Assembly: GCA_937894935.1 (NCBI GenBank)
Contig: CALAYC010000332.1
Span: forward strand, 1-53,165
Source of the DNA: an uncultured Verrucomicrobiota bacterium
Lineage (GTDB): Bacteria; Verrucomicrobiota; Verrucomicrobiia; Limisphaerales; JADLHS01
Direction: 5' to 3'
DNA: 53,165 nucleotides
Part shown: piece after piece, positions 1-53,165 of the stretch
How the letters are laid out: each line of letters starts with the position of its first letter
Position numbering within the stretch: position 1 is the stretch's first letter
Program-made: the position numbers and the translations under genes
The notes under the pieces: generated by a model
Seen by the model: the letters and a program-made list of their open reading frames with translations, nothing else
The model's database searches: none
What the model was told of the DNA's origin: nothing

Positions 1-1177
1 CAATCAGACCCGTGGCCGGCGCACGAACGCTCGCAAGCGCTTTCTGAGTTGATGAAAGTTCTGCGGCGCTGAGCGATGAACTCTTTTGCTGAAGATTCGA
101 TGGCGTTCGCTCGGTGGACTTTTGCGATGGTGTGTGAGCAATCGTCTCCACGTCCGTCTTTACCTCGCTGACGTGTTGGTAACGTCGATCCGCCTCCTTC
201 TCCAATGCATGCAACACCACTTCGTCCAGCCGCACATCCACCTGAACTTTTCGCGAGGGTGGCGCGAATTTGCCGAGCGGCAATTCGCCGGTGAGCATTT
301 CATAAAACACAACCCCGAGAGAAAAAATGTCCGCGCGATGATCCACGCTGGCAGGTTTTTCCACCTGTTCCGGGGCCATGTAGTGCGGCGTGCCGAGAAC
401 TTCTTTTTCCCGCGTCAATCCGGTGGTTACGGCGGTCGCGCCGATGATTTTGGCGATGCCGAAATCCGCGATTTTCACGTGGCCCTGTTTATCAATCAGA
501 ATGTTCTCCGGCTTGATGTCGCGATGCACGATGCCCTGGTCGTGCGCGAATTGAAGCGCGTCACAAATCTGCGGCACGATGGCCAGGGCTTCGCGGGCGG
601 AAATCCGGCCAGCGTGAAGCAGTTGGCGCAGGTTCACGCCATCCACGAATTCCATGAGGAAGTAATATCGTAGGACAGGCGTCGCGCCTGTCTCCCTCTT
701 TTCAGTAGTTCCGTCTGCCGGCGCAGGAGTTTTTGAAGTTTGAGACAGGCGCGACGCCTGTCCTACGTTGCCGAACTCATAAAGCGTAACAATCCCCGGG
801 TGATTCAGCTTGGCGAGCGCCTTGGCTTCGCGTGCGAACCGCTCGGCAAACGCCGGATCATCGCCGCTGCCCGGCGGCAGGATTTTTAACGCGACCACGC
901 GGTCGAGCTGTTTCTGGCGCGCTTTATAAACGGCGCCCATGCCGCCTTTGCCGATGAGTGCGAGTAATTCGAGTTGCGGAAATAGCGGGGTAAGTTCGGC
1001 AATCGTCGGCGGAGTGAAACCCGGTTGCTTTGCGTCAGTAACCGTATCTGTCGCCGCGCCGACCTTCAGCAAGCACGCGGGGCAAAGGCCGGCCAACGCG
1101 CCACTGGGCAGGAGCGTACCGCATTGAGGACATTTCGGCTGATCCGACGGATTGGGAATCACTTTCGTTCCACTCAT
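1..1177 (-). CDS. Hanks-type Ser/Thr protein kinase, partial (C-terminus lies beyond the window edge)
   Basis: Absent from the ORF track because it runs off the edge. My minus-strand translation from the ATG at 1177 gives MSGTKVIPNPSDQPKCPQCG..., then LIGKGGMGAVYKA (Gly loop), VALK, HRDIKPENILI, DFG and GTPHYMAPE, with no stop down to base 1. The listed + ORF 86..673 is its antisense shadow. Confidence 0.85.
   Translation of the reverse strand, partial: MSGTKVIPNPSDQPKCPQCGTLLPSGALAGLCPACLLKVGAATDTVTDAKQPGFTPPTIAELTPLFPQLELLALIGKGGMGAVYKARQKQLDRVVALKILPPGSGDDPAFAERFAREAKALAKLNHPGIVTLYEFGNVGQASRLSQTSKTPAPADGTTEKRETGATPVLRYYFLMEFVDGVNLRQLLHAGRISAREALAIVPQICDALQFAHDQGIVHRDIKPENILIDKQGHVKIADFGIAKIIGATAVTTGLTREKEVLGTPHYMAPEQVEKPASVDHRADIFSLGVVFYEMLTGELPLGKFAPPSRKVQVDVRLDEVVLHALEKEADRRYQHVSEVKTDVETIAHTPSQKSTERTPSNLQQKSSSLSAAELSSTQKALASVRAPATGLI
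670..766. repeat. 97-bp palindromic element with perfect 25-bp terminal inverted repeats, each arm itself a hairpin
   Basis: Arm 670-694 is GTAGGACAGGCGTCGCGCCTGTCTC and arm 742-766 is GAGACAGGCGCGACGCCTGTCCTAC, its exact reverse complement. Each arm contains an 8-bp stem GACAGGCG/CGCCTGTC with a 3-nt loop. The element lies inside the kinase ORF and reads through in frame. Confidence 0.75.
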
Positions 1178-1278
1178 ACACGGACTTCAGCAACAAAGCA
1201 CGCCGGACGTTACAACGGATTTTAGCGGCGCAGAAACGACGATTCGCGCAGAGCGAAGGAACGACTGGAGCGAAATGC

Positions 1279-1304
1279 AAAAAGGCCCGCCGGATTGGCG
1301 GGCC
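1279..1304 (-). terminator. Rho-independent terminator downstream of efp
   Basis: On the minus strand the stem GGCCCGCC-aatcc-GGCGGGCC is followed by TTTTT, about 35 nt after the efp stop. Confidence 0.6.
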
Positions 1305-1338
1305 AATAAATGTTGATTTGGAACTTAGGCTTTGTGGA

Positions 1339-1899
1339 TTAAGCCCGTTCCATGTATTTGCCGGTGCGGGTATCGATCTTGATCTTTTCGCCGGTCTTGA
1401 TGAACAACGGCGCTTGCACGGTGATGCCGGTTTCCAGCGTGACCGGCTTTTGAACGTTGTTCGCAGAATCGCCGCGAATGCCTTCAGGCGCATCGGTCAC
1501 CGTGAGAACGACGCTCGGCGGGATTTCGACAGAGACCGCTTTGTCTTCGACAAACGTCACGGTCACAGTGCCGTTTTCCACGAGATAATTTTTGGCGTCG
1601 CCGACGAGTTCCGGGACGAGAGTAACGGTTTCGTAGGTGTCCGGATCGGTGAAGACGAAATCGCTGCCGTCTTTGTAGCTGAATTCCATCTTCTTGGTCA
1701 TCATCGGGACCGTCTCGACTTTTTCGGTCGAACTGAAACGGACGTCCGAGGATTTACCGGTGCGGATGCTGCGCAGGGTGGCTTGAACAAATGCGCGCAA
1801 GTTGCCCGGGGTGCGATGTTGCACATCGAGAACCACGCTGATATCGCCGTTGTAATTGATCGCCTGGCCGCGGCGCAGGTCATTTGCTGGAACTGCCAT
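1339..1899 (-). CDS. efp: Elongation factor P
   Basis: MAVPANDLRRGQAINYNGD...VQHRTPGNLRAFVQATLRSIRTGK...VQAPLFIKTGEKIKIDTRTGKYMERA is 186 aa counted from the internal ATG at 1899. The longer track ORF (to 2043) adds a non-homologous leader. Confidence 0.95.
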   Translation of the reverse strand: MAVPANDLRRGQAINYNGDISVVLDVQHRTPGNLRAFVQATLRSIRTGKSSDVRFSSTEKVETVPMMTKKMEFSYKDGSDFVFTDPDTYETVTLVPELVGDAKNYLVENGTVTVTFVEDKAVSVEIPPSVVLTVTDAPEGIRGDSANNVQKPVTLETGITVQAPLFIKTGEKIKIDTRTGKYMERA

Positions 1900-2142
1900 A
1901 AATATCGTTTGTCGTTGTTTTGCCCCCGGCTGGGGAGCGTGGAGCATAGGCGGAGTGACCGTCAAAGCAAGTCTGGATTTTGGCAGATTGGGTAATCCGC
2001 CCACCTTGTTTCCCGGCCCAAATCGGCAAAATTTTGCTTGCACACTGCGAGTTAGGTGCTTAACTGGCGGCGTTAGTTTACCGGCTGGTCCGGTTAGTTT
2101 GATGCTGAACGTAACAATGATTTCTCAACCGACGAGGGTGCC

Positions 2143-2862
2143 TTGAGTCGCCCTTACTCTCCACGCAATTCTTCTTCGGGCTCGTTTACCAGGATCAACG
2201 GGAAAATTCGCGCCCGCGAAGTCCGAGTAATTGGATTTGACGGCAAGCAGCTTGGCGTCATGGCGCTGAATGACGCGCTCAATCTGGCCCGGCAGCATGG
2301 CGTAGATCTCGTCGAGATCGCGGCTACCGCGCAGCCACCGGTTTGCCGGATTGTGGACTACGGCAAATACCGTTACGAGCAGGCCAAGAAGGAAAAAGAA
2401 TCCAAGAAGCATCAACACGCTTCGACGGTTAAAGAAATTCAGCTCAGTCCTCGCATCGATCCGCATGACCTGTCGGTCAAGGTCGAGCATGCAATTGATT
2501 TTCTGTGCGAAGACATGAAGGTGAAGGTCACGTTGCGTTTCCGTGGCCGCGAAATGCAGCACACGGAATTCGGCTTCGATGTGGTCAACAAGTTTATCGC
2601 GGAGCTGGCACCGTACGGGCATCCGGATTTTCCGCCCAAGCTCATCGGCAAAGGCATCAACGTCATGATGAGCCCATTGCCGCGGAATAAGCGCGCCAAA
2701 AATCCGAAGCAAACAGGAGAAGACGGCGAAGCGGCTGCGCCTCAAGCGCCTTCCGCTCCAGGCGACGCTCAGGACGCCAAGCCGGTGCAAATCAAACGCC
2801 CCGAAACCGCCACGGCGGATCGCGGCGGTGGTTTCTCCAACAATCCCTTCAACAATCTGTAA
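2143..2862 (+). CDS. infC: Translation initiation factor IF-3 with a charged C-terminal extension
   Basis: RINGKIRAREVRVIGFDGKQLGV...VDLVEIAATAQPPVCRIVDYGKYRYE...VTLRFRGREMQH is the IF-3 N- and C-domain signature. The TTG start at 2143 is the only in-frame candidate I see, and non-ATG starts are usual for infC. Confidence 0.9.
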   Translation: MSRPYSPRNSSSGSFTRINGKIRAREVRVIGFDGKQLGVMALNDALNLARQHGVDLVEIAATAQPPVCRIVDYGKYRYEQAKKEKESKKHQHASTVKEIQLSPRIDPHDLSVKVEHAIDFLCEDMKVKVTLRFRGREMQHTEFGFDVVNKFIAELAPYGHPDFPPKLIGKGINVMMSPLPRNKRAKNPKQTGEDGEAAAPQAPSAPGDAQDAKPVQIKRPETATADRGGGFSNNPFNNL

Positions 2863-2914
2863 GAGAAGGTCCGCCGGTTTTGTTAAGACAATTCCGCGAT
2901 TTACGCCGTCAGCC

Positions 2915-4354
2915 TTAGCAGTTGAGCCGCCATTGGCGCACCAGCTCTGGAAACTGACAGCCTTCGCAAGTCGCCGGTGCGTGGTCGCAAAAATCTCTCA
3001 CAATTTGCAGTAAGCCTTGTTGCGCAGCAGCACTGTTCAATCCGGAACGCGCCGATAACGACCGACCCAGCAGACGTTGGCGTGCTAATCGCAAAATGGA
3101 ATTATCTTCTGCTGCCGGCCATGCGTGATAGCGAGACAGCAACATCGTGCTGAGCTTTGCATTTCGACCGCTTTGAGCGCGTGCGAACAGCCAGGGCAAC
3201 GCAACATTGACGGCCAGATCGGTTACGCGTTGCTCGCCTAACAGCGGTTGCGGTTTGCTCATTCGCGCGGAGCGAAAGGTCCAGTGCCACGACCAGAATT
3301 CATCAGCAGCAACCTGAAAAATTTGCGTCAGAGACGGCAATAATCCGCGGTCCGGGATGGATTGCTGACACCACGATTCGATGTGTTCTACCAGCGCGTC
3401 GTTTTGTGCCCAATGCGCTGCCAGCGCGAGACGCCGCTGCGGATGATTCGCCGGGCGCAGCCCATGAAATCGCCATAAACTTCGCGGCAAAGCACAATCG
3501 GCAAATTCCTCCTGCTCGCGCCACCAATGGTCCCAGATGCGACGCAAATAGTCGTCGGCGACGGAACGTCGGATGGTCACTTCCGTCGGCAACAACCCGC
3601 TCAAACCAAACAGTCGCGCCTGTGTTTTCAGTGGTGAATCGCTGCCGTTGCGCCAGCGGACGCGCGATTCGGCGAGCGATTGCATCGGCCAGATATTGTG
3701 CTTATAGCCCAGTGCGCGAAAGAGGCCTTCCCACAAGGATTGTTCCCAACCGACGTGTTGGGCGCGGGCACGAAATTGCGCGGCTTTATTGTGAAAGCGA
3801 ACATGCGCGGCTTCATGCAACAGGGCAGTCACTGCTTCGCCATCCAGTTCACGCAACGGTGCGCAACATTTGCCCGTGAGGTTTTCAGGTAAGGCGCGGA
3901 CGGAATTGTGTTGCAGTTGCAGATTCAGTTCGGACAGTGGTGCGTCGAGCAGGTTTTTGAGAGCGATGGTGGGCGGATTCGATTTTTTTGCACTGGTTTC
4001 CCAGACGACATGAAGGACGACATGCTTAAAGGCGGGATTGCGGTCGTGCCCATGCGCTCGCCAGCCGTTGTCGTGCAAATCTACTTCCACGTCGCCGGAG
4101 ATGGGTTCGTTGTTACCGAAGCGAATGACCGCGCTGCGAAAATCTGGTCCGCCTTCGACGCTGCCAAAACCCGGATGAAGCACGCGAACGGATTGACCGT
4201 CCAAGGTCTGAATTCGGTCGCGGTGCAACCGTTGATGTTGCCAGATGGCCTGAAGGAGTTTTTCCGGAGGCGCTTCTCCACCGTCGTGCAGTTCCGGGAC
4301 AATGCCGCATTGTAATCGCCATTGCCCGTAAAAGGTGGGAGAGGAAGCGTGCAC
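2915..4354 (-). CDS. DUF2851 family protein
   Basis: LLQAIWQHQRL...LDGQSVRVLHPGFGSVEGGPDFRSAVIRF...GDVEVDLHDNGWRAHGHDRNPAFKHVVLHVVWE matches my memory of the DUF2851 N-terminal signature. Confidence 0.65.
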   Translation of the reverse strand: MHASSPTFYGQWRLQCGIVPELHDGGEAPPEKLLQAIWQHQRLHRDRIQTLDGQSVRVLHPGFGSVEGGPDFRSAVIRFGNNEPISGDVEVDLHDNGWRAHGHDRNPAFKHVVLHVVWETSAKKSNPPTIALKNLLDAPLSELNLQLQHNSVRALPENLTGKCCAPLRELDGEAVTALLHEAAHVRFHNKAAQFRARAQHVGWEQSLWEGLFRALGYKHNIWPMQSLAESRVRWRNGSDSPLKTQARLFGLSGLLPTEVTIRRSVADDYLRRIWDHWWREQEEFADCALPRSLWRFHGLRPANHPQRRLALAAHWAQNDALVEHIESWCQQSIPDRGLLPSLTQIFQVAADEFWSWHWTFRSARMSKPQPLLGEQRVTDLAVNVALPWLFARAQSGRNAKLSTMLLSRYHAWPAAEDNSILRLARQRLLGRSLSARSGLNSAAAQQGLLQIVRDFCDHAPATCEGCQFPELVRQWRLNC

Positions 4355-4458
4355 GGGGAATTGCTTTTGCGCAGGCGCTTGCGCAAAGTCAAGCGCAGGC
4401 TCACACCATTCTAAGGCGTGAACGAATCAAACCGCGGAATGTCTTGTTTAGAACTGAT

Positions 4459-5856
4459 ATGAAATTACGGTCCAAAACGAGCCGTCGGCTGAGCGCGATT
4501 TTAGCGGCGACGCTGCTCGTTCCCGTCGCTGACGCGGCTTCAGCGGCCAGTCCCGCGACGGATATCCGACGCGATCTCACGGTGGCGGCGATTGAAAAGG
4601 TCATGCCGAGTGTCGTGAACATCCGGACCACAGAACTCGTGCGCCGGAATGATCTTTATGAGACGTTTTTCCGGCGCTTCTACGGCCTGCCGGATGTGCC
4701 GCAGATGAAAGAACAGCCCAGCGGCGTCGGTTCAGGAGTGATTATCGACGAAGTCGGCGATGTGGCGTACATCCTGACGAATGTTCACGTGGTGGATCGC
4801 GCGAATCGCGTGCAGGTGCAACTCTGGGATGGCCGCGAGTACGAAGCGGAAAAACTTCTCGGCACGATGCAGCGGGATTTGGCGTTGCTGCGAATTGTGC
4901 GGCGACCGAATGATCCGCCCTTCAAACCCATCACGCTGGCGAAGGATGATGATTTGTTGCTCGGCGAAACCGTCATAGCAGTGGGAAATCCGTTCGGTCT
5001 GGGCGGCTCGGTGTCACGCGGGATTCTCAGTTCCAAGAACCGTCGCACGGATGCGGGCAATCTCAAACTCGATTACCAGGACTGGTTGCAAACCGACGCG
5101 GACATCAATCCGGGCAACAGCGGTGGACCGCTGATTAACGTGCGCGGCGAACTTATCGGCATCAACGTCGCGGTTTTTTCGCCTGACCAGGGCAAAGGTA
5201 CCGGTTTCGCGATTCCGGTGAAACAGGTGGCCGATGCGTTGTCGGACTTTTTCACGTTGGAATGGCATGCGCGGCAATGGTTGGGTTTGCGATTGCGCAA
5301 TACACCGCAGCCATTGACGGTGCGTCACGTGCAACCGGGTAGCCCGGCAGAACGGGCAGGCGCGCGCGTGGGACAACAAATTGTGGAAGTGAACGGCCGG
5401 ACGGTGAGCGGTCTTGCGGAATTTGTTCAGGTCGTTGGCGCATCGCCGGATCAACGCGTGGCGCTCACGGTTGTCGAGAATTCTCAACGTCGGGTGCTCA
5501 ACGTGGAACTCGTTTCGCTCGCCGTATTGAACCGCGAATTGTTGCAACGTCGCCTCGGCCTCAAGACCTCAACGCTCTCGGACGCACAGGCGATGAGCTA
5601 TCAATTGGTCGGAGGCGAAGGCTGGTTGGTGGACGAAGTGGAAGGGAGCAGTCCGGCGGCGCGCGCGCGGTTGGAAAAAGGAATGGTCATCACCGCCATT
5701 GACGGTGTGCCGGTGACGAATCTGGTGAATTTGAGCGATGTGCTGGTGAGCAAAAAGCGAGGCGATACGCTGCAATTGACGATTCGAACGCATACTCGGG
5801 TGAATGATCGTTTCGTGCGCTTGTTAACCGGCCAATTTGATGTGGTGGTGCGATGA
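4459..5856 (+). CDS. HtrA/DegP-family periplasmic serine protease (S1C) with two PDZ-like regions
   Basis: A signal-like N-terminus (MKLRSKTSRRLSAILAATLLVPVADA) is followed by GSGVIID, TNVHVV, DLALL and the catalytic GNSGGPLIN. C-terminal PDZ-like segments are present (GSPAERAG..., SSPAARARLEKGMVITAIDG). I prefer the ATG at 4459 over the TTG at 4444. Confidence 0.9.
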   Translation: MKLRSKTSRRLSAILAATLLVPVADAASAASPATDIRRDLTVAAIEKVMPSVVNIRTTELVRRNDLYETFFRRFYGLPDVPQMKEQPSGVGSGVIIDEVGDVAYILTNVHVVDRANRVQVQLWDGREYEAEKLLGTMQRDLALLRIVRRPNDPPFKPITLAKDDDLLLGETVIAVGNPFGLGGSVSRGILSSKNRRTDAGNLKLDYQDWLQTDADINPGNSGGPLINVRGELIGINVAVFSPDQGKGTGFAIPVKQVADALSDFFTLEWHARQWLGLRLRNTPQPLTVRHVQPGSPAERAGARVGQQIVEVNGRTVSGLAEFVQVVGASPDQRVALTVVENSQRRVLNVELVSLAVLNRELLQRRLGLKTSTLSDAQAMSYQLVGGEGWLVDEVEGSSPAARARLEKGMVITAIDGVPVTNLVNLSDVLVSKKRGDTLQLTIRTHTRVNDRFVRLLTGQFDVVVR

Positions 5857-5912
5857 GGAGTTTTTTCATCGCCGCCCCCGAGTGACTGGCCTAGAATAAT
5901 TCACAAGTTGGA

Positions 5913-6875
5913 ATGACTTCCGCCCCGATGATAGAAGTGAGCCACCTGACCAAGCGCTATGCGGGACGCACGGCGCTGGCGGATATTTCATTTACCGTCG
6001 CGCGGGGCGAAATCGTGGGTCTGCTCGGGCCCAACGGTGCGGGCAAGAGCACGACGATGCGCATTCTCTCCGGGTACATGCCGGCGACTTCTGGTACGGC
6101 GCGGGTGGCGGGTTTCGACGTGTTTTACGAGTCAGAAGAAGTGCGGCGGCGCATCGGTTACATGCCGGAGAACAATCCGTTGCACAATGAAATGCGCGTT
6201 CGCGAATACCTTAAATTCCGCGCTCGCCTGAAAGGATTGAGTCGCAGTGAATCGCGTGAACGGATTGATACCGTTCTCGAACAATGCAGCCTCACCGATG
6301 TCAGTCGTCGCATCATCGGACAGCTTTCCAAAGGCTATCGGCAACGCGTCGGACTGGCCGACGCAATCGTTCATGAGCCGGATTTGATTATTCTTGATGA
6401 ACCGACAATCGGGCTCGATCCGCATCAGATTCGTCTCGTGCGTCAGCTCATCAAGAATCTCGCCGGTTCGCACACGGTTTTGATTTCATCACACATCTTG
6501 CCGGAAGTTGAGATGACGTGCAGTCGCGTGATGATCATGCTCGACGGGAAAATTCTGGCGTCCGATACGCCGGCCAATTTGCAACGGTTCATGGCGAACA
6601 AAGGCCAGATTATCGCGGAAATTGCTGCGCCCGCGAACGAGTTGAAGTTCGAATGGCAGCAGATGGCGGAGATTGAACATTACGATGTGTCAGCGGCAGA
6701 AGGTGAATTTCAACGCTGCGCATTGACGGCGCGCGATGGAATTGATTTGCGACCGCAGATTTTTGCGCTGGTTCAGGCGCGGGGTTGGAAGTTGCGTGAA
6801 TTGACGCGGAGTCGGCACTCGCTGGAAGATATTTACGTGCAGGTGACCCGCGCAAACGAGGAGGAGGAAGCGTAA
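5913..6875 (+). CDS. ABC transporter ATP-binding protein (ABC-2/GldA-like)
   Basis: Walker A GPNGAGKST, signature LSKGYRQRV and Walker B LIILDEPT are present. The stop overlaps the next start (ATGA at 6872-6877). Confidence 0.9.
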   Translation: MTSAPMIEVSHLTKRYAGRTALADISFTVARGEIVGLLGPNGAGKSTTMRILSGYMPATSGTARVAGFDVFYESEEVRRRIGYMPENNPLHNEMRVREYLKFRARLKGLSRSESRERIDTVLEQCSLTDVSRRIIGQLSKGYRQRVGLADAIVHEPDLIILDEPTIGLDPHQIRLVRQLIKNLAGSHTVLISSHILPEVEMTCSRVMIMLDGKILASDTPANLQRFMANKGQIIAEIAAPANELKFEWQQMAEIEHYDVSAAEGEFQRCALTARDGIDLRPQIFALVQARGWKLRELTRSRHSLEDIYVQVTRANEEEEA

Positions 6876-7627
6876 TGCGGGTTTTTCTGACACTCGCCCG
6901 CCGGGAGTTGGGCACTTACTTCGTTTCGTTAACCGGCTACGTCACGTTGGCCGCCGTGGCGTTGCTGTGCGGGTGGACGTTTTGTGTGATGATTCGCGGG
7001 ATGGGCACGGCGTCGTTCCCGTTACCGGTGACGGAGTTGTTTTTCCAGAGCCCGATGTTCTGGTTCATTCTGTTGATTGCCAATGCGGTCATCACGATGC
7101 GACTTTACGCACATGAAAAATATTCCGGTACGTATGAAACCTTGATGACGACGCCGGTCAGCGATTTGCAGGTGGTGACGGCGAAGTTTTCGGCGGCGTG
7201 GGTGTTTTACATGATTACGTGGCTGCCGTTTCTCGGATGCTGCTACCTGATTCAAAAGTATGCGAATCAGGCGGGCGCGTTAGACCAGGCGGTGTTAATC
7301 GGAACGTATGTCGGCATCGGATTGTTCGGAGCGTTTTTCATTTCGTTCGGAGCGTTTGCGTCTGCGTTGACGTCGAATCAGATGGTTGCAGCAATGATAA
7401 GCTTGTTGATGGGAATGACGCTGTTCGGATTGAGTTATATGGCCGGACCGGGATTCGCGGGAGCGACCTGGCAGGAACAGGTTTTGAGCCGGTTCGGATT
7501 TTTCGAGCAGATGCGCGAGTATGCCCATGGAGTGATTGATACGCGTTCGGTGCTGCTGTTGGTGAGCCTGACGTTTTTATTTTTGTTCCTGACATTGCGC
7601 GTCGTGGAAAGTCGCCGCTGGAAATAA
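6875..7627 (+). CDS. ABC-2 type transporter permease (GldF-like)
   Basis: This polytopic hydrophobic 250-aa protein is translationally coupled to the ATPase. It has a typical ABC-2 N-terminus, MRVFLTLARRELGTYFVSLTGYV. Confidence 0.8.
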   Translation: MRVFLTLARRELGTYFVSLTGYVTLAAVALLCGWTFCVMIRGMGTASFPLPVTELFFQSPMFWFILLIANAVITMRLYAHEKYSGTYETLMTTPVSDLQVVTAKFSAAWVFYMITWLPFLGCCYLIQKYANQAGALDQAVLIGTYVGIGLFGAFFISFGAFASALTSNQMVAAMISLLMGMTLFGLSYMAGPGFAGATWQEQVLSRFGFFEQMREYAHGVIDTRSVLLLVSLTFLFLFLTLRVVESRRWK

Positions 7628-7628
7628 C

Positions 7629-9128
7629 ATGGCTGAGGAAAACGCAACCAGACCCAGTTTTACACCGCGGCGCAAATGGGCCGTAGCCATCGACATTGCG
7701 GTGCGGACGCTCATCGTGTTGGCGGTGCTGGTGATGTTGAATCATCTCGGCGCAGTTTTCTTCAAACGCCAATATCTGAAACCGGCCAACGATGAATTGT
7801 CGCCGCGAACCAAGAACGTGCTGGTCACGCTGACGAACGAGGTCAAGGTCACGATTTATTACAACCGGGAAAACGATTTTTATCCAACGATTGCGGCGTT
7901 ACTTCGCGAGTATCAGGCGTTAAATCCTCGCATCACCGTCGAAACGGTGGATTACGTGAAGGACGCGGCAGCAGCGCTTCGGATTAAGCAGAAGCACAAG
8001 TTGCCGGAGACCACGCGCGAGGACGAAAAGAATTTCATCATCTTTGAAACGGCGGGTGATTCGAGTCGCATCATTCCGGGCGCAATCCTCACGGATACGG
8101 TGGTGGAAAAAGGCGAATCAGAAGGGACGTACCGGCGGCGGGCTACCGCGTTCAAAGGAGAAACAGTTTTTACTGCGGTCTTGCAAGCGCTCGCCTCGCC
8201 GCAGCGTTACAAGGCCTACGTGCTGTTGGGACACAGCATTCACAATTTCGACAGCGGCGATGAACTGACCGGTTACCTGGATTTCCATTCGTTGCTGCGC
8301 CAGAACGGGGTGGAAGTGGTGGGGTTGAATCTCACCGGAACGGCCACGGTGCCGAACGATTGCGATCTGCTCATTATCGCCGGACCACGCGCTATTTCCG
8401 AACCGGAGTTGGAAAAAATCAGTCAGTATCTCGATGAAGGCGGGCGGATGTTTGTTTTGTTCAATTCCAAATTCATCGATCCGCGGGCTGGATTGGAAAA
8501 TATTCTGGCAAACAATTGGGGTGTTGCCGCCACGCCTGAGATTGTTTTCGATCCGGCCAACGCCGTTAATTCCATCAAAATGGCGCCGGGCGAGGACGTC
8601 ACGATTTTGGGAGGTTACTATTCGAAACATCCAGCCGTTCGTAATCTGGTTAATTTCAACCTGAACCTGCTCGCGCCGCGATTGATTGGCGAGCGCCGCA
8701 ATCGCGACACCGCCGCTGATGCACCGGTCGTGACAGAATTATTTTACAGCGCAGAAACCGCAACACTTGCGACCCGACCGCAAGTGCCTGCCCAGCGTTT
8801 TCCGCTTGCTGTGGCGGTTGAGAAGAAGCCGGTGCCCGGCACGGTGGTAACGCGCGGGGGCACGCGCATCATTGTTGTTGGCGATTCGTTTTTCCTGGCG
8901 AATGAACCGATGAAGCTGTTTGCGAATCGTGATTTCGCCTATTACGCGGTGAACTGGTTGTTGGACCGACCGCAGGTAACGGAGGGCATCGGGCCGAAGC
9001 CGGTAAATGATTTCCGCGTGATGCTGACAGAGAGCCAGATGACGCGGTTGCGTTGGCTGTTGCTGGCGGCGTTGCCGGGAGGAATTCTTTTGTTCGGCGT
9101 TCTCGTCTGGTGGCGACGACGCAAATAA
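7629..9128 (+). CDS. GldG-like ABC transporter auxiliary protein
   Basis: N- and C-terminal TM anchors flank a large soluble region. VTIYYNRENDFYPTIAALLREYQALNPRITVETVDY is the usual GldG-family opening. The gene starts 2 nt after the permease stop. Confidence 0.75.
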   Translation: MAEENATRPSFTPRRKWAVAIDIAVRTLIVLAVLVMLNHLGAVFFKRQYLKPANDELSPRTKNVLVTLTNEVKVTIYYNRENDFYPTIAALLREYQALNPRITVETVDYVKDAAAALRIKQKHKLPETTREDEKNFIIFETAGDSSRIIPGAILTDTVVEKGESEGTYRRRATAFKGETVFTAVLQALASPQRYKAYVLLGHSIHNFDSGDELTGYLDFHSLLRQNGVEVVGLNLTGTATVPNDCDLLIIAGPRAISEPELEKISQYLDEGGRMFVLFNSKFIDPRAGLENILANNWGVAATPEIVFDPANAVNSIKMAPGEDVTILGGYYSKHPAVRNLVNFNLNLLAPRLIGERRNRDTAADAPVVTELFYSAETATLATRPQVPAQRFPLAVAVEKKPVPGTVVTRGGTRIIVVGDSFFLANEPMKLFANRDFAYYAVNWLLDRPQVTEGIGPKPVNDFRVMLTESQMTRLRWLLLAALPGGILLFGVLVWWRRRK

Positions 9129-9131
9129 TTC

Positions 9132-10922
9132 GTGGCGATGAGATCCAGGAGCACATGGGTTTGGCTGGCGATTGCGGTGGTGTTGTTTGCCATCGTTTTC
9201 GGAGTCGAAAAATTTTGGCGGAAACCACCGCCCGGTCTGGTGGCGTTGTTGCCGGAGTTTAAAGCGGATGCAGTGAAGGCGGTGCAGTTCGCACTCGCGG
9301 GCCAGCCGGAAATTCGCGTGGAACGCACCAACGATACCTGGCGCATGGTGAAGCCGATCAGCTATCCGGCACAAGCTGCGAGCGTTGATGCGCTGTTGCG
9401 CGCGCTCGAACGCCTCGCGCCGGCGAACACGATTTCAGCGTCGGAAGTTCGCGAACGCAAAGATCCGGATTCCGAATTCGGTTTCGACAAACGCACGACG
9501 CTGACGCTGCACACGGATGATTATTGGCGGCAATTGATTCTGGGGGCGCACACCGCGCCCGGCGATCAGATCTACGTGCAGGTGGTCGGTACGGAAGGCG
9601 TGTTCGTTGTGGACGCGCGGTTGTTGCAATTGTTGCCGGCTCAACCTGATGACTGGCGCGACACGGGGCTGGTCGATTTGCGGAATCTGTTTTTCGATCA
9701 CATCATCGTTTCCAACGCGGCGACGGTCTTGCATCTCGCTCAGGAAAACACGAATTCGCTGTGGCGCATTACGGCGCCGCTTTCAGCGCGGGCGGATAAT
9801 TTCCGGCTCGCGGAATTACTGCAACAACTTCATGCGACGCGCGTGGCGAGTTTTGTTACTGATGACCCGCGCGGTGATCTGGAAACGTTCGGATTGAACG
9901 CGCCGGAACTGGAAGTGAATCTGATTCACGGCACGAACAGCATCGCCGCAGTACAATTCGGTCGCAGCCCGACGAATGATTCAACGCTCGTTTACGCGCG
10001 GCGTGCGGATTCTCCCGCGGTGGTGACGGTGGAACGACGGATGATTGAGCCGTGGTTGGCGCCGCTGGAAAAGTTCCGCGATCCGTATCTGGTCACGCGC
10101 CAGCGCATGGTGGATGAAATCGAAGTGCGCGGGACGGAAAATTTCACGCTGCAACGCGTTTCCTCCAATGCATGGAAACTGGTGGATTCGCCGCTGCCGA
10201 TGGACCCGGGTTTCGTTGGACAATTTCTGCTCACATTCGTTGCTGCGCCGATTCTCGAATACAAGGATTCGATTACCGAAGCGGATTTGCCGAAGTACGG
10301 CCTGGCTGAACCGTCACGCCGGATTCGTTTGCGCGGTAAAGCCAGTGGAGGGAATACCAATTCTCTAATCGCGGAAATTCTCCTTGGCGACATGAAGGAA
10401 GGCGTCGCGTATGTGCGACGCACTGACGAGAATCCGATTTACGGCATCGGCACTGCCGATTTTGCGCGGCTTTCGGTCGCGCCGTGGCGATTACGGGATC
10501 GGCAGATCTGGCGTTTTGATGTGACCAACGTCGTGCGCGTCGTCACCCGTCAGGAAAATCGTGTGATTGATCTGCGACGCCTGGGCGAAAAATCCTGGAC
10601 CTTCGGCGGAAATTCGCAGGGCATTCTCAACGGCGCGGCGGTTGAGGAAGCGGTGCATCGCTTTGGCGAATTGGATGCGCTGGAATGGGTGGGCTGCGAC
10701 GCCAGCGTGGCGGAAAAGTTTGGTTTTAATCCGGCCTCTCTCATCGTCACGTTCGAACTGAAAGATGGCGCGAAATATCAGATCGAGTTCGGCGGCAAAT
10801 CGCCGGATGATTATCCGTATGCGATGGTGAAAATCGGCGAAGAACCGTGGTTTTTCGAGTTCCCGCTCGTGCCGTTTGAACTGCTGAAGTTTTACGTCCT
10901 GAACGCAGGCAGTTCGCAATGA
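9132..10922 (+). CDS. DUF4340-like membrane-anchored protein
   Basis: It has an N-terminal TM (WVWLAIAVVLFAIVFGV) and sits immediately after a GldG-like gene, where DUF4340 proteins are normally found. I did not recognise any catalytic motif. Confidence 0.55.
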   Translation: MAMRSRSTWVWLAIAVVLFAIVFGVEKFWRKPPPGLVALLPEFKADAVKAVQFALAGQPEIRVERTNDTWRMVKPISYPAQAASVDALLRALERLAPANTISASEVRERKDPDSEFGFDKRTTLTLHTDDYWRQLILGAHTAPGDQIYVQVVGTEGVFVVDARLLQLLPAQPDDWRDTGLVDLRNLFFDHIIVSNAATVLHLAQENTNSLWRITAPLSARADNFRLAELLQQLHATRVASFVTDDPRGDLETFGLNAPELEVNLIHGTNSIAAVQFGRSPTNDSTLVYARRADSPAVVTVERRMIEPWLAPLEKFRDPYLVTRQRMVDEIEVRGTENFTLQRVSSNAWKLVDSPLPMDPGFVGQFLLTFVAAPILEYKDSITEADLPKYGLAEPSRRIRLRGKASGGNTNSLIAEILLGDMKEGVAYVRRTDENPIYGIGTADFARLSVAPWRLRDRQIWRFDVTNVVRVVTRQENRVIDLRRLGEKSWTFGGNSQGILNGAAVEEAVHRFGELDALEWVGCDASVAEKFGFNPASLIVTFELKDGAKYQIEFGGKSPDDYPYAMVKIGEEPWFFEFPLVPFELLKFYVLNAGSSQ

Positions 10923-10923
10923 T

Positions 10924-13923
10924 ATGGCTACAGTTGCCAAGGGAAAGACTCGGTTCTGGCGCCGGTGTCGGATCGTCTTTCGGCGCACCCGGATGGTCGT
11001 CTGGGTCATCACGCTGCTGCTGCTTTCCATTCTGGTTTATCTCAATCTGATCGGTTTGCCGGATTTCGTAAAACATCCGTTGCTCGCCAAATTGAACGAA
11101 CGCGGATTGAATCTGAAGTTCACCACGCTGCGATTGCATTGGACGCGCGGATTCATCGCGGAAAACGTAGCGTTTGCGTCCAGCACCGAGGAAGAACACC
11201 CGGAACTTCCGCGGCTGACAGCGCGGGAAATGGAATTCAATCTGCGTTTGCGCTCGCTCATTCGCGGTCGCTTGCAGGTGGATGGACTGATTTTGCGAGA
11301 TGGCAAACTGGCGTGGACATTGACGGAGACGAATGCACCGAATCGCACGCTGACAATTGAGCGCATCGAATCCAGCCTGCGTTTGCTTCCGAATGACGAA
11401 TGGCTTCTGGAAGACCTGCGGGGACAATTTGGCGGCGCGAAATTTTATCTCAGTGGCAGTCTCGCGAATGCATCCGCGTTGAGTGATTGGCAGGCGCAAC
11501 CGTCGCGTCGGCTTGATCTGGAGGAAGCGCGGGAACAGTTGCGCGAAATCATGGACGTGATGGAACAGATTTCGTTTCAAACGCCGCCGGAAGTGCATCT
11601 GGACATCACGGGCGACGCCCGCGATCTGGCGTCGTTTACCGTGCGATTCACCGTTGGGGCCAAGGATGCGGATACCGCATGGGGTAAAGCGCATGATGTG
11701 TTGCTGACGGCGAACATGTTGCCGGTCGGGACAAATGCGTTGTCGCGCGTGGAGATCAGTCTGCAAGCGCTGGAATTGGAAACGCCGTGGGCGAGTACCA
11801 CGAATCTGGATATCGATGTGCGCCTCGAATCAACCGCACGACAGCCGGGTCTGGTGAATGCAACCGCGACGGTGCGGGCGGGATTGGTGATTGCGCCTGA
11901 TGTGATGCTCACGGGAATGCACGCGAAAGCATCGTGGACTCATGCGGTGACGAATCCCGTGCCGCGCGAAGGTCAGTTGGAAGTTCACGCGGATACAGTC
12001 ACAAGTTGGATGACACGCGCGCGCGATTGCGATTTCTCGGCTACGTGGTCCACCGTCACAAATCCGCTGCCTGCCGCCGCGACGTTAGGATTCTGGACCA
12101 ATCTGTTGCCGTATCAGGTGCAATGTGCAGCCCGAATCGCCATGTTGCGTTCGCTCGCGTTGCAGGCGGATAACCTTCGTTGCGAAGCCGAATGGGCGGC
12201 GCCGCGCTTGAGTTTTTCCAAATTTGAAACGGCGTTCTATCGCGGCCCGTTAACCGGCACCGGCGAACTCGACGTGGTTTCTCGCGTGGCAACAGTTTCC
12301 GCAGAATCACACATTGATCCGAAACGCTTCGCACCTTTGTTGCCTCGCCCGGTGCAGGAATGGTTGGATCATGTCACCTGGTCTGCCGCACCAGAATTGC
12401 GCGGCACGGCGACGATAGCGTTGCCGGAGTGGACCGCACCGCGTGAAGTCTGGGAAACGCATTCGCCGACGAACGTTCATTTAGCCGGTTATTTGGCGGT
12501 GACGAATGGAACGTTTCGCGGAATTCATTCGGAGGTGATTTCAACGCACTTCAGTTTCAGCAATTACGTCTGGCAAACACCGGATCTTACTATCACGCGC
12601 CCGGAAGGAAGTTTTCGTGCGGCGGCGCGGATGAATGAAGCGACCGGAGATTTTTATGCGCAGTTGCACAGCACGATTGATCCCGCGGCGATTGTTCCGC
12701 TGCTGGGGGCGGAGGTGCGACGGGGTTTTGACCTTTGCGAATTTGGACAGCCGCCGGTGGTCGAGGGCGAAATCTGGGGTCGCGGAGCAGACGTTGAAGC
12801 GCTCGGTTTTCAAGGTCACGTGGCGCTGACGAATTTTGTGTTTCGCGGTGAAGCGGTGGATGCCGCGATCAGCGGTGTGCGTTACACGAATCTCACTGTG
12901 GATTTTATCGAACCGCGGGCATGGCACGGGACGCAGCATGTTTCGGCGGTTGGCGTGGCGGCGGATTTCAACGCACATCGCGTTTACATCACGAACGCGA
13001 GCGGGATGTATGCGCCGAGTTCGATTGTGCACATGATTGGTCCAATGGTCGCGGAAGTGATGTCACATTATCATTTTGGCAAACCGCCGATGGCGCGCGC
13101 GCATGGGTATGTTTCCATGCGCGATCCGCATGACGCGAACATCGTTTTTGAAGGGGGCGGTGAAGATTTTGAATCGTTGCGATTTCGGATTCCGCGCTAC
13201 ACCGCGCGCATTATCTGGCAGAACAATCTGCTCTCGGTTACCAATCTGACGGGAGATTTTTACGGCGGCAGAGCGCAGGGCTGGGCGCATTTTGTTTTTG
13301 GAGAGGATGACAATGCGCAACTGCAGTTCGCGGTTTATATCACCAATGCGTCGTTGCCTGCATTAGTGGCGGATCTGACGCAACGGACCAATAATCTCGA
13401 TGGGCGGCTCAGCGGAAATCTTATTATCACCAATGGTATGACCGACGATTTCGACACGTGGAGCGGCTACGGTTATGCCAGTCTGCGCGATGGTCTGCTC
13501 TGGGAACTGCCGATTTTCGGGAAGCTCTCGGATGTGTTGGAAGTCGGAAACACGCGCTTTACGGAAGCGGTGGGAAATTACACCGTGGCGCAACGCACAT
13601 TATACTCGCCGGATCTCGAATTGCGCGCGGTTTCGATGCGATTGTTGTATCGCGGGACGGTGACGTTTGACGGCGACATCAGTGCGCGCGTGACGGCCGA
13701 GCTGTTGGGCAACACGCCGGTTTTCGGTCCGATGATTGCCACGATTCTTTCGCCGGTGGCGAAGGCTTTGGCTTTTCGGGTCAGCGGAACGGTGCAAGAT
13801 CCAAAATACGAACCGATCAACATTCCGAAATTTCTGCTCGCGCCGTTCAGTCCGTTGCAGACGTTGGAACAAATATTGTCGCCCGAGCCGCTCAAACCTC
13901 CGGCCCCGCCAGAAATAAAATAA
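10924..13923 (+). CDS. Large AsmA-like/TamB-like envelope protein (999 aa)
   Basis: A single N-terminal TM (VVWVITLLLLSILVYLNLIGL) precedes about 950 aa of repetitive beta-rich sequence. The C-terminal end (...RAVSMRLLYRGTVTFDGDISARVTAELL...AFRVSGTVQDPKYEP) resembles the AsmA-like C-terminal region. The gene starts 2 nt after the previous stop. Confidence 0.45.
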   Translation: MATVAKGKTRFWRRCRIVFRRTRMVVWVITLLLLSILVYLNLIGLPDFVKHPLLAKLNERGLNLKFTTLRLHWTRGFIAENVAFASSTEEEHPELPRLTAREMEFNLRLRSLIRGRLQVDGLILRDGKLAWTLTETNAPNRTLTIERIESSLRLLPNDEWLLEDLRGQFGGAKFYLSGSLANASALSDWQAQPSRRLDLEEAREQLREIMDVMEQISFQTPPEVHLDITGDARDLASFTVRFTVGAKDADTAWGKAHDVLLTANMLPVGTNALSRVEISLQALELETPWASTTNLDIDVRLESTARQPGLVNATATVRAGLVIAPDVMLTGMHAKASWTHAVTNPVPREGQLEVHADTVTSWMTRARDCDFSATWSTVTNPLPAAATLGFWTNLLPYQVQCAARIAMLRSLALQADNLRCEAEWAAPRLSFSKFETAFYRGPLTGTGELDVVSRVATVSAESHIDPKRFAPLLPRPVQEWLDHVTWSAAPELRGTATIALPEWTAPREVWETHSPTNVHLAGYLAVTNGTFRGIHSEVISTHFSFSNYVWQTPDLTITRPEGSFRAAARMNEATGDFYAQLHSTIDPAAIVPLLGAEVRRGFDLCEFGQPPVVEGEIWGRGADVEALGFQGHVALTNFVFRGEAVDAAISGVRYTNLTVDFIEPRAWHGTQHVSAVGVAADFNAHRVYITNASGMYAPSSIVHMIGPMVAEVMSHYHFGKPPMARAHGYVSMRDPHDANIVFEGGGEDFESLRFRIPRYTARIIWQNNLLSVTNLTGDFYGGRAQGWAHFVFGEDDNAQLQFAVYITNASLPALVADLTQRTNNLDGRLSGNLIITNGMTDDFDTWSGYGYASLRDGLLWELPIFGKLSDVLEVGNTRFTEAVGNYTVAQRTLYSPDLELRAVSMRLLYRGTVTFDGDISARVTAELLGNTPVFGPMIATILSPVAKALAFRVSGTVQDPKYEPINIPKFLLAPFSPLQTLEQILSPEPLKPPAPPEIK

Positions 13924-13944
13924 GGCGGACCTTGTGGTCCGCCT
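13923..13944. terminator. Hairpin between convergent genes (AsmA-like and recA)
   Basis: AGGCGGACC-ttgt-GGTCCGCCT is a 9-bp perfect stem. On the minus strand it is followed by TATTTT. Confidence 0.4.
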
Positions 13945-13962
13945 TGGGATTAAATCCGTCCG

Positions 13963-15063
13963 TTATTTGTCCTTCTCCGCTTTGTCGTTTTTGTCGGATT
14001 TAGCTGGAGCAGGTTCGGGATTTTTCTTCGCGAGAATGGCGTCCACGATTTTCTTCGCAAGATCGGGTTTTTCAACCAAAGCCCGTTTGGCGGCATCTTT
14101 GCCCTGCCCGATGAGTTCGCCGTTGAATTGCAGCCACGCGCCTTTCTTGTCCACCGCGCCGGTCTCGACGCCCATGTCGAGAATGCTCCCTTCTTTATCA
14201 ATGCCGTGATTGTAAATGATGTCGAACTCCGCTTCGGTGAATGGCGGGGCGACTTTATTTTTCACGATCTTCACTTTGACGTGATTCCCAATCGCGTTGC
14301 CGGAGCTGTCTTTGAGCGTGTCTTTGCGGCGAATATCAATGCGCACGCTGGCGTAGAATTTCAGCGCTTTGCCGCCGGGCGTGGTTTCGGGGTTGCCGAA
14401 CATGACGCCGACTTTCTCACGCAATTGGTTCGTGAAAATGCACGTGGTTTTGGATTTGTTGAGAATGGCGGTGAGTTTGCGCAACGCCTGCGACATCAAG
14501 CGCGCCTGCATACCCATCGTCGCCATGCCCATCTCGCCTTCCAACTCGGCTTTCGGCACGAGTGCGGCAACGGAGTCCACAACGATGACGTCGAGCGCAT
14601 TGGAGCGTGCCAGCGTTTCGCAAATGGTAAGCGCTTCTTCGCCGGAATCCGGTTGCGACACCAGCAACTCGTCGAGATTAACGCCGAGTTTTTTGGCGTA
14701 AGCCGGATCCAGCGCGTGTTCGGCATCAATGAACGCTGCCAGCCCGCCGCTTTTCTGAGCGTTCGCGATGACGTGCAACATCAGCGTCGTTTTGCCGGAG
14801 GATTCCGGACCGAAAATTTCCACCACGCGACCGCGCGGAACCCCGCCAACGCCAAGCGCGAGGTCCACAGCTAAAGCTCCGGTGGGAATGACTTCAATTT
14901 TCTTCAACGCATGCGCGTCGCCGAGCCGCATGATGGCGCCGTCGCCGTAGCTTTTAGTGATGGTGGAAATGGCGGCATCCAACTCGCGTTGGCGCGCGGC
15001 GGAGATTTTCGCCGCGTCGTTTTTCGATTCGACAGGGACTTTTTCGGTGGCTTTCGGTGGCAT
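13963..15063 (-). CDS. recA: Recombinase RecA with a Lys-rich C-terminal tail
   Basis: [52 protein letters not shown] (Walker A) and [10 protein letters not shown] are all present. Confidence 0.97.
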
Positions 15064-15260
15064 AACGATCTCCCGGGGTAAATGGTTTTCGGCCGGTTAA
15101 AATTTCGGGCGCGACGGTACCGAATGACATTTGCGGAGTCAACGCCACGAACAGAACTGACCGAAAACTTTGCGTGGACGCGCAGATTTTCGGCTTCGCG
15201 CGTGGCGTTATCGCTTTCAGTTTTGAACCAATCTGGAGATTGGCGTTCCCTCGGCGCTGG

Positions 15261-16178
15261 CTATTTCGTCATCGCAGGGCGCGGCCGAGGTTTATGAAAA
15301 GCGAAGATATCGGTCTGATGACGTAAGCCGGCTTTGCTGAAGCGGAAACCGTTGCCATTCGATACCAAATCCTGCAACGGGTCTGCGGGGGTGCCGGTGA
15401 TGATTTCCTCCGTCAATTCCGCCACGCTGCGCAATACGCGAGTCGGTTGATAAACATAGTCGGCAATATCTTCAAATTTCGTTGAGCCGCTCAACACGAG
15501 ATAGGATTGCAAACCGGCTTCGAATGCGCCGCGGATATCGGTTTCCATCGTGTCGCCAATCATCACAACCTGTTGCGGCGTGCCGAGTGTGAGGTCTGCG
15601 AGTTTGCGACGCGCGCGATGAAACATGTAGCCATTCGGTTTGCCGAGGTAGTAGGCAGGACGACCGCTGCTCGCTTCGAGGAACGCGGCGGTTGCGCCAG
15701 CGCCCGGGCGAGTTTTGTTGCTGGAGACCGGACACCAATTGTCGGGATTTGTCGCGAGCAGGCGGGCGCCTTTTTCGATGCATTCATGCGCTTTAGTTAA
15801 GCGATCCATCGTGGTTGTGCCTTCGCCTACAACGACGTAGCGAGGTTGGATTGAATCGCTCGCAATTTTTCGTTCATGCAACGCGGCGAGCAATCCACCT
15901 TCACCAATGACAAACACGGTGCAACCCGGATCTGTTTCACTGAGAAAATCCGCAGTGTTCATCGCCGACGTATAGAAATGGCGGGAAGACAAGCCGGTGA
16001 TACCAAGATGTCGGAGTCGCACCGCGAGGTCTTCGGGAGTGGGCGCGGAGTTATTAGTGAGAAAGAGAAACGGTGCGCCTTTCGCAATCAGCGCTTGAAT
16101 GAAGTCGGTGACGCCGGGGATCAACTGATTTTCCCGGTAAATCACGCCGTCCATATCAATCAGATATCCTGTTTTCAT
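15261..16178 (-). CDS. HAD-superfamily subfamily IIA hydrolase (NagD-like sugar phosphatase)
   Basis: MKTGYLIDMDGVIYRENQLIPGV...FLFLTNNS...MIGDTMETDI are HAD motifs I-IV. Confidence 0.85.
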   Translation of the reverse strand: MKTGYLIDMDGVIYRENQLIPGVTDFIQALIAKGAPFLFLTNNSAPTPEDLAVRLRHLGITGLSSRHFYTSAMNTADFLSETDPGCTVFVIGEGGLLAALHERKIASDSIQPRYVVVGEGTTTMDRLTKAHECIEKGARLLATNPDNWCPVSSNKTRPGAGATAAFLEASSGRPAYYLGKPNGYMFHRARRKLADLTLGTPQQVVMIGDTMETDIRGAFEAGLQSYLVLSGSTKFEDIADYVYQPTRVLRSVAELTEEIITGTPADPLQDLVSNGNGFRFSKAGLRHQTDIFAFHKPRPRPAMTK

Positions 16179-16469
16179 TTTAGATTGTGACCATCCTTAA
16201 CTACCCAAGGCGATTCGCTCGCGTGTGCTTGGGGGATTGCAGCCGGGATTTGGCTACAAATTGGTTTTAGCACGACGACTGCCAGTGCGGTTGTTAGCGT
16301 AAGTTGCTGATTTTAAGCAAATTTAAGGAATTGGCCACGCCTGTGACGGGAGCGAATCCAACATTGTGTTTAAAAAAGAACAACGCAGCGGTGGCGTTGT
16401 GAATAACTTCCCAATAAGTCGTCCTCAAATTCAACCCTGCCGGTGTTGCTCCTGCTTAAACAGGGGTAT

Positions 16470-17141
16470 ATGTACGACGAATCGACGTTCCTCACCCCTC
16501 GGACTTTTGAAGTTTTGCTCGACGGCGCGCCGGTGCAGCTTCCTGAAACCCGCCGATCTCTTCCAGCGATACGGACTTACCTCGAGACTATCGCATTGGA
16601 GAACGAACGGGTGCTCTGTCAGTTCAAGGTGAACGGTCGGTCGGCGAACGCGGCAAATATTTCCCAGTCGGAAACTGACCAGGAAAAAAGTTCCCCTACC
16701 CTCATCGAAGCGCAGACGGTTGGCTTGGCGGAAATGCCATTGCGAATGTTGGAAACGGCGCTGAACGAAACTCGGGCGGCTCGTGCGGTGACGGAAGCGG
16801 CGGTGACGCAGGTTTTGATTAACGACGCCCCGATGGCGCGCGAACTGTGGTGGGAGCTGGCGCGCAAGATGAAAGAGCCATTGCTGACATTAAGTCTTTT
16901 GCCGGAAAGCATTTATCAAAGCCCTGCCGGGGCGGCTTCTTTGATGCAGGTGCGTAAATGGCAGTTGCAGCAATTGGCTGTCATCATGAAGGAAGTGGAC
17001 GAAGCTGCTTGGCAGTCTGAGACTTCCGCGTTGTCGAATGCGTTGGAAAATCGCGCGTTGCCTTGGCTGGATAAGTTGCACGACATGATTTTGTTATGGC
17101 GCGAAACGGTTCTGGCCGGATTGCGCGCCAAGGCGAATTAA
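16470..17141 (+). CDS. Hypothetical protein
   Basis: This is the only long ORF in the interval, and I prefer the ATG at 16470. I recognised no family. Confidence 0.45.
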   Translation: MYDESTFLTPRTFEVLLDGAPVQLPETRRSLPAIRTYLETIALENERVLCQFKVNGRSANAANISQSETDQEKSSPTLIEAQTVGLAEMPLRMLETALNETRAARAVTEAAVTQVLINDAPMARELWWELARKMKEPLLTLSLLPESIYQSPAGAASLMQVRKWQLQQLAVIMKEVDEAAWQSETSALSNALENRALPWLDKLHDMILLWRETVLAGLRAKAN

Positions 17142-17210
17142 GTTTCGAGCGAAGCGGAGTCTTGGTCGTTTGTTAAGCTGCCGAAGAAATGCTGAACGCA
17201 TCAGTTCGGA

Positions 17211-17642
17211 TTAAATCATTTCGATAGCTGCGACGCGGGCGGCGTGACGTCCCCCGCTGAATTCCGTTCTCAGCCAAATGCGTACGATTTCCAGTGCAAG
17301 GTCCGCGGAAATCGTCCGCTCGCCGATCGCTAAGACATTGGCGTCATTGTGTTCGCGGGCCCAACGCGCCGTTTCCAGACTCCAACAGAGCGAACAGCGA
17401 ATTCCCCGAACTTTATTTGCCACAATAGCTTCGCCATTCCCGGAACCACCGAGAACAATCGCGCGGTCGTATTCACCACGCGCAACTGCTTCCGCTGCAG
17501 GCCGAATGAAGGCCGGATAATCGACTGGCTCAGTGCTGTGCGTGCCGAAATCGTGGACCTCGTGCTTCAGTTCGATGAGAAGCGATTTGATTTTTTCTTT
17601 GTAAGTGAAACCGGCGTGATCGGAGGCGAGGGCGATTTTCAT
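17211..17642 (-). CDS. rpiB: Ribose-5-phosphate isomerase B (RpiB/LacA/LacB family)
   Basis: MKIALASDHAGF...VLGGSGNGEAIVANKVRGIRCSLCW...HNDANVLAIGERT. Confidence 0.9.
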   Translation of the reverse strand: MKIALASDHAGFTYKEKIKSLLIELKHEVHDFGTHSTEPVDYPAFIRPAAEAVARGEYDRAIVLGGSGNGEAIVANKVRGIRCSLCWSLETARWAREHNDANVLAIGERTISADLALEIVRIWLRTEFSGGRHAARVAAIEMI

Positions 17643-17852
17643 AGTGACGTAAATTGGCTAAGTTCGTTGGCTGGTGCGACGGGAAAATTTGTTGTGGAAA
17701 CGTGCGTTCCGATACCGATAGCGCTGCAAGTAGTTAAATCAACCGGGTTAACTGAACAAAAACATTGCCTCTGCGCGTGCGCTTTGGCTTCATTTAGCGT
17801 CATGGCACAAGCCGCCGGGAAGCCGGGAGCATCACCCCATGAGCGTTGTCGG

Positions 17853-18116
17853 ATGCAGATTTTTTACTCTGGCCGCGTGCAAGGGGTCGGATTCCGATAT
17901 ACAGTTCGCACAGTTGCGACCGGGTTTGACGTGGTGGGGATGGTGCGCAACCTGACCGATGGCCGGGTGGAGTTGATTGCCGAAGGGGAACGGGCGGAAC
18001 TGGAGGCGTTTCGGGTGGCGATTCCTGATGCCGGATTGGCAGCGAACATACGGAATGAAGAAGCCATTTGGGGCCAACCCCAGGGCCACTTCAAGGGATT
18101 TACGATTGAGCGATAA
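17853..18116 (+). CDS. acyP: Acylphosphatase
   Basis: MQIFYSGRVQGVGFRYTVRTVA...GMVRNLTDGRVELIAEGE is the classic acylphosphatase signature. Only the C-terminal 87 aa of track ORF 17349..18116 is homologous. An alternative ATG lies at 17802. Confidence 0.85.
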   Translation: MQIFYSGRVQGVGFRYTVRTVATGFDVVGMVRNLTDGRVELIAEGERAELEAFRVAIPDAGLAANIRNEEAIWGQPQGHFKGFTIER

Positions 18117-18122
18117 ATTGAG

Positions 18123-18845
18123 ATGAGATTTGCGATTCTAGCGGATATTCACGGCAACCTGGACGCGCTCCAAGTAGTGCTGGATGATTGCAAGAAACAA
18201 CAGGTGACCCATTACGCCTGTCTGGGAGACGTTGTCGGATATAACGCGAATCCCAAAGAATGCCTCGACATCATCCGCTCCATGGGTATGCCCTGCGTGA
18301 AGGGCAATCACGACGAATACTGTTCCACTGAGGAACATCTGGAAGGTTTCAATCCCGCCGCGGCCGAAGCCGTCAATTGGACGCGCAAGCAACTCACCGA
18401 AGATGATCGCCAATGGCTGCGTGAGTTGAAGTACACGCGCATGGTGACGAATTTCACGATCGTCCACGCCACGCTCGACGGTCCACAACGCTGGGGTTAT
18501 GTCTTCGACAAACTCGCGGCTGCTGCCAGCCTGACGTATCAAAACACTTCAGTTTGCTTTTTCGGTCACACCCACGTTCCGGTGGCATTCATGAAAGACA
18601 GCATGGTGCGTGGCGGAACGTATTCGAAATTCAAGACCGAGCCGGGGAAGAAATATTTCGTCAACGTCGGCGCTGTCGGTCAACCGCGCGATAACAATCC
18701 GAAAGCCGCTTACGTCGTGTATGACACCGTGGACGGCACGATTGAATTGCGTCGGCTGGATTACGACATCGCCGCTGCGCAGAAGAAGATTCTCGCGGCG
18801 GGTTTGCCGGAACGACTTGCCGAACGCTTGGCATACGGCCGCTGA
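18123..18845 (+). CDS. Metallophosphoesterase family protein
   Basis: ILADIHGN, LGDVVGY, GNHD and FFGHTHVP are the calcineurin-like phosphoesterase motifs. Confidence 0.85.
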   Translation: MRFAILADIHGNLDALQVVLDDCKKQQVTHYACLGDVVGYNANPKECLDIIRSMGMPCVKGNHDEYCSTEEHLEGFNPAAAEAVNWTRKQLTEDDRQWLRELKYTRMVTNFTIVHATLDGPQRWGYVFDKLAAAASLTYQNTSVCFFGHTHVPVAFMKDSMVRGGTYSKFKTEPGKKYFVNVGAVGQPRDNNPKAAYVVYDTVDGTIELRRLDYDIAAAQKKILAAGLPERLAERLAYGR

Positions 18846-18921
18846 ACCAGTGAAACGCGGAGAATATTCCGCGCGCTGAAACTTCCGCTTGAATTGGCGG
18901 TAAGACGGCGAACCTTCCAGC

Positions 18922-19839
18922 ATGAACCACGCTCTGAAGTTGATTCGTGTCATCTCGGAGGGACGACCGGGTCACGAGAACCAAAGCGTTGGATTGGCGC
19001 TGGCGCTGGCGCGACGCATCGGAGCGGAGGTGGATATTATTCGCATTCCTGCGACCTGGAATTTGCTCACGCGTCGCAAAGCTGCACTTCAAGCCGGTAA
19101 AGGCATTCCGCAACTGCTCATTGGCACCGGTCACAAAGTCCATTTACCGCTGTGGTTCGCCGCGCGAAAATTCAACGCGCGCTCGGTAGTCATCATGGAG
19201 CCGACCTGGCCGAAGCGGTTGTTCGATCTTTGCATTCGACCGCAACACGATGGCGAAACCCCCTCTCCACACGTTATCACGACGCTTGGTGCGTTGAATC
19301 GGCTGCCTGAAGAGATTCCAACCAAACAGAACCGCGGCGTCGTGCTGATCGGTGGTCCGTCGAGATCGCATGGTTGGTCGGCGGAGGAAACAGCGAATGC
19401 GATTGCGACGGTGGTTCATTCGCGCTCGGGCCTGAACTGGACAATCTCCGATTCGCGTCGGACGCCCGCAGGTTTTCTGGAACAACTGCGCAAACGCAAA
19501 CTCAACGCAGAAATAATCTCGCATCAGCAGACGAAGCCCGATTGGTTGCCGGCACAACTCATGGCCGCGCAGGAAGCGTGGGTGACCGAAGACAGCGTCT
19601 CGATGATTTTTGAGGCGGTAACGGCGCGCGCGCGAACGGGAATTTTCCCTGTGCCAAGAATCAATCCGGCGGCCGATCCCGTGCGAGCGATTGAAAAACT
19701 GGTACGCGAGGGATATGCGACACCATTCGACGTTTGGGCAAACACCGGTCAACAGCTCCCGGAGCCGAAGCCGCTTCATGAAACCGCGCGTTGTGCCGAT
19801 TTAGTTTTGACTCGGTTGTTTCCAGTCGTAAAAGGCTGA
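18922..19839 (+). CDS. ELM1/GtrOC1-family protein (putative glycosyltransferase, DUF1022)
   Basis: VISEGRPGHENQSVGLALAL at the N-terminus matches the ELM1-family opening as I remember it. Confidence 0.65.
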   Translation: MNHALKLIRVISEGRPGHENQSVGLALALARRIGAEVDIIRIPATWNLLTRRKAALQAGKGIPQLLIGTGHKVHLPLWFAARKFNARSVVIMEPTWPKRLFDLCIRPQHDGETPSPHVITTLGALNRLPEEIPTKQNRGVVLIGGPSRSHGWSAEETANAIATVVHSRSGLNWTISDSRRTPAGFLEQLRKRKLNAEIISHQQTKPDWLPAQLMAAQEAWVTEDSVSMIFEAVTARARTGIFPVPRINPAADPVRAIEKLVREGYATPFDVWANTGQQLPEPKPLHETARCADLVLTRLFPVVKG

Positions 19840-19894
19840 GGCTGAATCCAAAAATGGTACGCAGACGGACGGCGTTTGCGACATTTGAGGCGGG

Positions 19895-19920
19895 CGATGT
19901 CTAGTTACGATGTCTAGTTA
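19895..19920. repeat. Perfect tandem duplication of a 13-mer (CGATGTCTAGTTA x2)
   Basis: Read directly from the sequence: 19895-19907 is identical to 19908-19920. The repeat is intergenic, about 105 nt upstream of the 20025 ORF. Confidence 0.9.
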
Positions 19921-20024
19921 AACAGGAAAAGGTGGAGGTTTTTCTCCGCAAAACCGTTATTTAAAACCGCTTAACTGATTGCTGGCGAAGAAGCTGCTAT
20001 TTAGATCCCTGCCTGCGGGCATTC

Positions 20025-20654
20025 ATGCGTTTGAAATTTCATCACCTGCTGATTCTGGGACTGGCGCTCGGCGCGCTGGAAACCTGGTGGCGCGTGTCGC
20101 ATCCTCCGGCGCCGGACGATGACGTGGAAATCCCGTTTGTACCGCGCATGAAAGTTCAAGCGCGCGAATCCATCGCTCCGCTGGCGACGCTTCCACCGGT
20201 TTCCGTGACGAACTGGTCTTCGCAATTAAATGCCGTGCTGAATTCCGGTGAGTCCACGACGAATCAGGCGATCACATTACTCGCGATGTTTCCCAATCTG
20301 CCGCCCGAGGCCCAAACCGAAGCCGCGCAGCACGCGAGTCGATTGATGCCGACAACGTATTTCAGCACGCTTGGCGTGCAATTGACCAATCCCGCCATAA
20401 CTCCAACCGCGCGGCGCGCCATCTTTGCCGATCTATTAATGCGACCTAACGCCGTGAAATTGCCGTGGCTCGTCGAGGTCGCGCGGAATCCGATCGATAC
20501 CCAAGGCGACGAAGCGTTGTTTCTGCTCAGGTCAGTGTTGAATGAAGATCATGGTGAGGACTGGCCGTTATGGCATGAACGGGTGGCGACATGGTTAACC
20601 CTTAATCCCGATCCGGTTATTCCGCCGAATCCCGGAATGCCAGTCAGTAATTGA
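20025..20654 (+). CDS. Hypothetical protein with an N-terminal hydrophobic anchor
   Basis: MRLKFHHLLILGLALGALETWW is followed by a helical-looking region. I recognised no family. Confidence 0.45.
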   Translation: MRLKFHHLLILGLALGALETWWRVSHPPAPDDDVEIPFVPRMKVQARESIAPLATLPPVSVTNWSSQLNAVLNSGESTTNQAITLLAMFPNLPPEAQTEAAQHASRLMPTTYFSTLGVQLTNPAITPTARRAIFADLLMRPNAVKLPWLVEVARNPIDTQGDEALFLLRSVLNEDHGEDWPLWHERVATWLTLNPDPVIPPNPGMPVSN

Positions 20655-20729
20655 GCGCCGAAAAATTGATTTCCCCCATCACTAAATTCGCTATCTTGCC
20701 CACACTTTTTATTGAACCTACACACGCAA

Positions 20730-21842
20730 ATGCACGACAAAATCCCCTACCTTGACCTACCCGCGCAAATCCGTCCGTTGCGCAAAGAAATTGACGCCGC
20801 CATCGCGCGCAACATTGACGCGTGTTCCTTTTGTCTCGGACCGGACGTGGTTCAATTCGAAAAGGACTTCGCCAAATACATCGGCACGGAACATTGTGTC
20901 GCTTTCAACAGCGGCACGTCTGCCTTACACGTCGCGTTGCTGTTGCTCAATATCAAGCAAGGCGATGAAGTCATTACCACGCCGCATACGTTCGTAGCGA
21001 CGAGCTGGGCGATTTCTTATGTCAACGCCAAGCCGGTGTACGTGGACATTGATGATGCGACGTTCAATCTCGATCCGGCGTTGATTGAAAAGGCCATTAC
21101 GCCGCGCACCAAAGCGATCATGCCGGTGCATCTCTACGGGCATCCGTTCGATCTCGATCCTGTTCTTGCGATTGCGAAGAAGCACAATCTGCCGGTAGTC
21201 GAAGACACCGCGCAGGCGCATGGCGCGAAATACAAAGGCAAAACAGTCGGCACATTCGGTGACATTTCCTGTTTCAGCTTTTATCCCGGAAAGAATCTCG
21301 GTGCAGCGGGTGAAGGCGGTGCGCTGTGCACGAATAACGCTGAGTTCGCCAAACGCGCTCGTTCGTTGCGTGAACATGGTTCAAGCGTGCGTTACTACCA
21401 TGATGAAGTCGGCTTCAACTATCGCATGGAAGGCATTCAAGGCGCGGTGCTCGGCGTGAAGTTACCGCATTTGCCCGCGTGGACCGCCGGTCGGCAACGC
21501 GTGGCCAAGCGCTACGCTGAGTTGTTGAAAGACACGCCGCTGAAATTGCCCACCCAAGCGCCGTGGGCCGAAAGCGTGTGGCATCTTTACGTCGTGCGTC
21601 ATCCCCAACGTGACGCGCTTAAAAAGCATCTTGAAGAAAACGGTGTCGGTTGTGCATTGCACTATCCGCTGCCGTTGCATTTGCAAAAATGCTACGCGCA
21701 TCTCGGCTACAAGGAAGGCGACTTCCCGGTTTCCGAGAAAGCCGCACGCGAATGTCTCAGTCTGCCGATTTATCCAGAACTGACGGATGCGCAGATTCAG
21801 CGCGTCGCCGACGTCATTAAGGATTTTTTCAAGAAGAACTGA
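20730..21842 (+). CDS. DegT/DnrJ/EryC1/StrS-family sugar aminotransferase
   Basis: IPYLDL...LGPDVVQFEKDFAKYIGTEHCVAFNSGTSALHVALL...VITTPHTFVAT...SFYPGKNLGA contains the PLP-lysine motif. I prefer the ATG at 20730 over the TTG at 20712. Confidence 0.9.
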   Translation: MHDKIPYLDLPAQIRPLRKEIDAAIARNIDACSFCLGPDVVQFEKDFAKYIGTEHCVAFNSGTSALHVALLLLNIKQGDEVITTPHTFVATSWAISYVNAKPVYVDIDDATFNLDPALIEKAITPRTKAIMPVHLYGHPFDLDPVLAIAKKHNLPVVEDTAQAHGAKYKGKTVGTFGDISCFSFYPGKNLGAAGEGGALCTNNAEFAKRARSLREHGSSVRYYHDEVGFNYRMEGIQGAVLGVKLPHLPAWTAGRQRVAKRYAELLKDTPLKLPTQAPWAESVWHLYVVRHPQRDALKKHLEENGVGCALHYPLPLHLQKCYAHLGYKEGDFPVSEKAARECLSLPIYPELTDAQIQRVADVIKDFFKKN

Positions 21843-21879
21843 GCGGAATTCAGGCGTCGCTTCGGCGGCGACTTCAATT

Positions 21880-22440
21880 TCAGGCAGCGGGTTTCAAACC
21901 CCGCTGCCACAAATCAAAGTGATACAAGGCCACCGTGACGAGCGAGTGGCCGATTTTATTCTCAGCGACCAGTTTCGGAATCTCCACTATCGGAACGAGG
22001 CGCGTGATTAAATCTTCGCCCTGATCAAACTCTACCGGATGGACGCAGCGGCAATTCTCAACCAGCACCGTATAGCAGATATTGCTCATGATGGCGGGGT
22101 TGGCGAAAGTTTGTCCCAGGATACGCGCGTTTGCGCCTTCGAAGCCGGTTTCCTCGCGCAACTCCCGCACCCCAGCGGCCACGGGTGAGGCGTCTTTCGC
22201 GTCAATAATTCCGCCCGGGATCTCCAGCTCAACGGTGTTTGAACCGTGACGATATTGCTCAATCATCACAACCTGCTGATCAGGCGTAGTGGCCACAACA
22301 TTGACCCAATTTGGCGATTCGATAACGAAAAAGTCGTGCTCAGCATTGGTTCGGGGCGAGATTTTCAGGTCTGAGCGCAGGGAAAAGATACGGAAGTTGC
22401 CGAGCGGGCGGGAGCCGATTTGTTTCCAGGGTTTAATCAT
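21880..22440 (-). CDS. NUDIX hydrolase (ADP-ribose pyrophosphatase-like)
   Basis: The Nudix box is GGIIDAKDASPVAAGVRELREETGF. The start is the ATG at 22440 (MIKPWKQ...). Confidence 0.85.
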   Translation of the reverse strand: MIKPWKQIGSRPLGNFRIFSLRSDLKISPRTNAEHDFFVIESPNWVNVVATTPDQQVVMIEQYRHGSNTVELEIPGGIIDAKDASPVAAGVRELREETGFEGANARILGQTFANPAIMSNICYTVLVENCRCVHPVEFDQGEDLITRLVPIVEIPKLVAENKIGHSLVTVALYHFDLWQRGLKPAA

Positions 22441-22594
22441 GGCCGAACGAGGTTCTGGTCTGGGCCGATGATTGTCAAACCGTGGGTTGTGGCGATCGGT
22501 CGCCGGATCCGATTGGCGGAACGGGTAAATTTTCAGTTGCACGGCGGCGATGGTCGGCTACCCTGTCGCGCTCTATTTTGGTATCGAAGTCACT

Positions 22595-22849
22595 GTGAAC
22601 GCTGAACTCTGCAAGAAAGCTCTGGAAAAGGTTGGCAACGCCAACGTTTTGATCAACATCGTCTCGCGCCGTGTCCGGCAGCTGAACGCCGGTGGCGGTG
22701 GCATGGGACGACCGCTGATTGCGGACTATACCAATCTGGGCGCGGCGGATATTGCCTTGCGCGAAATCATCGAAGACAAAATCGGTTGGGAATTGCCAGC
22801 GGTGGAAGAACTGACCCGGCCGGTAGCCAAGAAGCGCAAGAAGCACTGA
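22595..22849 (+). CDS. rpoZ: DNA-directed RNA polymerase subunit omega
   Basis: NAELCKKALEKVGNANVLINIVSRRVRQLN is omega-like. The GTG at 22595 is the first plausible start, so the exact start is uncertain. Confidence 0.75.
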   Translation: MNAELCKKALEKVGNANVLINIVSRRVRQLNAGGGGMGRPLIADYTNLGAADIALREIIEDKIGWELPAVEELTRPVAKKRKKH

Positions 22850-22873
22850 ACGTAGCGCGCTTGATTTTCACAC

Positions 22874-22906
22874 AGCCAGAGGCTCAACCTCTGGCTGTTT
22901 TGTTTT
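22874..22906 (+). terminator. Rho-independent terminator after rpoZ
   Basis: CAGCCAGAGG-ctca-CCTCTGGCTG is followed by TTTTGTTTT. Confidence 0.65.
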
Positions 22907-23040
22907 CAGCAAACGTTGAGTTTGCCACTTTGAATGGCGGCGCGCATTGCATGGATGCCCGAGGATTCCGATTCAGCAACTGAGACCGATGGAATTTACG
23001 TTTTGCGCGTTTGCTCCTTTGCGTTAATTCTCTTAGACCG

Positions 23041-23496
23041 ATGGCCGACATTATCACCAATCACAAAGCCCGGAGGGATTACCACATCCTCGAAACATTC
23101 GAGGCGGGTATCGTGTTGCGCGGTACGGAGGTGAAGGCGTTGCGCGCCGGCAAGGGCCAGATCGCCGACGCCTTTGCGCGGGTGGAAAAGGACGAAGTCT
23201 GGCTCTACAACGCGCACATTGACGAATACTCCCACGGCAACCTGAACAATCACGCGCCCAAAGCCCCGCGTAAATTGCTCCTGCACAAGGCGGAGATTCG
23301 CAAACTTTTCGGCCTGGCATCAGTCAAAGGTAATGCGCTGTTCCCGTTGGCGATGTATTGGAAGAATGGCAAAGTAAAAGTCTCCATCGGCATCGGCAAA
23401 GGCAAGCAACAATTCGACAAGCGCGACGACATCAAGAAGCGCGAATCCGACCGCGAACTGAGGCGGGCAACGATGAAGTTCGCGAAGGGGAAGTGA
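23041..23496 (+). CDS. smpB: SsrA-binding protein SmpB
   Basis: ITNHKARRDYHILETFEAGIVLRGTEVKALR...LLLHKAEIRKL...GKGKQQFDKRDDIKKRE. The ATG is at 23041. Confidence 0.95.
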   Translation: MADIITNHKARRDYHILETFEAGIVLRGTEVKALRAGKGQIADAFARVEKDEVWLYNAHIDEYSHGNLNNHAPKAPRKLLLHKAEIRKLFGLASVKGNALFPLAMYWKNGKVKVSIGIGKGKQQFDKRDDIKKRESDRELRRATMKFAKGK

Positions 23497-23675
23497 GTTT
23501 GATTCAGCCCGAAGGGCTGGCAGAACTTAGCCGGGGGGCGAGGAGCGCAGGGACGATACCCCCGGTCAGCGTCAAACCATCCGCTCACCCTGAAAGGGTG
23601 ACAGAATCGCCTCGTCTCAGATGCTTCAATAGAAACGCCGATTTGCGAGCTTGTGGGTTGGGGATTTGAAGCAAA

Positions 23676-23909
23676 ATGTCTCTCATGAAATACGCGGAAC
23701 GCATCACGTTTGACCCTGAACAATACGGCGGTCGCCCGCGCATCCGGCATTACCGGCTGCGGGTCAAAGATGTGCTGGACATGCTGGCCGGCGGCGCGAC
23801 GGAACAGGAGATTCTCGCCGACTATGCGTTCTTGGAACCGGCAGACATCCGCGCCTGCTATGAGTATGCGGCCCAGCAAGTGGATCATCCCGTCGTGATG
23901 GCCGCTTAA
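23676..23909 (+). CDS. DUF433 domain protein (antitoxin-like), no adjacent toxin partner
   Basis: ITFDPEQYGGRPRIRHYRLRVKDVLDMLAGGATEQEILADYAFLEPADIRACYEYA is the DUF433 signature. Confidence 0.8.
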   Translation: MSLMKYAERITFDPEQYGGRPRIRHYRLRVKDVLDMLAGGATEQEILADYAFLEPADIRACYEYAAQQVDHPVVMAA

Positions 23910-23930
23910 TAGCCTGAGCTTAATCCGAGT

Positions 23931-24650
23931 TTAATCCTCCGGCGAAGGGCTGGAATTTTTCAACGCCTCAAACAGCCACTTCTGTCGCTTCGTCGCGCTT
24001 TCCGGAAGCTGGCGCGGATTCCATCGCCTCGGGCTGGGCATCACCGCCAAAAGCTGGGAAATCTGTTCCACGGTCAAGTCCGACGCGCGACAGTTGTAAT
24101 GATAATGAGCGGCGGTTTCCAAACCATAGACCCCGTTTCCAAACTCGATGACATTGATGTACAGCTCCATGATTCGCCGCTTGGACAGCAACAGTTCCAT
24201 CCACATCGTATAGTAGGCTTCCAAGCCTTTCCGCACCCAAGACCGGCCCTGCCACAAAAACAGCGAGCGCGCACATTGCTGAGTAATGGTTGAAGCTCCG
24301 CGCGGAGGCGCACCCGTCGCCTTGGAGTTCTCAAGCGAGATTTTAATCCCCGTCCAGTCAAACCCGTGATGTTGGTAGAATCCTGTATCCTCCGCCATCA
24401 GCACGCCGCTCAGAAACAAGGGCGGCGCATTTTTCAATTCCAACCAGAGCATTTGCTGCCGTTTGACCGGTTGGCCGGTTGAATCTATGCGAAAACGATC
24501 AAAAAATCTTGGTCCCGAACTGGAGGGATTGACAAAGCGCACGAACAAAACCTGTGCAGGCGGCAGGTAGAGCGGCGCGGCCAAAAGCACAATCCCCACG
24601 GCTCGCTTGTGACGCCAGATCCATCCGTTAAGTTTCTTTAGCCGGAGCAT
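23931..24650 (-). CDS. mtgA: Monofunctional biosynthetic peptidoglycan transglycosylase (GT51)
   Basis: LMAEDTGFYQHHGFDW...GASTITQQCARSLFL...RKGLEAYYTMWMELLLSKRRIMELYINVIEFG. Confidence 0.9.
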   Translation of the reverse strand: MLRLKKLNGWIWRHKRAVGIVLLAAPLYLPPAQVLFVRFVNPSSSGPRFFDRFRIDSTGQPVKRQQMLWLELKNAPPLFLSGVLMAEDTGFYQHHGFDWTGIKISLENSKATGAPPRGASTITQQCARSLFLWQGRSWVRKGLEAYYTMWMELLLSKRRIMELYINVIEFGNGVYGLETAAHYHYNCRASDLTVEQISQLLAVMPSPRRWNPRQLPESATKRQKWLFEALKNSSPSPED

Positions 24651-25074
24651 TTGCTCTCAATGTTTCACGCGTAATCACCACCCCGCCGCCAACCAACAGA
24701 AACAACAAGACGCCGTACGTAAAATAATCCAAGGCACGATTCAGGGCTTTGACCGGAAAAATCCCAAAACATCCGCACCCGCTCACTCCTTTTGAGATCA
24801 TCCAAGCGTGATAGCCTGTGAATAAGACAGCAGCCGTATAAACGACGTAAGCCTTTGAACTTACTGAGATGCCATTGGTCAGCACCGCCAACAGGATGCC
24901 TGCTTCAAAAACAGCCGCGAAGAACAAAAATTGCCGTATGCTCAAAAACGTGAACATCCCATGCGCCGCCACTAATCGCTCTGGCACAAGAGCAATGGAT
25001 AAAAGTTTGGCGACAATGCTCAGGCTGAAAATAACCACCGCCATTCGCACATAAACCCGGAGCGTCATAGTCAA
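24628..25074 (-). CDS. MauE/DoxX-family redox-associated membrane protein
   Basis: It has four hydrophobic helices and the GCGCFG motif typical of MauE-like proteins. It overlaps both neighbours, by 4 nt upstream and 23 nt downstream. Confidence 0.65.
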   Translation of the reverse strand: MTMTLRVYVRMAVVIFSLSIVAKLLSIALVPERLVAAHGMFTFLSIRQFLFFAAVFEAGILLAVLTNGISVSSKAYVVYTAAVLFTGYHAWMISKGVSGCGCFGIFPVKALNRALDYFTYGVLLFLLVGGGVVITRETLRANAPAKET

Positions 25075-25877
25075 TAGACGGAGTTGAAGAAATTATCCGT
25101 ACCCGCCGAGACAAACTCCCACGGAATCCATTTCTTTGTCCCCGGCTCAAAATAACTCCGCAGATACACTGGAGCCGGAGTTTTATTTGCCTGCCGAACG
25201 ATCGCGTTAAAAGTAATGACCTTGATTTCTCCGTTTTGTTTCAGCAATTCTTGCGGCGTCGGACGCGGCGCATAATAGGAAAAATGTGTTAGCACACTGT
25301 CATTGGCCCGCCGGGCCGCTATCTCGCCGAGGGGCGCGGGCCAGTAAGACAACGCTTCAACCGTGAGGATTGCCTCTTGCAGGGCGATTTCTACCCATTG
25401 TCCGCCAGCCCGTTTGCGCTCTGGAATCTCGATATGCTCCCAGAACTGCTCCAGCACGTCCTCGCTTGCCGCCGGAGGATTCAGGCCCAGCTTGCCAAGT
25501 CTGTTCCGGTCGAAATCAACGACGCTCTTGACGAATTGACCGTCAGGAGAGCCAAACCGGAAATTTCGGAAATGATCAAACTCATCGCTGTGGTGGTAAA
25601 ATAAAAAGCTGAACAAGAGTGAATCCCACGCGCGCGCCTCTTCGGAACTCATTTGATAGCCGCCTTCCTTTTTGATTTTTGTCAAGCTGGAGCGAAAGGC
25701 AAACGAGTCTTGAATTACCGTAAAATCCAACTTGGCCCATTCGTTCGTGAATGTCGGACTTGAAAGCACAACATGCTCGGGCGGGCGATGTGGTGAAAAA
25801 ACATTGAGCAACAAGAAAACTCCGATGCAAACAACAATCGGCCCCATAAGTAGGAGGGCAAGCTTTTTAGAATTCAT
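25071..25877 (-). CDS. Hypothetical membrane-anchored protein (268 aa)
   Basis: MNSKKLALLLMGPIVVCIGVFLLLNVF is followed by a soluble domain with no Cys. I recognised no family. I prefer the ATG at 25877, and an alternative ATG at 25913 abuts the palindrome. Confidence 0.5.
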   Translation of the reverse strand: MNSKKLALLLMGPIVVCIGVFLLLNVFSPHRPPEHVVLSSPTFTNEWAKLDFTVIQDSFAFRSSLTKIKKEGGYQMSSEEARAWDSLLFSFLFYHHSDEFDHFRNFRFGSPDGQFVKSVVDFDRNRLGKLGLNPPAASEDVLEQFWEHIEIPERKRAGGQWVEIALQEAILTVEALSYWPAPLGEIAARRANDSVLTHFSYYAPRPTPQELLKQNGEIKVITFNAIVRQANKTPAPVYLRSYFEPGTKKWIPWEFVSAGTDNFFNSVY

Positions 25878-25915
25878 GCAATCTTCGAGTTTTGGCTCTA
25901 TAATTTGGAACATTC

Positions 25916-25947
25916 GGGCGAAACAACAAAATTTTGTTGTTTCGCCC
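25916..25947. repeat. Perfect 32-bp palindrome (intercistronic stem-loop)
   Basis: GGGCGAAACAACAAAA|TTTTGTTGTTTCGCCC is exactly self-complementary. It lies between the micro-protein stop (25967) and the next gene. Confidence 0.9.
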
Positions 25948-25966
25948 GATGATTTGTATCGCTCGA

Positions 25967-26164
25967 TTAACTACACGACGTACAAACTGGATAGCCAGCA
26001 TCTGAACATGAGCACGAACAGGACTGGCCACTGTTACAATATCGGGCATCACTTCCCTTTGCACATGCGATAGCGCATGCTGGCGAATCGTTAGTGCCTG
26101 CAAAGGCAATGTATCCCGACACGCAGAACAACACGGTCAGGCCAACAACTAATAGCTTCTTCAT
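25967..26164 (-). CDS. Secreted Cys/Ser-rich micro-protein (65-aa precursor, about 43-aa mature)
   Basis: My translation is MKKLLVVGLTVLFCVSGYIAFA|GTNDSPACAIACAKGSDARYCNSGQSCSCSCSDAGYPVCTSCS. It has a Sec-type signal with an AFA cleavage site and 8 Cys in the mature part, and AAGGA lies 7 nt upstream of the ATG. It is the C-terminal part of track ORF 25967..26293. Confidence 0.55.
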   Translation of the reverse strand: MKKLLVVGLTVLFCVSGYIAFAGTNDSPACAIACAKGSDARYCNSGQSCSCSCSDAGYPVCTSCS

Positions 26165-26255
26165 TGCGTTCCTTTTGTTGTTTGTTTTATACACACCAAC
26201 ATTCCAAATATTCCGAACAGGAAATGGAGTTTTAGGTGCGACGCTGCGATAGTTA

Positions 26256-26264
26256 CCCCCCCCC
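26256..26264. repeat. C9 (G9 on the minus strand) homopolymeric tract upstream of the micro-protein gene
   Basis: Read directly: agttaCCCCCCCCCattaag. On the minus strand it lies between a TTGACA hexamer (26275-26280) and TAACTAT. Confidence 0.9.
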
Positions 26265-26334
26265 ATTAAGGGCCTGTCAATAATTATTCGCATTTTACAT
26301 GCTTATGCAAAAAGAGCCTGATCACTCCAAAGAC

Positions 26335-26360
26335 AAAAAAGCGAGGCCGTTAGACCTCGC
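26335..26360 (-). terminator. Rho-independent terminator after rpmB (potentially bidirectional)
   Basis: The stem GCGAGG-ccgttaga-CCTCGC is flanked by A6 on one side and T4 on the other. Confidence 0.6.
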
Positions 26361-26384
26361 TTTTCGTTTGAAATGGATTCCGGC

Positions 26385-26651
26385 TTATTTTGCTGCTGCG
26401 GCGTCTTTTTTCCACGTGCGCTTGGGCGCTTTGGTAATGAGGCCTTTTTTCAGCGCACGGGTGGAAACGCGAACATAGCGGACTTCACCATTGATCACGG
26501 CCTTAACGCGTTGCAGGTTCGGCATGAATTTGCGCTTGGTAATCGCAGTGACGTGCGTACCGATACCGCCGAGTTTCTTTTTCTTACCCGAGCGCCAGAT
26601 AATGCTGCCCTTGATGGGGCGACGACCGGTGATTTCGCAAATTCGTGCCAT
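26385..26651 (-). CDS. rpmB: 50S ribosomal protein L28
   Basis: MARICEITGRRPIKGSIIWRSGKKKKLGGIGTHVTAITKRKFMPNLQRVKAVINGEVRYVRVSTRALK, starting at the ATG at 26651. Confidence 0.93.
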   Translation of the reverse strand: MARICEITGRRPIKGSIIWRSGKKKKLGGIGTHVTAITKRKFMPNLQRVKAVINGEVRYVRVSTRALKKGLITKAPKRTWKKDAAAAK

Positions 26652-26771
26652 AAAACTTTTTCCTAAATTAAGGGCGCAGAGCATATCTGTTGAACGCTCA
26701 CAAGCAAGCTTTCTTTTGGGAATTTTTCGTGCGTTCCCGCGTCTTCGCACCTATCTTCGCCGCTCGTTTTT

Positions 26772-27986
26772 ATGGCTACGCTGAAACCATTTGCCGCCCT
26801 GCGACCTAAACCGGAGCTCGCCGCCCAGATTTGCGAACTGCCTTACGACGTCATGTCGTCCGAGGAAGCCCGCGAAATGGCCGCTGGCAATCCGCTCAGC
26901 TTTCTTCATGTCAGCAAGCCGGAAATCGATCTGCCGCCAGGCACGGACCTTTATTCGGACGCCGTTTACGCCAAGGGCAAAGAGAATTTCGACCGGCTTA
27001 TCAGCCAGGGCGCGCTTTATCAGGATGCGCAACCGTGCTTTTACCTCTACCGGCAAATCATGGGTAATCACTCGCAGATCGGTCTCGTGGCGGCGGCGAG
27101 TTGTGAAGAATACCTCAACAACATCATCAAAAAGCATGAGTTCACCCGACCGGACAAGGAAGACGATCGCGTGCGCCACATCGAAACGCTGAATTCGCAA
27201 ACCGGTCCGGTGTTCCTGACCTATCGCGCTGTCGCAGCATTGGATGAATTCATCGCCCAGCGGGTCGCTGGGAAGCCGGATGTCGATTTCACCGGCAAAG
27301 ATGGCGTGCGCCATACGTCGTGGACTGTGAGTGACACGGCGGGAATCCAATTCATCGCCGACCGGTTTGCAAAGATTCCGTTCCTCTATATCGCCGACGG
27401 CCATCATCGCAGTGCGGCAGCGGGACGCGTTTATCAATCTCGTAAAGGCGCGGGTTACAGCGGACAATTTCTCACGGTTATTTTCCCGCATAACCAGATG
27501 CAGATTCTGCCTTACAATCGCGTGCTCAAAGACCTCAATGGTCTGGGTGCGGCGCAGTTGTTGGAGAAACTTGATGCGATTTTTGTCATCAAACCGAACG
27601 GCAAGGCTCAGCCGACCCGCAAACATGAACTCGGTTTGTTCATCAACGGTCAATGGCACACGCTCAACTTCCGTCCGCAGTTCGCAGCCACGAATGATCC
27701 GATTGAAAAGCTCGATGTGACTCTGCTTCAGAAGTTCGTGCTCGATCCGATTTTCGGTATCACCGATCCCCGCACGAGCAAGCGCATCAGTTTCGTCGGC
27801 GGCATTCGCGGTACGGCGGAATTGGAGAAGCTCGTCGGCGGCGGCGAATACGCCTGTGCGTTCAGCATGTTCCCGACGAGCATTGAAGACCTGATGACCA
27901 TCGCCGACGCCGGCGGCATCATGCCGCCCAAAAGCACATGGTTCGAGCCCAAGCTCCGCGACGCGATGTTCTGTCACATGATCTGA
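26772..27986 (+). CDS. DUF1015 family protein
   Basis: MATLKPFAALRPKPELAAQICELPYDVMSSEEAR...FLYIADGHHRSAAA is typical DUF1015. The 408-aa ORF on the opposite strand is its Arg-rich antisense shadow. Confidence 0.85.
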   Translation: MATLKPFAALRPKPELAAQICELPYDVMSSEEAREMAAGNPLSFLHVSKPEIDLPPGTDLYSDAVYAKGKENFDRLISQGALYQDAQPCFYLYRQIMGNHSQIGLVAAASCEEYLNNIIKKHEFTRPDKEDDRVRHIETLNSQTGPVFLTYRAVAALDEFIAQRVAGKPDVDFTGKDGVRHTSWTVSDTAGIQFIADRFAKIPFLYIADGHHRSAAAGRVYQSRKGAGYSGQFLTVIFPHNQMQILPYNRVLKDLNGLGAAQLLEKLDAIFVIKPNGKAQPTRKHELGLFINGQWHTLNFRPQFAATNDPIEKLDVTLLQKFVLDPIFGITDPRTSKRISFVGGIRGTAELEKLVGGGEYACAFSMFPTSIEDLMTIADAGGIMPPKSTWFEPKLRDAMFCHMI

Positions 27987-28127
27987 AGCTGGATGGTTCT
28001 GGTCTTTGGGGCAACGCTGCGGAATCGAATTCGCGATACAGCGAAATTCGCGTAACTCATCTGTTCCATTGCCTGCTCGCGGTTAAATCGGGTTTGGTAT
28101 CTTTTTCGTTGCGGTTTAACATCCGGC

Positions 28128-29036
28128 GTGCCGGAAAATCGTAAATTTCTTACCCGTTTCGCCTGGCTCTCCATCGGAGCTGCGGTCGTGACGATGGGTT
28201 TGAAGACGGTCGCGTATTTCATCACCGGCTCGGTGGGCTTGCTTTCTGACGCGATCGAATCACTGGTCAATCTCCTTGGCGGTATCATGGCGCTGGCGAT
28301 GTTAACGATCGCCGCGCGTCCGGCGGACGAAGGCCATGCTTACGGCCACGGCAAAGCCGAATATTTTTCCAGCGGTCTCGAAGGCGGATTGATTCTCGTT
28401 GCTGCGGTGAGCATCGCCGCGGCTGCGATTGAGCGATTGATTTCACCGCAACCGTTGCACGAATTGGGCGTGGGATTGGCCGTATCGCTGGTGGCTTCTG
28501 TGATCAATCTGTTGGTCGCGCTGCTGATTTTACGCGCAGGCCGGAAACATAATTCCATCACGCTCGAAGCCAACGCGCATCATCTGTTGACCGATGTTTG
28601 GACGAGCGTGGGCGTCTTGGCAGGTATCGGGCTGGTGGTGCTGACGAATTGGCAATGGCTTGATCCGGTGCTGGCGTTGTTAGTGGCGGCGAACATCACG
28701 TGGACCTCTATCGGCATCATGCGTCGCACGGTGGGGGGATTGATGGATGCGGCTATTTCAAGTGACGATCAGGCGACGGTGCGAACCATCCTCCAGAAAT
28801 ACGAAGCCGAGGGAGCAAAGTTTCATGCGCTTCGCACGCGGCAATCCGGTGCAAGACGCTTCATCTCGGTTCACGTGCTCGTGCCGGGTGAATGGACGGT
28901 GCATCGCGGACATGAATTGCTGGAACGGATTGAAGGCGAGATTCGGAGTGCAATTCAGGATTCCGTTGTGTTCACGCATCTGGAATCGCTGGACGATCCG
29001 GCATCGTGGGATGATCAAACGTTGGAACGTCGTTAA
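28128..29036 (+). CDS. Cation diffusion facilitator (CDF) family transporter
   Basis: GSVGLLSDAIESLVNLLGG...ADEGHAYGHGKAEYF...HHLLTDVWTSVGV plus a C-terminal cytoplasmic domain. The start is GTG. Confidence 0.9.
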   Translation: MPENRKFLTRFAWLSIGAAVVTMGLKTVAYFITGSVGLLSDAIESLVNLLGGIMALAMLTIAARPADEGHAYGHGKAEYFSSGLEGGLILVAAVSIAAAAIERLISPQPLHELGVGLAVSLVASVINLLVALLILRAGRKHNSITLEANAHHLLTDVWTSVGVLAGIGLVVLTNWQWLDPVLALLVAANITWTSIGIMRRTVGGLMDAAISSDDQATVRTILQKYEAEGAKFHALRTRQSGARRFISVHVLVPGEWTVHRGHELLERIEGEIRSAIQDSVVFTHLESLDDPASWDDQTLERR

Positions 29037-29104
29037 CTGCGACGGACGCGGGTGGAAAATCGCTTCTGCGAGGAGTGCGTTAAACAACCGGTGATTACGA
29101 TTTT

Positions 29105-29896
29105 TCAGGCGTTAGCCAGGCCATCGAATCGCATTGGTTTTGCTTCAGCTTCCGCAGCTTCCTCCGCCGAACCTTTAGAGAAAGCGAGATAGAAGAAGGC
29201 CAACAGATTGATCACCGGTAGGATTAAAGCCAGTCCGACGAGTGCGCTTTTGCCACAGGCTTTGGCGATGCGAAACGACCACCAGATTTGCACGATGACG
29301 TTGACGAGCGGAATCAGAAACAGCAGAAAACACCAACTGGGCATTTTGGCCGCACGTAGTAAAGGAAACAGTTGCAGGAACGGAAACCAGATGAGCGCAT
29401 TGGCAGGTGAACCGGCGTTGTAGCAAATCAATTTCAGGCAGAAACAGAAAAACAGGTAGAGCAGGAGCGTTCCGCCTACTACCGCGCCGATAATCTGCGG
29501 TGAAAGTTTGACGTGTTGCAGTTCGACAAGTTTTTTTGAGAAATCGGTCAAGGTGGCGACGTTTTCCTCGCCCAGCGATTCCTTCAATTTATCCATCGTT
29601 TCGGAAACGCCTGCGCTGAGCTTTGAATCGCTTTCGTCTTCCTTCAATCCAAGCGCCCGCAGCGAGTCGTCATCCAGCGTGCTGATTTTGATATTTCCGA
29701 TGCCTTGATCGTGCTTAATGTAGAGGTCGTGCTCCGTCTGGCTGTAAACCGTCACATTGCTGTAAATCACTGTCCCGCTTTTGAGCGTCGGCAGGAAAAC
29801 GTCTGCTCGTGCGCACACGACCTCGACTGCCAGAAGCAGGCTCAAAACCAGCCAACGCTTCATCCGGCGCGGCGCAATTAACTTCAATACAGGCAT
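29105..29896 (-). CDS. Hypothetical membrane protein (signal/anchor, soluble region, C-terminal multi-TM region resembling DUF5684)
   Basis: The C-terminal IWFPFLQLFPLLRAAKMPSWCFLLFLIPLVNVIVQIWWSFRIAKACGKSALVGLALILPVINLLAFFYLAF resembles the DUF5684 pattern. The start is uncertain (29896 or the ATG at 29863). Confidence 0.45.
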   Translation of the reverse strand: MPVLKLIAPRRMKRWLVLSLLLAVEVVCARADVFLPTLKSGTVIYSNVTVYSQTEHDLYIKHDQGIGNIKISTLDDDSLRALGLKEDESDSKLSAGVSETMDKLKESLGEENVATLTDFSKKLVELQHVKLSPQIIGAVVGGTLLLYLFFCFCLKLICYNAGSPANALIWFPFLQLFPLLRAAKMPSWCFLLFLIPLVNVIVQIWWSFRIAKACGKSALVGLALILPVINLLAFFYLAFSKGSAEEAAEAEAKPMRFDGLANA

Positions 29897-30025
29897 AAAC
29901 TATTCCCGGTCCAACGGATTGCATGGAACAAGCCAGAACGGGCAATAGCTTATCTGCACGAAGCATGCCAGCTGCGGGTGTAGGCGTTTGGGCGGACGAA
30001 GTAAAATAGCTCGTCTAAAAGCGAA

Positions 30026-30058
30026 GTGGCGCAGCGACCTGTTCAGTCGCTGCGCCAC
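30026..30058 (-). terminator. Strong hairpin downstream of the oxidoreductase gene
   Basis: GTGGCGCAGCGAC-ctgttca-GTCGCTGCGCCAC is a perfect 13-bp stem. The minus-strand trailer TTCGCTTTT is only moderately T-rich. Confidence 0.5.
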
Positions 30059-30107
30059 GTGAATCAGCCGTTCGCTTGGCGGGCACTCGCGTGTTCCGCC
30101 AGCGGAA

Positions 30108-31469
30108 TCAAACCGTTGGCACTTGCGGCGGCTCGGCAAAGATGTCGTGGCCGCCCGGCATCGGCGGCTTGAGTGTGCGGAACGCGCCCCATTGCATCTT
30201 GCTCGCGTCGGTGTAGAGCAGATCCGGACCATAGCGGAACGTGGACTTTTTGATGTCGTCCCATTCCACCACGCCACCGCTGTAGGCTGCTTCGCGACCC
30301 ATGATCGCCGTGAGCGTGCTGTTGGTAACCTGTTCGGTCTCGTTCAATTCCGTGTCGGAAACGATTGCCTGGAGCAGATCCGCGTGTTCCTGCATGTACT
30401 CCGGTGTGCGTTTGCCGCTGTAACGCCAGCCGCGACCTTCCTTCGGATAAATACGTCCGGACGGATCCGCAGAACCTTTGGTGCCGACCACGGCTTCGGC
30501 GACGCGGGAGAATTCGCGTTTGATCTGACCGCAATAGCTGTGCATGCGGACGCCGTTTTCGTATTCAAATTCGACCGCAAAGTTATCCCAGATTTCACCG
30601 GGCTTGTTGCCGAGTTGTTGGCGACCGCCCATGCCCCAGGCACGAATCGGATGGGCATTTTGCATTACCCAGTTGCCGACGTCGATGTTATGCACATGCT
30701 GCTCGGCAATGTGATCGCCGCACAGCCAGATGTAGTGATACCAGTTGTTGAGCTGAATATCCAAATCGGTCTTGCCGATGGCCTGACCGTAACGTGCTTT
30801 GTCGCCGTCATGCCAGATCGGATTGCCGTTGACCCAATAAACGCGCATGGCGGTGATTTCACCAATTTCGCCGTCCTGAATGCGCTTGACCGTGTCGATG
30901 TAAGCGAAGTGATGGCGGCGTTGGGTGCCGGCGACAACTTTGAGGCCTTTCTTTTTCGCCTCTTCACCGGCGGCGTACATGATTTGGCAGCCCGGACCGT
31001 CGACCGCGACGGGTTTTTCCGTGAAGATGTGTTTGCCAGCGGCAACAGCAGCCGAAAAATGCGCCGGACGGAAACCAGGAGGCCCGGCGAGAATCACATA
31101 ATTGACGCCCGGCGTATTGATGGCTTTCAGGTAGGCGTCAAAACCGCTGAAGCAATTGGCGGCGGGAACTTCCACTCCGAGGCGGCTCAGATTCTGGCGG
31201 CACTTGGTGATTTGCTCGGAATACAGGTCCGCCAGCGCGATGATGTTGGCTTCCACGCCGACGACTTTCGCAGCGTCGAGAAAATCCCGGGCCGCACCGC
31301 TACCGCGACCACCAACCCCGATGACTGCGGCGTTGATTTTCACTTTGGGTTGCGCGTGCAGGATGTTGGGAAAACTCGCCACCGCCGCCGCGGAAGCAGC
31401 AAGCAGGCTCGAATTTCGGATGAATTGCCGGCGCGTAACCGGCGCGATGAGTTCTGGTTTCGTGTTCAT
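30108..31469 (-). CDS. Gfo/Idh/MocA-family oxidoreductase with a twin-arginine signal
   Basis: TRRQFIRNSSLLAASAAAVA (Tat-like) is followed by INAAVIGVGGRGSGAARDF (Rossmann fold). The 453-aa + ORF 30123..31484 is an antisense shadow. Confidence 0.85.
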   Translation of the reverse strand: MNTKPELIAPVTRRQFIRNSSLLAASAAAVASFPNILHAQPKVKINAAVIGVGGRGSGAARDFLDAAKVVGVEANIIALADLYSEQITKCRQNLSRLGVEVPAANCFSGFDAYLKAINTPGVNYVILAGPPGFRPAHFSAAVAAGKHIFTEKPVAVDGPGCQIMYAAGEEAKKKGLKVVAGTQRRHHFAYIDTVKRIQDGEIGEITAMRVYWVNGNPIWHDGDKARYGQAIGKTDLDIQLNNWYHYIWLCGDHIAEQHVHNIDVGNWVMQNAHPIRAWGMGGRQQLGNKPGEIWDNFAVEFEYENGVRMHSYCGQIKREFSRVAEAVVGTKGSADPSGRIYPKEGRGWRYSGKRTPEYMQEHADLLQAIVSDTELNETEQVTNSTLTAIMGREAAYSGGVVEWDDIKKSTFRYGPDLLYTDASKMQWGAFRTLKPPMPGGHDIFAEPPQVPTV

Positions 31470-31527
31470 GGTGATTTGATTTGAGCTTGGCGGGTTTGCG
31501 CCGGAGCCGCAACTCCCGGTTTTATTT

Positions 31528-33660
31528 CTATTCTTTCTCGACGCCGCTAATCCAATACTTGGTCATTTCTTCGGGCGACGGAACCGTCAAAGGCCGCACC
31601 ACGCGAAAACCGACGAACGGCGCGTCGGTCAGATACCATTTGCCTTTCGGCAACTGCGGGTCGGTCATCTTCCATTGACGATCGGAGCCGCGCCGCGCCG
31701 CGCTGCGCAACGCCACTGGATCATCGTCATAATGCCCACCGCGCACTGAATGCGGATACGGCTGCGTTGCTTTGTTCCACGGATTGCTCGCGCCGCCGGC
31801 TGCTTTGAGCGTTTGATAAAAGTCCGGAGCATATTGGTCCAATACCCATTCCGCGACGTTGCCGTGCATGTCGTAAAGTCCCCACGCATTCGGTTTCTTT
31901 TTGCCGACCTTTTGGTACTTGGAATTGGCGTTGTCAAAGAACCACGCGTAATCCTCGAGTTGGGCGGGATCATCGCCAAACGAATACGCGGTCGTCGTTC
32001 CAGCGCGGCAGGCGTATTCCCATTCCGCTTCCGTCGGCAAGCGATAGAAATGTCCGGTCTTGGCCGAGAGCCAGTGGCAGAACTTGTTCGCCGCATGTTG
32101 CGTCATCGCAATTGCCGGGAAACCGCTCTTACCCATGCCGAAGCTCATATCCACATAAGGCTTCGAAGGCCGCGTCACGGCATCAGACAATTCATCCACC
32201 TCTTTGGCTGTCGGATTGGATTCGCGCAATTTCTTCTCGTCGTCCGGATAGATGAATACCAGAAATTGATCCCACGTGACTTCATACGTGCCCATCCAGA
32301 ACGGATCGATTTTCACCTTCACCTGCGGGCCTTCGTCCGCCTGACGACCTTCTTCGGAATCCGGGCTGCCCATTACAAATTCACCACCGGGAATCGGCGT
32401 CATCGAATACGTCACCTTCGTGCCCGGAATGGTATTCGTGTAAGGCTTCATTTCCGCGGCAGAAGCCACGTTATGATTGGCAAGAATGCGCTTATGGATT
32501 TCCGGCACGGTACTGTCGTCGCGATCATCCAACGAGGCGAGTGAACCATACGCGCCTGGTGCCAACTTTCCGTCCTTCAACACATACACCTGATAGTGGG
32601 TCGAAGAGCGACCATCCATTAACGACGAAAGCAGCACGACCGCATCTGACAAAGCGATGCCGGCGTTCAACAGTTTGTTGGTCGAGCCGGGAAGTTCCTG
32701 CACCAACGTCGGCGGTTTTGTGCCGTCAAAATCCAGCAACTGCGCCGGCTCATTTGTGCCGAAGATGGCGAGCAGGCGTGCTTTTCCACCGATTTCGGCA
32801 ACGGACAATTCCCGCGCTTCTTTCGGCAACGTCATCGCCACGGGCGCTGTCGCGGTAAATTTTCCACCGGCTTCGGTCACGGCACTGACTGTGAACGTTG
32901 CTTCGTCTTTCTTGAAGAAAATCAATTCGCGTGCGGTCGGTGTGCCGAAGTTGGCCACCGAAACTCGCGCGTCGTCCGGTAGGCCGGAAAGGCTCAGGAC
33001 GGTTTCCGGTTTGCCGCTCGCGAGGTTGTGCACTGCCAAAGCGGTGCCGTTATCGCCGGTATAAAGCGTTGCAACCAAATCCGCACCGCCGTCTTTCAAT
33101 TGCACGCGGGTGCTCTGAACCGCCGCGCCAGGAGCGTCAACTGTTTCAATCGCGGTGAATTCGCCTGCATCTGCGCGATACAGTGCGAACTTGTTCGGAT
33201 CATCATACGCACTGCCGATTAAGAAATCCTGCAAGGGCGTGTTTCCTGCGCCGCCAATGTCCGCGGCCGCAATGGAATTCGGTCCGAGGACTTCCGTGAG
33301 AATTTCGACCGGCTCAGTCATCACGCTGGGATTCGGCGCATCCAGAACGCTGGCCGTGCTGGTGTCGGCCGAAACCAATGCAAGCGAGTCGCGTTTGGGA
33401 TCAACCAGTTTTCCGACGCTGACGCCGGTCACGCCTTTCGTTCCACTGGGTCGCCAATCCGCCCAATTGAAAAATTCTGCCGACACACGATAACCGAACC
33501 GCACCTTTCCGGTGCTTCGATCAATGATTGCCAGGTCTTCCTGGCCATCGCCGTTAAAGTCGCCACTCACAAGAAACTCGAGTCGCGTTTCTACCACTGA
33601 TCCGGCAAACGCGTTGGTGAGAGCCATGGCCGCAATGGCCGCGAAGCTGATAATTTTCAT
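31528..33660 (-). CDS. Secreted FG-GAP/VCBS-like repeat protein with a C-terminal formylglycine-generating-enzyme (SUMF1) family domain
   Basis: N-terminal [19 protein letters not shown] and [12 protein letters not shown] repeats are present. The C-terminus has GGEFVMGSP...YEVTWDQF...[18 protein letters not shown]...[17 protein letters not shown] prefer the ATG at 33660 ([19 protein letters not shown]). Confidence 0.8.
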
Positions 33661-33981
33661 TCCTGACGTTCCCCCACAATTTTTGGTCATGTTCATTTTG
33701 CTGACGGCGGAAAACCGCCCGATGTTCAATTCCGTTTATGACTTGCGGCAGGATAGTAGAGGAATGAACAACGCCACGCACACCCAAAATTTGCTAAGGC
33801 TTGAGAATTCTTGTCCGACTCGTTATCACAATCAGGCGAGCGAAAACCACGCGCGTGTGATCGAACTCAATCGTGAGCCGGTACTTCAAGCCGGTTCAAT
33901 GCTACTGGCAAGGATTGCGTTACCTGATACCGCCCGCACCGTTCATTCTGTCGCCGTGTCACTAATTTTTACGACAACGCA

Positions 33982-34758
33982 ATGACCCATTACGAAGCCC
34001 GCTTCGGCGGCATCCTCCGACTTTACGGCAGCGACGGTCAGGAACGTCTGCGGCGTGCGCATGTTTGCGTCATCGGCATCGGCGGCGTGGGCTCGTGGGC
34101 GGTGGAAGCGCTGGCCCGTTCCGGCGTCGGACAGCTTACGCTAGTAGATTTAGACGACGTCTGTATCAGTAACACCAATCGCCAACTGCACGCCGTCACC
34201 GGGACGTTTGGTCAACCCAAAGTAGAAGCCATGGCCGCTCGCGTGCAGCTCATCAATCCTGATTGCACCATTCACGCGGAACAATCGCTTTTCACCGCAA
34301 AGACCGCTGAACAATTGTTGTCGCCGTCTTATGACGCAGTGCTTGATGCGATTGACCAAACCCCGATGAAAGCGTTGCTCATTGCGCTCTGTCGGCAGAA
34401 GAACATTCCGATTGTCACCACCGGCGGCGCCGGCGGACGACGCGATCCAACTGCGTTGCGGGTCGCGGATTTGGCGCATACCACGCACGACGGCTTATTG
34501 CAAAACGTTCGTAAGTTGCTTCGCACCGAACACAATTTCCCACGCGATCCCAAACAACCGTTTGGCGTGGACTGCGTGTATTCACCCGAACCGCAAGTGT
34601 TCCCCGCAAAAGACGGTACGATCTGCGCCACGCCGGAACCCGGCGAACGGTTGCGATTGGATTGTCGTACCGGCTACGGCACGGCGTGTTTCGTGACCGG
34701 TGCATTTGGTTTCGCCGCTGCCGCGCAAGTGGTGAAGCGAATTACGGAAACGCATTGA
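33982..34758 (+). CDS. tcdA: tRNA threonylcarbamoyladenosine dehydratase (ThiF-family, TcdA/CsdL)
   Basis: RFGGILRLYGSDGQERLRRAHVCVIGIGGVGSWAVEALARSGVGQLTLVDLDDVCISNTNRQ. Confidence 0.85.
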   Translation: MTHYEARFGGILRLYGSDGQERLRRAHVCVIGIGGVGSWAVEALARSGVGQLTLVDLDDVCISNTNRQLHAVTGTFGQPKVEAMAARVQLINPDCTIHAEQSLFTAKTAEQLLSPSYDAVLDAIDQTPMKALLIALCRQKNIPIVTTGGAGGRRDPTALRVADLAHTTHDGLLQNVRKLLRTEHNFPRDPKQPFGVDCVYSPEPQVFPAKDGTICATPEPGERLRLDCRTGYGTACFVTGAFGFAAAAQVVKRITETH

Positions 34759-35041
34759 GGTTAGCTCTCGCGGTAAGCTGCGACGCCTTTCGCCGAGAGT
34801 CCTTACTCACACCACACATGAACTTCGACCACTCCTGAACCGCTGCCGTCAACCGAGAACAGTTTGCGAGTTCAGGTAGGGCAAGCTTGAGCCATTTCAT
34901 CAATCCCCAAACAGCAGGACAAGAGCGGGAGACTTGGACAGATTTTGTCCGTGTCCTTAAATAAGCTGTTCATCGGAGCGCGAAAAGTGAGCGAAACCAA
35001 AATGAAACCATTCTCGAACGTACTAGCGGCTCAAATCTAAT

Positions 35042-35078
35042 TGTAACAGGGAAAAGAATCCCTGTTACAGGGTTGACA
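35042..35078 (+). promoter_or_regulatory. Perfect 11-bp inverted repeat abutting a -35-like TTGACA upstream of the methyltransferase
   Basis: TGTAACAGGGA-aaagaa-TCCCTGTTACA spans 35042-35069, followed by GGG and TTGACA (35073-35078). AATAAC follows after 17 nt, only a few nt before the ATG at 35104. Confidence 0.45.
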
Positions 35079-35103
35079 ATTAGGCGCGATTGCCCAATAA
35101 CGA

Positions 35104-36141
35104 ATGCACATGGCGCGCTCCTCCACATCATATCCTCGCAGATGGAACTCAGGCCGAACGACGGTAATTCGTGTTCCCGAACGCGTGGCAGACGATCTCC
35201 TGCGTATTGCTCGACGATTAGACGAATCCCGCAGTTATGCTCTCCGCGAAGAAAACAATGGCTTGGTTCTCGAAGTCTTGCCTGCAGAGAAGATTTCTTA
35301 CAAAGCCACAAAACCAGTGAACGTCTCCAGTGTACCACAGCGGAGTCCGTTCCGTTATCCCGGCGGTAAGACTTGGCTAGTCCCCTACATTCGAGACTGG
35401 CTGCTAAGCAAAAAGACCAAGCCGTCCCGACTAATTGAACCATTCGCGGGTGGAGGGATCGTGAGTCTGACAGCAGCATTTGAAGGCTTAGCACGACATG
35501 TAATTTTTGCAGAGTTGGACGACGCTGTTGCCTCTGTTTGGCGCGTAGTGCTGAACGGTCAGGCAGAATGGTTGGCAAAGCAGATTTTAAATTTTGATCT
35601 GAACCTCGAAAATGTTTCGAGCATTTTGAAACGAGAATCAAAGGAGCTTCGCGAAAAGGCATTTCAGACAATATTGCGAAATCGTGTCCAACGAGGCGGT
35701 ATTATGGCAGCTGGTGCGGGTTTGATCAAAACTGGTGAAGGCGACCGAGGCTTGGCTTCTCGTTGGTATCCGGAAACCCTTGCACGACGAATTCGGGAGA
35801 TTAACCAGTTGAAGGATCGCATGACCTTTGTTGAGTGCGATGGTTTTGCTTTGATCGACGAACACAAGGCGGATTCAGATGCGGTTTTCTATATCGATCC
35901 ACCATACACTATGGCGGCTCGTCGGCTTTACAAGGTTTGGCAAATTGATCATTCACGATTGTTTACTGCGATGGCGAGGTGTAGTGGAGATTTCCTCATG
36001 AGCTACGACAACACGGCCGAAATCGTTGCGCTTGCAGAGAAACATGGGTTCGAGAGCAAGCCCATCGCAATGAAAAGCACGCATCATGCAAAGATGACCG
36101 AGCTCTTGATTGGAAAGGATTTGTCTTGGCTAGAAAGTTGA
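35104..36141 (+). CDS. Dam-like (D12 class, alpha-type) N6-adenine DNA methyltransferase with an extra N-terminal segment of about 85 aa
   Basis: FRYPGGKTWLVPYI, IEPFAGGGIVS (motif I) and FYIDPPY (motif IV) occur in the alpha order. The N-terminus RTTVIRVPERVADDLLRIARRLDE looks like the strand-helix of an RHH fold. An alternative ATG lies at 35110. Confidence 0.85.
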   Translation: MHMARSSTSYPRRWNSGRTTVIRVPERVADDLLRIARRLDESRSYALREENNGLVLEVLPAEKISYKATKPVNVSSVPQRSPFRYPGGKTWLVPYIRDWLLSKKTKPSRLIEPFAGGGIVSLTAAFEGLARHVIFAELDDAVASVWRVVLNGQAEWLAKQILNFDLNLENVSSILKRESKELREKAFQTILRNRVQRGGIMAAGAGLIKTGEGDRGLASRWYPETLARRIREINQLKDRMTFVECDGFALIDEHKADSDAVFYIDPPYTMAARRLYKVWQIDHSRLFTAMARCSGDFLMSYDNTAEIVALAEKHGFESKPIAMKSTHHAKMTELLIGKDLSWLES

Positions 36142-37098
36142 GGTTCCCGGCAGACGCGGTTGTTGCGCCAAAAGACCGGGCGCAACAGAAGCGAGCTTAG
36201 TACGGAGTTGCTCCTCAAATCTTTCACGCGACAAAGGAATGCCTCCGGTGAGCGATTTCACTGAAGCGTCCAGAGTGGTGTAAACAACTTCATGTGGAAC
36301 GAGCTTCCATCCTTCGGATTTGGGCTCATATCGAACTACAAACCAAGTGATTTCTGCATTCGATAGATAGCGTTCTCGCGTAAGTCCGACCAACGAGCCG
36401 AAAAACGCTTCATCAATAACAACAGCCATCTTTTTTCCCCATGTGCGAATAACAGGGACCTTGGTTTGCAATTGGGGAAGCAACCGCTTGGGGCCAGAAC
36501 TGCGCCAGTCCGGCCGGCGATGCCGAGCAGGAAATTGCAAGGCTTCAGCCTCTGCTACCGACAACATTTTGAATTCGTTGACCATGCTTTGGCCGGAGAA
36601 ATACACAGCCTGAAGCTCGAGGGCGCACCAATCCATCGGCTGGCGGTCGGGATGGACTAAAACATTGTCAATGCGACCAATGAAATCACGCGAATCATCA
36701 TCCTCAGTCGTCGACGTGTCTTCAGGCTTCAGGCGATCTAGGAAACCAATCTCACCCAAAACAATCGGTGATTCTGTGTTCAGTATCGTTTTCCCCACCC
36801 ACTGGAAAATTGTATCTGATTCCAAAAAGCGATTCGGACAAGTCGTGATCAATGGTCCCATTCCGGCCACTGGTCCGTCGCTAATTTGCTGATAAGCTCG
36901 GAGTGAACAAACACCACCTTTTTTATTGCACGTGGCATTGTGTTGAAATGGACATTTCGTCCCAGTGAGTCCCGGGGTTTCCATTTCCACCTTGGCTCGT
37001 CGAAACCGTTCAGCAGAGGACATGGTTTCGAAACCTACGCCATACCATTCGCCGATCGAATATCGGCTTCGGGCTTTGAGTTTCGGGGGTTGCGGCAT
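36130..37098 (-). CDS. NotI-family type II restriction endonuclease-like protein
   Basis: IGEWYG...KCPF...TCNKKGGVCS...TTCPNRF matches my recollection of the NotI N-terminal Cys4 metal motif. ALELQAVYF resembles the NotI LEIQTMDF catalytic E-x-Q segment. The gene is convergent with the methyltransferase and overlaps it by 12 bp. Confidence 0.65.
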   Translation of the reverse strand: MPQPPKLKARSRYSIGEWYGVGFETMSSAERFRRAKVEMETPGLTGTKCPFQHNATCNKKGGVCSLRAYQQISDGPVAGMGPLITTCPNRFLESDTIFQWVGKTILNTESPIVLGEIGFLDRLKPEDTSTTEDDDSRDFIGRIDNVLVHPDRQPMDWCALELQAVYFSGQSMVNEFKMLSVAEAEALQFPARHRRPDWRSSGPKRLLPQLQTKVPVIRTWGKKMAVVIDEAFFGSLVGLTRERYLSNAEITWFVVRYEPKSEGWKLVPHEVVYTTLDASVKSLTGGIPLSRERFEEQLRTKLASVAPGLLAQQPRLPGTSTF

Positions 37099-37297
37099 CT
37101 CGCGGCGGGATTATTACGATTGTGTCCCGTTTGGCAAGTCGCGCCAGAAGGCCGAATTGAGTTTGGGAATTGCGGAACAAAAATTATTCAGCAGCGTTCC
37201 CTCATCGCAATGGCAATTCATGCGCATCAAATTGGTAACGCCAGGCCCAATTGGCTGGGCGCTTGTTTCTCCGCTTTGCCGTCGTTAGCCTCCGCGC

Positions 37298-37981
37298 ATG
37301 AGTAATCACAGAGCGCCTTTCACGCGAGAAGATCCCTGGCGCGTATTGCGGATTATGGGCGAATTTGTGACGTCGTTTGAAACGCTGTCTCACGTCCGCC
37401 CTTCCGTCACCGTTTTTGGTTCGGCGCGCATGAAGCCCACTGATAAGTATTACAAAGCCGCGGTCGAATTGGGCAAAAAACTCGCGCAACATCAGATTCC
37501 TGTCATCACCGGTGGCGGGCCGGGTATCATGGAAGCCGCTAACAAAGGCGCAGCGCTCGGTAAAGGGGTTTCCATCGGTATGAACATCGAATTGCCGCAC
37601 GAGCAGAAGAGCAATCCTTACGTCAATCTGCCGGTGAACTTTCACTACTTTTTTGCGCGCAAGGTTTGTCTCGTGAAATACAGCATCGCGTTCGTTTATA
37701 TGCCGGGCGGTTTTGGCACGTTGGACGAATTTTTCGAAGTCTTCACGCTGGTGCAGACGGAACGTATTCCGAAGTTTCCCATCATTCTTTTCGGCAAACG
37801 CCATTGGTCCGGTTTGTTGCGCTGGGTGAAACGCGAGTTGCGCGACAGAAATCATTACATCGGTCCGGACGATCTTAAGCTCATCACGCTCACCGATGAC
37901 GTGGATCACGCCGTGGCGGTTATTCGCGAATACCTGCAACACGTCGGTCCACCGGAAGTCGTTCCCAAAGCGTTTCCGTGA
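37298..37981 (+). CDS. LOG-family (TIGR00730) Rossmann-fold nucleotide-binding protein
   Basis: VTVFGSARMK...VITGGGPGIMEAANKGA...PGGFGTLDEFFE. The 246-aa minus ORF is an antisense shadow. Confidence 0.9.
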   Translation: MSNHRAPFTREDPWRVLRIMGEFVTSFETLSHVRPSVTVFGSARMKPTDKYYKAAVELGKKLAQHQIPVITGGGPGIMEAANKGAALGKGVSIGMNIELPHEQKSNPYVNLPVNFHYFFARKVCLVKYSIAFVYMPGGFGTLDEFFEVFTLVQTERIPKFPIILFGKRHWSGLLRWVKRELRDRNHYIGPDDLKLITLTDDVDHAVAVIREYLQHVGPPEVVPKAFP

Positions 37982-37990
37982 TTGGAACTC

Positions 37991-38755
37991 ATGGCCAGCC
38001 CGACGACATACGCGGTACTATTGCGCGAGGCGGGGCAGCCCAACGCCGAAGCTGTATGTCGCGCATTCCGGCAATTCCGGCATCTCACCGATGCGGACGC
38101 CATTCGTCTGGCGGCCAACGCCCAGGGCATTCTCATGCGGCATTTGAATGTGGACGAAGCGAAAGCGCTACAGCAGGCGCTTGGCGCGGAAGGTGTCAAT
38201 GCCGCGCTGGCCAAGGATGATGAACTGCGCTTTCTGCCATCAGCGCGCCGCGTGCATCACGCGGAATTGTCGTCCGATGCATTGCTCATTTTCGATCATC
38301 TCAATCGGGCACTGGCCGTGCCGTGGAACGAAGTATCACTGGTGGCGGCCGGTGCTGTTCCACATGTGGAAATCAGCAGTTCGGTTCAGCATCCCGGCGT
38401 TGGTATTCATTCTTTGTTTCGTTCTGGCGCGCGTTCCGCTCCACGCAGCCAATTGGAAACCACGCGTCAGCTCGTGTTGGAATTGATCACGCGCAATGCA
38501 TCGGCGCGTTATGAAATTCACGCGCACGATTTTCATTTTCATCGGCTGCCAGCGCTTCCAGCGACATCGTTGATGGAGCGATTCGTCTGGCTCGTGCGCG
38601 AAATGAGCCAACGCACGACCGGTGCGGTGTTGAATCGTGGAGTGCAGGATATCCGCGATGGCATCACGCTGGTGCGCGGTTATCCGAGTCGGCAGGCGTT
38701 GTTGGACGAAATGGTGTGGTTGCTATGGAGCGAAGCGCACCGTCGGCACGGCTGA
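37991..38755 (+). CDS. Hypothetical protein
   Basis: The ORF begins directly after the LOG stop (TTG 37982 or ATG 37991). I recognised no family. Confidence 0.45.
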   Translation: MASPTTYAVLLREAGQPNAEAVCRAFRQFRHLTDADAIRLAANAQGILMRHLNVDEAKALQQALGAEGVNAALAKDDELRFLPSARRVHHAELSSDALLIFDHLNRALAVPWNEVSLVAAGAVPHVEISSSVQHPGVGIHSLFRSGARSAPRSQLETTRQLVLELITRNASARYEIHAHDFHFHRLPALPATSLMERFVWLVREMSQRTTGAVLNRGVQDIRDGITLVRGYPSRQALLDEMVWLLWSEAHRRHG

Positions 38756-38792
38756 TTCAAGGTGTTTCGTTGTCCGGCGACGCGGCGGATGG

Positions 38793-40478
38793 TTGGTCAA
38801 TGGAATTTTGTCGCTTGCCGCGCCGGCAACCGCGCGATTCAATCTAATCGTGCGTCCGTTGCTGCAGGAAATCGCCACCGCGCAAACGCCCGAATCGCTC
38901 GTCGCGCGGCTCGCCGGCCAACGCGGCATCGTGCTCTTGCGCAGCGCCGGCTTCGCCTCGCCGCAAGCGCGTTATTCGTTCGTTACCACCAATCCCTTCC
39001 TGACGTTTCGTTCGTTCGGCTCGCGTTGCGAAGTTGCGACGCCTTTGAGTCCGGATTCTATTTCGCAAACTCAGTACGGTAATCCCTGGCATCTGCTCGA
39101 CGCGCTGATGGCGCGTTATGAATTGCTCGAGGAAATTGATCTGCCGTTTCCGCTTGGCGGCTGCTTTGGTTACTGGGGCTATGATCTGAAGAATTTCACT
39201 GAACCCAAATTGCCGCGCCGCGGAGTGAACGATCTGGAATTGCCGGATTGTCACGTCGGTTTTTACGCGAGTCTCGTCGTGTTTGATCATCGCCTTGGCA
39301 AGACGTGCATCGTCGCGACAGGATTGGACGCGGACGGGGCCCGCACGGAGGCGCGGGCTCGCGAGCAGGTGGAGTTTTGGGCAGAGTTGTTGGCGGATCG
39401 TCCTGCGAAAACCCTCACCTCGACCCGCTCGCTTTCCGAAAGCGAGAAGGAGAAGTTGTTTTCGCGCTTGGAGCAATCAGAAGCTTTCGAATTACGAAAG
39501 ACGCAGGAGCATATTCTCCCTCTTTTTGAGCGAGAGGGGCGAGGTGAGGGCCAGCGTGTCGCAAAACCAATTTCTTCCACTGTCACACGAGAGGAATTTT
39601 TCGCGGCTGTTGCTCGTGCTCAGGCCTACATCCGCACAGGCGACATTTATCAGGTTAATCTTTCGCAACGGCTTGCCGTGAAATTTCCGTGGTGGAATGA
39701 GGCTTCTGATGAACCGGCTCGCGAAGATGCTTGTCCGGCCAAAAATGCTGGCTGGGATTTGTTCACGCGACTGCTCGCCGTTTCGCCTGCGCCGTTCGCG
39801 GCGTTTCTTGATTGCGGCGATTTTCAAATCGCCTCTTCATCGCCGGAACAATTTCTCCGCATGAGCGGGTCGCACATCATCACACGTCCGATTAAAGGAA
39901 CGCGTCCTCGTTCAACGGACGCCACGCGCGACGCACAACTCGCTTACGAACTCCAGACCAGCACCAAAGAACTCGCTGAACTGGTGATGATCACAGATTT
40001 ATTGCGTAACGACCTCGGACGTTTCTGCGAATTCGGCAGCGTGCAAGTGCCGGAACTCGCGCAGCTCGAACGTTTCGCTCAGGTGCAACATCTCGTGTCC
40101 ACTGTCGAAGGTCGCTTGCGCAAAGACGTCACGCATTTCGCGGCGCTGGCGTCGGCGTTTCCCGGCGGCAGCATTACCGGCGCGCCAAAGTTTCGCGCCA
40201 TGGAAATCATTGATGAACTCGAACCGGTGGCGCGCGGGCCTTATTGCGGCTGTCACGGCTATCTGGGTTTCAATCGCGAAAGTCAGTTGAGCATCAGCAT
40301 TCGCACTGCGATTCACAAAGATGCAATGGCGTATTTCCACGTCGGCGCGGGCATTGTGGCGGATTCAATTCCTGAAGCGGAATACGATGAAACGCTGGCC
40401 AAAGCGCAGGGATTTTTGTCGGCGCTAGAGATGAAAGCTTCAAGCAAGGTCGAAGCAAATATCCAGAAGCCGGAGTAA
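38793..40478 (+). CDS. pabB: Aminodeoxychorismate synthase component I (chorismate-binding enzyme family)
   Basis: GDIYQVNLSQRL, SSSPEQFL, ITRPIKGTRPR, ITDLLRNDLGR, FPGGSITGAPKFRAMEIIDELE and GPYCG are all present. The start is uncertain: the track ORF starts at 38637 inside the upstream gene, and TTG 38793 is the first candidate after the upstream stop. Confidence 0.85.
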   Translation: MVNGILSLAAPATARFNLIVRPLLQEIATAQTPESLVARLAGQRGIVLLRSAGFASPQARYSFVTTNPFLTFRSFGSRCEVATPLSPDSISQTQYGNPWHLLDALMARYELLEEIDLPFPLGGCFGYWGYDLKNFTEPKLPRRGVNDLELPDCHVGFYASLVVFDHRLGKTCIVATGLDADGARTEARAREQVEFWAELLADRPAKTLTSTRSLSESEKEKLFSRLEQSEAFELRKTQEHILPLFEREGRGEGQRVAKPISSTVTREEFFAAVARAQAYIRTGDIYQVNLSQRLAVKFPWWNEASDEPAREDACPAKNAGWDLFTRLLAVSPAPFAAFLDCGDFQIASSSPEQFLRMSGSHIITRPIKGTRPRSTDATRDAQLAYELQTSTKELAELVMITDLLRNDLGRFCEFGSVQVPELAQLERFAQVQHLVSTVEGRLRKDVTHFAALASAFPGGSITGAPKFRAMEIIDELEPVARGPYCGCHGYLGFNRESQLSISIRTAIHKDAMAYFHVGAGIVADSIPEAEYDETLAKAQGFLSALEMKASSKVEANIQKPE

Positions 40479-40549
40479 TTCGCGTGAGTTTTAAAAGATT
40501 GAAGCTTTTCTTCCTCGCCGCTTCTCGTTTGCTTGCGTATTGAGTTTCC

Positions 40550-41395
40550 ATGCTCGTTTTTCTCAACGGCCAGTTCGTTCCCGAAGATCAGGCGACGGTT
40601 TCCGTTTTTGATCGTTCCTTTCTCTACGGCGATGGGCTGTTTGAAACCATGCGCGTCACCAACGGCAAACCGTTTCGCTGGTGGCAACACCTGGAACGCC
40701 TGCGCAAAGGCGGCGACGTTCTCGGCATCAAAATTCCCATCAGTTGCAAGTCGCTGGAAAAATTCGCCACTGAACTCGTCGCGAAAAATCAAATGCCCGA
40801 AGCGATCTTGCGTCTGACTGTTTCCCGCGGCGTCGGTCGGCGCGGTTATTCGCCGAAAGGTGCGAATAATCCTGTCGTAGTGATGACGCTGCATCCGCTT
40901 TCTGCCGCGTCGGTATCGGGTTCGGCGGGATGGAAACTTCACACGGCTTCAATTCGTCTGCCGGCGGGCGATTCACTCGCTCATTTTAAAACGGCCAACA
41001 AGTTGCCGCAGATTCTGGCTCGCGCCGAAGCCGAAGCTGCTGGTGCGGACGAAGCGTTGCTTTGCAATACCGATGGCTTCGTCGTCGAAGGCGCGACGAG
41101 CAATCTCTTTTGGGTGGATGGCGACACAATTTGTACGCCGCCACTGGTGAGCGGCGTTTTAGCTGGAGTCACGCGCGCGGTGACTTTGGAGCTGTGTCAG
41201 CAACTGAATCTCCTGCAAGCCGAGCGGCAGATTACTCCGGAACAATTACGTCGCACGAACGGTGTTTTTCTGACGTTAAGTTCGTTGGGAGTCATCGCTG
41301 CGAGGCAATTGGATGGAGCAGCGCTCGCACAATCGGCGTTGGTTGAAAAACTTCGTGCTGCTTACGACGAGCTGCTTGCGCGCGAATCAGCCTGA
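40550..41395 (+). CDS. pabC: Class IV aminotransferase, probably aminodeoxychorismate lyase
   Basis: VFLNGQFVPEDQATVSVFDRSFLYGDGLFETMRV...HFKTANKL...EGATSNLFWV. The pabC call rests on its adjacency to pabB. Confidence 0.7.
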   Translation: MLVFLNGQFVPEDQATVSVFDRSFLYGDGLFETMRVTNGKPFRWWQHLERLRKGGDVLGIKIPISCKSLEKFATELVAKNQMPEAILRLTVSRGVGRRGYSPKGANNPVVVMTLHPLSAASVSGSAGWKLHTASIRLPAGDSLAHFKTANKLPQILARAEAEAAGADEALLCNTDGFVVEGATSNLFWVDGDTICTPPLVSGVLAGVTRAVTLELCQQLNLLQAERQITPEQLRRTNGVFLTLSSLGVIAARQLDGAALAQSALVEKLRAAYDELLARESA

Positions 41396-41480
41396 GTGGC
41401 TTACGCAAAATCGTGTCAGCTTTCGCCAATGCCTGCCGATTGACGCTCGCCGCACAAAGCCGTACGCTGCGTTCGATCTT

Positions 41481-42359
41481 ATGAGTGAATTGTTGAATTC
41501 CCTGATTGAACTGATTCGCCGTACTTCGGCCGAGATTCCCGATGACGTGCATCGCGCGATTCTCACGGCGTTGGAAAATGAAAAGAAAGGTTCGATCGCC
41601 GAGAACGCACTCAAGATCGTGGACCAGAATATCGCGATCGCGAAAAACAAATCGCAGCCTATCTGTCAGGACACCGGCAGCATTTTGTTTTACGTGGATT
41701 GTCCGGTGGGTTACGACCAGATCACTTTTGCGGAAACCGCGCGCGAAGCCGTGAAGCAGGCGACCAAAAAAGGTTATCTCCGCCAGAATTCCGTGGATTC
41801 GCTCACCGGCAAAAACGACGGCACGAACTGCGGTCCGGGTGCGCCCGCGTTTCATTTTCATCAACACCGCAGCAACGAAGTCGCCGTGCGGCTCACGCTC
41901 AAAGGCGGCGGTTGCGAAAATGTCGGTGCGCAATACTCCTTGCCGGATGACAACCTTCACGCGAATCGCGACCTCGAAGGCTGTCGCAAGGTGATTCTCG
42001 ATGCCGTGTTGCAGGCGCAGGGCAAAGGTTGCGGGCCAGGCATTCTCGGCGTGTGCATCGGTGGCGATCGCGCCACCGGTTACGAACTGAGCAAAACACA
42101 ATTTCTCCGCAAACTGGACGATCGCAATCCCGAGCCGAAACTCGACGCGCTCGAACAGGACATTCTCAAAACGGCGAACGACCTCGGCATCGGCCCGATG
42201 GGTTTTGGCGGCAAGACGACTCTGCTGGGCGTTAAAATCTGCGCGGCGAATCGTGTGCCGGCGTCGTATTTCGTCAGCGTCAGCTACATGTGCTGGGCGT
42301 TCCGTCGCCAAGGCGTCACGCTGAATGCCGACGGGAAGATTGAGAAGTGGCTGTATTGA
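41481..42359 (+). CDS. Fe-S hydro-lyase alpha subunit (class I fumarate hydratase / L-tartrate dehydratase N-terminal domain)
   Basis: AENALKIVDQNIAIAKNKSQPICQDTGSILFYVD...GYLRQNSVD...GGGCENV...GPGILGVCIGGDR. The start is the ATG at 41481. The 385-aa minus ORF is an antisense shadow. Confidence 0.8.
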   Translation: MSELLNSLIELIRRTSAEIPDDVHRAILTALENEKKGSIAENALKIVDQNIAIAKNKSQPICQDTGSILFYVDCPVGYDQITFAETAREAVKQATKKGYLRQNSVDSLTGKNDGTNCGPGAPAFHFHQHRSNEVAVRLTLKGGGCENVGAQYSLPDDNLHANRDLEGCRKVILDAVLQAQGKGCGPGILGVCIGGDRATGYELSKTQFLRKLDDRNPEPKLDALEQDILKTANDLGIGPMGFGGKTTLLGVKICAANRVPASYFVSVSYMCWAFRRQGVTLNADGKIEKWLY

Positions 42360-42396
42360 TTTGGGCGCGCGTTTCGCGTGCTTTTTCACTAAGCAG

Positions 42397-43395
42397 CTAC
42401 GCTGTCGTGCGGCGGGCGGCGAGTTGTTTTGCCAGCCGCATCGCTGCAATCATGCTGGACGGATTTGCGATGCCTTTCCCGGCGATGTTGTAAGCCGTGC
42501 CGTGGTCCGGTGAAGTGCGGATAAATGGCAAGCCCAACGTCCAATTGACGCCACTATCAAACGCGACGGCTTTCAGCGGTGCGAGTCCCTGGTCGTGATA
42601 CATCGCCACGACCGCATCGAACTCTCCTTCTAACGCGTAATGAAATACCGTGTCGCCGCTCAGCGGACCGACGACGTTGAAACCTTTCTGCTGCGCCTGT
42701 GTCACGGTCGGGCCGATTGTGGTAATTTCCTCATCGCCCATTTGCCCGCCTTCGCCCGCGTGCGGGTTCAGTCCGCAAACTGCGATACGGGCGCGGTTGA
42801 GTCCAAGGTCGCGACACGACTGCGCCGCGAGTTCGATAGCGAGCAGGATTTTTTCAGGTGTAATTTGCTGTGGCAGTTTTCTGATTGAAACGTGCGTGGT
42901 GACGAGTGCAACCCGCAACCAGCGTTTGCGTTCATCGTGACCGAGCAACATCATCGCCGTGCGCTCAGCCCTCGCAAGTTGCGAAAGAAATTCCGTCTGT
43001 CCGATAAACGAATGGCCGGCGTGGACAATGGCTTCTTTGTTCACCGGTGCGGTGACAAGTCCGATTAATTCGCGTTTTAAGCAGCGCTCCGCTCCATCTC
43101 GCAACCACGCCACCGCTGCGTTTGCCGCTGGCGCTGAGCCAGCGGGTAAATTTTCTGCCAACGTTTCGGTGAGCGGATTGGCGATGATTACGCGGTCGTT
43201 CGCTGTGGCTCGCGCTTGTGGAACGATAGAAAGCTTAAGCGCGAGCTGTTGATTCAACCGTTGCGCGAGTTGTTCGTCGCCAATCAGAAGGTAGCGCGTG
43301 GTGTCGCGCGGGAGTTCGGCGGCGATGGCTTTCAGCGTGACTTCCGGACCGATGCCGGTGACATCGCCCAATGAGATGCCGAGAATACCGCTCAT
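42397..43395 (-). CDS. pdxA: 4-hydroxythreonine-4-phosphate dehydrogenase
   Basis: GDVTGIGPEV...TAPVNKEAI...GQTEFL...LNPHAGEGG...AMYHDQGLAPLK...RTSPDHGTAYNIAGKG. Confidence 0.93.
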   Translation of the reverse strand: MSGILGISLGDVTGIGPEVTLKAIAAELPRDTTRYLLIGDEQLAQRLNQQLALKLSIVPQARATANDRVIIANPLTETLAENLPAGSAPAANAAVAWLRDGAERCLKRELIGLVTAPVNKEAIVHAGHSFIGQTEFLSQLARAERTAMMLLGHDERKRWLRVALVTTHVSIRKLPQQITPEKILLAIELAAQSCRDLGLNRARIAVCGLNPHAGEGGQMGDEEITTIGPTVTQAQQKGFNVVGPLSGDTVFHYALEGEFDAVVAMYHDQGLAPLKAVAFDSGVNWTLGLPFIRTSPDHGTAYNIAGKGIANPSSMIAAMRLAKQLAARRTTA

Positions 43396-43422
43396 GTTCG
43401 GAGTGCGGGCGGCTGGCGCCGT

Positions 43423-44400
43423 TCAGAATTCAAACTGCCGGATGAACGTCTTTTGCCGGAGTTTCTCGATGTAGCGCGCGTGCAAACGTTCGCGTTCGCG
43501 GCGCAGCAAGGTTTCTTCGATCTGCTCACGGACTTCCGCAACGGGCCGATGATGCGCAACGCGTTTGTCTTCCACCAACATGATGAAGAGCGCCTGCGGA
43601 GTTTCGATGACGTCACTCAATTGGCCGGCGTCCAGACTGAAAGCCACGTCTGCGAGTTCTTTTCGTAACGTCGCGCGATCTGCCCAGCCCCAATCGCCGC
43701 CCTGACTGCGCTGACTGCCTTGCGAATAAATACTCGCCATTTCGGAAAACGCCGCGCCTTCTTTGATTTTTCGCAAAATCTCCTGCGCCAACTCACGCGT
43801 GGTTTCCGCTTCGTTTTCAGAAGCTTTGTTCAACATGATCATCCGCAGCTTCACCTGATCCTCGACCTTGAACTCGTCTTTGTGCTCGTTGTAGTAGGTC
43901 TCAATCTTGTAGGGCGAGATGATGGTTTCCTGGTGGACGTTTTTGAGTTGCAACTGTTGCACGAGGAATCGCTCGCGCTCCTGTTGCCGCCACTTTTCGT
44001 ACGTCATTCCGCGCGCTTGCAATGTTTTGACCAACAACGAGCGGTCGCCCTGGAAGCGGCGTTTGATTTCAGTATTGATCACTTCATCAATCACACTTTC
44101 CGGCATGGTGTAACCGGAGGCTTCGAAATCGCGCAGCATCAACTGATGTTCAATGGAGCGATTCAAACTGTCCCGGAGTGCCTCTTCGATTTTCTGATTG
44201 AGCAACTCGCGTTGATGGCCGTAGAGCCGCCAATATTCCTCCGCCAGGATCCGGACATCGGATTCAACTTCGCCTTGGGTGATGACGGCGTTGTGAACAA
44301 CTGCTTTGATGCCGTTGATGACTTCGGCGCGCGATTCAATGAGCCCGCCGACAGCGAGCAACAGCGGCAACAGCCATCTCGATGAAGAATTCATGTTCAC
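43423..44400 (-). CDS. SurA-like periplasmic chaperone / parvulin-type peptidyl-prolyl isomerase
   Basis: A signal peptide and SurA-N-like helical region are followed by a PpiC domain (...FSEMASIYSQGSQRSQGGDWGW...GQLSDVIETPQALFIM). Its position directly upstream of pdxA matches the conserved surA-pdxA arrangement. Confidence 0.8.
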   Translation of the reverse strand: MNMNSSSRWLLPLLLAVGGLIESRAEVINGIKAVVHNAVITQGEVESDVRILAEEYWRLYGHQRELLNQKIEEALRDSLNRSIEHQLMLRDFEASGYTMPESVIDEVINTEIKRRFQGDRSLLVKTLQARGMTYEKWRQQERERFLVQQLQLKNVHQETIISPYKIETYYNEHKDEFKVEDQVKLRMIMLNKASENEAETTRELAQEILRKIKEGAAFSEMASIYSQGSQRSQGGDWGWADRATLRKELADVAFSLDAGQLSDVIETPQALFIMLVEDKRVAHHRPVAEVREQIEETLLRRERERLHARYIEKLRQKTFIRQFEF

Positions 44401-44459
44401 AGTTTCGGGATGCTAGGCTTGGCCGGAAATGGGGTCAAGCGCCGGGCTGAGGCGGGGGT

Positions 44460-44960
44460 TCAACGGCGTGGCGTGGGCGACGGCAATGGCAACGTATCGC
44501 CGCTGTGACCATTAGATTGAATGCGTGCCGGAGCGATGTTCGCCGCGGGATTGTACGATTGCCGACTGCGCACGACGCCATAAACAATCGCGGCCACCAA
44601 CAGAACGCCAAGCGCGATCAAAATTTTGCGGCGATGCAGATTGAGTTTGGAAAGCTGCAACGTCATGAAATTCACGACGCTGTTATCGCTGTCGGTCAAC
44701 GGCGGCGGTTCAGAAAATTTATCCGTGCGATTCAGCTCCGCATCGAGGGCTTTAATCACTTGCGGCACGTCCAGCTTCAGCAACGTGGCGTAAGTGCGCG
44801 TAAAGCCACGGATGTAAACCGGCGCGACAAACACGTCGAAGTTACCTTCTTCCAGAGCGCGCACGTGGTCGGTGCGCAGCTTGGTAATCTCCGCCACCTC
44901 ATTGATGGAGAGATTCTGAGCTTCGCGCGCTGCGCGCAATTGTTCCGCAACTGTTGGCAT
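44460..44960 (-). CDS. RodZ-like helix-turn-helix membrane protein
   Basis: MPTVAEQLRAAREAQNLSINEVAEITKLRTDHVRALEEGNFDVFVAPVYIRGFTRTYA is followed by a single TM (ILIALGVLLVAAIVYGV). The ATG is at 44960. Confidence 0.7.
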   Translation of the reverse strand: MPTVAEQLRAAREAQNLSINEVAEITKLRTDHVRALEEGNFDVFVAPVYIRGFTRTYATLLKLDVPQVIKALDAELNRTDKFSEPPPLTDSDNSVVNFMTLQLSKLNLHRRKILIALGVLLVAAIVYGVVRSRQSYNPAANIAPARIQSNGHSGDTLPLPSPTPRR

Positions 44961-45042
44961 TCCGGCTATTTCTAGCGGTTCAACGGGCGAGTTGGCAATG
45001 CAGGAAACGCCGCTGATTGATTTATCTTCTCGCAACTTCGCA

Positions 45043-45459
45043 TCATTCCCAGGCTTTGTACGGCGCCCCGCTGCCCGTGAGGAAAACGCCGCACTTGGGA
45101 CATTTGCCCGGCTGCTTCCATTCGCGAATGCGATGCCGCTCGCCCACCGGACACATCAGGCGATATTTCACCCAGCGATAATCCTTGCCGCGCCCGATGA
45201 GCAGCCGGTTCACCGCGTCCACAAATGTGGGCGGTTTTTCATCTGACGGCCCGGGGTCGAAGGGGGTGGGTTTCAGCTTCCATGGTTTAACTTTGGTGGG
45301 CGTGGTGGGCACTTTGAGTTCGACCACGGCATCGTGCAATTCACGACAATCCAGACAATGAATGGTCTGCACAACGAGTTGCGCGCCGGAGTCGCGCCCG
45401 CCGGCAACCTGGGCGCGATACCCACACTTCTCGCACTCAAAGAGATAAGTCCGTCCCAT
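45043..45459 (-). CDS. Hypothetical double zinc-ribbon protein
   Basis: CEKCG...CLDC and MCPVG...CPKCG pairs are present. I recognised no family. Confidence 0.45.
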   Translation of the reverse strand: MGRTYLFECEKCGYRAQVAGGRDSGAQLVVQTIHCLDCRELHDAVVELKVPTTPTKVKPWKLKPTPFDPGPSDEKPPTFVDAVNRLLIGRGKDYRWVKYRLMCPVGERHRIREWKQPGKCPKCGVFLTGSGAPYKAWE

Positions 45460-45697
45460 GCGTCGCTATCCAAACGCACGTTGCTGAATCAGCGCACGTG
45501 CGAGCCTAAAGTTGATGCGTATTAACCATGATTCCGCGCGAGAAAACGATGGAAATATAGTTCGCATTCAACCCCAGTGGGCGTAAGGTAAATTTGAATT
45601 TAACCAGATCCTCCAAGGCGGCTCGCTCGGCGCCCTGCATCATTCGGCTGGATTCTCCGAACCATGTGCCCGTTCGGCATGAGAAAGTGAGTTCGAT

Positions 45698-45925
45698 ATG
45701 ACCATTGTGTTACAGCGGAAGGGCGATTCAAAATACATCCGTACGCGTAGCGGTGCTTGGACCGCCAAACCAGACGCAGCTTTCGAGTTTAAAGACAGCT
45801 TCTCGGCGTTGATGTATTGTTTAGAACATCATCTGCCCGGGATGCAAATCCAGGTGCGCTTCGTAAATTCTGAGATGAATTTCTATCTGCCCGTCGTGGA
45901 TGTGCCCGAATGTGAGCAGGCGTAA
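45698..45925 (+). CDS. Hypothetical small protein (75 aa)
   Basis: It is an isolated ORF in an otherwise empty interval, with no recognisable motif. Confidence 0.3.
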   Translation: MTIVLQRKGDSKYIRTRSGAWTAKPDAAFEFKDSFSALMYCLEHHLPGMQIQVRFVNSEMNFYLPVVDVPECEQA

Positions 45926-45989
45926 TCCGACCCTGCAAACACGAGGGCGCACTGCTGCGCGTTCTGGACCTTTGCGCTGCGGCGGACCG

Positions 45990-46871
45990 TTACGCTAACC
46001 CGAGGTTTTTTACCACGCGGACGGTCGAGTGCGCTTTATTCAGCGTATAGAAATGCAGTCCCGGCACGCCGGCTTTCAGTAATTCCTCGCATTGCTTCGT
46101 GCAATATTCGATGCCGAACTCAGTCGCTGCTGCGTCGTCCGCCAGCGTATCCAGCTTCGCGTTCAATGCTGCGGGAATTCGCGCGCCGCATATTTGGCTG
46201 AACTTGCGAATCGCTGGCACGCTCAAAATGGAAATCAATCCGGGCACCAGCGGCACTGTCACGCCAAGCTTCGTCAGGTGATCGCGAAATTCGAAGTAAT
46301 CCGCGTTATCGAAAAACAATTGCGTGATGACGAAATCCGCTCCGGCATCAATCTTCTCCTTGAGCCGTTGCCAATCCACGAGCTTGCCTTCTTTGCACGC
46401 GATGTGGCCTTCCGGAAAACCCGCGCAGCCGATGCTGAATCCGTCGCGTTCACGAATGTACTTCACGAGTTGCGCGGAAAATTCGAATCCGCCGGGAGTG
46501 ATTTTAAATTCTCCGCCGCCGGGCGGATCGCCGCGTAGCGCGAGAATGTTTTTGCAACCGATCGCCTGAATTTTGTCCAACAACTCGCCGACCTGTTCGC
46601 GGGTGTGATTTACGCAGGTGAGATGCGCCAGCGCCGTGAGTCCGTGTTCCCGCTGGATGCGATCCACGATCATCAATGTCTTATCCCGCGTGCTGCCGCC
46701 CGCACCGTAAGTGACTGAGCAAAAATCCGGTTTGATTTCCTTCAGGGCGGGAATGTGTTTTTCCAGCAGTGCCTTGTCGCCCTCGTCCGTCTTCGGCGGG
46801 AAAAATTCGAGCGACACGACGGGCTTTCCAGCCGCGCGCTTCGCCGCATAAATGTCGCGAATCAATTGCAT
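45990..46871 (-). CDS. metF: Methylenetetrahydrofolate reductase
   Basis: VSLEFFPPKTDEG...FCSVTYGAGGSTRDKTL...LAHLTCV...NILALRGDPP...ITQLFFD. Confidence 0.93.
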   Translation of the reverse strand: MQLIRDIYAAKRAAGKPVVSLEFFPPKTDEGDKALLEKHIPALKEIKPDFCSVTYGAGGSTRDKTLMIVDRIQREHGLTALAHLTCVNHTREQVGELLDKIQAIGCKNILALRGDPPGGGEFKITPGGFEFSAQLVKYIRERDGFSIGCAGFPEGHIACKEGKLVDWQRLKEKIDAGADFVITQLFFDNADYFEFRDHLTKLGVTVPLVPGLISILSVPAIRKFSQICGARIPAALNAKLDTLADDAAATEFGIEYCTKQCEELLKAGVPGLHFYTLNKAHSTVRVVKNLGLA

Positions 46872-47209
46872 CGCGCCGCATTGTGCGGGAAACGGACGAG
46901 AAAACCAAGCACGCGAACGACCGGAGGAAAACTCCGACGACCAAGCACCAACATCCGGAGAGAAGCCCCAAACTTTGAAGGTTCACGGGACGTTTAGCCT
47001 TATCTCGTCACGAGAAACGCGTGAATTAACGCTAAATTAAACATTCCGAATTCGGGTTAATTCGTGAAATTCGCGGCAAAGCCATTTTGAGTTTGAGCGG
47101 CGAATGAATCGATTTCCGCCCGGACGGTTTTTGTCTGATGGGTGTGAGAAAGTGGATGCGTAATCGCCGTGGCGGAACGAGTCGTTCGCCGCTAACCTGA
47201 AATGCTGCT

Positions 47210-48271
47210 GTGAATACTGTGAAACCAAAAACGTTGCCTGCCCGCGGGGCGATCGCCAATCCGACGAATCGGTTCGAGAAGATCGAATTCGAGCGCGACG
47301 TGGATTGGAATCCGGAGGATGAGCCACTGCCGGCGACGCAATTTTTGCGCGATCACAGTCGCACGATTCTGAATCGCAACGACAGTCCGGACATCGGCTT
47401 CACATATAGCATCAATCCGTATCGCGGTTGCGAGCATGGCTGCATTTATTGTTATGCGCGACCGACGCATGAGTATCTCGGATTTTCGTCGGGATTGGAT
47501 TTCGAGACGCGCATCATGGTGAAGCTGGATGCGCCACAGTTGTTGCGCGCAGAACTTTCATCGCCGAAGTGGCAACCGCAGACCATTTCGATGAGCGGTG
47601 TGACGGATTGTTATCAACCGGTCGAGCGGAAGCTGAAAATCACGCGGGGTTGTCTCGAAGTGCTGGCTGAGTTCCGAAATCCCGTCGGTATCGTGACGAA
47701 AAACGCTCTGGTGGCGCGCGATCTTGATTTGTTGACCGAACTCGCGCGGCACAACGCCGTGGTGGTGTTTGTTTCGGTGACGACGTTGGATTCGGATCTG
47801 CGCAAAGTGATGGAGCCACGTACGTCGCCGCCTGCCGCGCGATTGGCTACGATTCGCAAACTGAGCGAAGCCGGTGTGCCGGTGGGCGTGATGGTCGCGC
47901 CGGTAATTCCCGGTCTGACGGATGCGGAGATTCCGAACATTCTGGCAGCAGCGACGGAAGCCGGAGCGCGCTTTGCGGGTCATGTGGTGTTGCGACTGCC
48001 GTTTGCGGTCGCGCCGTTGTTCGAGGATTGGCTGACGCGGCATTTTCCGGATCGGAAGGAGAAAGTGTTGAATCGGCTGCGGGCCATGCGCGGCGGGAAA
48101 TTGTATGACGCGGATTTCGGCAAACGCATGACGGGTGAAGGCATTTTTGCGGAGCAGATTGAGCAGATGTTCAACGTGGCGCGCCGACGCGTCGGAATTG
48201 CGGAGAATCATCTGCATCTTTCCACCGAATCGTTTCGTCGCCCGGGCGGAACACAACTGGATTTGCTCTGA
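47210..48271 (+). CDS. PA0069-family radical SAM protein
   Basis: NPTNRFEKIEFE...INPYRGCEHGCIYCYARPTHEYLG is the CxxxCxxC cluster in the characteristic context. The start is GTG. The 249-aa minus ORF is an antisense shadow. Confidence 0.85.
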   Translation: MNTVKPKTLPARGAIANPTNRFEKIEFERDVDWNPEDEPLPATQFLRDHSRTILNRNDSPDIGFTYSINPYRGCEHGCIYCYARPTHEYLGFSSGLDFETRIMVKLDAPQLLRAELSSPKWQPQTISMSGVTDCYQPVERKLKITRGCLEVLAEFRNPVGIVTKNALVARDLDLLTELARHNAVVVFVSVTTLDSDLRKVMEPRTSPPAARLATIRKLSEAGVPVGVMVAPVIPGLTDAEIPNILAAATEAGARFAGHVVLRLPFAVAPLFEDWLTRHFPDRKEKVLNRLRAMRGGKLYDADFGKRMTGEGIFAEQIEQMFNVARRRVGIAENHLHLSTESFRRPGGTQLDLL

Positions 48272-48586
48272 CGCTGTTGTCCATTCGTGTTTCGAATACC
48301 TGCGCATTTCATGGGGAAACTCACGTCAGAACATTCGCTTTATGAGGAGGGTTGGCGGAATGGTGCGGGCGGCAGGCGATGAAAAGTAGCAATTATCAGT
48401 GCAGCTAAGTGGTTGTAGCGGGATTGCTGTTTTCAGGGGTTTTGCTGCGAAAACTGAAGACTTATCGCGATGTGGCCACTTTGGGCCACATGACGCGGAT
48501 TTCCAGACATGGGAATCTCACTGGATTTTTGGCCGCAATTCGTTCTTATGTCCGCGACCGTAAACAACCAAGATTAGACCACAACC

Positions 48587-49999
48587 ATGCAACCCGCACG
48601 CAACAACAACCGTTTTGCATTCATTATCGTAACTGCTTTGTTCTTTATGTGGGGATTCATCTCCTGCATGAACGATTTGCTTATTCCGAAATTCAAAGCG
48701 GATTTTGATCTTAACCAGAAACAGGCGAATTTGGTTCAATTTGCATTTTTCGGTGCATACTTTGTTGTATCGCTTGCGTACTTTCTGATTTCGGCGGCAA
48801 AGGGCGATCCGATTAACAAAATCGGGTATAAGAATGGGTTGGTTCTCGGCCTCTTGATTTCCGGTGTTGGTTGTTTTCTGTTTTACCCTGCAGCCGAAAC
48901 CAAGCAATACCCGCTTTTTCTGGGTGCTCTCATCGTGCTGGGCGCAGGCATTACAATAATTCAAATCGCTGCTAATCCTTACGTAACAATTCTGGGTCCG
49001 GAAGAAACGGGGCCCTCTCGGCTTAACCTTTCACAAGGTTTAAATTCACTGGGGTACGTTATCACCCCGCTGATCGGTGGAATCTTACTTTTTGGAGCAA
49101 AAGAAATCTATACAAGCACTGGTGGCGTAGATGCGGTGAAGCTCCCTTACGTGGGCTTGGGCATTGCCTTCGTGATCTTAGCAGCAATTTTCAAATTGAT
49201 CTCCCTGCCGAGTTTCAGTCAGGAAGGGAAGATTGAAGCGGGGGTGAAGGTTTTTCGTCACAAACACTTTGTTTGGGGGTGGTTGGCAATTTTCTTCTAT
49301 GTCGGAAGTGAAGTCACAGTTGGCAGTATTTTGATCAATTATCTCGCGGATGAGAGTGTCATGGGAATGCCCGAAGAAACGTCCGCCAAATTTCTCTCGT
49401 TTTATTGGGGCGGTACGATGATTGGTCGTCTGATGGGCGCAATTTCTTTGAGCGGGGTGCGTGCTTCGAGGAAATATGTTTTCATGGCATTAGCTGCTAT
49501 CGGGGCCACTGGGGTCATCTATCTGAACGCGACATTTAAAGAGAACCTTACCCACGGACATCACATTCCTTTGAATGCAATTTTGCCTTACCTCGGCCTC
49601 GTTGTGCTGAGTTTCGTATTCTTTGTTATTGGGCGGTCGAGTGCTGGCAAAATGATTGGTTTGTTCGCGTTAGTAGCGGTGGTGCTCACCTGTCTTTCGA
49701 TGGGATCAACCGGAGAATGGGCGCTCTGGTCCATCATTGGTATCGGACTGTTTAACTCCATTATGTGGTCTAACATTTTCAGCCTCTCGATCCGGGGGCT
49801 TGGCAAGGATACGAGCCAAGGTAGTTCTCTGCTTGTGATGATGATCGTAGGTGGAGCAATCATGCCGGTGATTCAGGGTGCTTTGATGGATGAATACGGC
49901 GTACGCGCTTCGCTGAGCATTGTTCTGCTGGGTTACGCGTATCTTGCTTTTTATGGCTTTAAAGGCCATCGCATCGGGCGCAAGGAACTGGCGCAATAA
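48587..49999 (+). CDS. MFS sugar transporter, FHS (fucose/glucose/galactose:H+ symporter) type
   Basis: FIIVTALFFMWGFISCMNDLLIPKFKADFDLNQKQANLVQFAFFGAYF is the typical FucP/GluP opening. About 12 TM segments are present. Confidence 0.85.
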   Translation: MQPARNNNRFAFIIVTALFFMWGFISCMNDLLIPKFKADFDLNQKQANLVQFAFFGAYFVVSLAYFLISAAKGDPINKIGYKNGLVLGLLISGVGCFLFYPAAETKQYPLFLGALIVLGAGITIIQIAANPYVTILGPEETGPSRLNLSQGLNSLGYVITPLIGGILLFGAKEIYTSTGGVDAVKLPYVGLGIAFVILAAIFKLISLPSFSQEGKIEAGVKVFRHKHFVWGWLAIFFYVGSEVTVGSILINYLADESVMGMPEETSAKFLSFYWGGTMIGRLMGAISLSGVRASRKYVFMALAAIGATGVIYLNATFKENLTHGHHIPLNAILPYLGLVVLSFVFFVIGRSSAGKMIGLFALVAVVLTCLSMGSTGEWALWSIIGIGLFNSIMWSNIFSLSIRGLGKDTSQGSSLLVMMIVGGAIMPVIQGALMDEYGVRASLSIVLLGYAYLAFYGFKGHRIGRKELAQ

Positions 50000-50025
50000 A
50001 CCGTGCAATACAACTGAACCAAGTT

Positions 50026-51447
50026 ATGAACCGCAGAGAATTCATTCGTAATACAACCATTGCCGCAACCGCCATCGCGCTCGCGCCGTCCGGCGGGTTT
50101 GCGGCCACTTCGAGTTTTCCGGTCGTTCGCACGCCGGAGAACAAACGGCACTTCAAGAGCGTCGCCGTCGAGCGGATGATTGAGAAAATCAAATCGTCCA
50201 TCGGCAACAAAGAGCTCGCATGGATGTTTGAGAACTGTTTCCCGAACACGCTCGATACCACGGTGGATTTCACCATTGTGAACGGTCGGCCCGACACGTA
50301 TGTCATCACGGGCGACATTGATGCGATGTGGCTGCGCGACAGTTCAGCGCAGGTGTATCCCTATCTGGATTTGATGAAAGATGACCAGTCGCTGCAACAG
50401 TTGATTGCCGGCGTGATCAATCGTCAGACCTATTGCATTCACAAAGATCCGTATGCGAATGCGTTTTACAAAGACGAAAACAAACGCGGCGAATGGGCGA
50501 CGGATTTGACGGACATGAAACCCGGCGTGCATGAGCGCAAATGGGAAATCGATTCGCTCTGCTACCCGATTCGCCTCGCGTATCGCTATTGGAAATTGTC
50601 GGGTGACACCACGCCGTTTGATACGGCCTGGCGCGACTCGATTAAATTGATCGTGCGCACGTTCCGGGAACAGCAACGCAAAGATGGCCCGGGCCCGTAC
50701 AAATTTTTGCGGCGGACGGAATGGGCGACGGATTCATTGCCGGGGCGCGGCTACGGCAACCCGGCGAAGCCGGTCGGACTGATTTTCTCGATGTTCCGGC
50801 CGAGCGATGATGCGACGATTTTTCCGTTTTTGATTCCGTCAAATTTCTTCGCCATGGTCAGCTTGCGTCAGGCGGCGGAGATGGTGGAAAAACTTCAAAA
50901 CGACGCCGATCTCGCGAAGCAGTGTCGCGCGCTGGCGGATGAAGTGGAAAAAGCGTTGAAAGAATACGCGGTGGTGAATCATCCGAAGGCCGGAAAAATT
51001 TACGCTTTCGAAGTGGATGCGTACGGCAATTACTACTGCACAGACGATGGTAACATTCCGAACCTGCTGTCGCTGCCGTATCTCGGCGCAGTGAAGCCGA
51101 ACGACAAGATTTATCTCAACACGCGCAAGCTGTTGCTCTCGGCAGATAATCCGTATTGGTGCATCGGCAAAGCGGCAACCGGCCTCGGCGGACCGCACGT
51201 GGGGGTGGACATGATCTGGCCGTTGGGCGTGATCATTGAAGGTCTGACCGCGAAAACCGATCGCGAAGTAAAACGCTGTCTCGACACGTTGCAAAAGACG
51301 CACGCGGGCACGGGCTTCATGCACGAAGCGTTTCACAAGGATGATCCGAAGAAATTCACGCGGTCGTGGTTTGCGTGGGCGAACACGATTTTCGGCGAGT
51401 TTGTGATGAAGACATTCAACGAACGTCCGCATTTGCTGAATAGCTGA
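50026..51447 (+). CDS. Glycoside hydrolase family 125 (DUF1237, exo-alpha-1,6-mannosidase-like) with a Tat-type signal
   Basis: MNRREFIRNTTIAATAIALAP is followed by ITGDIDAMWLRDSSAQVYPYL and WEIDSLCYPIRLAY. Confidence 0.8.
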   Translation: MNRREFIRNTTIAATAIALAPSGGFAATSSFPVVRTPENKRHFKSVAVERMIEKIKSSIGNKELAWMFENCFPNTLDTTVDFTIVNGRPDTYVITGDIDAMWLRDSSAQVYPYLDLMKDDQSLQQLIAGVINRQTYCIHKDPYANAFYKDENKRGEWATDLTDMKPGVHERKWEIDSLCYPIRLAYRYWKLSGDTTPFDTAWRDSIKLIVRTFREQQRKDGPGPYKFLRRTEWATDSLPGRGYGNPAKPVGLIFSMFRPSDDATIFPFLIPSNFFAMVSLRQAAEMVEKLQNDADLAKQCRALADEVEKALKEYAVVNHPKAGKIYAFEVDAYGNYYCTDDGNIPNLLSLPYLGAVKPNDKIYLNTRKLLLSADNPYWCIGKAATGLGGPHVGVDMIWPLGVIIEGLTAKTDREVKRCLDTLQKTHAGTGFMHEAFHKDDPKKFTRSWFAWANTIFGEFVMKTFNERPHLLNS

Positions 51448-51465
51448 AATTATATTCTTCTTCAC

Positions 51466-51500
51466 GCGCCGCTTTGGAGCGATCCGGAGCGGCGTTTTTT
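51466..51500 (+). terminator. Rho-independent terminator after the GH125 gene
   Basis: GCGCCGCT...AGCGGCG is followed by TTTTTTATT. Confidence 0.6.
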
Positions 51501-51598
51501 ATTGTAATGATGACGTTTTGCGGCGGCTCAGGAATGCATGAATGTGACAAGTAATGCGATACCGGGGTTCATCGCTTCCTGCTAAAATCCGGCGCATT

Positions 51599-53165
51599 AT
51601 GAAAGTATCTCGTCACTTTTTTAGTCGTGCGACAGCGGTAATGTTGCTCTCTCTCGTTACCGCTTCCGCGGCATGGCAGCCAGGCAAAGCGCCATTGATG
51701 ACGCGTTGGGCGAAGGACGTTTCGCCGCAAAATGCGCTTCCGGAATATCCGCGCCCACAATTGGTCCGCGCGCAATGGCAAAACCTGAACGGTCTTTGGA
51801 GTTACGCCATTACGCCGCGCGAAGTAGCAAAACCGGAGAAATGGGATGGTGAAATTCTTGTGCCGTTCCCGGTGGAGTCCGCGTTGTCCGGAGTGATGCG
51901 CGCGGTGACGGAGAAAGATCGCTTGTGGTATCGCCGCACGTTTACGGTACCGCGTGAATGGAAGGGGCAACGCGTGGTGTTGCACTTCGGCGCGGTGGAT
52001 TGGGAAACGACGGTGTACGTCAACGGCAAGGAATTGGGAACACACCGCGGTGGCTATGATGGATTCAGCTTTGATATCACCGATGCGCTTAAGAGCAGTG
52101 GCGAGAATGAAATCCTGGTCGCGGTTTGGGATCCGACACATCTCGGTCAGCAACCGATTGGAAAACAGAATCGTCAGCCGCACGGCATCTGGTACACGCC
52201 GACGAGTGGTATCTGGCAAACCGTCTGGCTCGAGCCGGTGAGCGCCGCGCATATCGCCGGTCTCAAACTGACGCCGGATGTGGATGCGGGAACGATTCTG
52301 GTGGCAACGACCACCAAACGTCCATCGGGTAACAGCGCCGCGCAAGCGACGGAAGCGCGCGTGGAAGTTTTCGATGGTCGCACTCGCGTGGCGGAGATGA
52401 CCGTGCCGGTGTTGTTGATGGATAATGACACGACGGCGCTTTCGGAAGCATTGATTACGGTGCCGAAAGCGAAATTGTGGTCGCCGGACACGCCATTTCT
52501 CTATGACCTCAAAGTCACGTTGTTCAACGGTCGCACGAAGATTGACGAGGTGAGTTCTTACTTTGGGATGCGGAAAATTTCTTTGGGCCAGGATGCGCAG
52601 GGCATCACTCGATTGTTTTTAAACAACAAGCCGGTGTTTCAATTCGGGCCGCTGGATCAAGGGTTCTGGCCGGATGGACTTTACACGGCACCGACGGATG
52701 AAGCGTTGCGCTTCGACATCATCGTGACGAAGCAGCTCGGATTCAACATGGCGCGCAAGCACGTGAAAGTGGAGCCGGCGCGCTGGTATTACTGGTGCGA
52801 TAAACTGGGATTACTTGTGTGGCAGGACATGCCGAGCGGTGATCGTCACATTGGCCCGGATCAACCGGACATCGTGCGCACGCCAGAATCGGCGAAGCAA
52901 TATGAGATCGAACTGCGCGAGATGATTGCCGAGCTTTACAACTATCCGTCTATCGTCATGTGGGTGCCGTTCAACGAAGGCTGGGGACAGTTTGATACGG
53001 CACGCATTGCGAAACTGGTGGAAGAACTCGATCCGACGCGATTGGTGAACAGCGTTTCAGGTTGGGCGGATCGCGGTGTGGGCCACGTGCATGATTGGCA
53101 TGTGTATCCCGGACCAGGCGTACCGCCGTTGGAAAAAGCGCGTGCTGCGGTGTTAGGTGAGTTCG
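51599..53165 (+). CDS. Glycoside hydrolase family 2, partial (runs off the 3' edge)
   Basis: Absent from the ORF track because it has no stop. My translation from the ATG at 51599 gives MKVSRHFFSRATAVMLLSLVTASAAWQPGKAPLMTRWAKDV...LPEYPRPQLVRAQWQNLNGLWSY...WYRRTFTVPREWKGQRVVLHFGAVDWETTVYVNGKELGTHRGGYDGFSFDIT..., which is the GH2 sugar-binding domain signature. The 258-aa minus ORF is an antisense shadow. Confidence 0.8.
   Translation, partial: MKVSRHFFSRATAVMLLSLVTASAAWQPGKAPLMTRWAKDVSPQNALPEYPRPQLVRAQWQNLNGLWSYAITPREVAKPEKWDGEILVPFPVESALSGVMRAVTEKDRLWYRRTFTVPREWKGQRVVLHFGAVDWETTVYVNGKELGTHRGGYDGFSFDITDALKSSGENEILVAVWDPTHLGQQPIGKQNRQPHGIWYTPTSGIWQTVWLEPVSAAHIAGLKLTPDVDAGTILVATTTKRPSGNSAAQATEARVEVFDGRTRVAEMTVPVLLMDNDTTALSEALITVPKAKLWSPDTPFLYDLKVTLFNGRTKIDEVSSYFGMRKISLGQDAQGITRLFLNNKPVFQFGPLDQGFWPDGLYTAPTDEALRFDIIVTKQLGFNMARKHVKVEPARWYYWCDKLGLLVWQDMPSGDRHIGPDQPDIVRTPESAKQYEIELREMIAELYNYPSIVMWVPFNEGWGQFDTARIAKLVEELDPTRLVNSVSGWADRGVGHVHDWHVYPGPGVPPLEKARAAVLGEF

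Follow-up and report, generated by a model that had tools for sequence, protein, structure and literature searches.

The window, by which we mean the whole 53,165-nucleotide stretch of DNA from an uncultured Verrucomicrobiota bacterium that was analysed, carries a previously unannotated operon of four genes, which encode a cysteine-rich pre-peptide, a 268-aa membrane protein, a MauE-like protein and the peptidoglycan polymerase MtgA (Table 1). From inspection of the sequences, each of the four products is predicted to have its functional part in the periplasm.

Table 1. Features of the four-gene operon and its upstream border.
Feature	Position	Strand	Basis or remark
Operon, four genes	26164 to 23931	(-)	peptide, 268-aa protein, MauE-like, mtgA
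rpmB (L28) intrinsic terminator	26336..26365	(-)	13-bp stem then T-run (terminator scan)
Promoter-like region and leader, ~100-140 nt	26165..26311	(-)	promoter scan, sequence
65-aa pre-peptide gene	25967..26164	(-)	ORF list; orthologues at every syntenic locus
16-bp perfect stem-loop (GGGCGAAACAACAAAA/UUUUGUUGUUUCGCCC)	25914..25949	(-)	17 nt past peptide stop
268-aa type II membrane protein gene	25071..25877	(-)	TM at about residues 3-26, remainder periplasmic
MauE-family protein gene, 146 aa, four predicted TM	24628..25068	(-)	Pfam MauE, signature residues
mtgA, GT51, 239 aa, N-terminal TM helix	23931..24650	(-)	Pfam Transgly E = 1.7e-46

Conservation and boundaries of the block

The order peptide, RNA hairpin, 268-aa gene, MauE-like gene and mtgA is conserved, with the four genes following one another in this way in the window and in L001, L004, L008, L009, L015 and L016, while the partial loci of L019, L020 and L022 are compatible with it and L018 has a variant order (peptide, 264-aa paralogue, MauE, a 266-aa member of the 268-aa family, mtgA). 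The flanks vary by lineage, with rpmB, rsmE, mrp or tgt on the upstream side and smpB, a transposase, upp or ECF sigma genes on the downstream side, and the block is inherited as a unit, both within Verrucomicrobiota and in uncultured lineages that are more distant. Its components diverge in parallel over deep lineages, with one copy per locus, and the genes are tightly coupled, with a gap of 2-3 nt between the 268-aa gene and MauE and an overlap of 23-29 nt between MauE and mtgA. The module is not mobile, and no plasmid, phage or defence-system matches were found for it. The genes surrounding it in the window are housekeeping genes, and the terminator of rpmB (identified by Pfam Ribosomal_L28) marks its upstream boundary, outside the module.

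The original prediction, made from the sequence alone, had proposed a module of three genes, and the minus-strand ORFs that it described are all present in the ORF list. The block is indeed kept across lineages and the three genes are its first three, but the unit comprises four genes, mtgA included. Far from being a mere neighbour, mtgA is invariably the last gene of the block in the 9/9 lineages with enough downstream sequence, and any explanation of the module must include peptidoglycan glycan synthesis. The predicted 23-nt overlap of the mtgA start with the MauE-like end is exact (24650 against 24628); a further 4-nt overlap, between the MauE-like start and the 268-aa gene, requires initiation at an upstream TTG and is probably spurious, the ATG at 25068, which follows the 268-aa stop codon by 2 nt, giving the 146 aa found in all homologues. 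The locus had also been described as an AT-richer islet, for which the line counts of 21/60, 30/60 and 43/60 G+C are exact, but the dip is modest (48.7% G+C for positions 24628-26293 vs 54.9% for the window) and non-uniform, the middle of the 268-aa gene reaching 53-59%.

A cysteine-rich peptide with a predicted signal sequence

The 65-aa ORF is a genuine gene under purifying selection, since its recurrence goes beyond chance, with a small ORF that encodes a signal peptide and many cysteines, homologous or analogous, directly upstream of the 268-aa-family gene in 11/11 lineages, and since synonymous sites are saturated at a dN/dS of 0.05-0.37 (pN 0.14-0.38 vs pS 0.6-0.9). The expectation that small exported Cys-rich ORFs recur beside this MauE subfamily thus held in 11/11 lineages, and the proposed search of syntenic loci in relatives returned an orthologue at every one. 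Distant versions are present in L018, L019, L020 and L022, that of L022 being related with an hhalign probability of 91%. The original prediction placed the upstream edge of the module at 26293, but the ATG at that position falls within the promoter-like region, immediately past the rpmB terminator, and the peptide truly begins with the ATG at 26164 (MKKLL...), a start that is kept in all homologues.

By inspection, the window peptide begins with a 22-aa Sec-type signal, MKKLLVVGLTVLFCVSGYIAFA, laid out as MKK / LLVVGLTVLFCVSGYI / AFA|G, with predicted cleavage before the G. All 10 peptides whose N-terminus is complete keep the signal peptidase I pattern (basic n-region, hydrophobic h-region, small residues at -3 and -1), and export and cleavage are predicted. 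The mature peptide of 43 aa would be GTNDSPACAIACAKGSDARYCNSGQSCSCSCSDAGYPVCTSCS, with the framework C-x3-C-x8-C-x5-C-x-C-x-C-x7-C-x2-C, and a recount agrees with the predicted 8 Cys (19%) and 11 Ser/Thr. We looked for a lipobox, [LVI][ASTVI][GAS]C, at the cleavage site, where VLFC has Phe at -1, and the Cys of VLFC is not conserved (LFAM in L004); a bacterial lipoprotein such as chlamydial OmcA was thus rejected. No match to the peptide was found in Pfam, NCBIfam or the PDB.

Across the family there are 6-8 Cys per peptide and the putative substrate is 35-46 aa long. The number of Cys is even in 9/10 complete peptides (that of L019 has 7), Cys5 and Cys7 are jointly lost in the L004/L008 lineage, and the framework is maintained in L015 and L016, where the partner protein is 33% identical. 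The peptide has no His, and conserved Tyr/Trp are present. The pattern is consistent with disulfide formation, and four disulfides are predicted within the 43 aa of the window peptide.

Promoter-like region, leader and hairpin

The promoter scan placed a promoter-like TTTGCA-17-AATAAT at 26311-26283. It is followed by TTGACA at 26280-26275, ten nucleotides and a tract of nine G at 26264-26256, and then by an A/C-rich stretch, AACAAACAACAAAAGGAAC, and a Shine-Dalgarno sequence immediately before the peptide ATG. An A/C-rich region precedes the start codon in every lineage, and the layout of TTGACA, 9 or 10 nucleotides and a homopolymer recurs with G9 in L009 and L018, T8 in L004 and T6 in L008. 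Rfam gave no family match for the promoter-like region and leader.

The stem-loop downstream of the peptide gene has a free energy of -28.4 kcal/mol (z = -7.4) in the window and no U-tract after it. A hairpin of unrelated sequence lies at the same position in 10/11 lineages, with z from -2.2 to -7.4 in the nine lineages that were folded, the hairpin of L020 having been spotted by eye. Its probable role is that of an attenuator or of an mRNA-stabilising element, uncoupling the level of the peptide from that of the downstream genes.

The 268-aa protein founds an uncharacterised family

The original prediction had found no recognisable domain in the 268-aa protein, and HMM, Pfam, PDB and structure searches likewise lead to no characterised family. 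A HMMER profile search defines a family of 116 cluster representatives, all of about 260-300 aa, of which 0/40 scanned members match Pfam; the AF2 model is confident (pLDDT 94.3, pTM 0.85) and has no structural match in the PDB (best E 0.27) or BFVD (best E 0.15), nor is there a PDB sequence match. The protein is the founding member of an uncharacterised family. Its soluble part is free of Cys, as had been noted, so that no periplasmic Cys is available, and the only Cys, residue 17, sits within the TM helix. Invariant or near-invariant residues are limited to W47, F106, R107, A221, W250 and P252, with no conserved catalytic residue, be it nucleophile, acid or metal ligand, in the family. Because it has neither periplasmic Cys nor a conserved catalytic residue, the protein is likely to be a binder or scaffold. 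A membrane-tethered ECF sigma factor likewise carries this domain as its extracytoplasmic part, and this counts in favour of a binding or sensing module.

The MauE-like protein and its natural deletions

The window copy scores 18.2-18.3 bits (E ~0.003) against PF07291 and does not reach the Pfam gathering threshold of 27 bits, but PF07291 is the top family for 11/11 module-linked MauE homologues (best E 1.2e-16), a 78% identical protein (P0006) has a precomputed PF07291 match and the signatures of the family are present, so that the predicted MauE identity stands for the family while the window copy itself stays below the threshold. MauE signatures are a CXC motif (X usually Gly) and Phe-Gly in the TM3-TM4 loop, and a TM1 Lys and a TM2 Glu form the proposed quinone site (bioRxiv 10.64898/2026.03.05.709764). 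Here, GCGCFG lies at residues 97-102 (Cys98, Cys100) in the TM3-TM4 loop, and hydropathy and the positive-inside rule predict an N-in topology with four TM helices and the CXC loop outside. E55, C98 and C100 are invariant in 11/11 homologues, E55 being the TM2 Glu (AVFEAGI); the TM1 Lys (IVAKLLS) is found in 10/11, with Gln in P0007, and the CXC motif reads CGC, CNC or CSC, the FG pair being kept in the closer members. MauE is a DsbB-like disulfide-forming enzyme that replaces DsbB, complements an E. coli dsbB deletion via its CXC motif and was called a generalist, probably acting via a thioredoxin-fold partner (bioRxiv 10.64898/2026.03.05.709764). With all published signatures present, the window protein is predicted to be a disulfide-forming enzyme of the MauE type. 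The block encodes no CXXC partner with a thioredoxin fold; the 268-aa protein was considered for this role and rejected because its lone Cys sits in the TM helix, leaving the periplasmic part with none.

Three independent assemblies (L013, L024, L025) have cleanly lost about 400 bp of the MauE-like gene and retain an intact 8-Cys peptide, the 268-aa gene and mtgA. They are 98.9-99.8% identical to MauE-positive relatives and conspecific with them. Within the window's own lineage, P0008 carries an in-frame deletion of 28 aa that removes the TM2 Glu. Given these deletion strains and the P0008 variant, MauE is not required for viability, and the oxidation of this peptide may depend on another enzyme, wholly or in part. 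A dedicated partnership of MauE with the peptide is therefore putative.

MtgA

The Transgly domain spans residues 63-229 of the 239 in MtgA, the GT51 motif EDxxFxxHxG reads AEDTGFYQHHG, and there is no transpeptidase domain. Unusually, motif 2 of GT51 contains an invariant Cys in the module MtgA (TITQQC, 9/9), and a second Cys is present in 8/9. It is the gene order that suggests each of the links to MtgA activity considered below.

Discussion

Taken together, the operon probably makes a periplasmic mini-protein that is knotted by disulfides and connected with cell-wall synthesis, and we give a probability of roughly 0.5 to a MauE-linked oxidative-folding module for such a mini-protein, working with MtgA. 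The promoter and the long A/C-rich leader with its strong Shine-Dalgarno sequence would drive high expression of the 65-aa pre-peptide, whereas the conserved hairpin would lower or uncouple that of the three downstream machinery genes. The peptide would be exported by Sec and cleaved after AFA, its 6-8 Cys forming 3-4 disulfides in the periplasm, and the co-encoded MauE-type enzyme might take up the electrons at its periplasmic CGC site and, like DsbB, hand them on to quinone, this peptide being its putative substrate. The anchored 268-aa protein may bind or scaffold the peptide, and the folded mini-protein and its binder could then act at the membrane with MtgA, as cofactor, regulator or structural partner. 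That MauE and the poly-Cys peptide form a disulfide module, as originally predicted, is thus backed by co-conservation and signatures, but weakened by the MauE deletion strains and the lack of an encoded thioredoxin-fold partner.

A more specific version, which we regard as unlikely, is that the peptide and the 268-aa protein are a new periplasmic ligand-receptor pair gating glycan-strand synthesis by MtgA, with the disulfide state set by MauE as the switch and the same receptor domain recruited elsewhere as the sensor of an ECF sigma factor. The G9/T8 homopolymer may then add a regulated or phase-variable layer of expression.

The alternative that survives best, although we consider it somewhat unlikely, is an envelope operon without enzyme-substrate pairing, in which the MauE-like protein acts as a thiol oxidase of the periplasm, general or redundant, or serves MtgA or other envelope proteins, while the peptide and the 268-aa protein are independent accessory factors of MtgA, oxidised by any disulfide system of the cell. 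The deletion strains that keep the remainder of the operon, the constant presence of mtgA and the Cys residues of the module MtgA speak for it, as does the description of MauE as a generalist replacement of DsbB (bioRxiv 10.64898/2026.03.05.709764). However, MauE stays beside the peptide and the 268-aa gene even though the 268-aa family is only 20-27% identical across the lineages that keep it, even with the reordering in L018, and the short gap and long overlap of the genes point to tight coupling.

The remaining alternatives, several of which had been raised at the outset, are all weakened. A secreted disulfide-rich antimicrobial, for example a defensin-like lipid II binder, with the extra MtgA for self-protection and with maturation or immunity provided by MauE and the 268-aa protein, would fit a small, Cys-rich peptide with predicted Sec export and a hairpin past the structural gene, as in many bacteriocin operons, and candidate peptide clusters with mauE were proposed in Streptomyces (PMC7794033). 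We nevertheless judge it very unlikely, given housekeeping surroundings, absence of plasmid or phage copies, a single copy per locus with components co-diverging over deep lineages, and no outer-membrane exporter, ABC/C39 transporter or peptide paralogues. Moreover, a Sec signal in a diderm bacterium delivers to the periplasm only. Equally improbable is a periplasmic metallothionein-like metal binder with reduced thiols, for which the CxCxC and CxxC motifs, the high Cys content and a cation-efflux (CDF) gene about 2 kb away in the window could be cited; the CDF gene is unlinked to the module in every other lineage, Cys are lost pairwise, the oxidising compartment and the co-encoded oxidising enzyme do not suit free thiols, and metallothioneins are cytoplasmic, without aromatics and with Cys and His ligands, whereas this peptide has a signal peptide, no His, and the conserved Tyr/Trp and Pro typical of disulfide mini-proteins. 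A RiPP precursor with lanthionine or other crosslinks, modified by the 268-aa protein as a new enzyme, is scarcely credible in spite of a core rich in Ser, Thr and Cys and a 268-aa family without characterised relatives, as the precursor has a Sec signal peptide and no RiPP leader, the number of Ser/Thr residues varies (4-5 in L018 and L022 vs 11 in the window), the 268-aa family conserves W, F, R, A, W and P but no nucleophile, acid or metal ligand, and the conserved block lacks LanB/C/M, as had been predicted, along with radical SAM, YcaO and protease/transporter genes.

The proposed module with a MauE-linked, oxidatively folded mini-protein resembles the mau system (MauE, MauD, MauA) in its membrane protein, which has the TM1 Lys and the TM2 Glu and is predicted to have four TM helices and a CXC-FG loop in the periplasm, and in the adjacent gene for a small, putatively exported protein unusually dense in Cys predicted to form disulfides. 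It differs in that mauA, mauB, mauD and mauG are absent from the conserved block and flanks of every locus, the putative substrate is a 35-46-aa peptide rather than an enzyme subunit of about 130 aa, a thioredoxin-fold partner is not encoded, the partners are an uncharacterised family and MtgA, and the window MauE is divergent (18 bits against PF07291). The proposed chemistry, periplasmic thiol oxidation to membrane quinone, is also that of DsbB/DsbA and VKOR, which are unrelated in sequence and stand-alone housekeeping genes, with two Cys pairs where MauE has one CXC pair, whereas MauE lies here in a dedicated operon with a candidate substrate. OmcA and OmcB of Chlamydia are small, very Cys-rich exported proteins of the envelope architecture that depend on periplasmic disulfide chemistry, and OmcA is a lipoprotein. 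The Cys-rich envelope proteins of the PVC superphylum and the disulfide-cross-linked outer-membrane complex of Chlamydia (PMC6752827) offer a context for small, exported, Cys-rich PVC proteins tied to the envelope by periplasmic disulfides, but our peptide has no sequence similarity to them, lacks the lipobox of OmcA, is far smaller and is encoded with a peptidoglycan polymerase. Lastly, decRiPPter found candidate RiPP families with mauE or mauD homologues in Streptomyces (PMC7794033), where, as here, a MauE homologue adjoins a predicted small precursor and peptide maturation is suggested, in both cases as a prediction; those clusters belong to another phylum, and their descriptions include no Sec signal peptide, mtgA or 268-aa family member.

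The operon offers a candidate enzyme-substrate pair for MauE, with a 43-aa peptide of four predicted disulfides, and the natural MauE-deletion strains provide a ready comparison. To our knowledge, little is known of natural MauE substrates outside methylamine dehydrogenase. MauE itself was proposed as a major DsbB-like disulfide route only in 2026 (bioRxiv 10.64898/2026.03.05.709764). In addition, the present study defines a family of about 116 clusters that has a confident structural model and no sequence or structural relatives, and ties it, together with a family of exported mini-proteins usually missed by annotation, to the peptidoglycan polymerase MtgA. As far as we know, how MtgA is regulated and which partners it has is poorly understood, above all in Verrucomicrobiota. 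If the link to MtgA is functional, the module would represent an accessory system of a new type in cell-wall synthesis and, if the ligand-receptor reading is true, a redox-gated cell-wall synthesis module specific to this bacterial group.

Organization of the locus

ORF listing and Pfam searches placed five co-directional genes on the minus strand, in the order rpmB, a small ORF, a 268-aa ORF, a 146-aa ORF and mtgA, among housekeeping neighbours (NUDIX, rpoZ-like, smpB, DUF433, rpmB, DUF1015 and a CDF transporter). Most counts of the original prediction were reproduced: its G+C hand counts for three lines (21/60, 30/60 and 43/60) were exact, the mature peptide does have 8 Cys and 11 Ser/Thr per 43 aa, and mtgA shares 23 nt with the gene before it. 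The proposed 4-nt overlap between the MauE-like gene and the 268-aa gene was not upheld, as it needs a TTG start and the conserved ATG is the start instead. The "AT-rich islet" was right in its lower G+C content (48.7% vs 54.9%), but the dip is only modest and uneven.

An ATG at 26293, which would open a 108-aa ORF, was rejected as the peptide start because it falls within the promoter region and lacks conservation. A 52-aa antisense ORF looks conserved elsewhere, yet was dismissed as a by-product of sense-strand conservation. As a separate observation, the antitoxin-like DUF433 gene has no obvious partner toxin gene.

Positions of features in the window and in the compared loci (L numbers)
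Feature	Locus	Position	Strand	Remarks
rpmB (L28) terminator	window	26365-26336	minus	canonical; terminator scan
TTGACA-like hexamer + homopolymer	window	26256-26280	minus	
TTGACA-like hexamer + homopolymer	L009	2013-2021		
TTGACA-like hexamer + homopolymer	L018	23-31		
TTGACA-like hexamer + homopolymer	L004	about 5625-5660		
Peptide gene start	window	ATG 26164	minus	MKKLL...; conserved everywhere; preceded by AAAAGGAAC
Hairpin	window	25914-25949	minus	perfect 16-bp stem, -28.4 kcal/mol, z = -7.4
MauE-like gene	window	24628-25068	minus	ATG 25068, 2 nt past preceding stop; start conservation
mtgA	window	23931-24650	minus	Pfam Transgly, E = 1.7e-46
DUF433 gene	window	23676-23909	plus	between smpB and mtgA end
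52-aa ORF (rejected)	window	26094-26252	plus	antisense to signal-peptide region
MauE-like gene deletion	L009	3444-3849		
MauE-like gene deletion	L013	4807-4818		
Paralogues flanking MauE-like gene	L018	367-2444		
Mis-annotated module	L016	174-1154, 1229-1696		
Mis-annotated module	L001	5363-6001		
P0139 gene	L026	6001-7614		no Cys-rich peptide, MauE or mtgA
P0061 gene	L027	821-2434		no Cys-rich peptide, MauE or mtgA

A conserved Cys-rich peptide opens a four-gene block

Only three close homologue clusters of the 268-aa protein were found among 5.8 billion proteins, and a Cys-rich small ORF with a signal peptide lies directly upstream in the loci of all three. A HMMER profile search extended the family by 116 cluster representatives at greater distance, each some 260-300 aa in length, and the neighbourhoods of seven of these were inspected; since a genome scan, and a metagenome scan with the peptide alignment as query, found close relatives only, the neighbourhood survey covers 11 lineages, as against all 116 clusters. 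Recurrence of small Cys-rich ORFs beside this MauE subfamily, put forward as a check in the original prediction, was borne out, with such an ORF upstream in 11/11 lineages, one being a positional analogue (L019) and one a Cys-rich C-terminal fragment at a contig edge (L020). Lineages L015 and L016 (33% identity in the 268-aa family) have peptides that keep the eight-Cys framework, two spacers in L016 being longer by a residue or two; L018 (24-27%) has ADTNDPPTCVISCNGNLGPCYNGQECYCDGGTPKCK, and L022 (19%) has an 8-Cys peptide related at an hhalign probability of 91%. The small ORF of L019, at the equivalent position, has seven Cys; its homology to the TNDPP class of peptides was not detectable, and it was counted as an analogue only.

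T24, N25, P28, four Cys, G46, G57 and P59 are invariant in the peptide, and 9 of the 10 complete sequences have an even number of Cys. Orthologous peptides differ by 0.14-0.38 non-synonymous changes per site, with synonymous differences saturated at 0.6-0.9, and dN/dS is 0.05-0.37 where computable. Cys5 and Cys7 are jointly absent in the L004/L008 lineage, a loss that probably goes back to one evolutionary event and matches the prediction of a Cys5-Cys7 disulfide. The small ORF is a genuine and conserved gene, with no match in Pfam, NCBIfam or PADLOC. Gene callers often skip it or place antisense or extended ORFs across its span. We also noted that it lacks any call in the NCBI MAG, and that public calls mis-annotate the module at L016 and L001, the errors being a family member with a ~60-aa N-terminal extension across the peptide gene and an antisense 155-aa ORF replacing the MauE-like gene.

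In a tblastn map of all loci, the window, L001, L004, L008, L009, L015 and L016 all read peptide, 268-aa gene, MauE-like gene, mtgA. The order in L018 is peptide, 264-aa paralogue, MauE, 266-aa family member, mtgA, and in L019 and L020 the family gene is followed by a CXC membrane protein, after which the contigs end. mtgA is the final gene in all nine lineages with sufficient downstream sequence. Upstream neighbours vary by lineage (rpmB, rsmE, mrp or tgt), as do those downstream (smpB/DUF433, a transposase, upp-pyrB or ECF sigma genes); flanks differ in every lineage, which marks the block itself as what is retained. We regard the module as real with very little doubt. tblastn against plasmids and phages gave no match, and the label "Verrucomicrobiota bacterium" covers two MAGs of the close clade only, the distant lineages being without assignment.

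Two further observations concern individual loci and MtgA. The L018 block, in which two 268-aa-family paralogues flank the MauE-like gene, still opens with the peptide and closes with mtgA. Position 6 of TITQQC in GT51 motif 2 is usually Leu or Val, and in the module-linked MtgA (window and orthologues, L001-L018) it is an invariant Cys (9/9); a second Cys, preceded by N, K, D or G and followed by RASDLT, is present in 8/9 and missing in L018.

Leader and hairpin of the peptide gene

An A/C-rich stretch (AACAAACAACAAAAGGAA) precedes the peptide ATG in all lineages, and a T[TG]GAC[AT]-N9/10-homopolymer element lies ~100-140 nt upstream of that ATG. In the window, the group of near-identical assemblies L007/L009/L013 and the very distant L018, the homopolymer is exactly G9; L004 has T8, L008 has T6, and L001 keeps the frame without a homopolymer. 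No length variation of the G9 tract was seen in 10 assemblies of the L007/L009/L013 group, which have nine each time. The element could be a promoter spacer, possibly subject to phase variation, or a leader element.

A strong hairpin starts ~17-23 nt past the peptide stop codon and recurs at the same place, in unrelated sequence, in 9/10 lineages folded (z from -2.2 to -7.4), with L022 ambiguous; L020, beyond the folded set, has a perfect hairpin as well. Because most of these hairpins have no U-tract, unlike the rpmB terminator of the window, we read the structure as a putative attenuator or mRNA-stabilising element, which would permit an excess of the peptide over the three downstream proteins. 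Rfam searches gave no family in leader or hairpin.

The 268-aa family

The original prediction described a protein with no recognisable domain and no Cys in its soluble part, and both points stand: Pfam, NCBIfam and PADLOC searches gave no match for the members of the family, a sequence profile run against the PDB was likewise without a hit, and the single Cys lies within the TM helix. AlphaFold2 reached a pLDDT of only 37.5 with a 4-sequence alignment, and a 40-sequence alignment from the HMMER representatives was needed for a model with pLDDT 94.3 and pTM 0.85, in which a TM helix at the N-terminus precedes a periplasmic alpha/beta domain. Neither the PDB (best E 0.27) nor BFVD gave a significant Foldseek match to this model, and weak NTF2-like, hot-dog and PAS matches, with TM scores of at most 0.43, were not taken as assigning a fold.

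Only W47, F106, R107, A221, W250 and P252 are invariant or near-invariant across the family. No nucleophile, acid or metal ligand is conserved, which makes an enzyme unlikely; without a periplasmic Cys, the protein cannot be a thiol-disulfide oxidoreductase. These features of the sequence suggest a binding or scaffold role. In P0061 and P0139 (532-537 aa, from two independent assemblies), an ECF sigma factor with regions 2 and 4 is joined through TM segments to a C-terminal domain of this family. The fusion fits the domain being an extracytoplasmic binding or sensing module, and each of the two proteins is possibly a transmembrane sigma factor in a single polypeptide, the domain serving as its sensor.

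The MauE-like protein and its natural losses

According to a 2026 preprint (bioRxiv 10.64898/2026.03.05.709764), MauE of two phyla substitutes for DsbB in E. coli, the active site being a CXC motif (as a rule CGC, then FG) of the periplasmic TM3-TM4 loop, with a conserved TM1 Lys and TM2 Glu close to the predicted quinone site. The corresponding motifs of the window protein are IVAKLLS, AVFEAGI and GCGCFG, and none of the module proteins varies in the Glu or in either Cys, while 10/11 carry the Lys. The window copy alone scores 18.3 bits, under the Pfam threshold of 27, and PF07291 is the best family for 11/11 module-linked homologues, down to E = 1.2e-16. We accept the protein as a MauE family member, and it is probably a thiol oxidase.

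Three independent assemblies (L013, L024 and L025), which share 99.8% identity with L007, a MauE-positive relative, and 98.9% with L009, have lost almost all of the MauE-like gene in a clean ~400-bp deletion and retain an intact 8-Cys peptide, 268-aa gene and mtgA. The MauE-like gene thus shows natural presence/absence polymorphism. A second, independent disruption is P0008, a protein of the window's own lineage (Logan contig of 1463 nt), in which an in-frame 28-aa deletion takes out the bulk of TM2-TM3 together with the TM2 Glu. As the gene is deleted in these strains, MauE is dispensable for viability, and the deletions are too recent to gauge long-term persistence of the peptide without it. 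The block encodes no thioredoxin-fold relay protein, and this absence together with the deletions cuts against a strict MauE-peptide pairing.

Model and alternatives

Our best-supported model, to which we assign a probability of about 0.5, is an envelope module for oxidative folding in the periplasm. In it, an abundant pre-peptide would be exported via Sec and oxidised to 3-4 disulfides, with electrons passing to the MauE CGC site and on to quinone; the membrane-anchored 268-aa protein would bind the folded peptide, which would then work together with MtgA. Any specific effect on MtgA is the more tentative part, somewhat less likely than not, and a disulfide within MtgA was considered as a possible target of MauE.

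Among the alternatives, a general oxidase with no enzyme-substrate pairing ranks highest, though we consider it unlikely; the deletions are compatible with it. Two others appear highly improbable, to the same degree: a bacteriocin with MtgA as its immunity protein, and a periplasmic metallothionein. A RiPP is the least probable of all.

In the literature searched, neither the operon nor the combination of Sec-exported Cys-rich mini-proteins with the 268-aa family, MauE and MtgA has been described. The chemistry proposed in the oxidative-folding model is of a known kind, with precedents in the MauE/DsbB-type disulfide formation of the preprint and in candidate peptide clusters of Streptomyces that bear mauE (PMC7794033).

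Follow-up and report, generated by a model that had tools for sequence, protein, structure and literature searches.

NotI (site GCGGCCGC; PDB 3BVQ/3C25) is the founding member of the Pfam family PF12183. To our knowledge, the NotI fold is known only from this GC-only 8-bp cutter. The enzyme is reported to contain an Fe-Cys4 motif and to have Q in place of K (PMC4081073). Pairs annotated as ‘NotI family restriction endonuclease + DNA adenine methylase’ are already present in RefSeq on plasmids of cultured bacteria (Aeromonas veronii NZ_CP121823.1, the IncP-1 plasmid pEST4011 NC_005793.2, and Variovorax and Burkholderia cepacia plasmids). A literature search for a characterised m6A-partnered NotI-family enzyme, or for a characterised example among these plasmid pairs, that of pEST4011 included, found none. 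Among methyltransferases (MTases), M.SsoII is a C5-cytosine methyltransferase. Its residues 1–71 regulate transcription of its own restriction–modification (R–M) system (PMC3978073). PD-lambda-5, a defence system from E. coli prophages, has been validated by experiment, and its authors describe it as ‘RM+Abi-like’ and compacted (Vassallo et al. 2022; PMC9519451).

Here we describe a two-gene cassette within a 53,165-nucleotide stretch of DNA from an uncultured Verrucomicrobiota bacterium (the whole stretch is hereafter referred to as the window). The cassette extends from 35041 to about 37140. Both ORFs were found intact and in the arrangement given by the sequence-only reading, that is, as a convergent pair flanked by tcdA and a LOG-family gene, with 12 bp shared at their 3′ ends. 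Profile searches identified the flanking genes as TcdA (NF011696, 293 bits) and, on the other side, a TIGR00730/LOG-family protein. The features of the locus are:

34759–35040, no strand: non-coding spacer from the tcdA stop to the cassette, within the low-GC islet
35042–35072, no strand: putative operator (inverted repeat and palindrome)
35073–35101, plus strand: MTase promoter-like element, with a −35 box TTGACA and a predicted −10 box and transcription start
35110–36141, plus strand: D12-class MTase gene (343 aa; PF02086 match)
36130–37098, minus strand: NotI-family endonuclease gene (322 aa; PF12183 match)
37110–37137, minus strand: promoter-like element, tentatively assigned to the endonuclease (REase) gene
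37141–37297, no strand: non-coding spacer from the cassette to the LOG-family gene

This segment is probably a functional, horizontally acquired type II R–M cassette, the MTase of which may repress its own gene. The MTase would N6-methylate adenine in a specific target sequence of the host chromosome, and the nuclease would cut the same sequence if it is unmethylated; cutting would destroy incoming phage or plasmid DNA and put cells that lose the cassette at a disadvantage. Transcription would be convergent, with a separate promoter for each gene. The type II assignment had been made from the letters alone, and the family calls, the conserved residues and the pairing across the family all agree with it.

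The 322-aa nuclease, proposed earlier to be NotI-like, clears the PF12183 threshold of 22 by a wide margin (193.5 bits, E = 4.8e-57), with residues 48–263 aligned to positions 16–233 of the 238-position profile. We place its start at ATG 37098, and not at the shorter database call, because the N-terminal sequence RYSIGEWYG is conserved. The motifs CPF...CNKKGGVCS...CPNRF and ELQ are all present as had been read. In a set of 52 diverse homologs, reaching down to 34% identity, C49, C57, C64 and C87 (encoded at 36838–36954) and E161 never vary, and conservation is 90% or more at D144 and Q163 (D144...E161-L-Q163 is encoded at 36610–36669), a degree of conservation that bears out the original Cys4 and E-x-Q interpretation. 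The residues correspond to a predicted PD-(D/E)XK site of the D...E-x-Q type, with Q replacing K, and the four cysteines to a putative Cys4 metal-binding module. The four invariant cysteines lie N-terminal to the nuclease core and are accompanied by the acidic...E-x-Q motif, features that may correspond to the Fe-Cys4 motif and the Q of NotI.

An AF2 model of the nuclease (pLDDT 93.4) was compared with the PDB using Foldseek. NotI (3c25_A) was the sole significant match (E = 1.4e-8, probability 1.00, TM 0.56/0.51, 14% identity), the runner-up having an E value of 0.2. Neither phmmer nor a profile built from the 52 nuclease sequences retrieved NotI from PDB sequences at E ≤ 10. Because sequence profiles miss NotI, the two proteins are linked by the broad Pfam model and by a fold match whose TM-score is moderate. 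Judged by profile and fold, the nuclease is thus a distant member, or remote branch, of the NotI family. It differs from NotI in its length (322 aa versus 353–354 residues in the NotI crystal chains) and in its partner, an adenine MTase, with a target that is probably unlike the GC-only GCGGCCGC; nothing points to an 8-bp site or to a rare cutter for the window nuclease. Upstream of the gene, a promoter-like element (TTGCCA, 16 nt, AATAAT; 10/12 consensus matches) ends 12 nt from the ATG, and is weakly conserved in relatives at a set distance from the ATG.

The MTase matches PF02086 with an E value of 1.3e-15 (58.3 bits; cut-off 22). The D12-class motifs noted in the earlier reading were located as FRYPGGK (35350–35370), EPFAGGG (35437–35457) and DPPY (35896–35907), of which EPFAGGG and DPPY are invariant among MTase homologs. 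By these features it is a D12-class (alpha-type) N6-adenine DNA methyltransferase, the product of which would be m6A. Its earlier description as ‘Dam-like’ is correct at the level of the class: E. coli Dam, DpnM and T4 Dam share with it the Pfam class (PF02086) and the motif order xxGGK, FxGxG, DPPY. The description does not extend to the Dam family itself, against which the protein scores 49 bits for a cut-off of 114.85 (TIGR00571), and its PDB match to E. coli Dam reaches only E = 0.014. The window MTase is thus not a Dam ortholog, and GATC specificity is not implied.

Homologs of the MTase, with full-length identities of 72–89%, begin at MARSS, and we therefore assign its start to ATG 35110 (ORF 35104/35110–36141). 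The protein is composed of an N-terminal module reaching to residue ~40, a variable linker to ~68 and a catalytic domain from ~69 onwards. A structure model was discarded (pLDDT 53.6), the underlying alignment being shallow, with every sequence more than 72% identical. The MTase resembles a component of PD-lambda-5, with residues 78–336 matching the PADLOC profile PD-Lambda-5_B (E = 1.6e-46). The nuclease has no match among PADLOC profiles even at E ≤ 10. The cassette thus has another effector partner and is not a PD-lambda-5 system.

DNA homology to every cassette-bearing relative starts exactly at 35041/35042. An inverted repeat, TGTAACAGGGA-N6-TCCCTGTTACA, occupies 35042–35069. The copy nearer the promoter is a perfect palindrome of 13 bp, CCCTGTTACAGGG (35060–35072), which occurs once in the window and abuts the MTase −35 box. 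The promoter-like element of the MTase comprises TTGACA (35073–35078), separated by 17 nt from a weak putative −10 box, AATAAC (35096–35101), with the ATG 8 nt beyond. Strict conservation of the palindrome and TTGACA contrasts with the divergence of the DNA around them, and both TTGACA and its spacing to the start codon are kept in four diverged loci. Because the ATG is 8 nt from the −10 box and there is no Shine–Dalgarno sequence, the MTase mRNA probably has little or no leader. Metatranscriptome fragments cover 34874–35152, and thus also DNA 5′ of the proposed MTase promoter; they derive from a few contigs of low depth (2–8) that lack strand and start information and may include DNA carry-over. 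These fragments are at odds with a start that has no leader at all, unless they reflect DNA carry-over or read-through from tcdA.

The N-terminal module of the MTase (residues 1 to about 40, encoded at 35110–35229) is conserved and consists of a basic tail, a strand (TTVIRVP) and a helix. It has no match in Pfam at E ≤ 10, and its best match to a DNA-binding protein, the ribbon-helix-helix protein AmrZ, is non-significant (E = 0.59). This N-terminal extension is missing from some MTase orthologs (hereafter referred to as short). Of the 39 extension-bearing MTase genes, 22 have paired TGTWACA heptamers upstream, versus 0 of the 32 short ones (p = 4.5e-8); of the 17 extension-bearing loci in which the second exact heptamer is missing, 14 retain one at the conserved position. 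The co-occurrence of palindrome and extension is the new point of this analysis, and it suggests that the MTase may be autoregulated. The N-terminal module would bind the palindrome CCCTGTTACAGGG beside the −35 box, and the MTase so bound would repress its own synthesis. Because the MTase and nuclease genes are convergent, such an operator can act on the MTase promoter only, and the operator heptamer is absent from the REase promoter region. The arrangement is similar to that of M.SsoII in that the MTase has a separable N-terminal extension of ~70 residues and the promoter region of the system contains a palindromic site. By contrast with M.SsoII, the window MTase is of the D12 class and not a C5 enzyme, and its module has no detectable helix-turn-helix, appearing instead as a strand and a helix.

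Relatives are present in at least 584 species-representative genomes. Of the 85 loci that we examined, every complete one has an MTase gene next to that of the nuclease. The partner is an orthologous D12 MTase, convergent and 0–60 bp from the nuclease gene, in about 73/85 loci, and a PF00145 C5-cytosine MTase in 8/85, alongside the same nuclease subfamily. From the pairing of a NotI-type nuclease with an adenine MTase, the earlier reading had expected a specificity that is probably new for the fold; the pairing itself is not unusual, being the majority state of a large subfamily distributed over many phyla. The window cassette is an ordinary further case of this widespread, annotated family. 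It shares the nuclease subfamily of the RefSeq plasmid pairs (46% identity over 92% of the query), and the MTases are orthologous (52% identity over the catalytic domain). The plasmid pairs differ in that their genes are in tandem, nuclease first, whereas the window genes are convergent, and in that their MTase has an unrelated N-terminus.

The genes that flank the cassette differ from host to host, and in 61 of 62 loci the cassette is AT-richer than its own flanks. Plasmids, both conjugative and small, carry members of the family; one of them, from Aeromonas, is 4 kb long and has little besides MobC and the R–M pair. In the source species, 8 contigs from at least two studies carry the cassette intact, at 99.9% identity; every contig with an identical TcdA carries it, and no same-species empty site was found. 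It is absent from relatives with 82–91% identical TcdA, two of which keep the tcdA–LOG adjacency. The pair is thus not a syntenic core element, in line with its initial description as an islet. By its distribution, the cassette is horizontally acquired and fixed in the source species. No target-site duplication is visible at the cassette, and no phage carriage was found among 50,697 phage records. Alignment did not locate the exact point of insertion, because the two tcdA–LOG relatives have intergenic DNA that is too diverged from the window spacers. The remarks in the earlier reading on the absence of mobility hallmarks also hold: there is no integrase among the genes neighbouring the cassette, a tRNA search of the whole window found none, and no flanking direct repeats exceed chance.

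Three other explanations were weighed against a functional R–M cassette. The pair might be a decaying or inactive remnant, in which the nuclease is dead and the MTase persists as an orphan with an epigenetic or regulatory role. Frameshifted or truncated nuclease genes do lie beside an intact MTase in relatives (loci L020, L023, L031 and L025), showing that decay happens in this family, but these broken copies come from metagenome-assembled genomes and could be artefacts of assembly. The window ORFs are both full length and keep all family-invariant catalytic and cysteine residues, and both genes are intact in 8/8 same-species contigs, so that we consider a remnant decidedly improbable. It is also unlikely that the cassette is mainly a selfish addiction module that works through post-segregational killing, with little net defence against phages. 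The compactness of the two-gene unit, its occurrence in unrelated contexts and on small plasmids, and its AT-richness relative to its hosts in 61/62 loci are all compatible with such a module. However, addiction and defence are not exclusive, since the same parts serve both, and a related MTase subfamily belongs to a system that was experimentally selected for phage defence.

The nuclease could, finally, be something other than the cognate partner of the MTase, with a methylation-dependent or other DNA-processing role and an incidental adjacency, a possibility to which the remoteness of its sequence link to NotI lends some room. We find this scarcely credible: adjacency to an MTase is universal in the complete loci of the 85 and survives the exchange of a D12 for a C5 enzyme, and a methylation-dependent nuclease beside an active MTase would self-destruct.

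For a functional R–M cassette, the target very probably contains A:T pairs, because the partner is an adenine MTase. A single target that can be protected by m6A or m5C would explain the repeated D12/C5 exchange around an unchanged nuclease. It is possible, although doubtful, that a NotI-type Cys4 scaffold reads here an A:T-containing target that is new to the fold and protectable by either mark, and that it does so together with an MTase bearing an undescribed ribbon-helix-helix-like autorepressor module and operator. The most depleted hexamer palindromes around cassette loci are CAGCTG, GTCGAC and CTCGAG, and were rejected as evidence for the recognition site. For CAGCTG, the observed/expected ratio is 0.33 in one and 0.28 in the other of the two D12 groups, and the window has 3 occurrences versus 13.1 expected; this hexamer is equally depleted in cassette-free contigs of close relatives (0.35, 0.40 and 0.35). 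The signal is lineage-wide and not attributable to the R–M system, and CAGCTG depletion would at most be a weak lead to the target site.

If the specificity is indeed uncharacterised, a cloned member of the family would add an A:T-containing recognition sequence to the NotI fold, and the cultured plasmid-borne members (Aeromonas, pEST4011) would be convenient sources. Such cloning would also provide a second reference on the placement of recognition elements by the Fe-Cys4 module. Two natural comparisons are available within the family, one between m6A and m5C protection of one nuclease scaffold, the other between one MTase with and without its putative N-terminal repressor module and operator. 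The latter would be a compact case for the balance of MTase to nuclease when R–M cassettes enter a new host. The value for annotation is routine, as pipelines name both genes correctly already.

The composition of the locus is in keeping with the lower G+C that had been estimated by eye, and the hand count of 28/60 is right. G+C is 0.501 in the cassette versus a window mean of 0.549, which places the cassette in the lowest 3.8% of 2.1-kb windows (s.d. 0.020) across the window. GC3 is 0.48–0.49 for the cassette genes versus 0.63 for each flanking gene. Equally low G+C is reached at two further patches of the window; the dip is real but modest. An Rfam search of the two spacers (34759–35040 and 37141–37297) gave zero matches. 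The first spacer has no homology either to the cassettes of relatives or to cassette-free relatives, and no sequence identical to the window LOG protein is on record. In the second spacer, homology with the LOG-bearing relatives L102 and L107 starts at 37258.

The space between tcdA and a LOG-family gene is filled by two convergent ORFs, as the sequence-only reading had proposed and as profile searches bear out. These genes, and two further ORFs referred to below, are as follows:

24628-25074 and 25071-25913, both minus strand: ORFs without Pfam match in the low-G+C patch 24200-25900
33982-34758: tcdA (NF011696 TcdA, 293 bits)
35110-36141, plus strand: D12-class N6-adenine DNA methyltransferase gene (PF02086, E 1.3e-15; 343 aa)
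36130-37098, minus strand: NotI-family nuclease gene (Pfam PF12183 'NotI', E 4.8e-57; 322 aa)
37298-37981: LOG/TIGR00730-family gene

The methyltransferase and nuclease ORFs overlap by 12 bp at their stop codons. The methyltransferase start was placed at the ATG at 35110 because homologs start MARSS..., and the database gene call of the nuclease (297 aa) is too short, since the upstream stretch RYSIGEWYG is conserved in homologs.

In an alignment of the nuclease with 52 homologs (down to 34% identity), C49, C57, C64 and C87 are invariant, as are K59, E161, K213 and D229, and conservation is 90% or more at D144 and Q163; the four-cysteine set precedes a D...E-x-Q nuclease motif. Neither a single-sequence search nor a profile of these homologs retrieved NotI from the PDB sequences, and the nuclease is thus a remote branch of the NotI family. 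The AlphaFold2 model built from the alignment is confident (pLDDT 93.4, pTM 0.89), and its sole significant solved-structure match is DNA-bound NotI (3c25_A; E 1.4e-8, probability 1.00, TM 0.56/0.51, identity 14%; next match E 0.2). NotI is reported to have an Fe-Cys4 structural motif and a Q that replaces the catalytic K (PMC4081073). By position and conservation, the cysteines and catalytic residues of the nuclease would be equivalent to those of NotI. The proposal of a NotI-like protein with catalytic residues is thus upheld by the PF12183 match, the fold match and the conserved Cys and D...E-x-Q residues. No account of a characterised enzyme from this branch was found in the literature searched.

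The methyltransferase carries the motifs FRYPGGK, EPFAGGG and DPPY. It had been called Dam-like: its D12 class held on the PF02086 match, but orthology to Dam did not, as it scores 49 bits against a Dam family cut-off of 114.85, and GATC is therefore not implied. Among named entries of the defence database, it comes closest to component B of PD-lambda-5 (E 1.6e-46). This prophage system was called compacted and RM+Abi-like by its discoverers, whose cloning host had the mrr region deleted (PMC9519451). The cassette nuclease has no counterpart in the defence database searched. The two profile matches and the NotI fold match support a predicted NotI-fold/D12 type II restriction-modification (R-M) pair, as originally proposed, on what appears to be an acquired segment.

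Homology of the window DNA to other cassette loci sets in precisely at 35041/35042 and stops within the 5' portion of the nuclease gene, and a weakly conserved promoter-like stretch runs on to ~37140, which together define a mobile unit of ~2.1 kb. The rest of the islet first described consists of spacers (~280 bp left, ~160 bp right). The G+C content of the cassette is 0.501 versus 0.549 +/- 0.020 for 2.1-kb windows, and GC3 is 0.48-0.49 in its genes versus 0.63 in either flanking gene; the dip is genuine though modest, and the earlier hand count of 28/60 G+C was correct on recount. Equally low G+C (0.49-0.50 in 2.1-kb windows) is seen at 24200-25900, where a PF00912 transglycosylase gene adjoins the two unmatched ORFs, and at 48400-50500, with genes for an MFS transporter and a GH125 alpha-mannosidase.

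In 61 of 62 loci the cassette has a lower G+C than its flanks, by a mean of 5.9 points; cassette and host G+C are still correlated (r = 0.75), and the flanking genes are different in every host examined. Each of the eight same-species contigs that encode an identical TcdA has an intact copy in the same position, at 99.9% identity; the cassette is fixed in this species, which matched sequencing runs from several studies of compost and manure. In relatives whose TcdA is 82-91% identical, the FGE-sulfatase-tcdA synteny upstream is retained, each has different DNA after tcdA, and the R-M pair is absent from all. The nearest approach to an empty site is provided by two relatives' loci, L102 and L107, in which ~580 and 1160 bp separate tcdA from LOG and neither R-M gene has left a trace; the insertion junction cannot be placed because the spacers have diverged too far. 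The pair is thus not syntenic core, and the differing flanks, the base composition and the absence from relatives agree with the acquired segment first suggested. Searches for a tRNA in the window, an integrase among the neighbouring genes and direct repeats at the flanks were all negative, the same outcome as by eye, and no cassette match was found in phage genomes.

Synteny breaks downstream of tcdA (window equivalent 34759 onward) in loci L086-L092, L102 and L107, where the next genes vary (beta-propeller/phosphoesterase, DUF3943, RuvC, Amidase_2, or LOG after 0.6-1.2 kb), and this region may be a gene-insertion hot spot. Directly downstream of LOG, a 257-aa ORF (37982-38755) without significant Pfam match is syntenic with it in L102, L107 and every same-species contig. 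In four other carriers the nuclease gene is frameshifted or truncated (L020 10001-10887, L023 5714-6358, L031 10001-11166, L025 8152-9058), beside a methyltransferase that is intact in the first three and beyond the contig end in L025; in two more the methyltransferase gene is split or rearranged (L026 3207-4066, L028 8-2361). These broken genes could reflect decay towards orphan methyltransferases or MAG assembly error.

The pairing of a NotI fold with an adenine methyltransferase, held to be unusual, turned out to be the usual arrangement in a large subfamily that is mobile and already annotated. The 90%-clustered collection contains 2454 nuclease matches (the best 120 all at least 66% identical), with 581 representatives at the 50% cluster level, and species-representative genomes contain at least 584 loci, mostly in uncultured Verrucomicrobiota, Acidobacteriota, Armatimonadota and Planctomycetota but including Sphingomonas sp. 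Leaf339. In ~73 of the 85 loci read, an orthologous D12 methyltransferase gene lies convergent with the nuclease gene, 0-60 bp off, even where the nucleases are merely 43-50% identical to that of the window. On plasmids from cultured bacteria, RefSeq annotates a 'NotI family restriction endonuclease' beside a 'DNA adenine methylase' (a 4-kb A. veronii plasmid, IncP-1 pEST4011, Variovorax, Burkholderia cepacia), and the Aeromonas pair is orthologous to that of the window (nuclease 46%, methyltransferase catalytic domain 52% identity). That Aeromonas veronii plasmid (L170, NZ_CP121823.1, 4009 bp) has only MobC, the nuclease and the methylase annotated and amounts to an R-M cassette on a minimal backbone, typed non-mobilizable by MOB-suite; on pEST4011, trfA adjoins the pair.

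Two by-products are of more interest than the pair itself: a putative operator with a co-occurring N-terminal module, neither of which had been noticed from the sequence, and exchanges of m6A and m5C partners. The cassette starts with TGTAACAGGGA-N6-TCCCTGTTACA (35042-35069), the proximal copy of which extends to a perfect 13-bp palindrome, CCCTGTTACAGGG (35060-35072), directly abutted by a TTGACA hexamer (35073-35078) 31 nt ahead of the ATG; no Shine-Dalgarno sequence precedes this ATG in the sequence read. Among loci with coding DNA merely 66-69% identical to that of the window, the palindrome, TTGACA and the spacing to the start codon are strictly conserved while neighbouring bases diverge. 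The 13-mer occurs once in the window, with no copy near the putative nuclease promoter. Roughly half of the D12 partners are extended at the N terminus, and the conserved part of this extension (~40 residues) comprises a basic tail, a strand (TTVIRVP) and a helix; the other D12 partners start near residue 60-70. Paired exact TGTWACA heptamers lie upstream of 22 of 39 extension-bearing genes versus none of 32 short ones (Fisher p = 4.5e-8), and in 14 of the 17 extension-bearing loci without the pair a single heptamer is present at the conserved position. No Pfam family matches the extension. The top hit to a DNA-binding protein is non-significant (strand/helix-A segment of the ribbon-helix-helix protein AmrZ, E 0.59), and the full-length methyltransferase model was too poor for use. 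Given the conserved palindrome and its co-occurrence with the extension, we lean towards autorepression, in which the methyltransferase would repress its own promoter via the N-terminal module. Such putative self-repression resembles that of M.SsoII, the N-terminal region of which represses the promoter of its own system (PMC3978073).

In all eight complete loci without a D12 enzyme, a PF00145 C5-cytosine methyltransferase adjoins the nuclease. The C5-partnered nucleases fall at three or more separate places on a neighbour-joining tree, and their identity to D12-partnered nucleases reaches 65%. Among 78 columns at least 90% conserved in D12-partnered nucleases, 64 are common to the C5-partnered nucleases and 77 to at least six of the eight, and no column in the alignment separates the two groups. 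We infer a single target, or closely related ones, for the subfamily, with both A:T and G:C pairs, which either m6A or m5C could then protect; a new specificity for the NotI fold is a reasonable inference. The evidence speaks neither for nor against an 8-bp site of the rare-cutter kind. Palindrome avoidance offered CAGCTG, GTCGAC and CTCGAG as targets, but close relatives' contigs that lack the cassette are equally depleted in them, so the signal cannot be credited to the cassette. On Paraburkholderia plasmid pBN5 (L172 3536-6347) the nuclease adjoins a cytosine methyltransferase and Vsr, a very-short-patch repair endonuclease that is expected there because m5C deamination gives T:G mismatches in the target. 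In another carrier, L034, a second, cysteine-containing 306-aa ORF without Pfam match (1744-2664, minus strand) and the nuclease flank the C5 methyltransferase on opposite sides.

Metatranscriptome evidence consists of a few low-depth contigs touching both genes and the upstream spacer. Contigs from activated sludge that match the window at 99% identity or more extend over 34874-35152, spanning the non-coding spacer and the putative operator/promoter upstream of the methyltransferase gene; this coverage could be tcdA read-through, an unannotated transcript or DNA carry-over.
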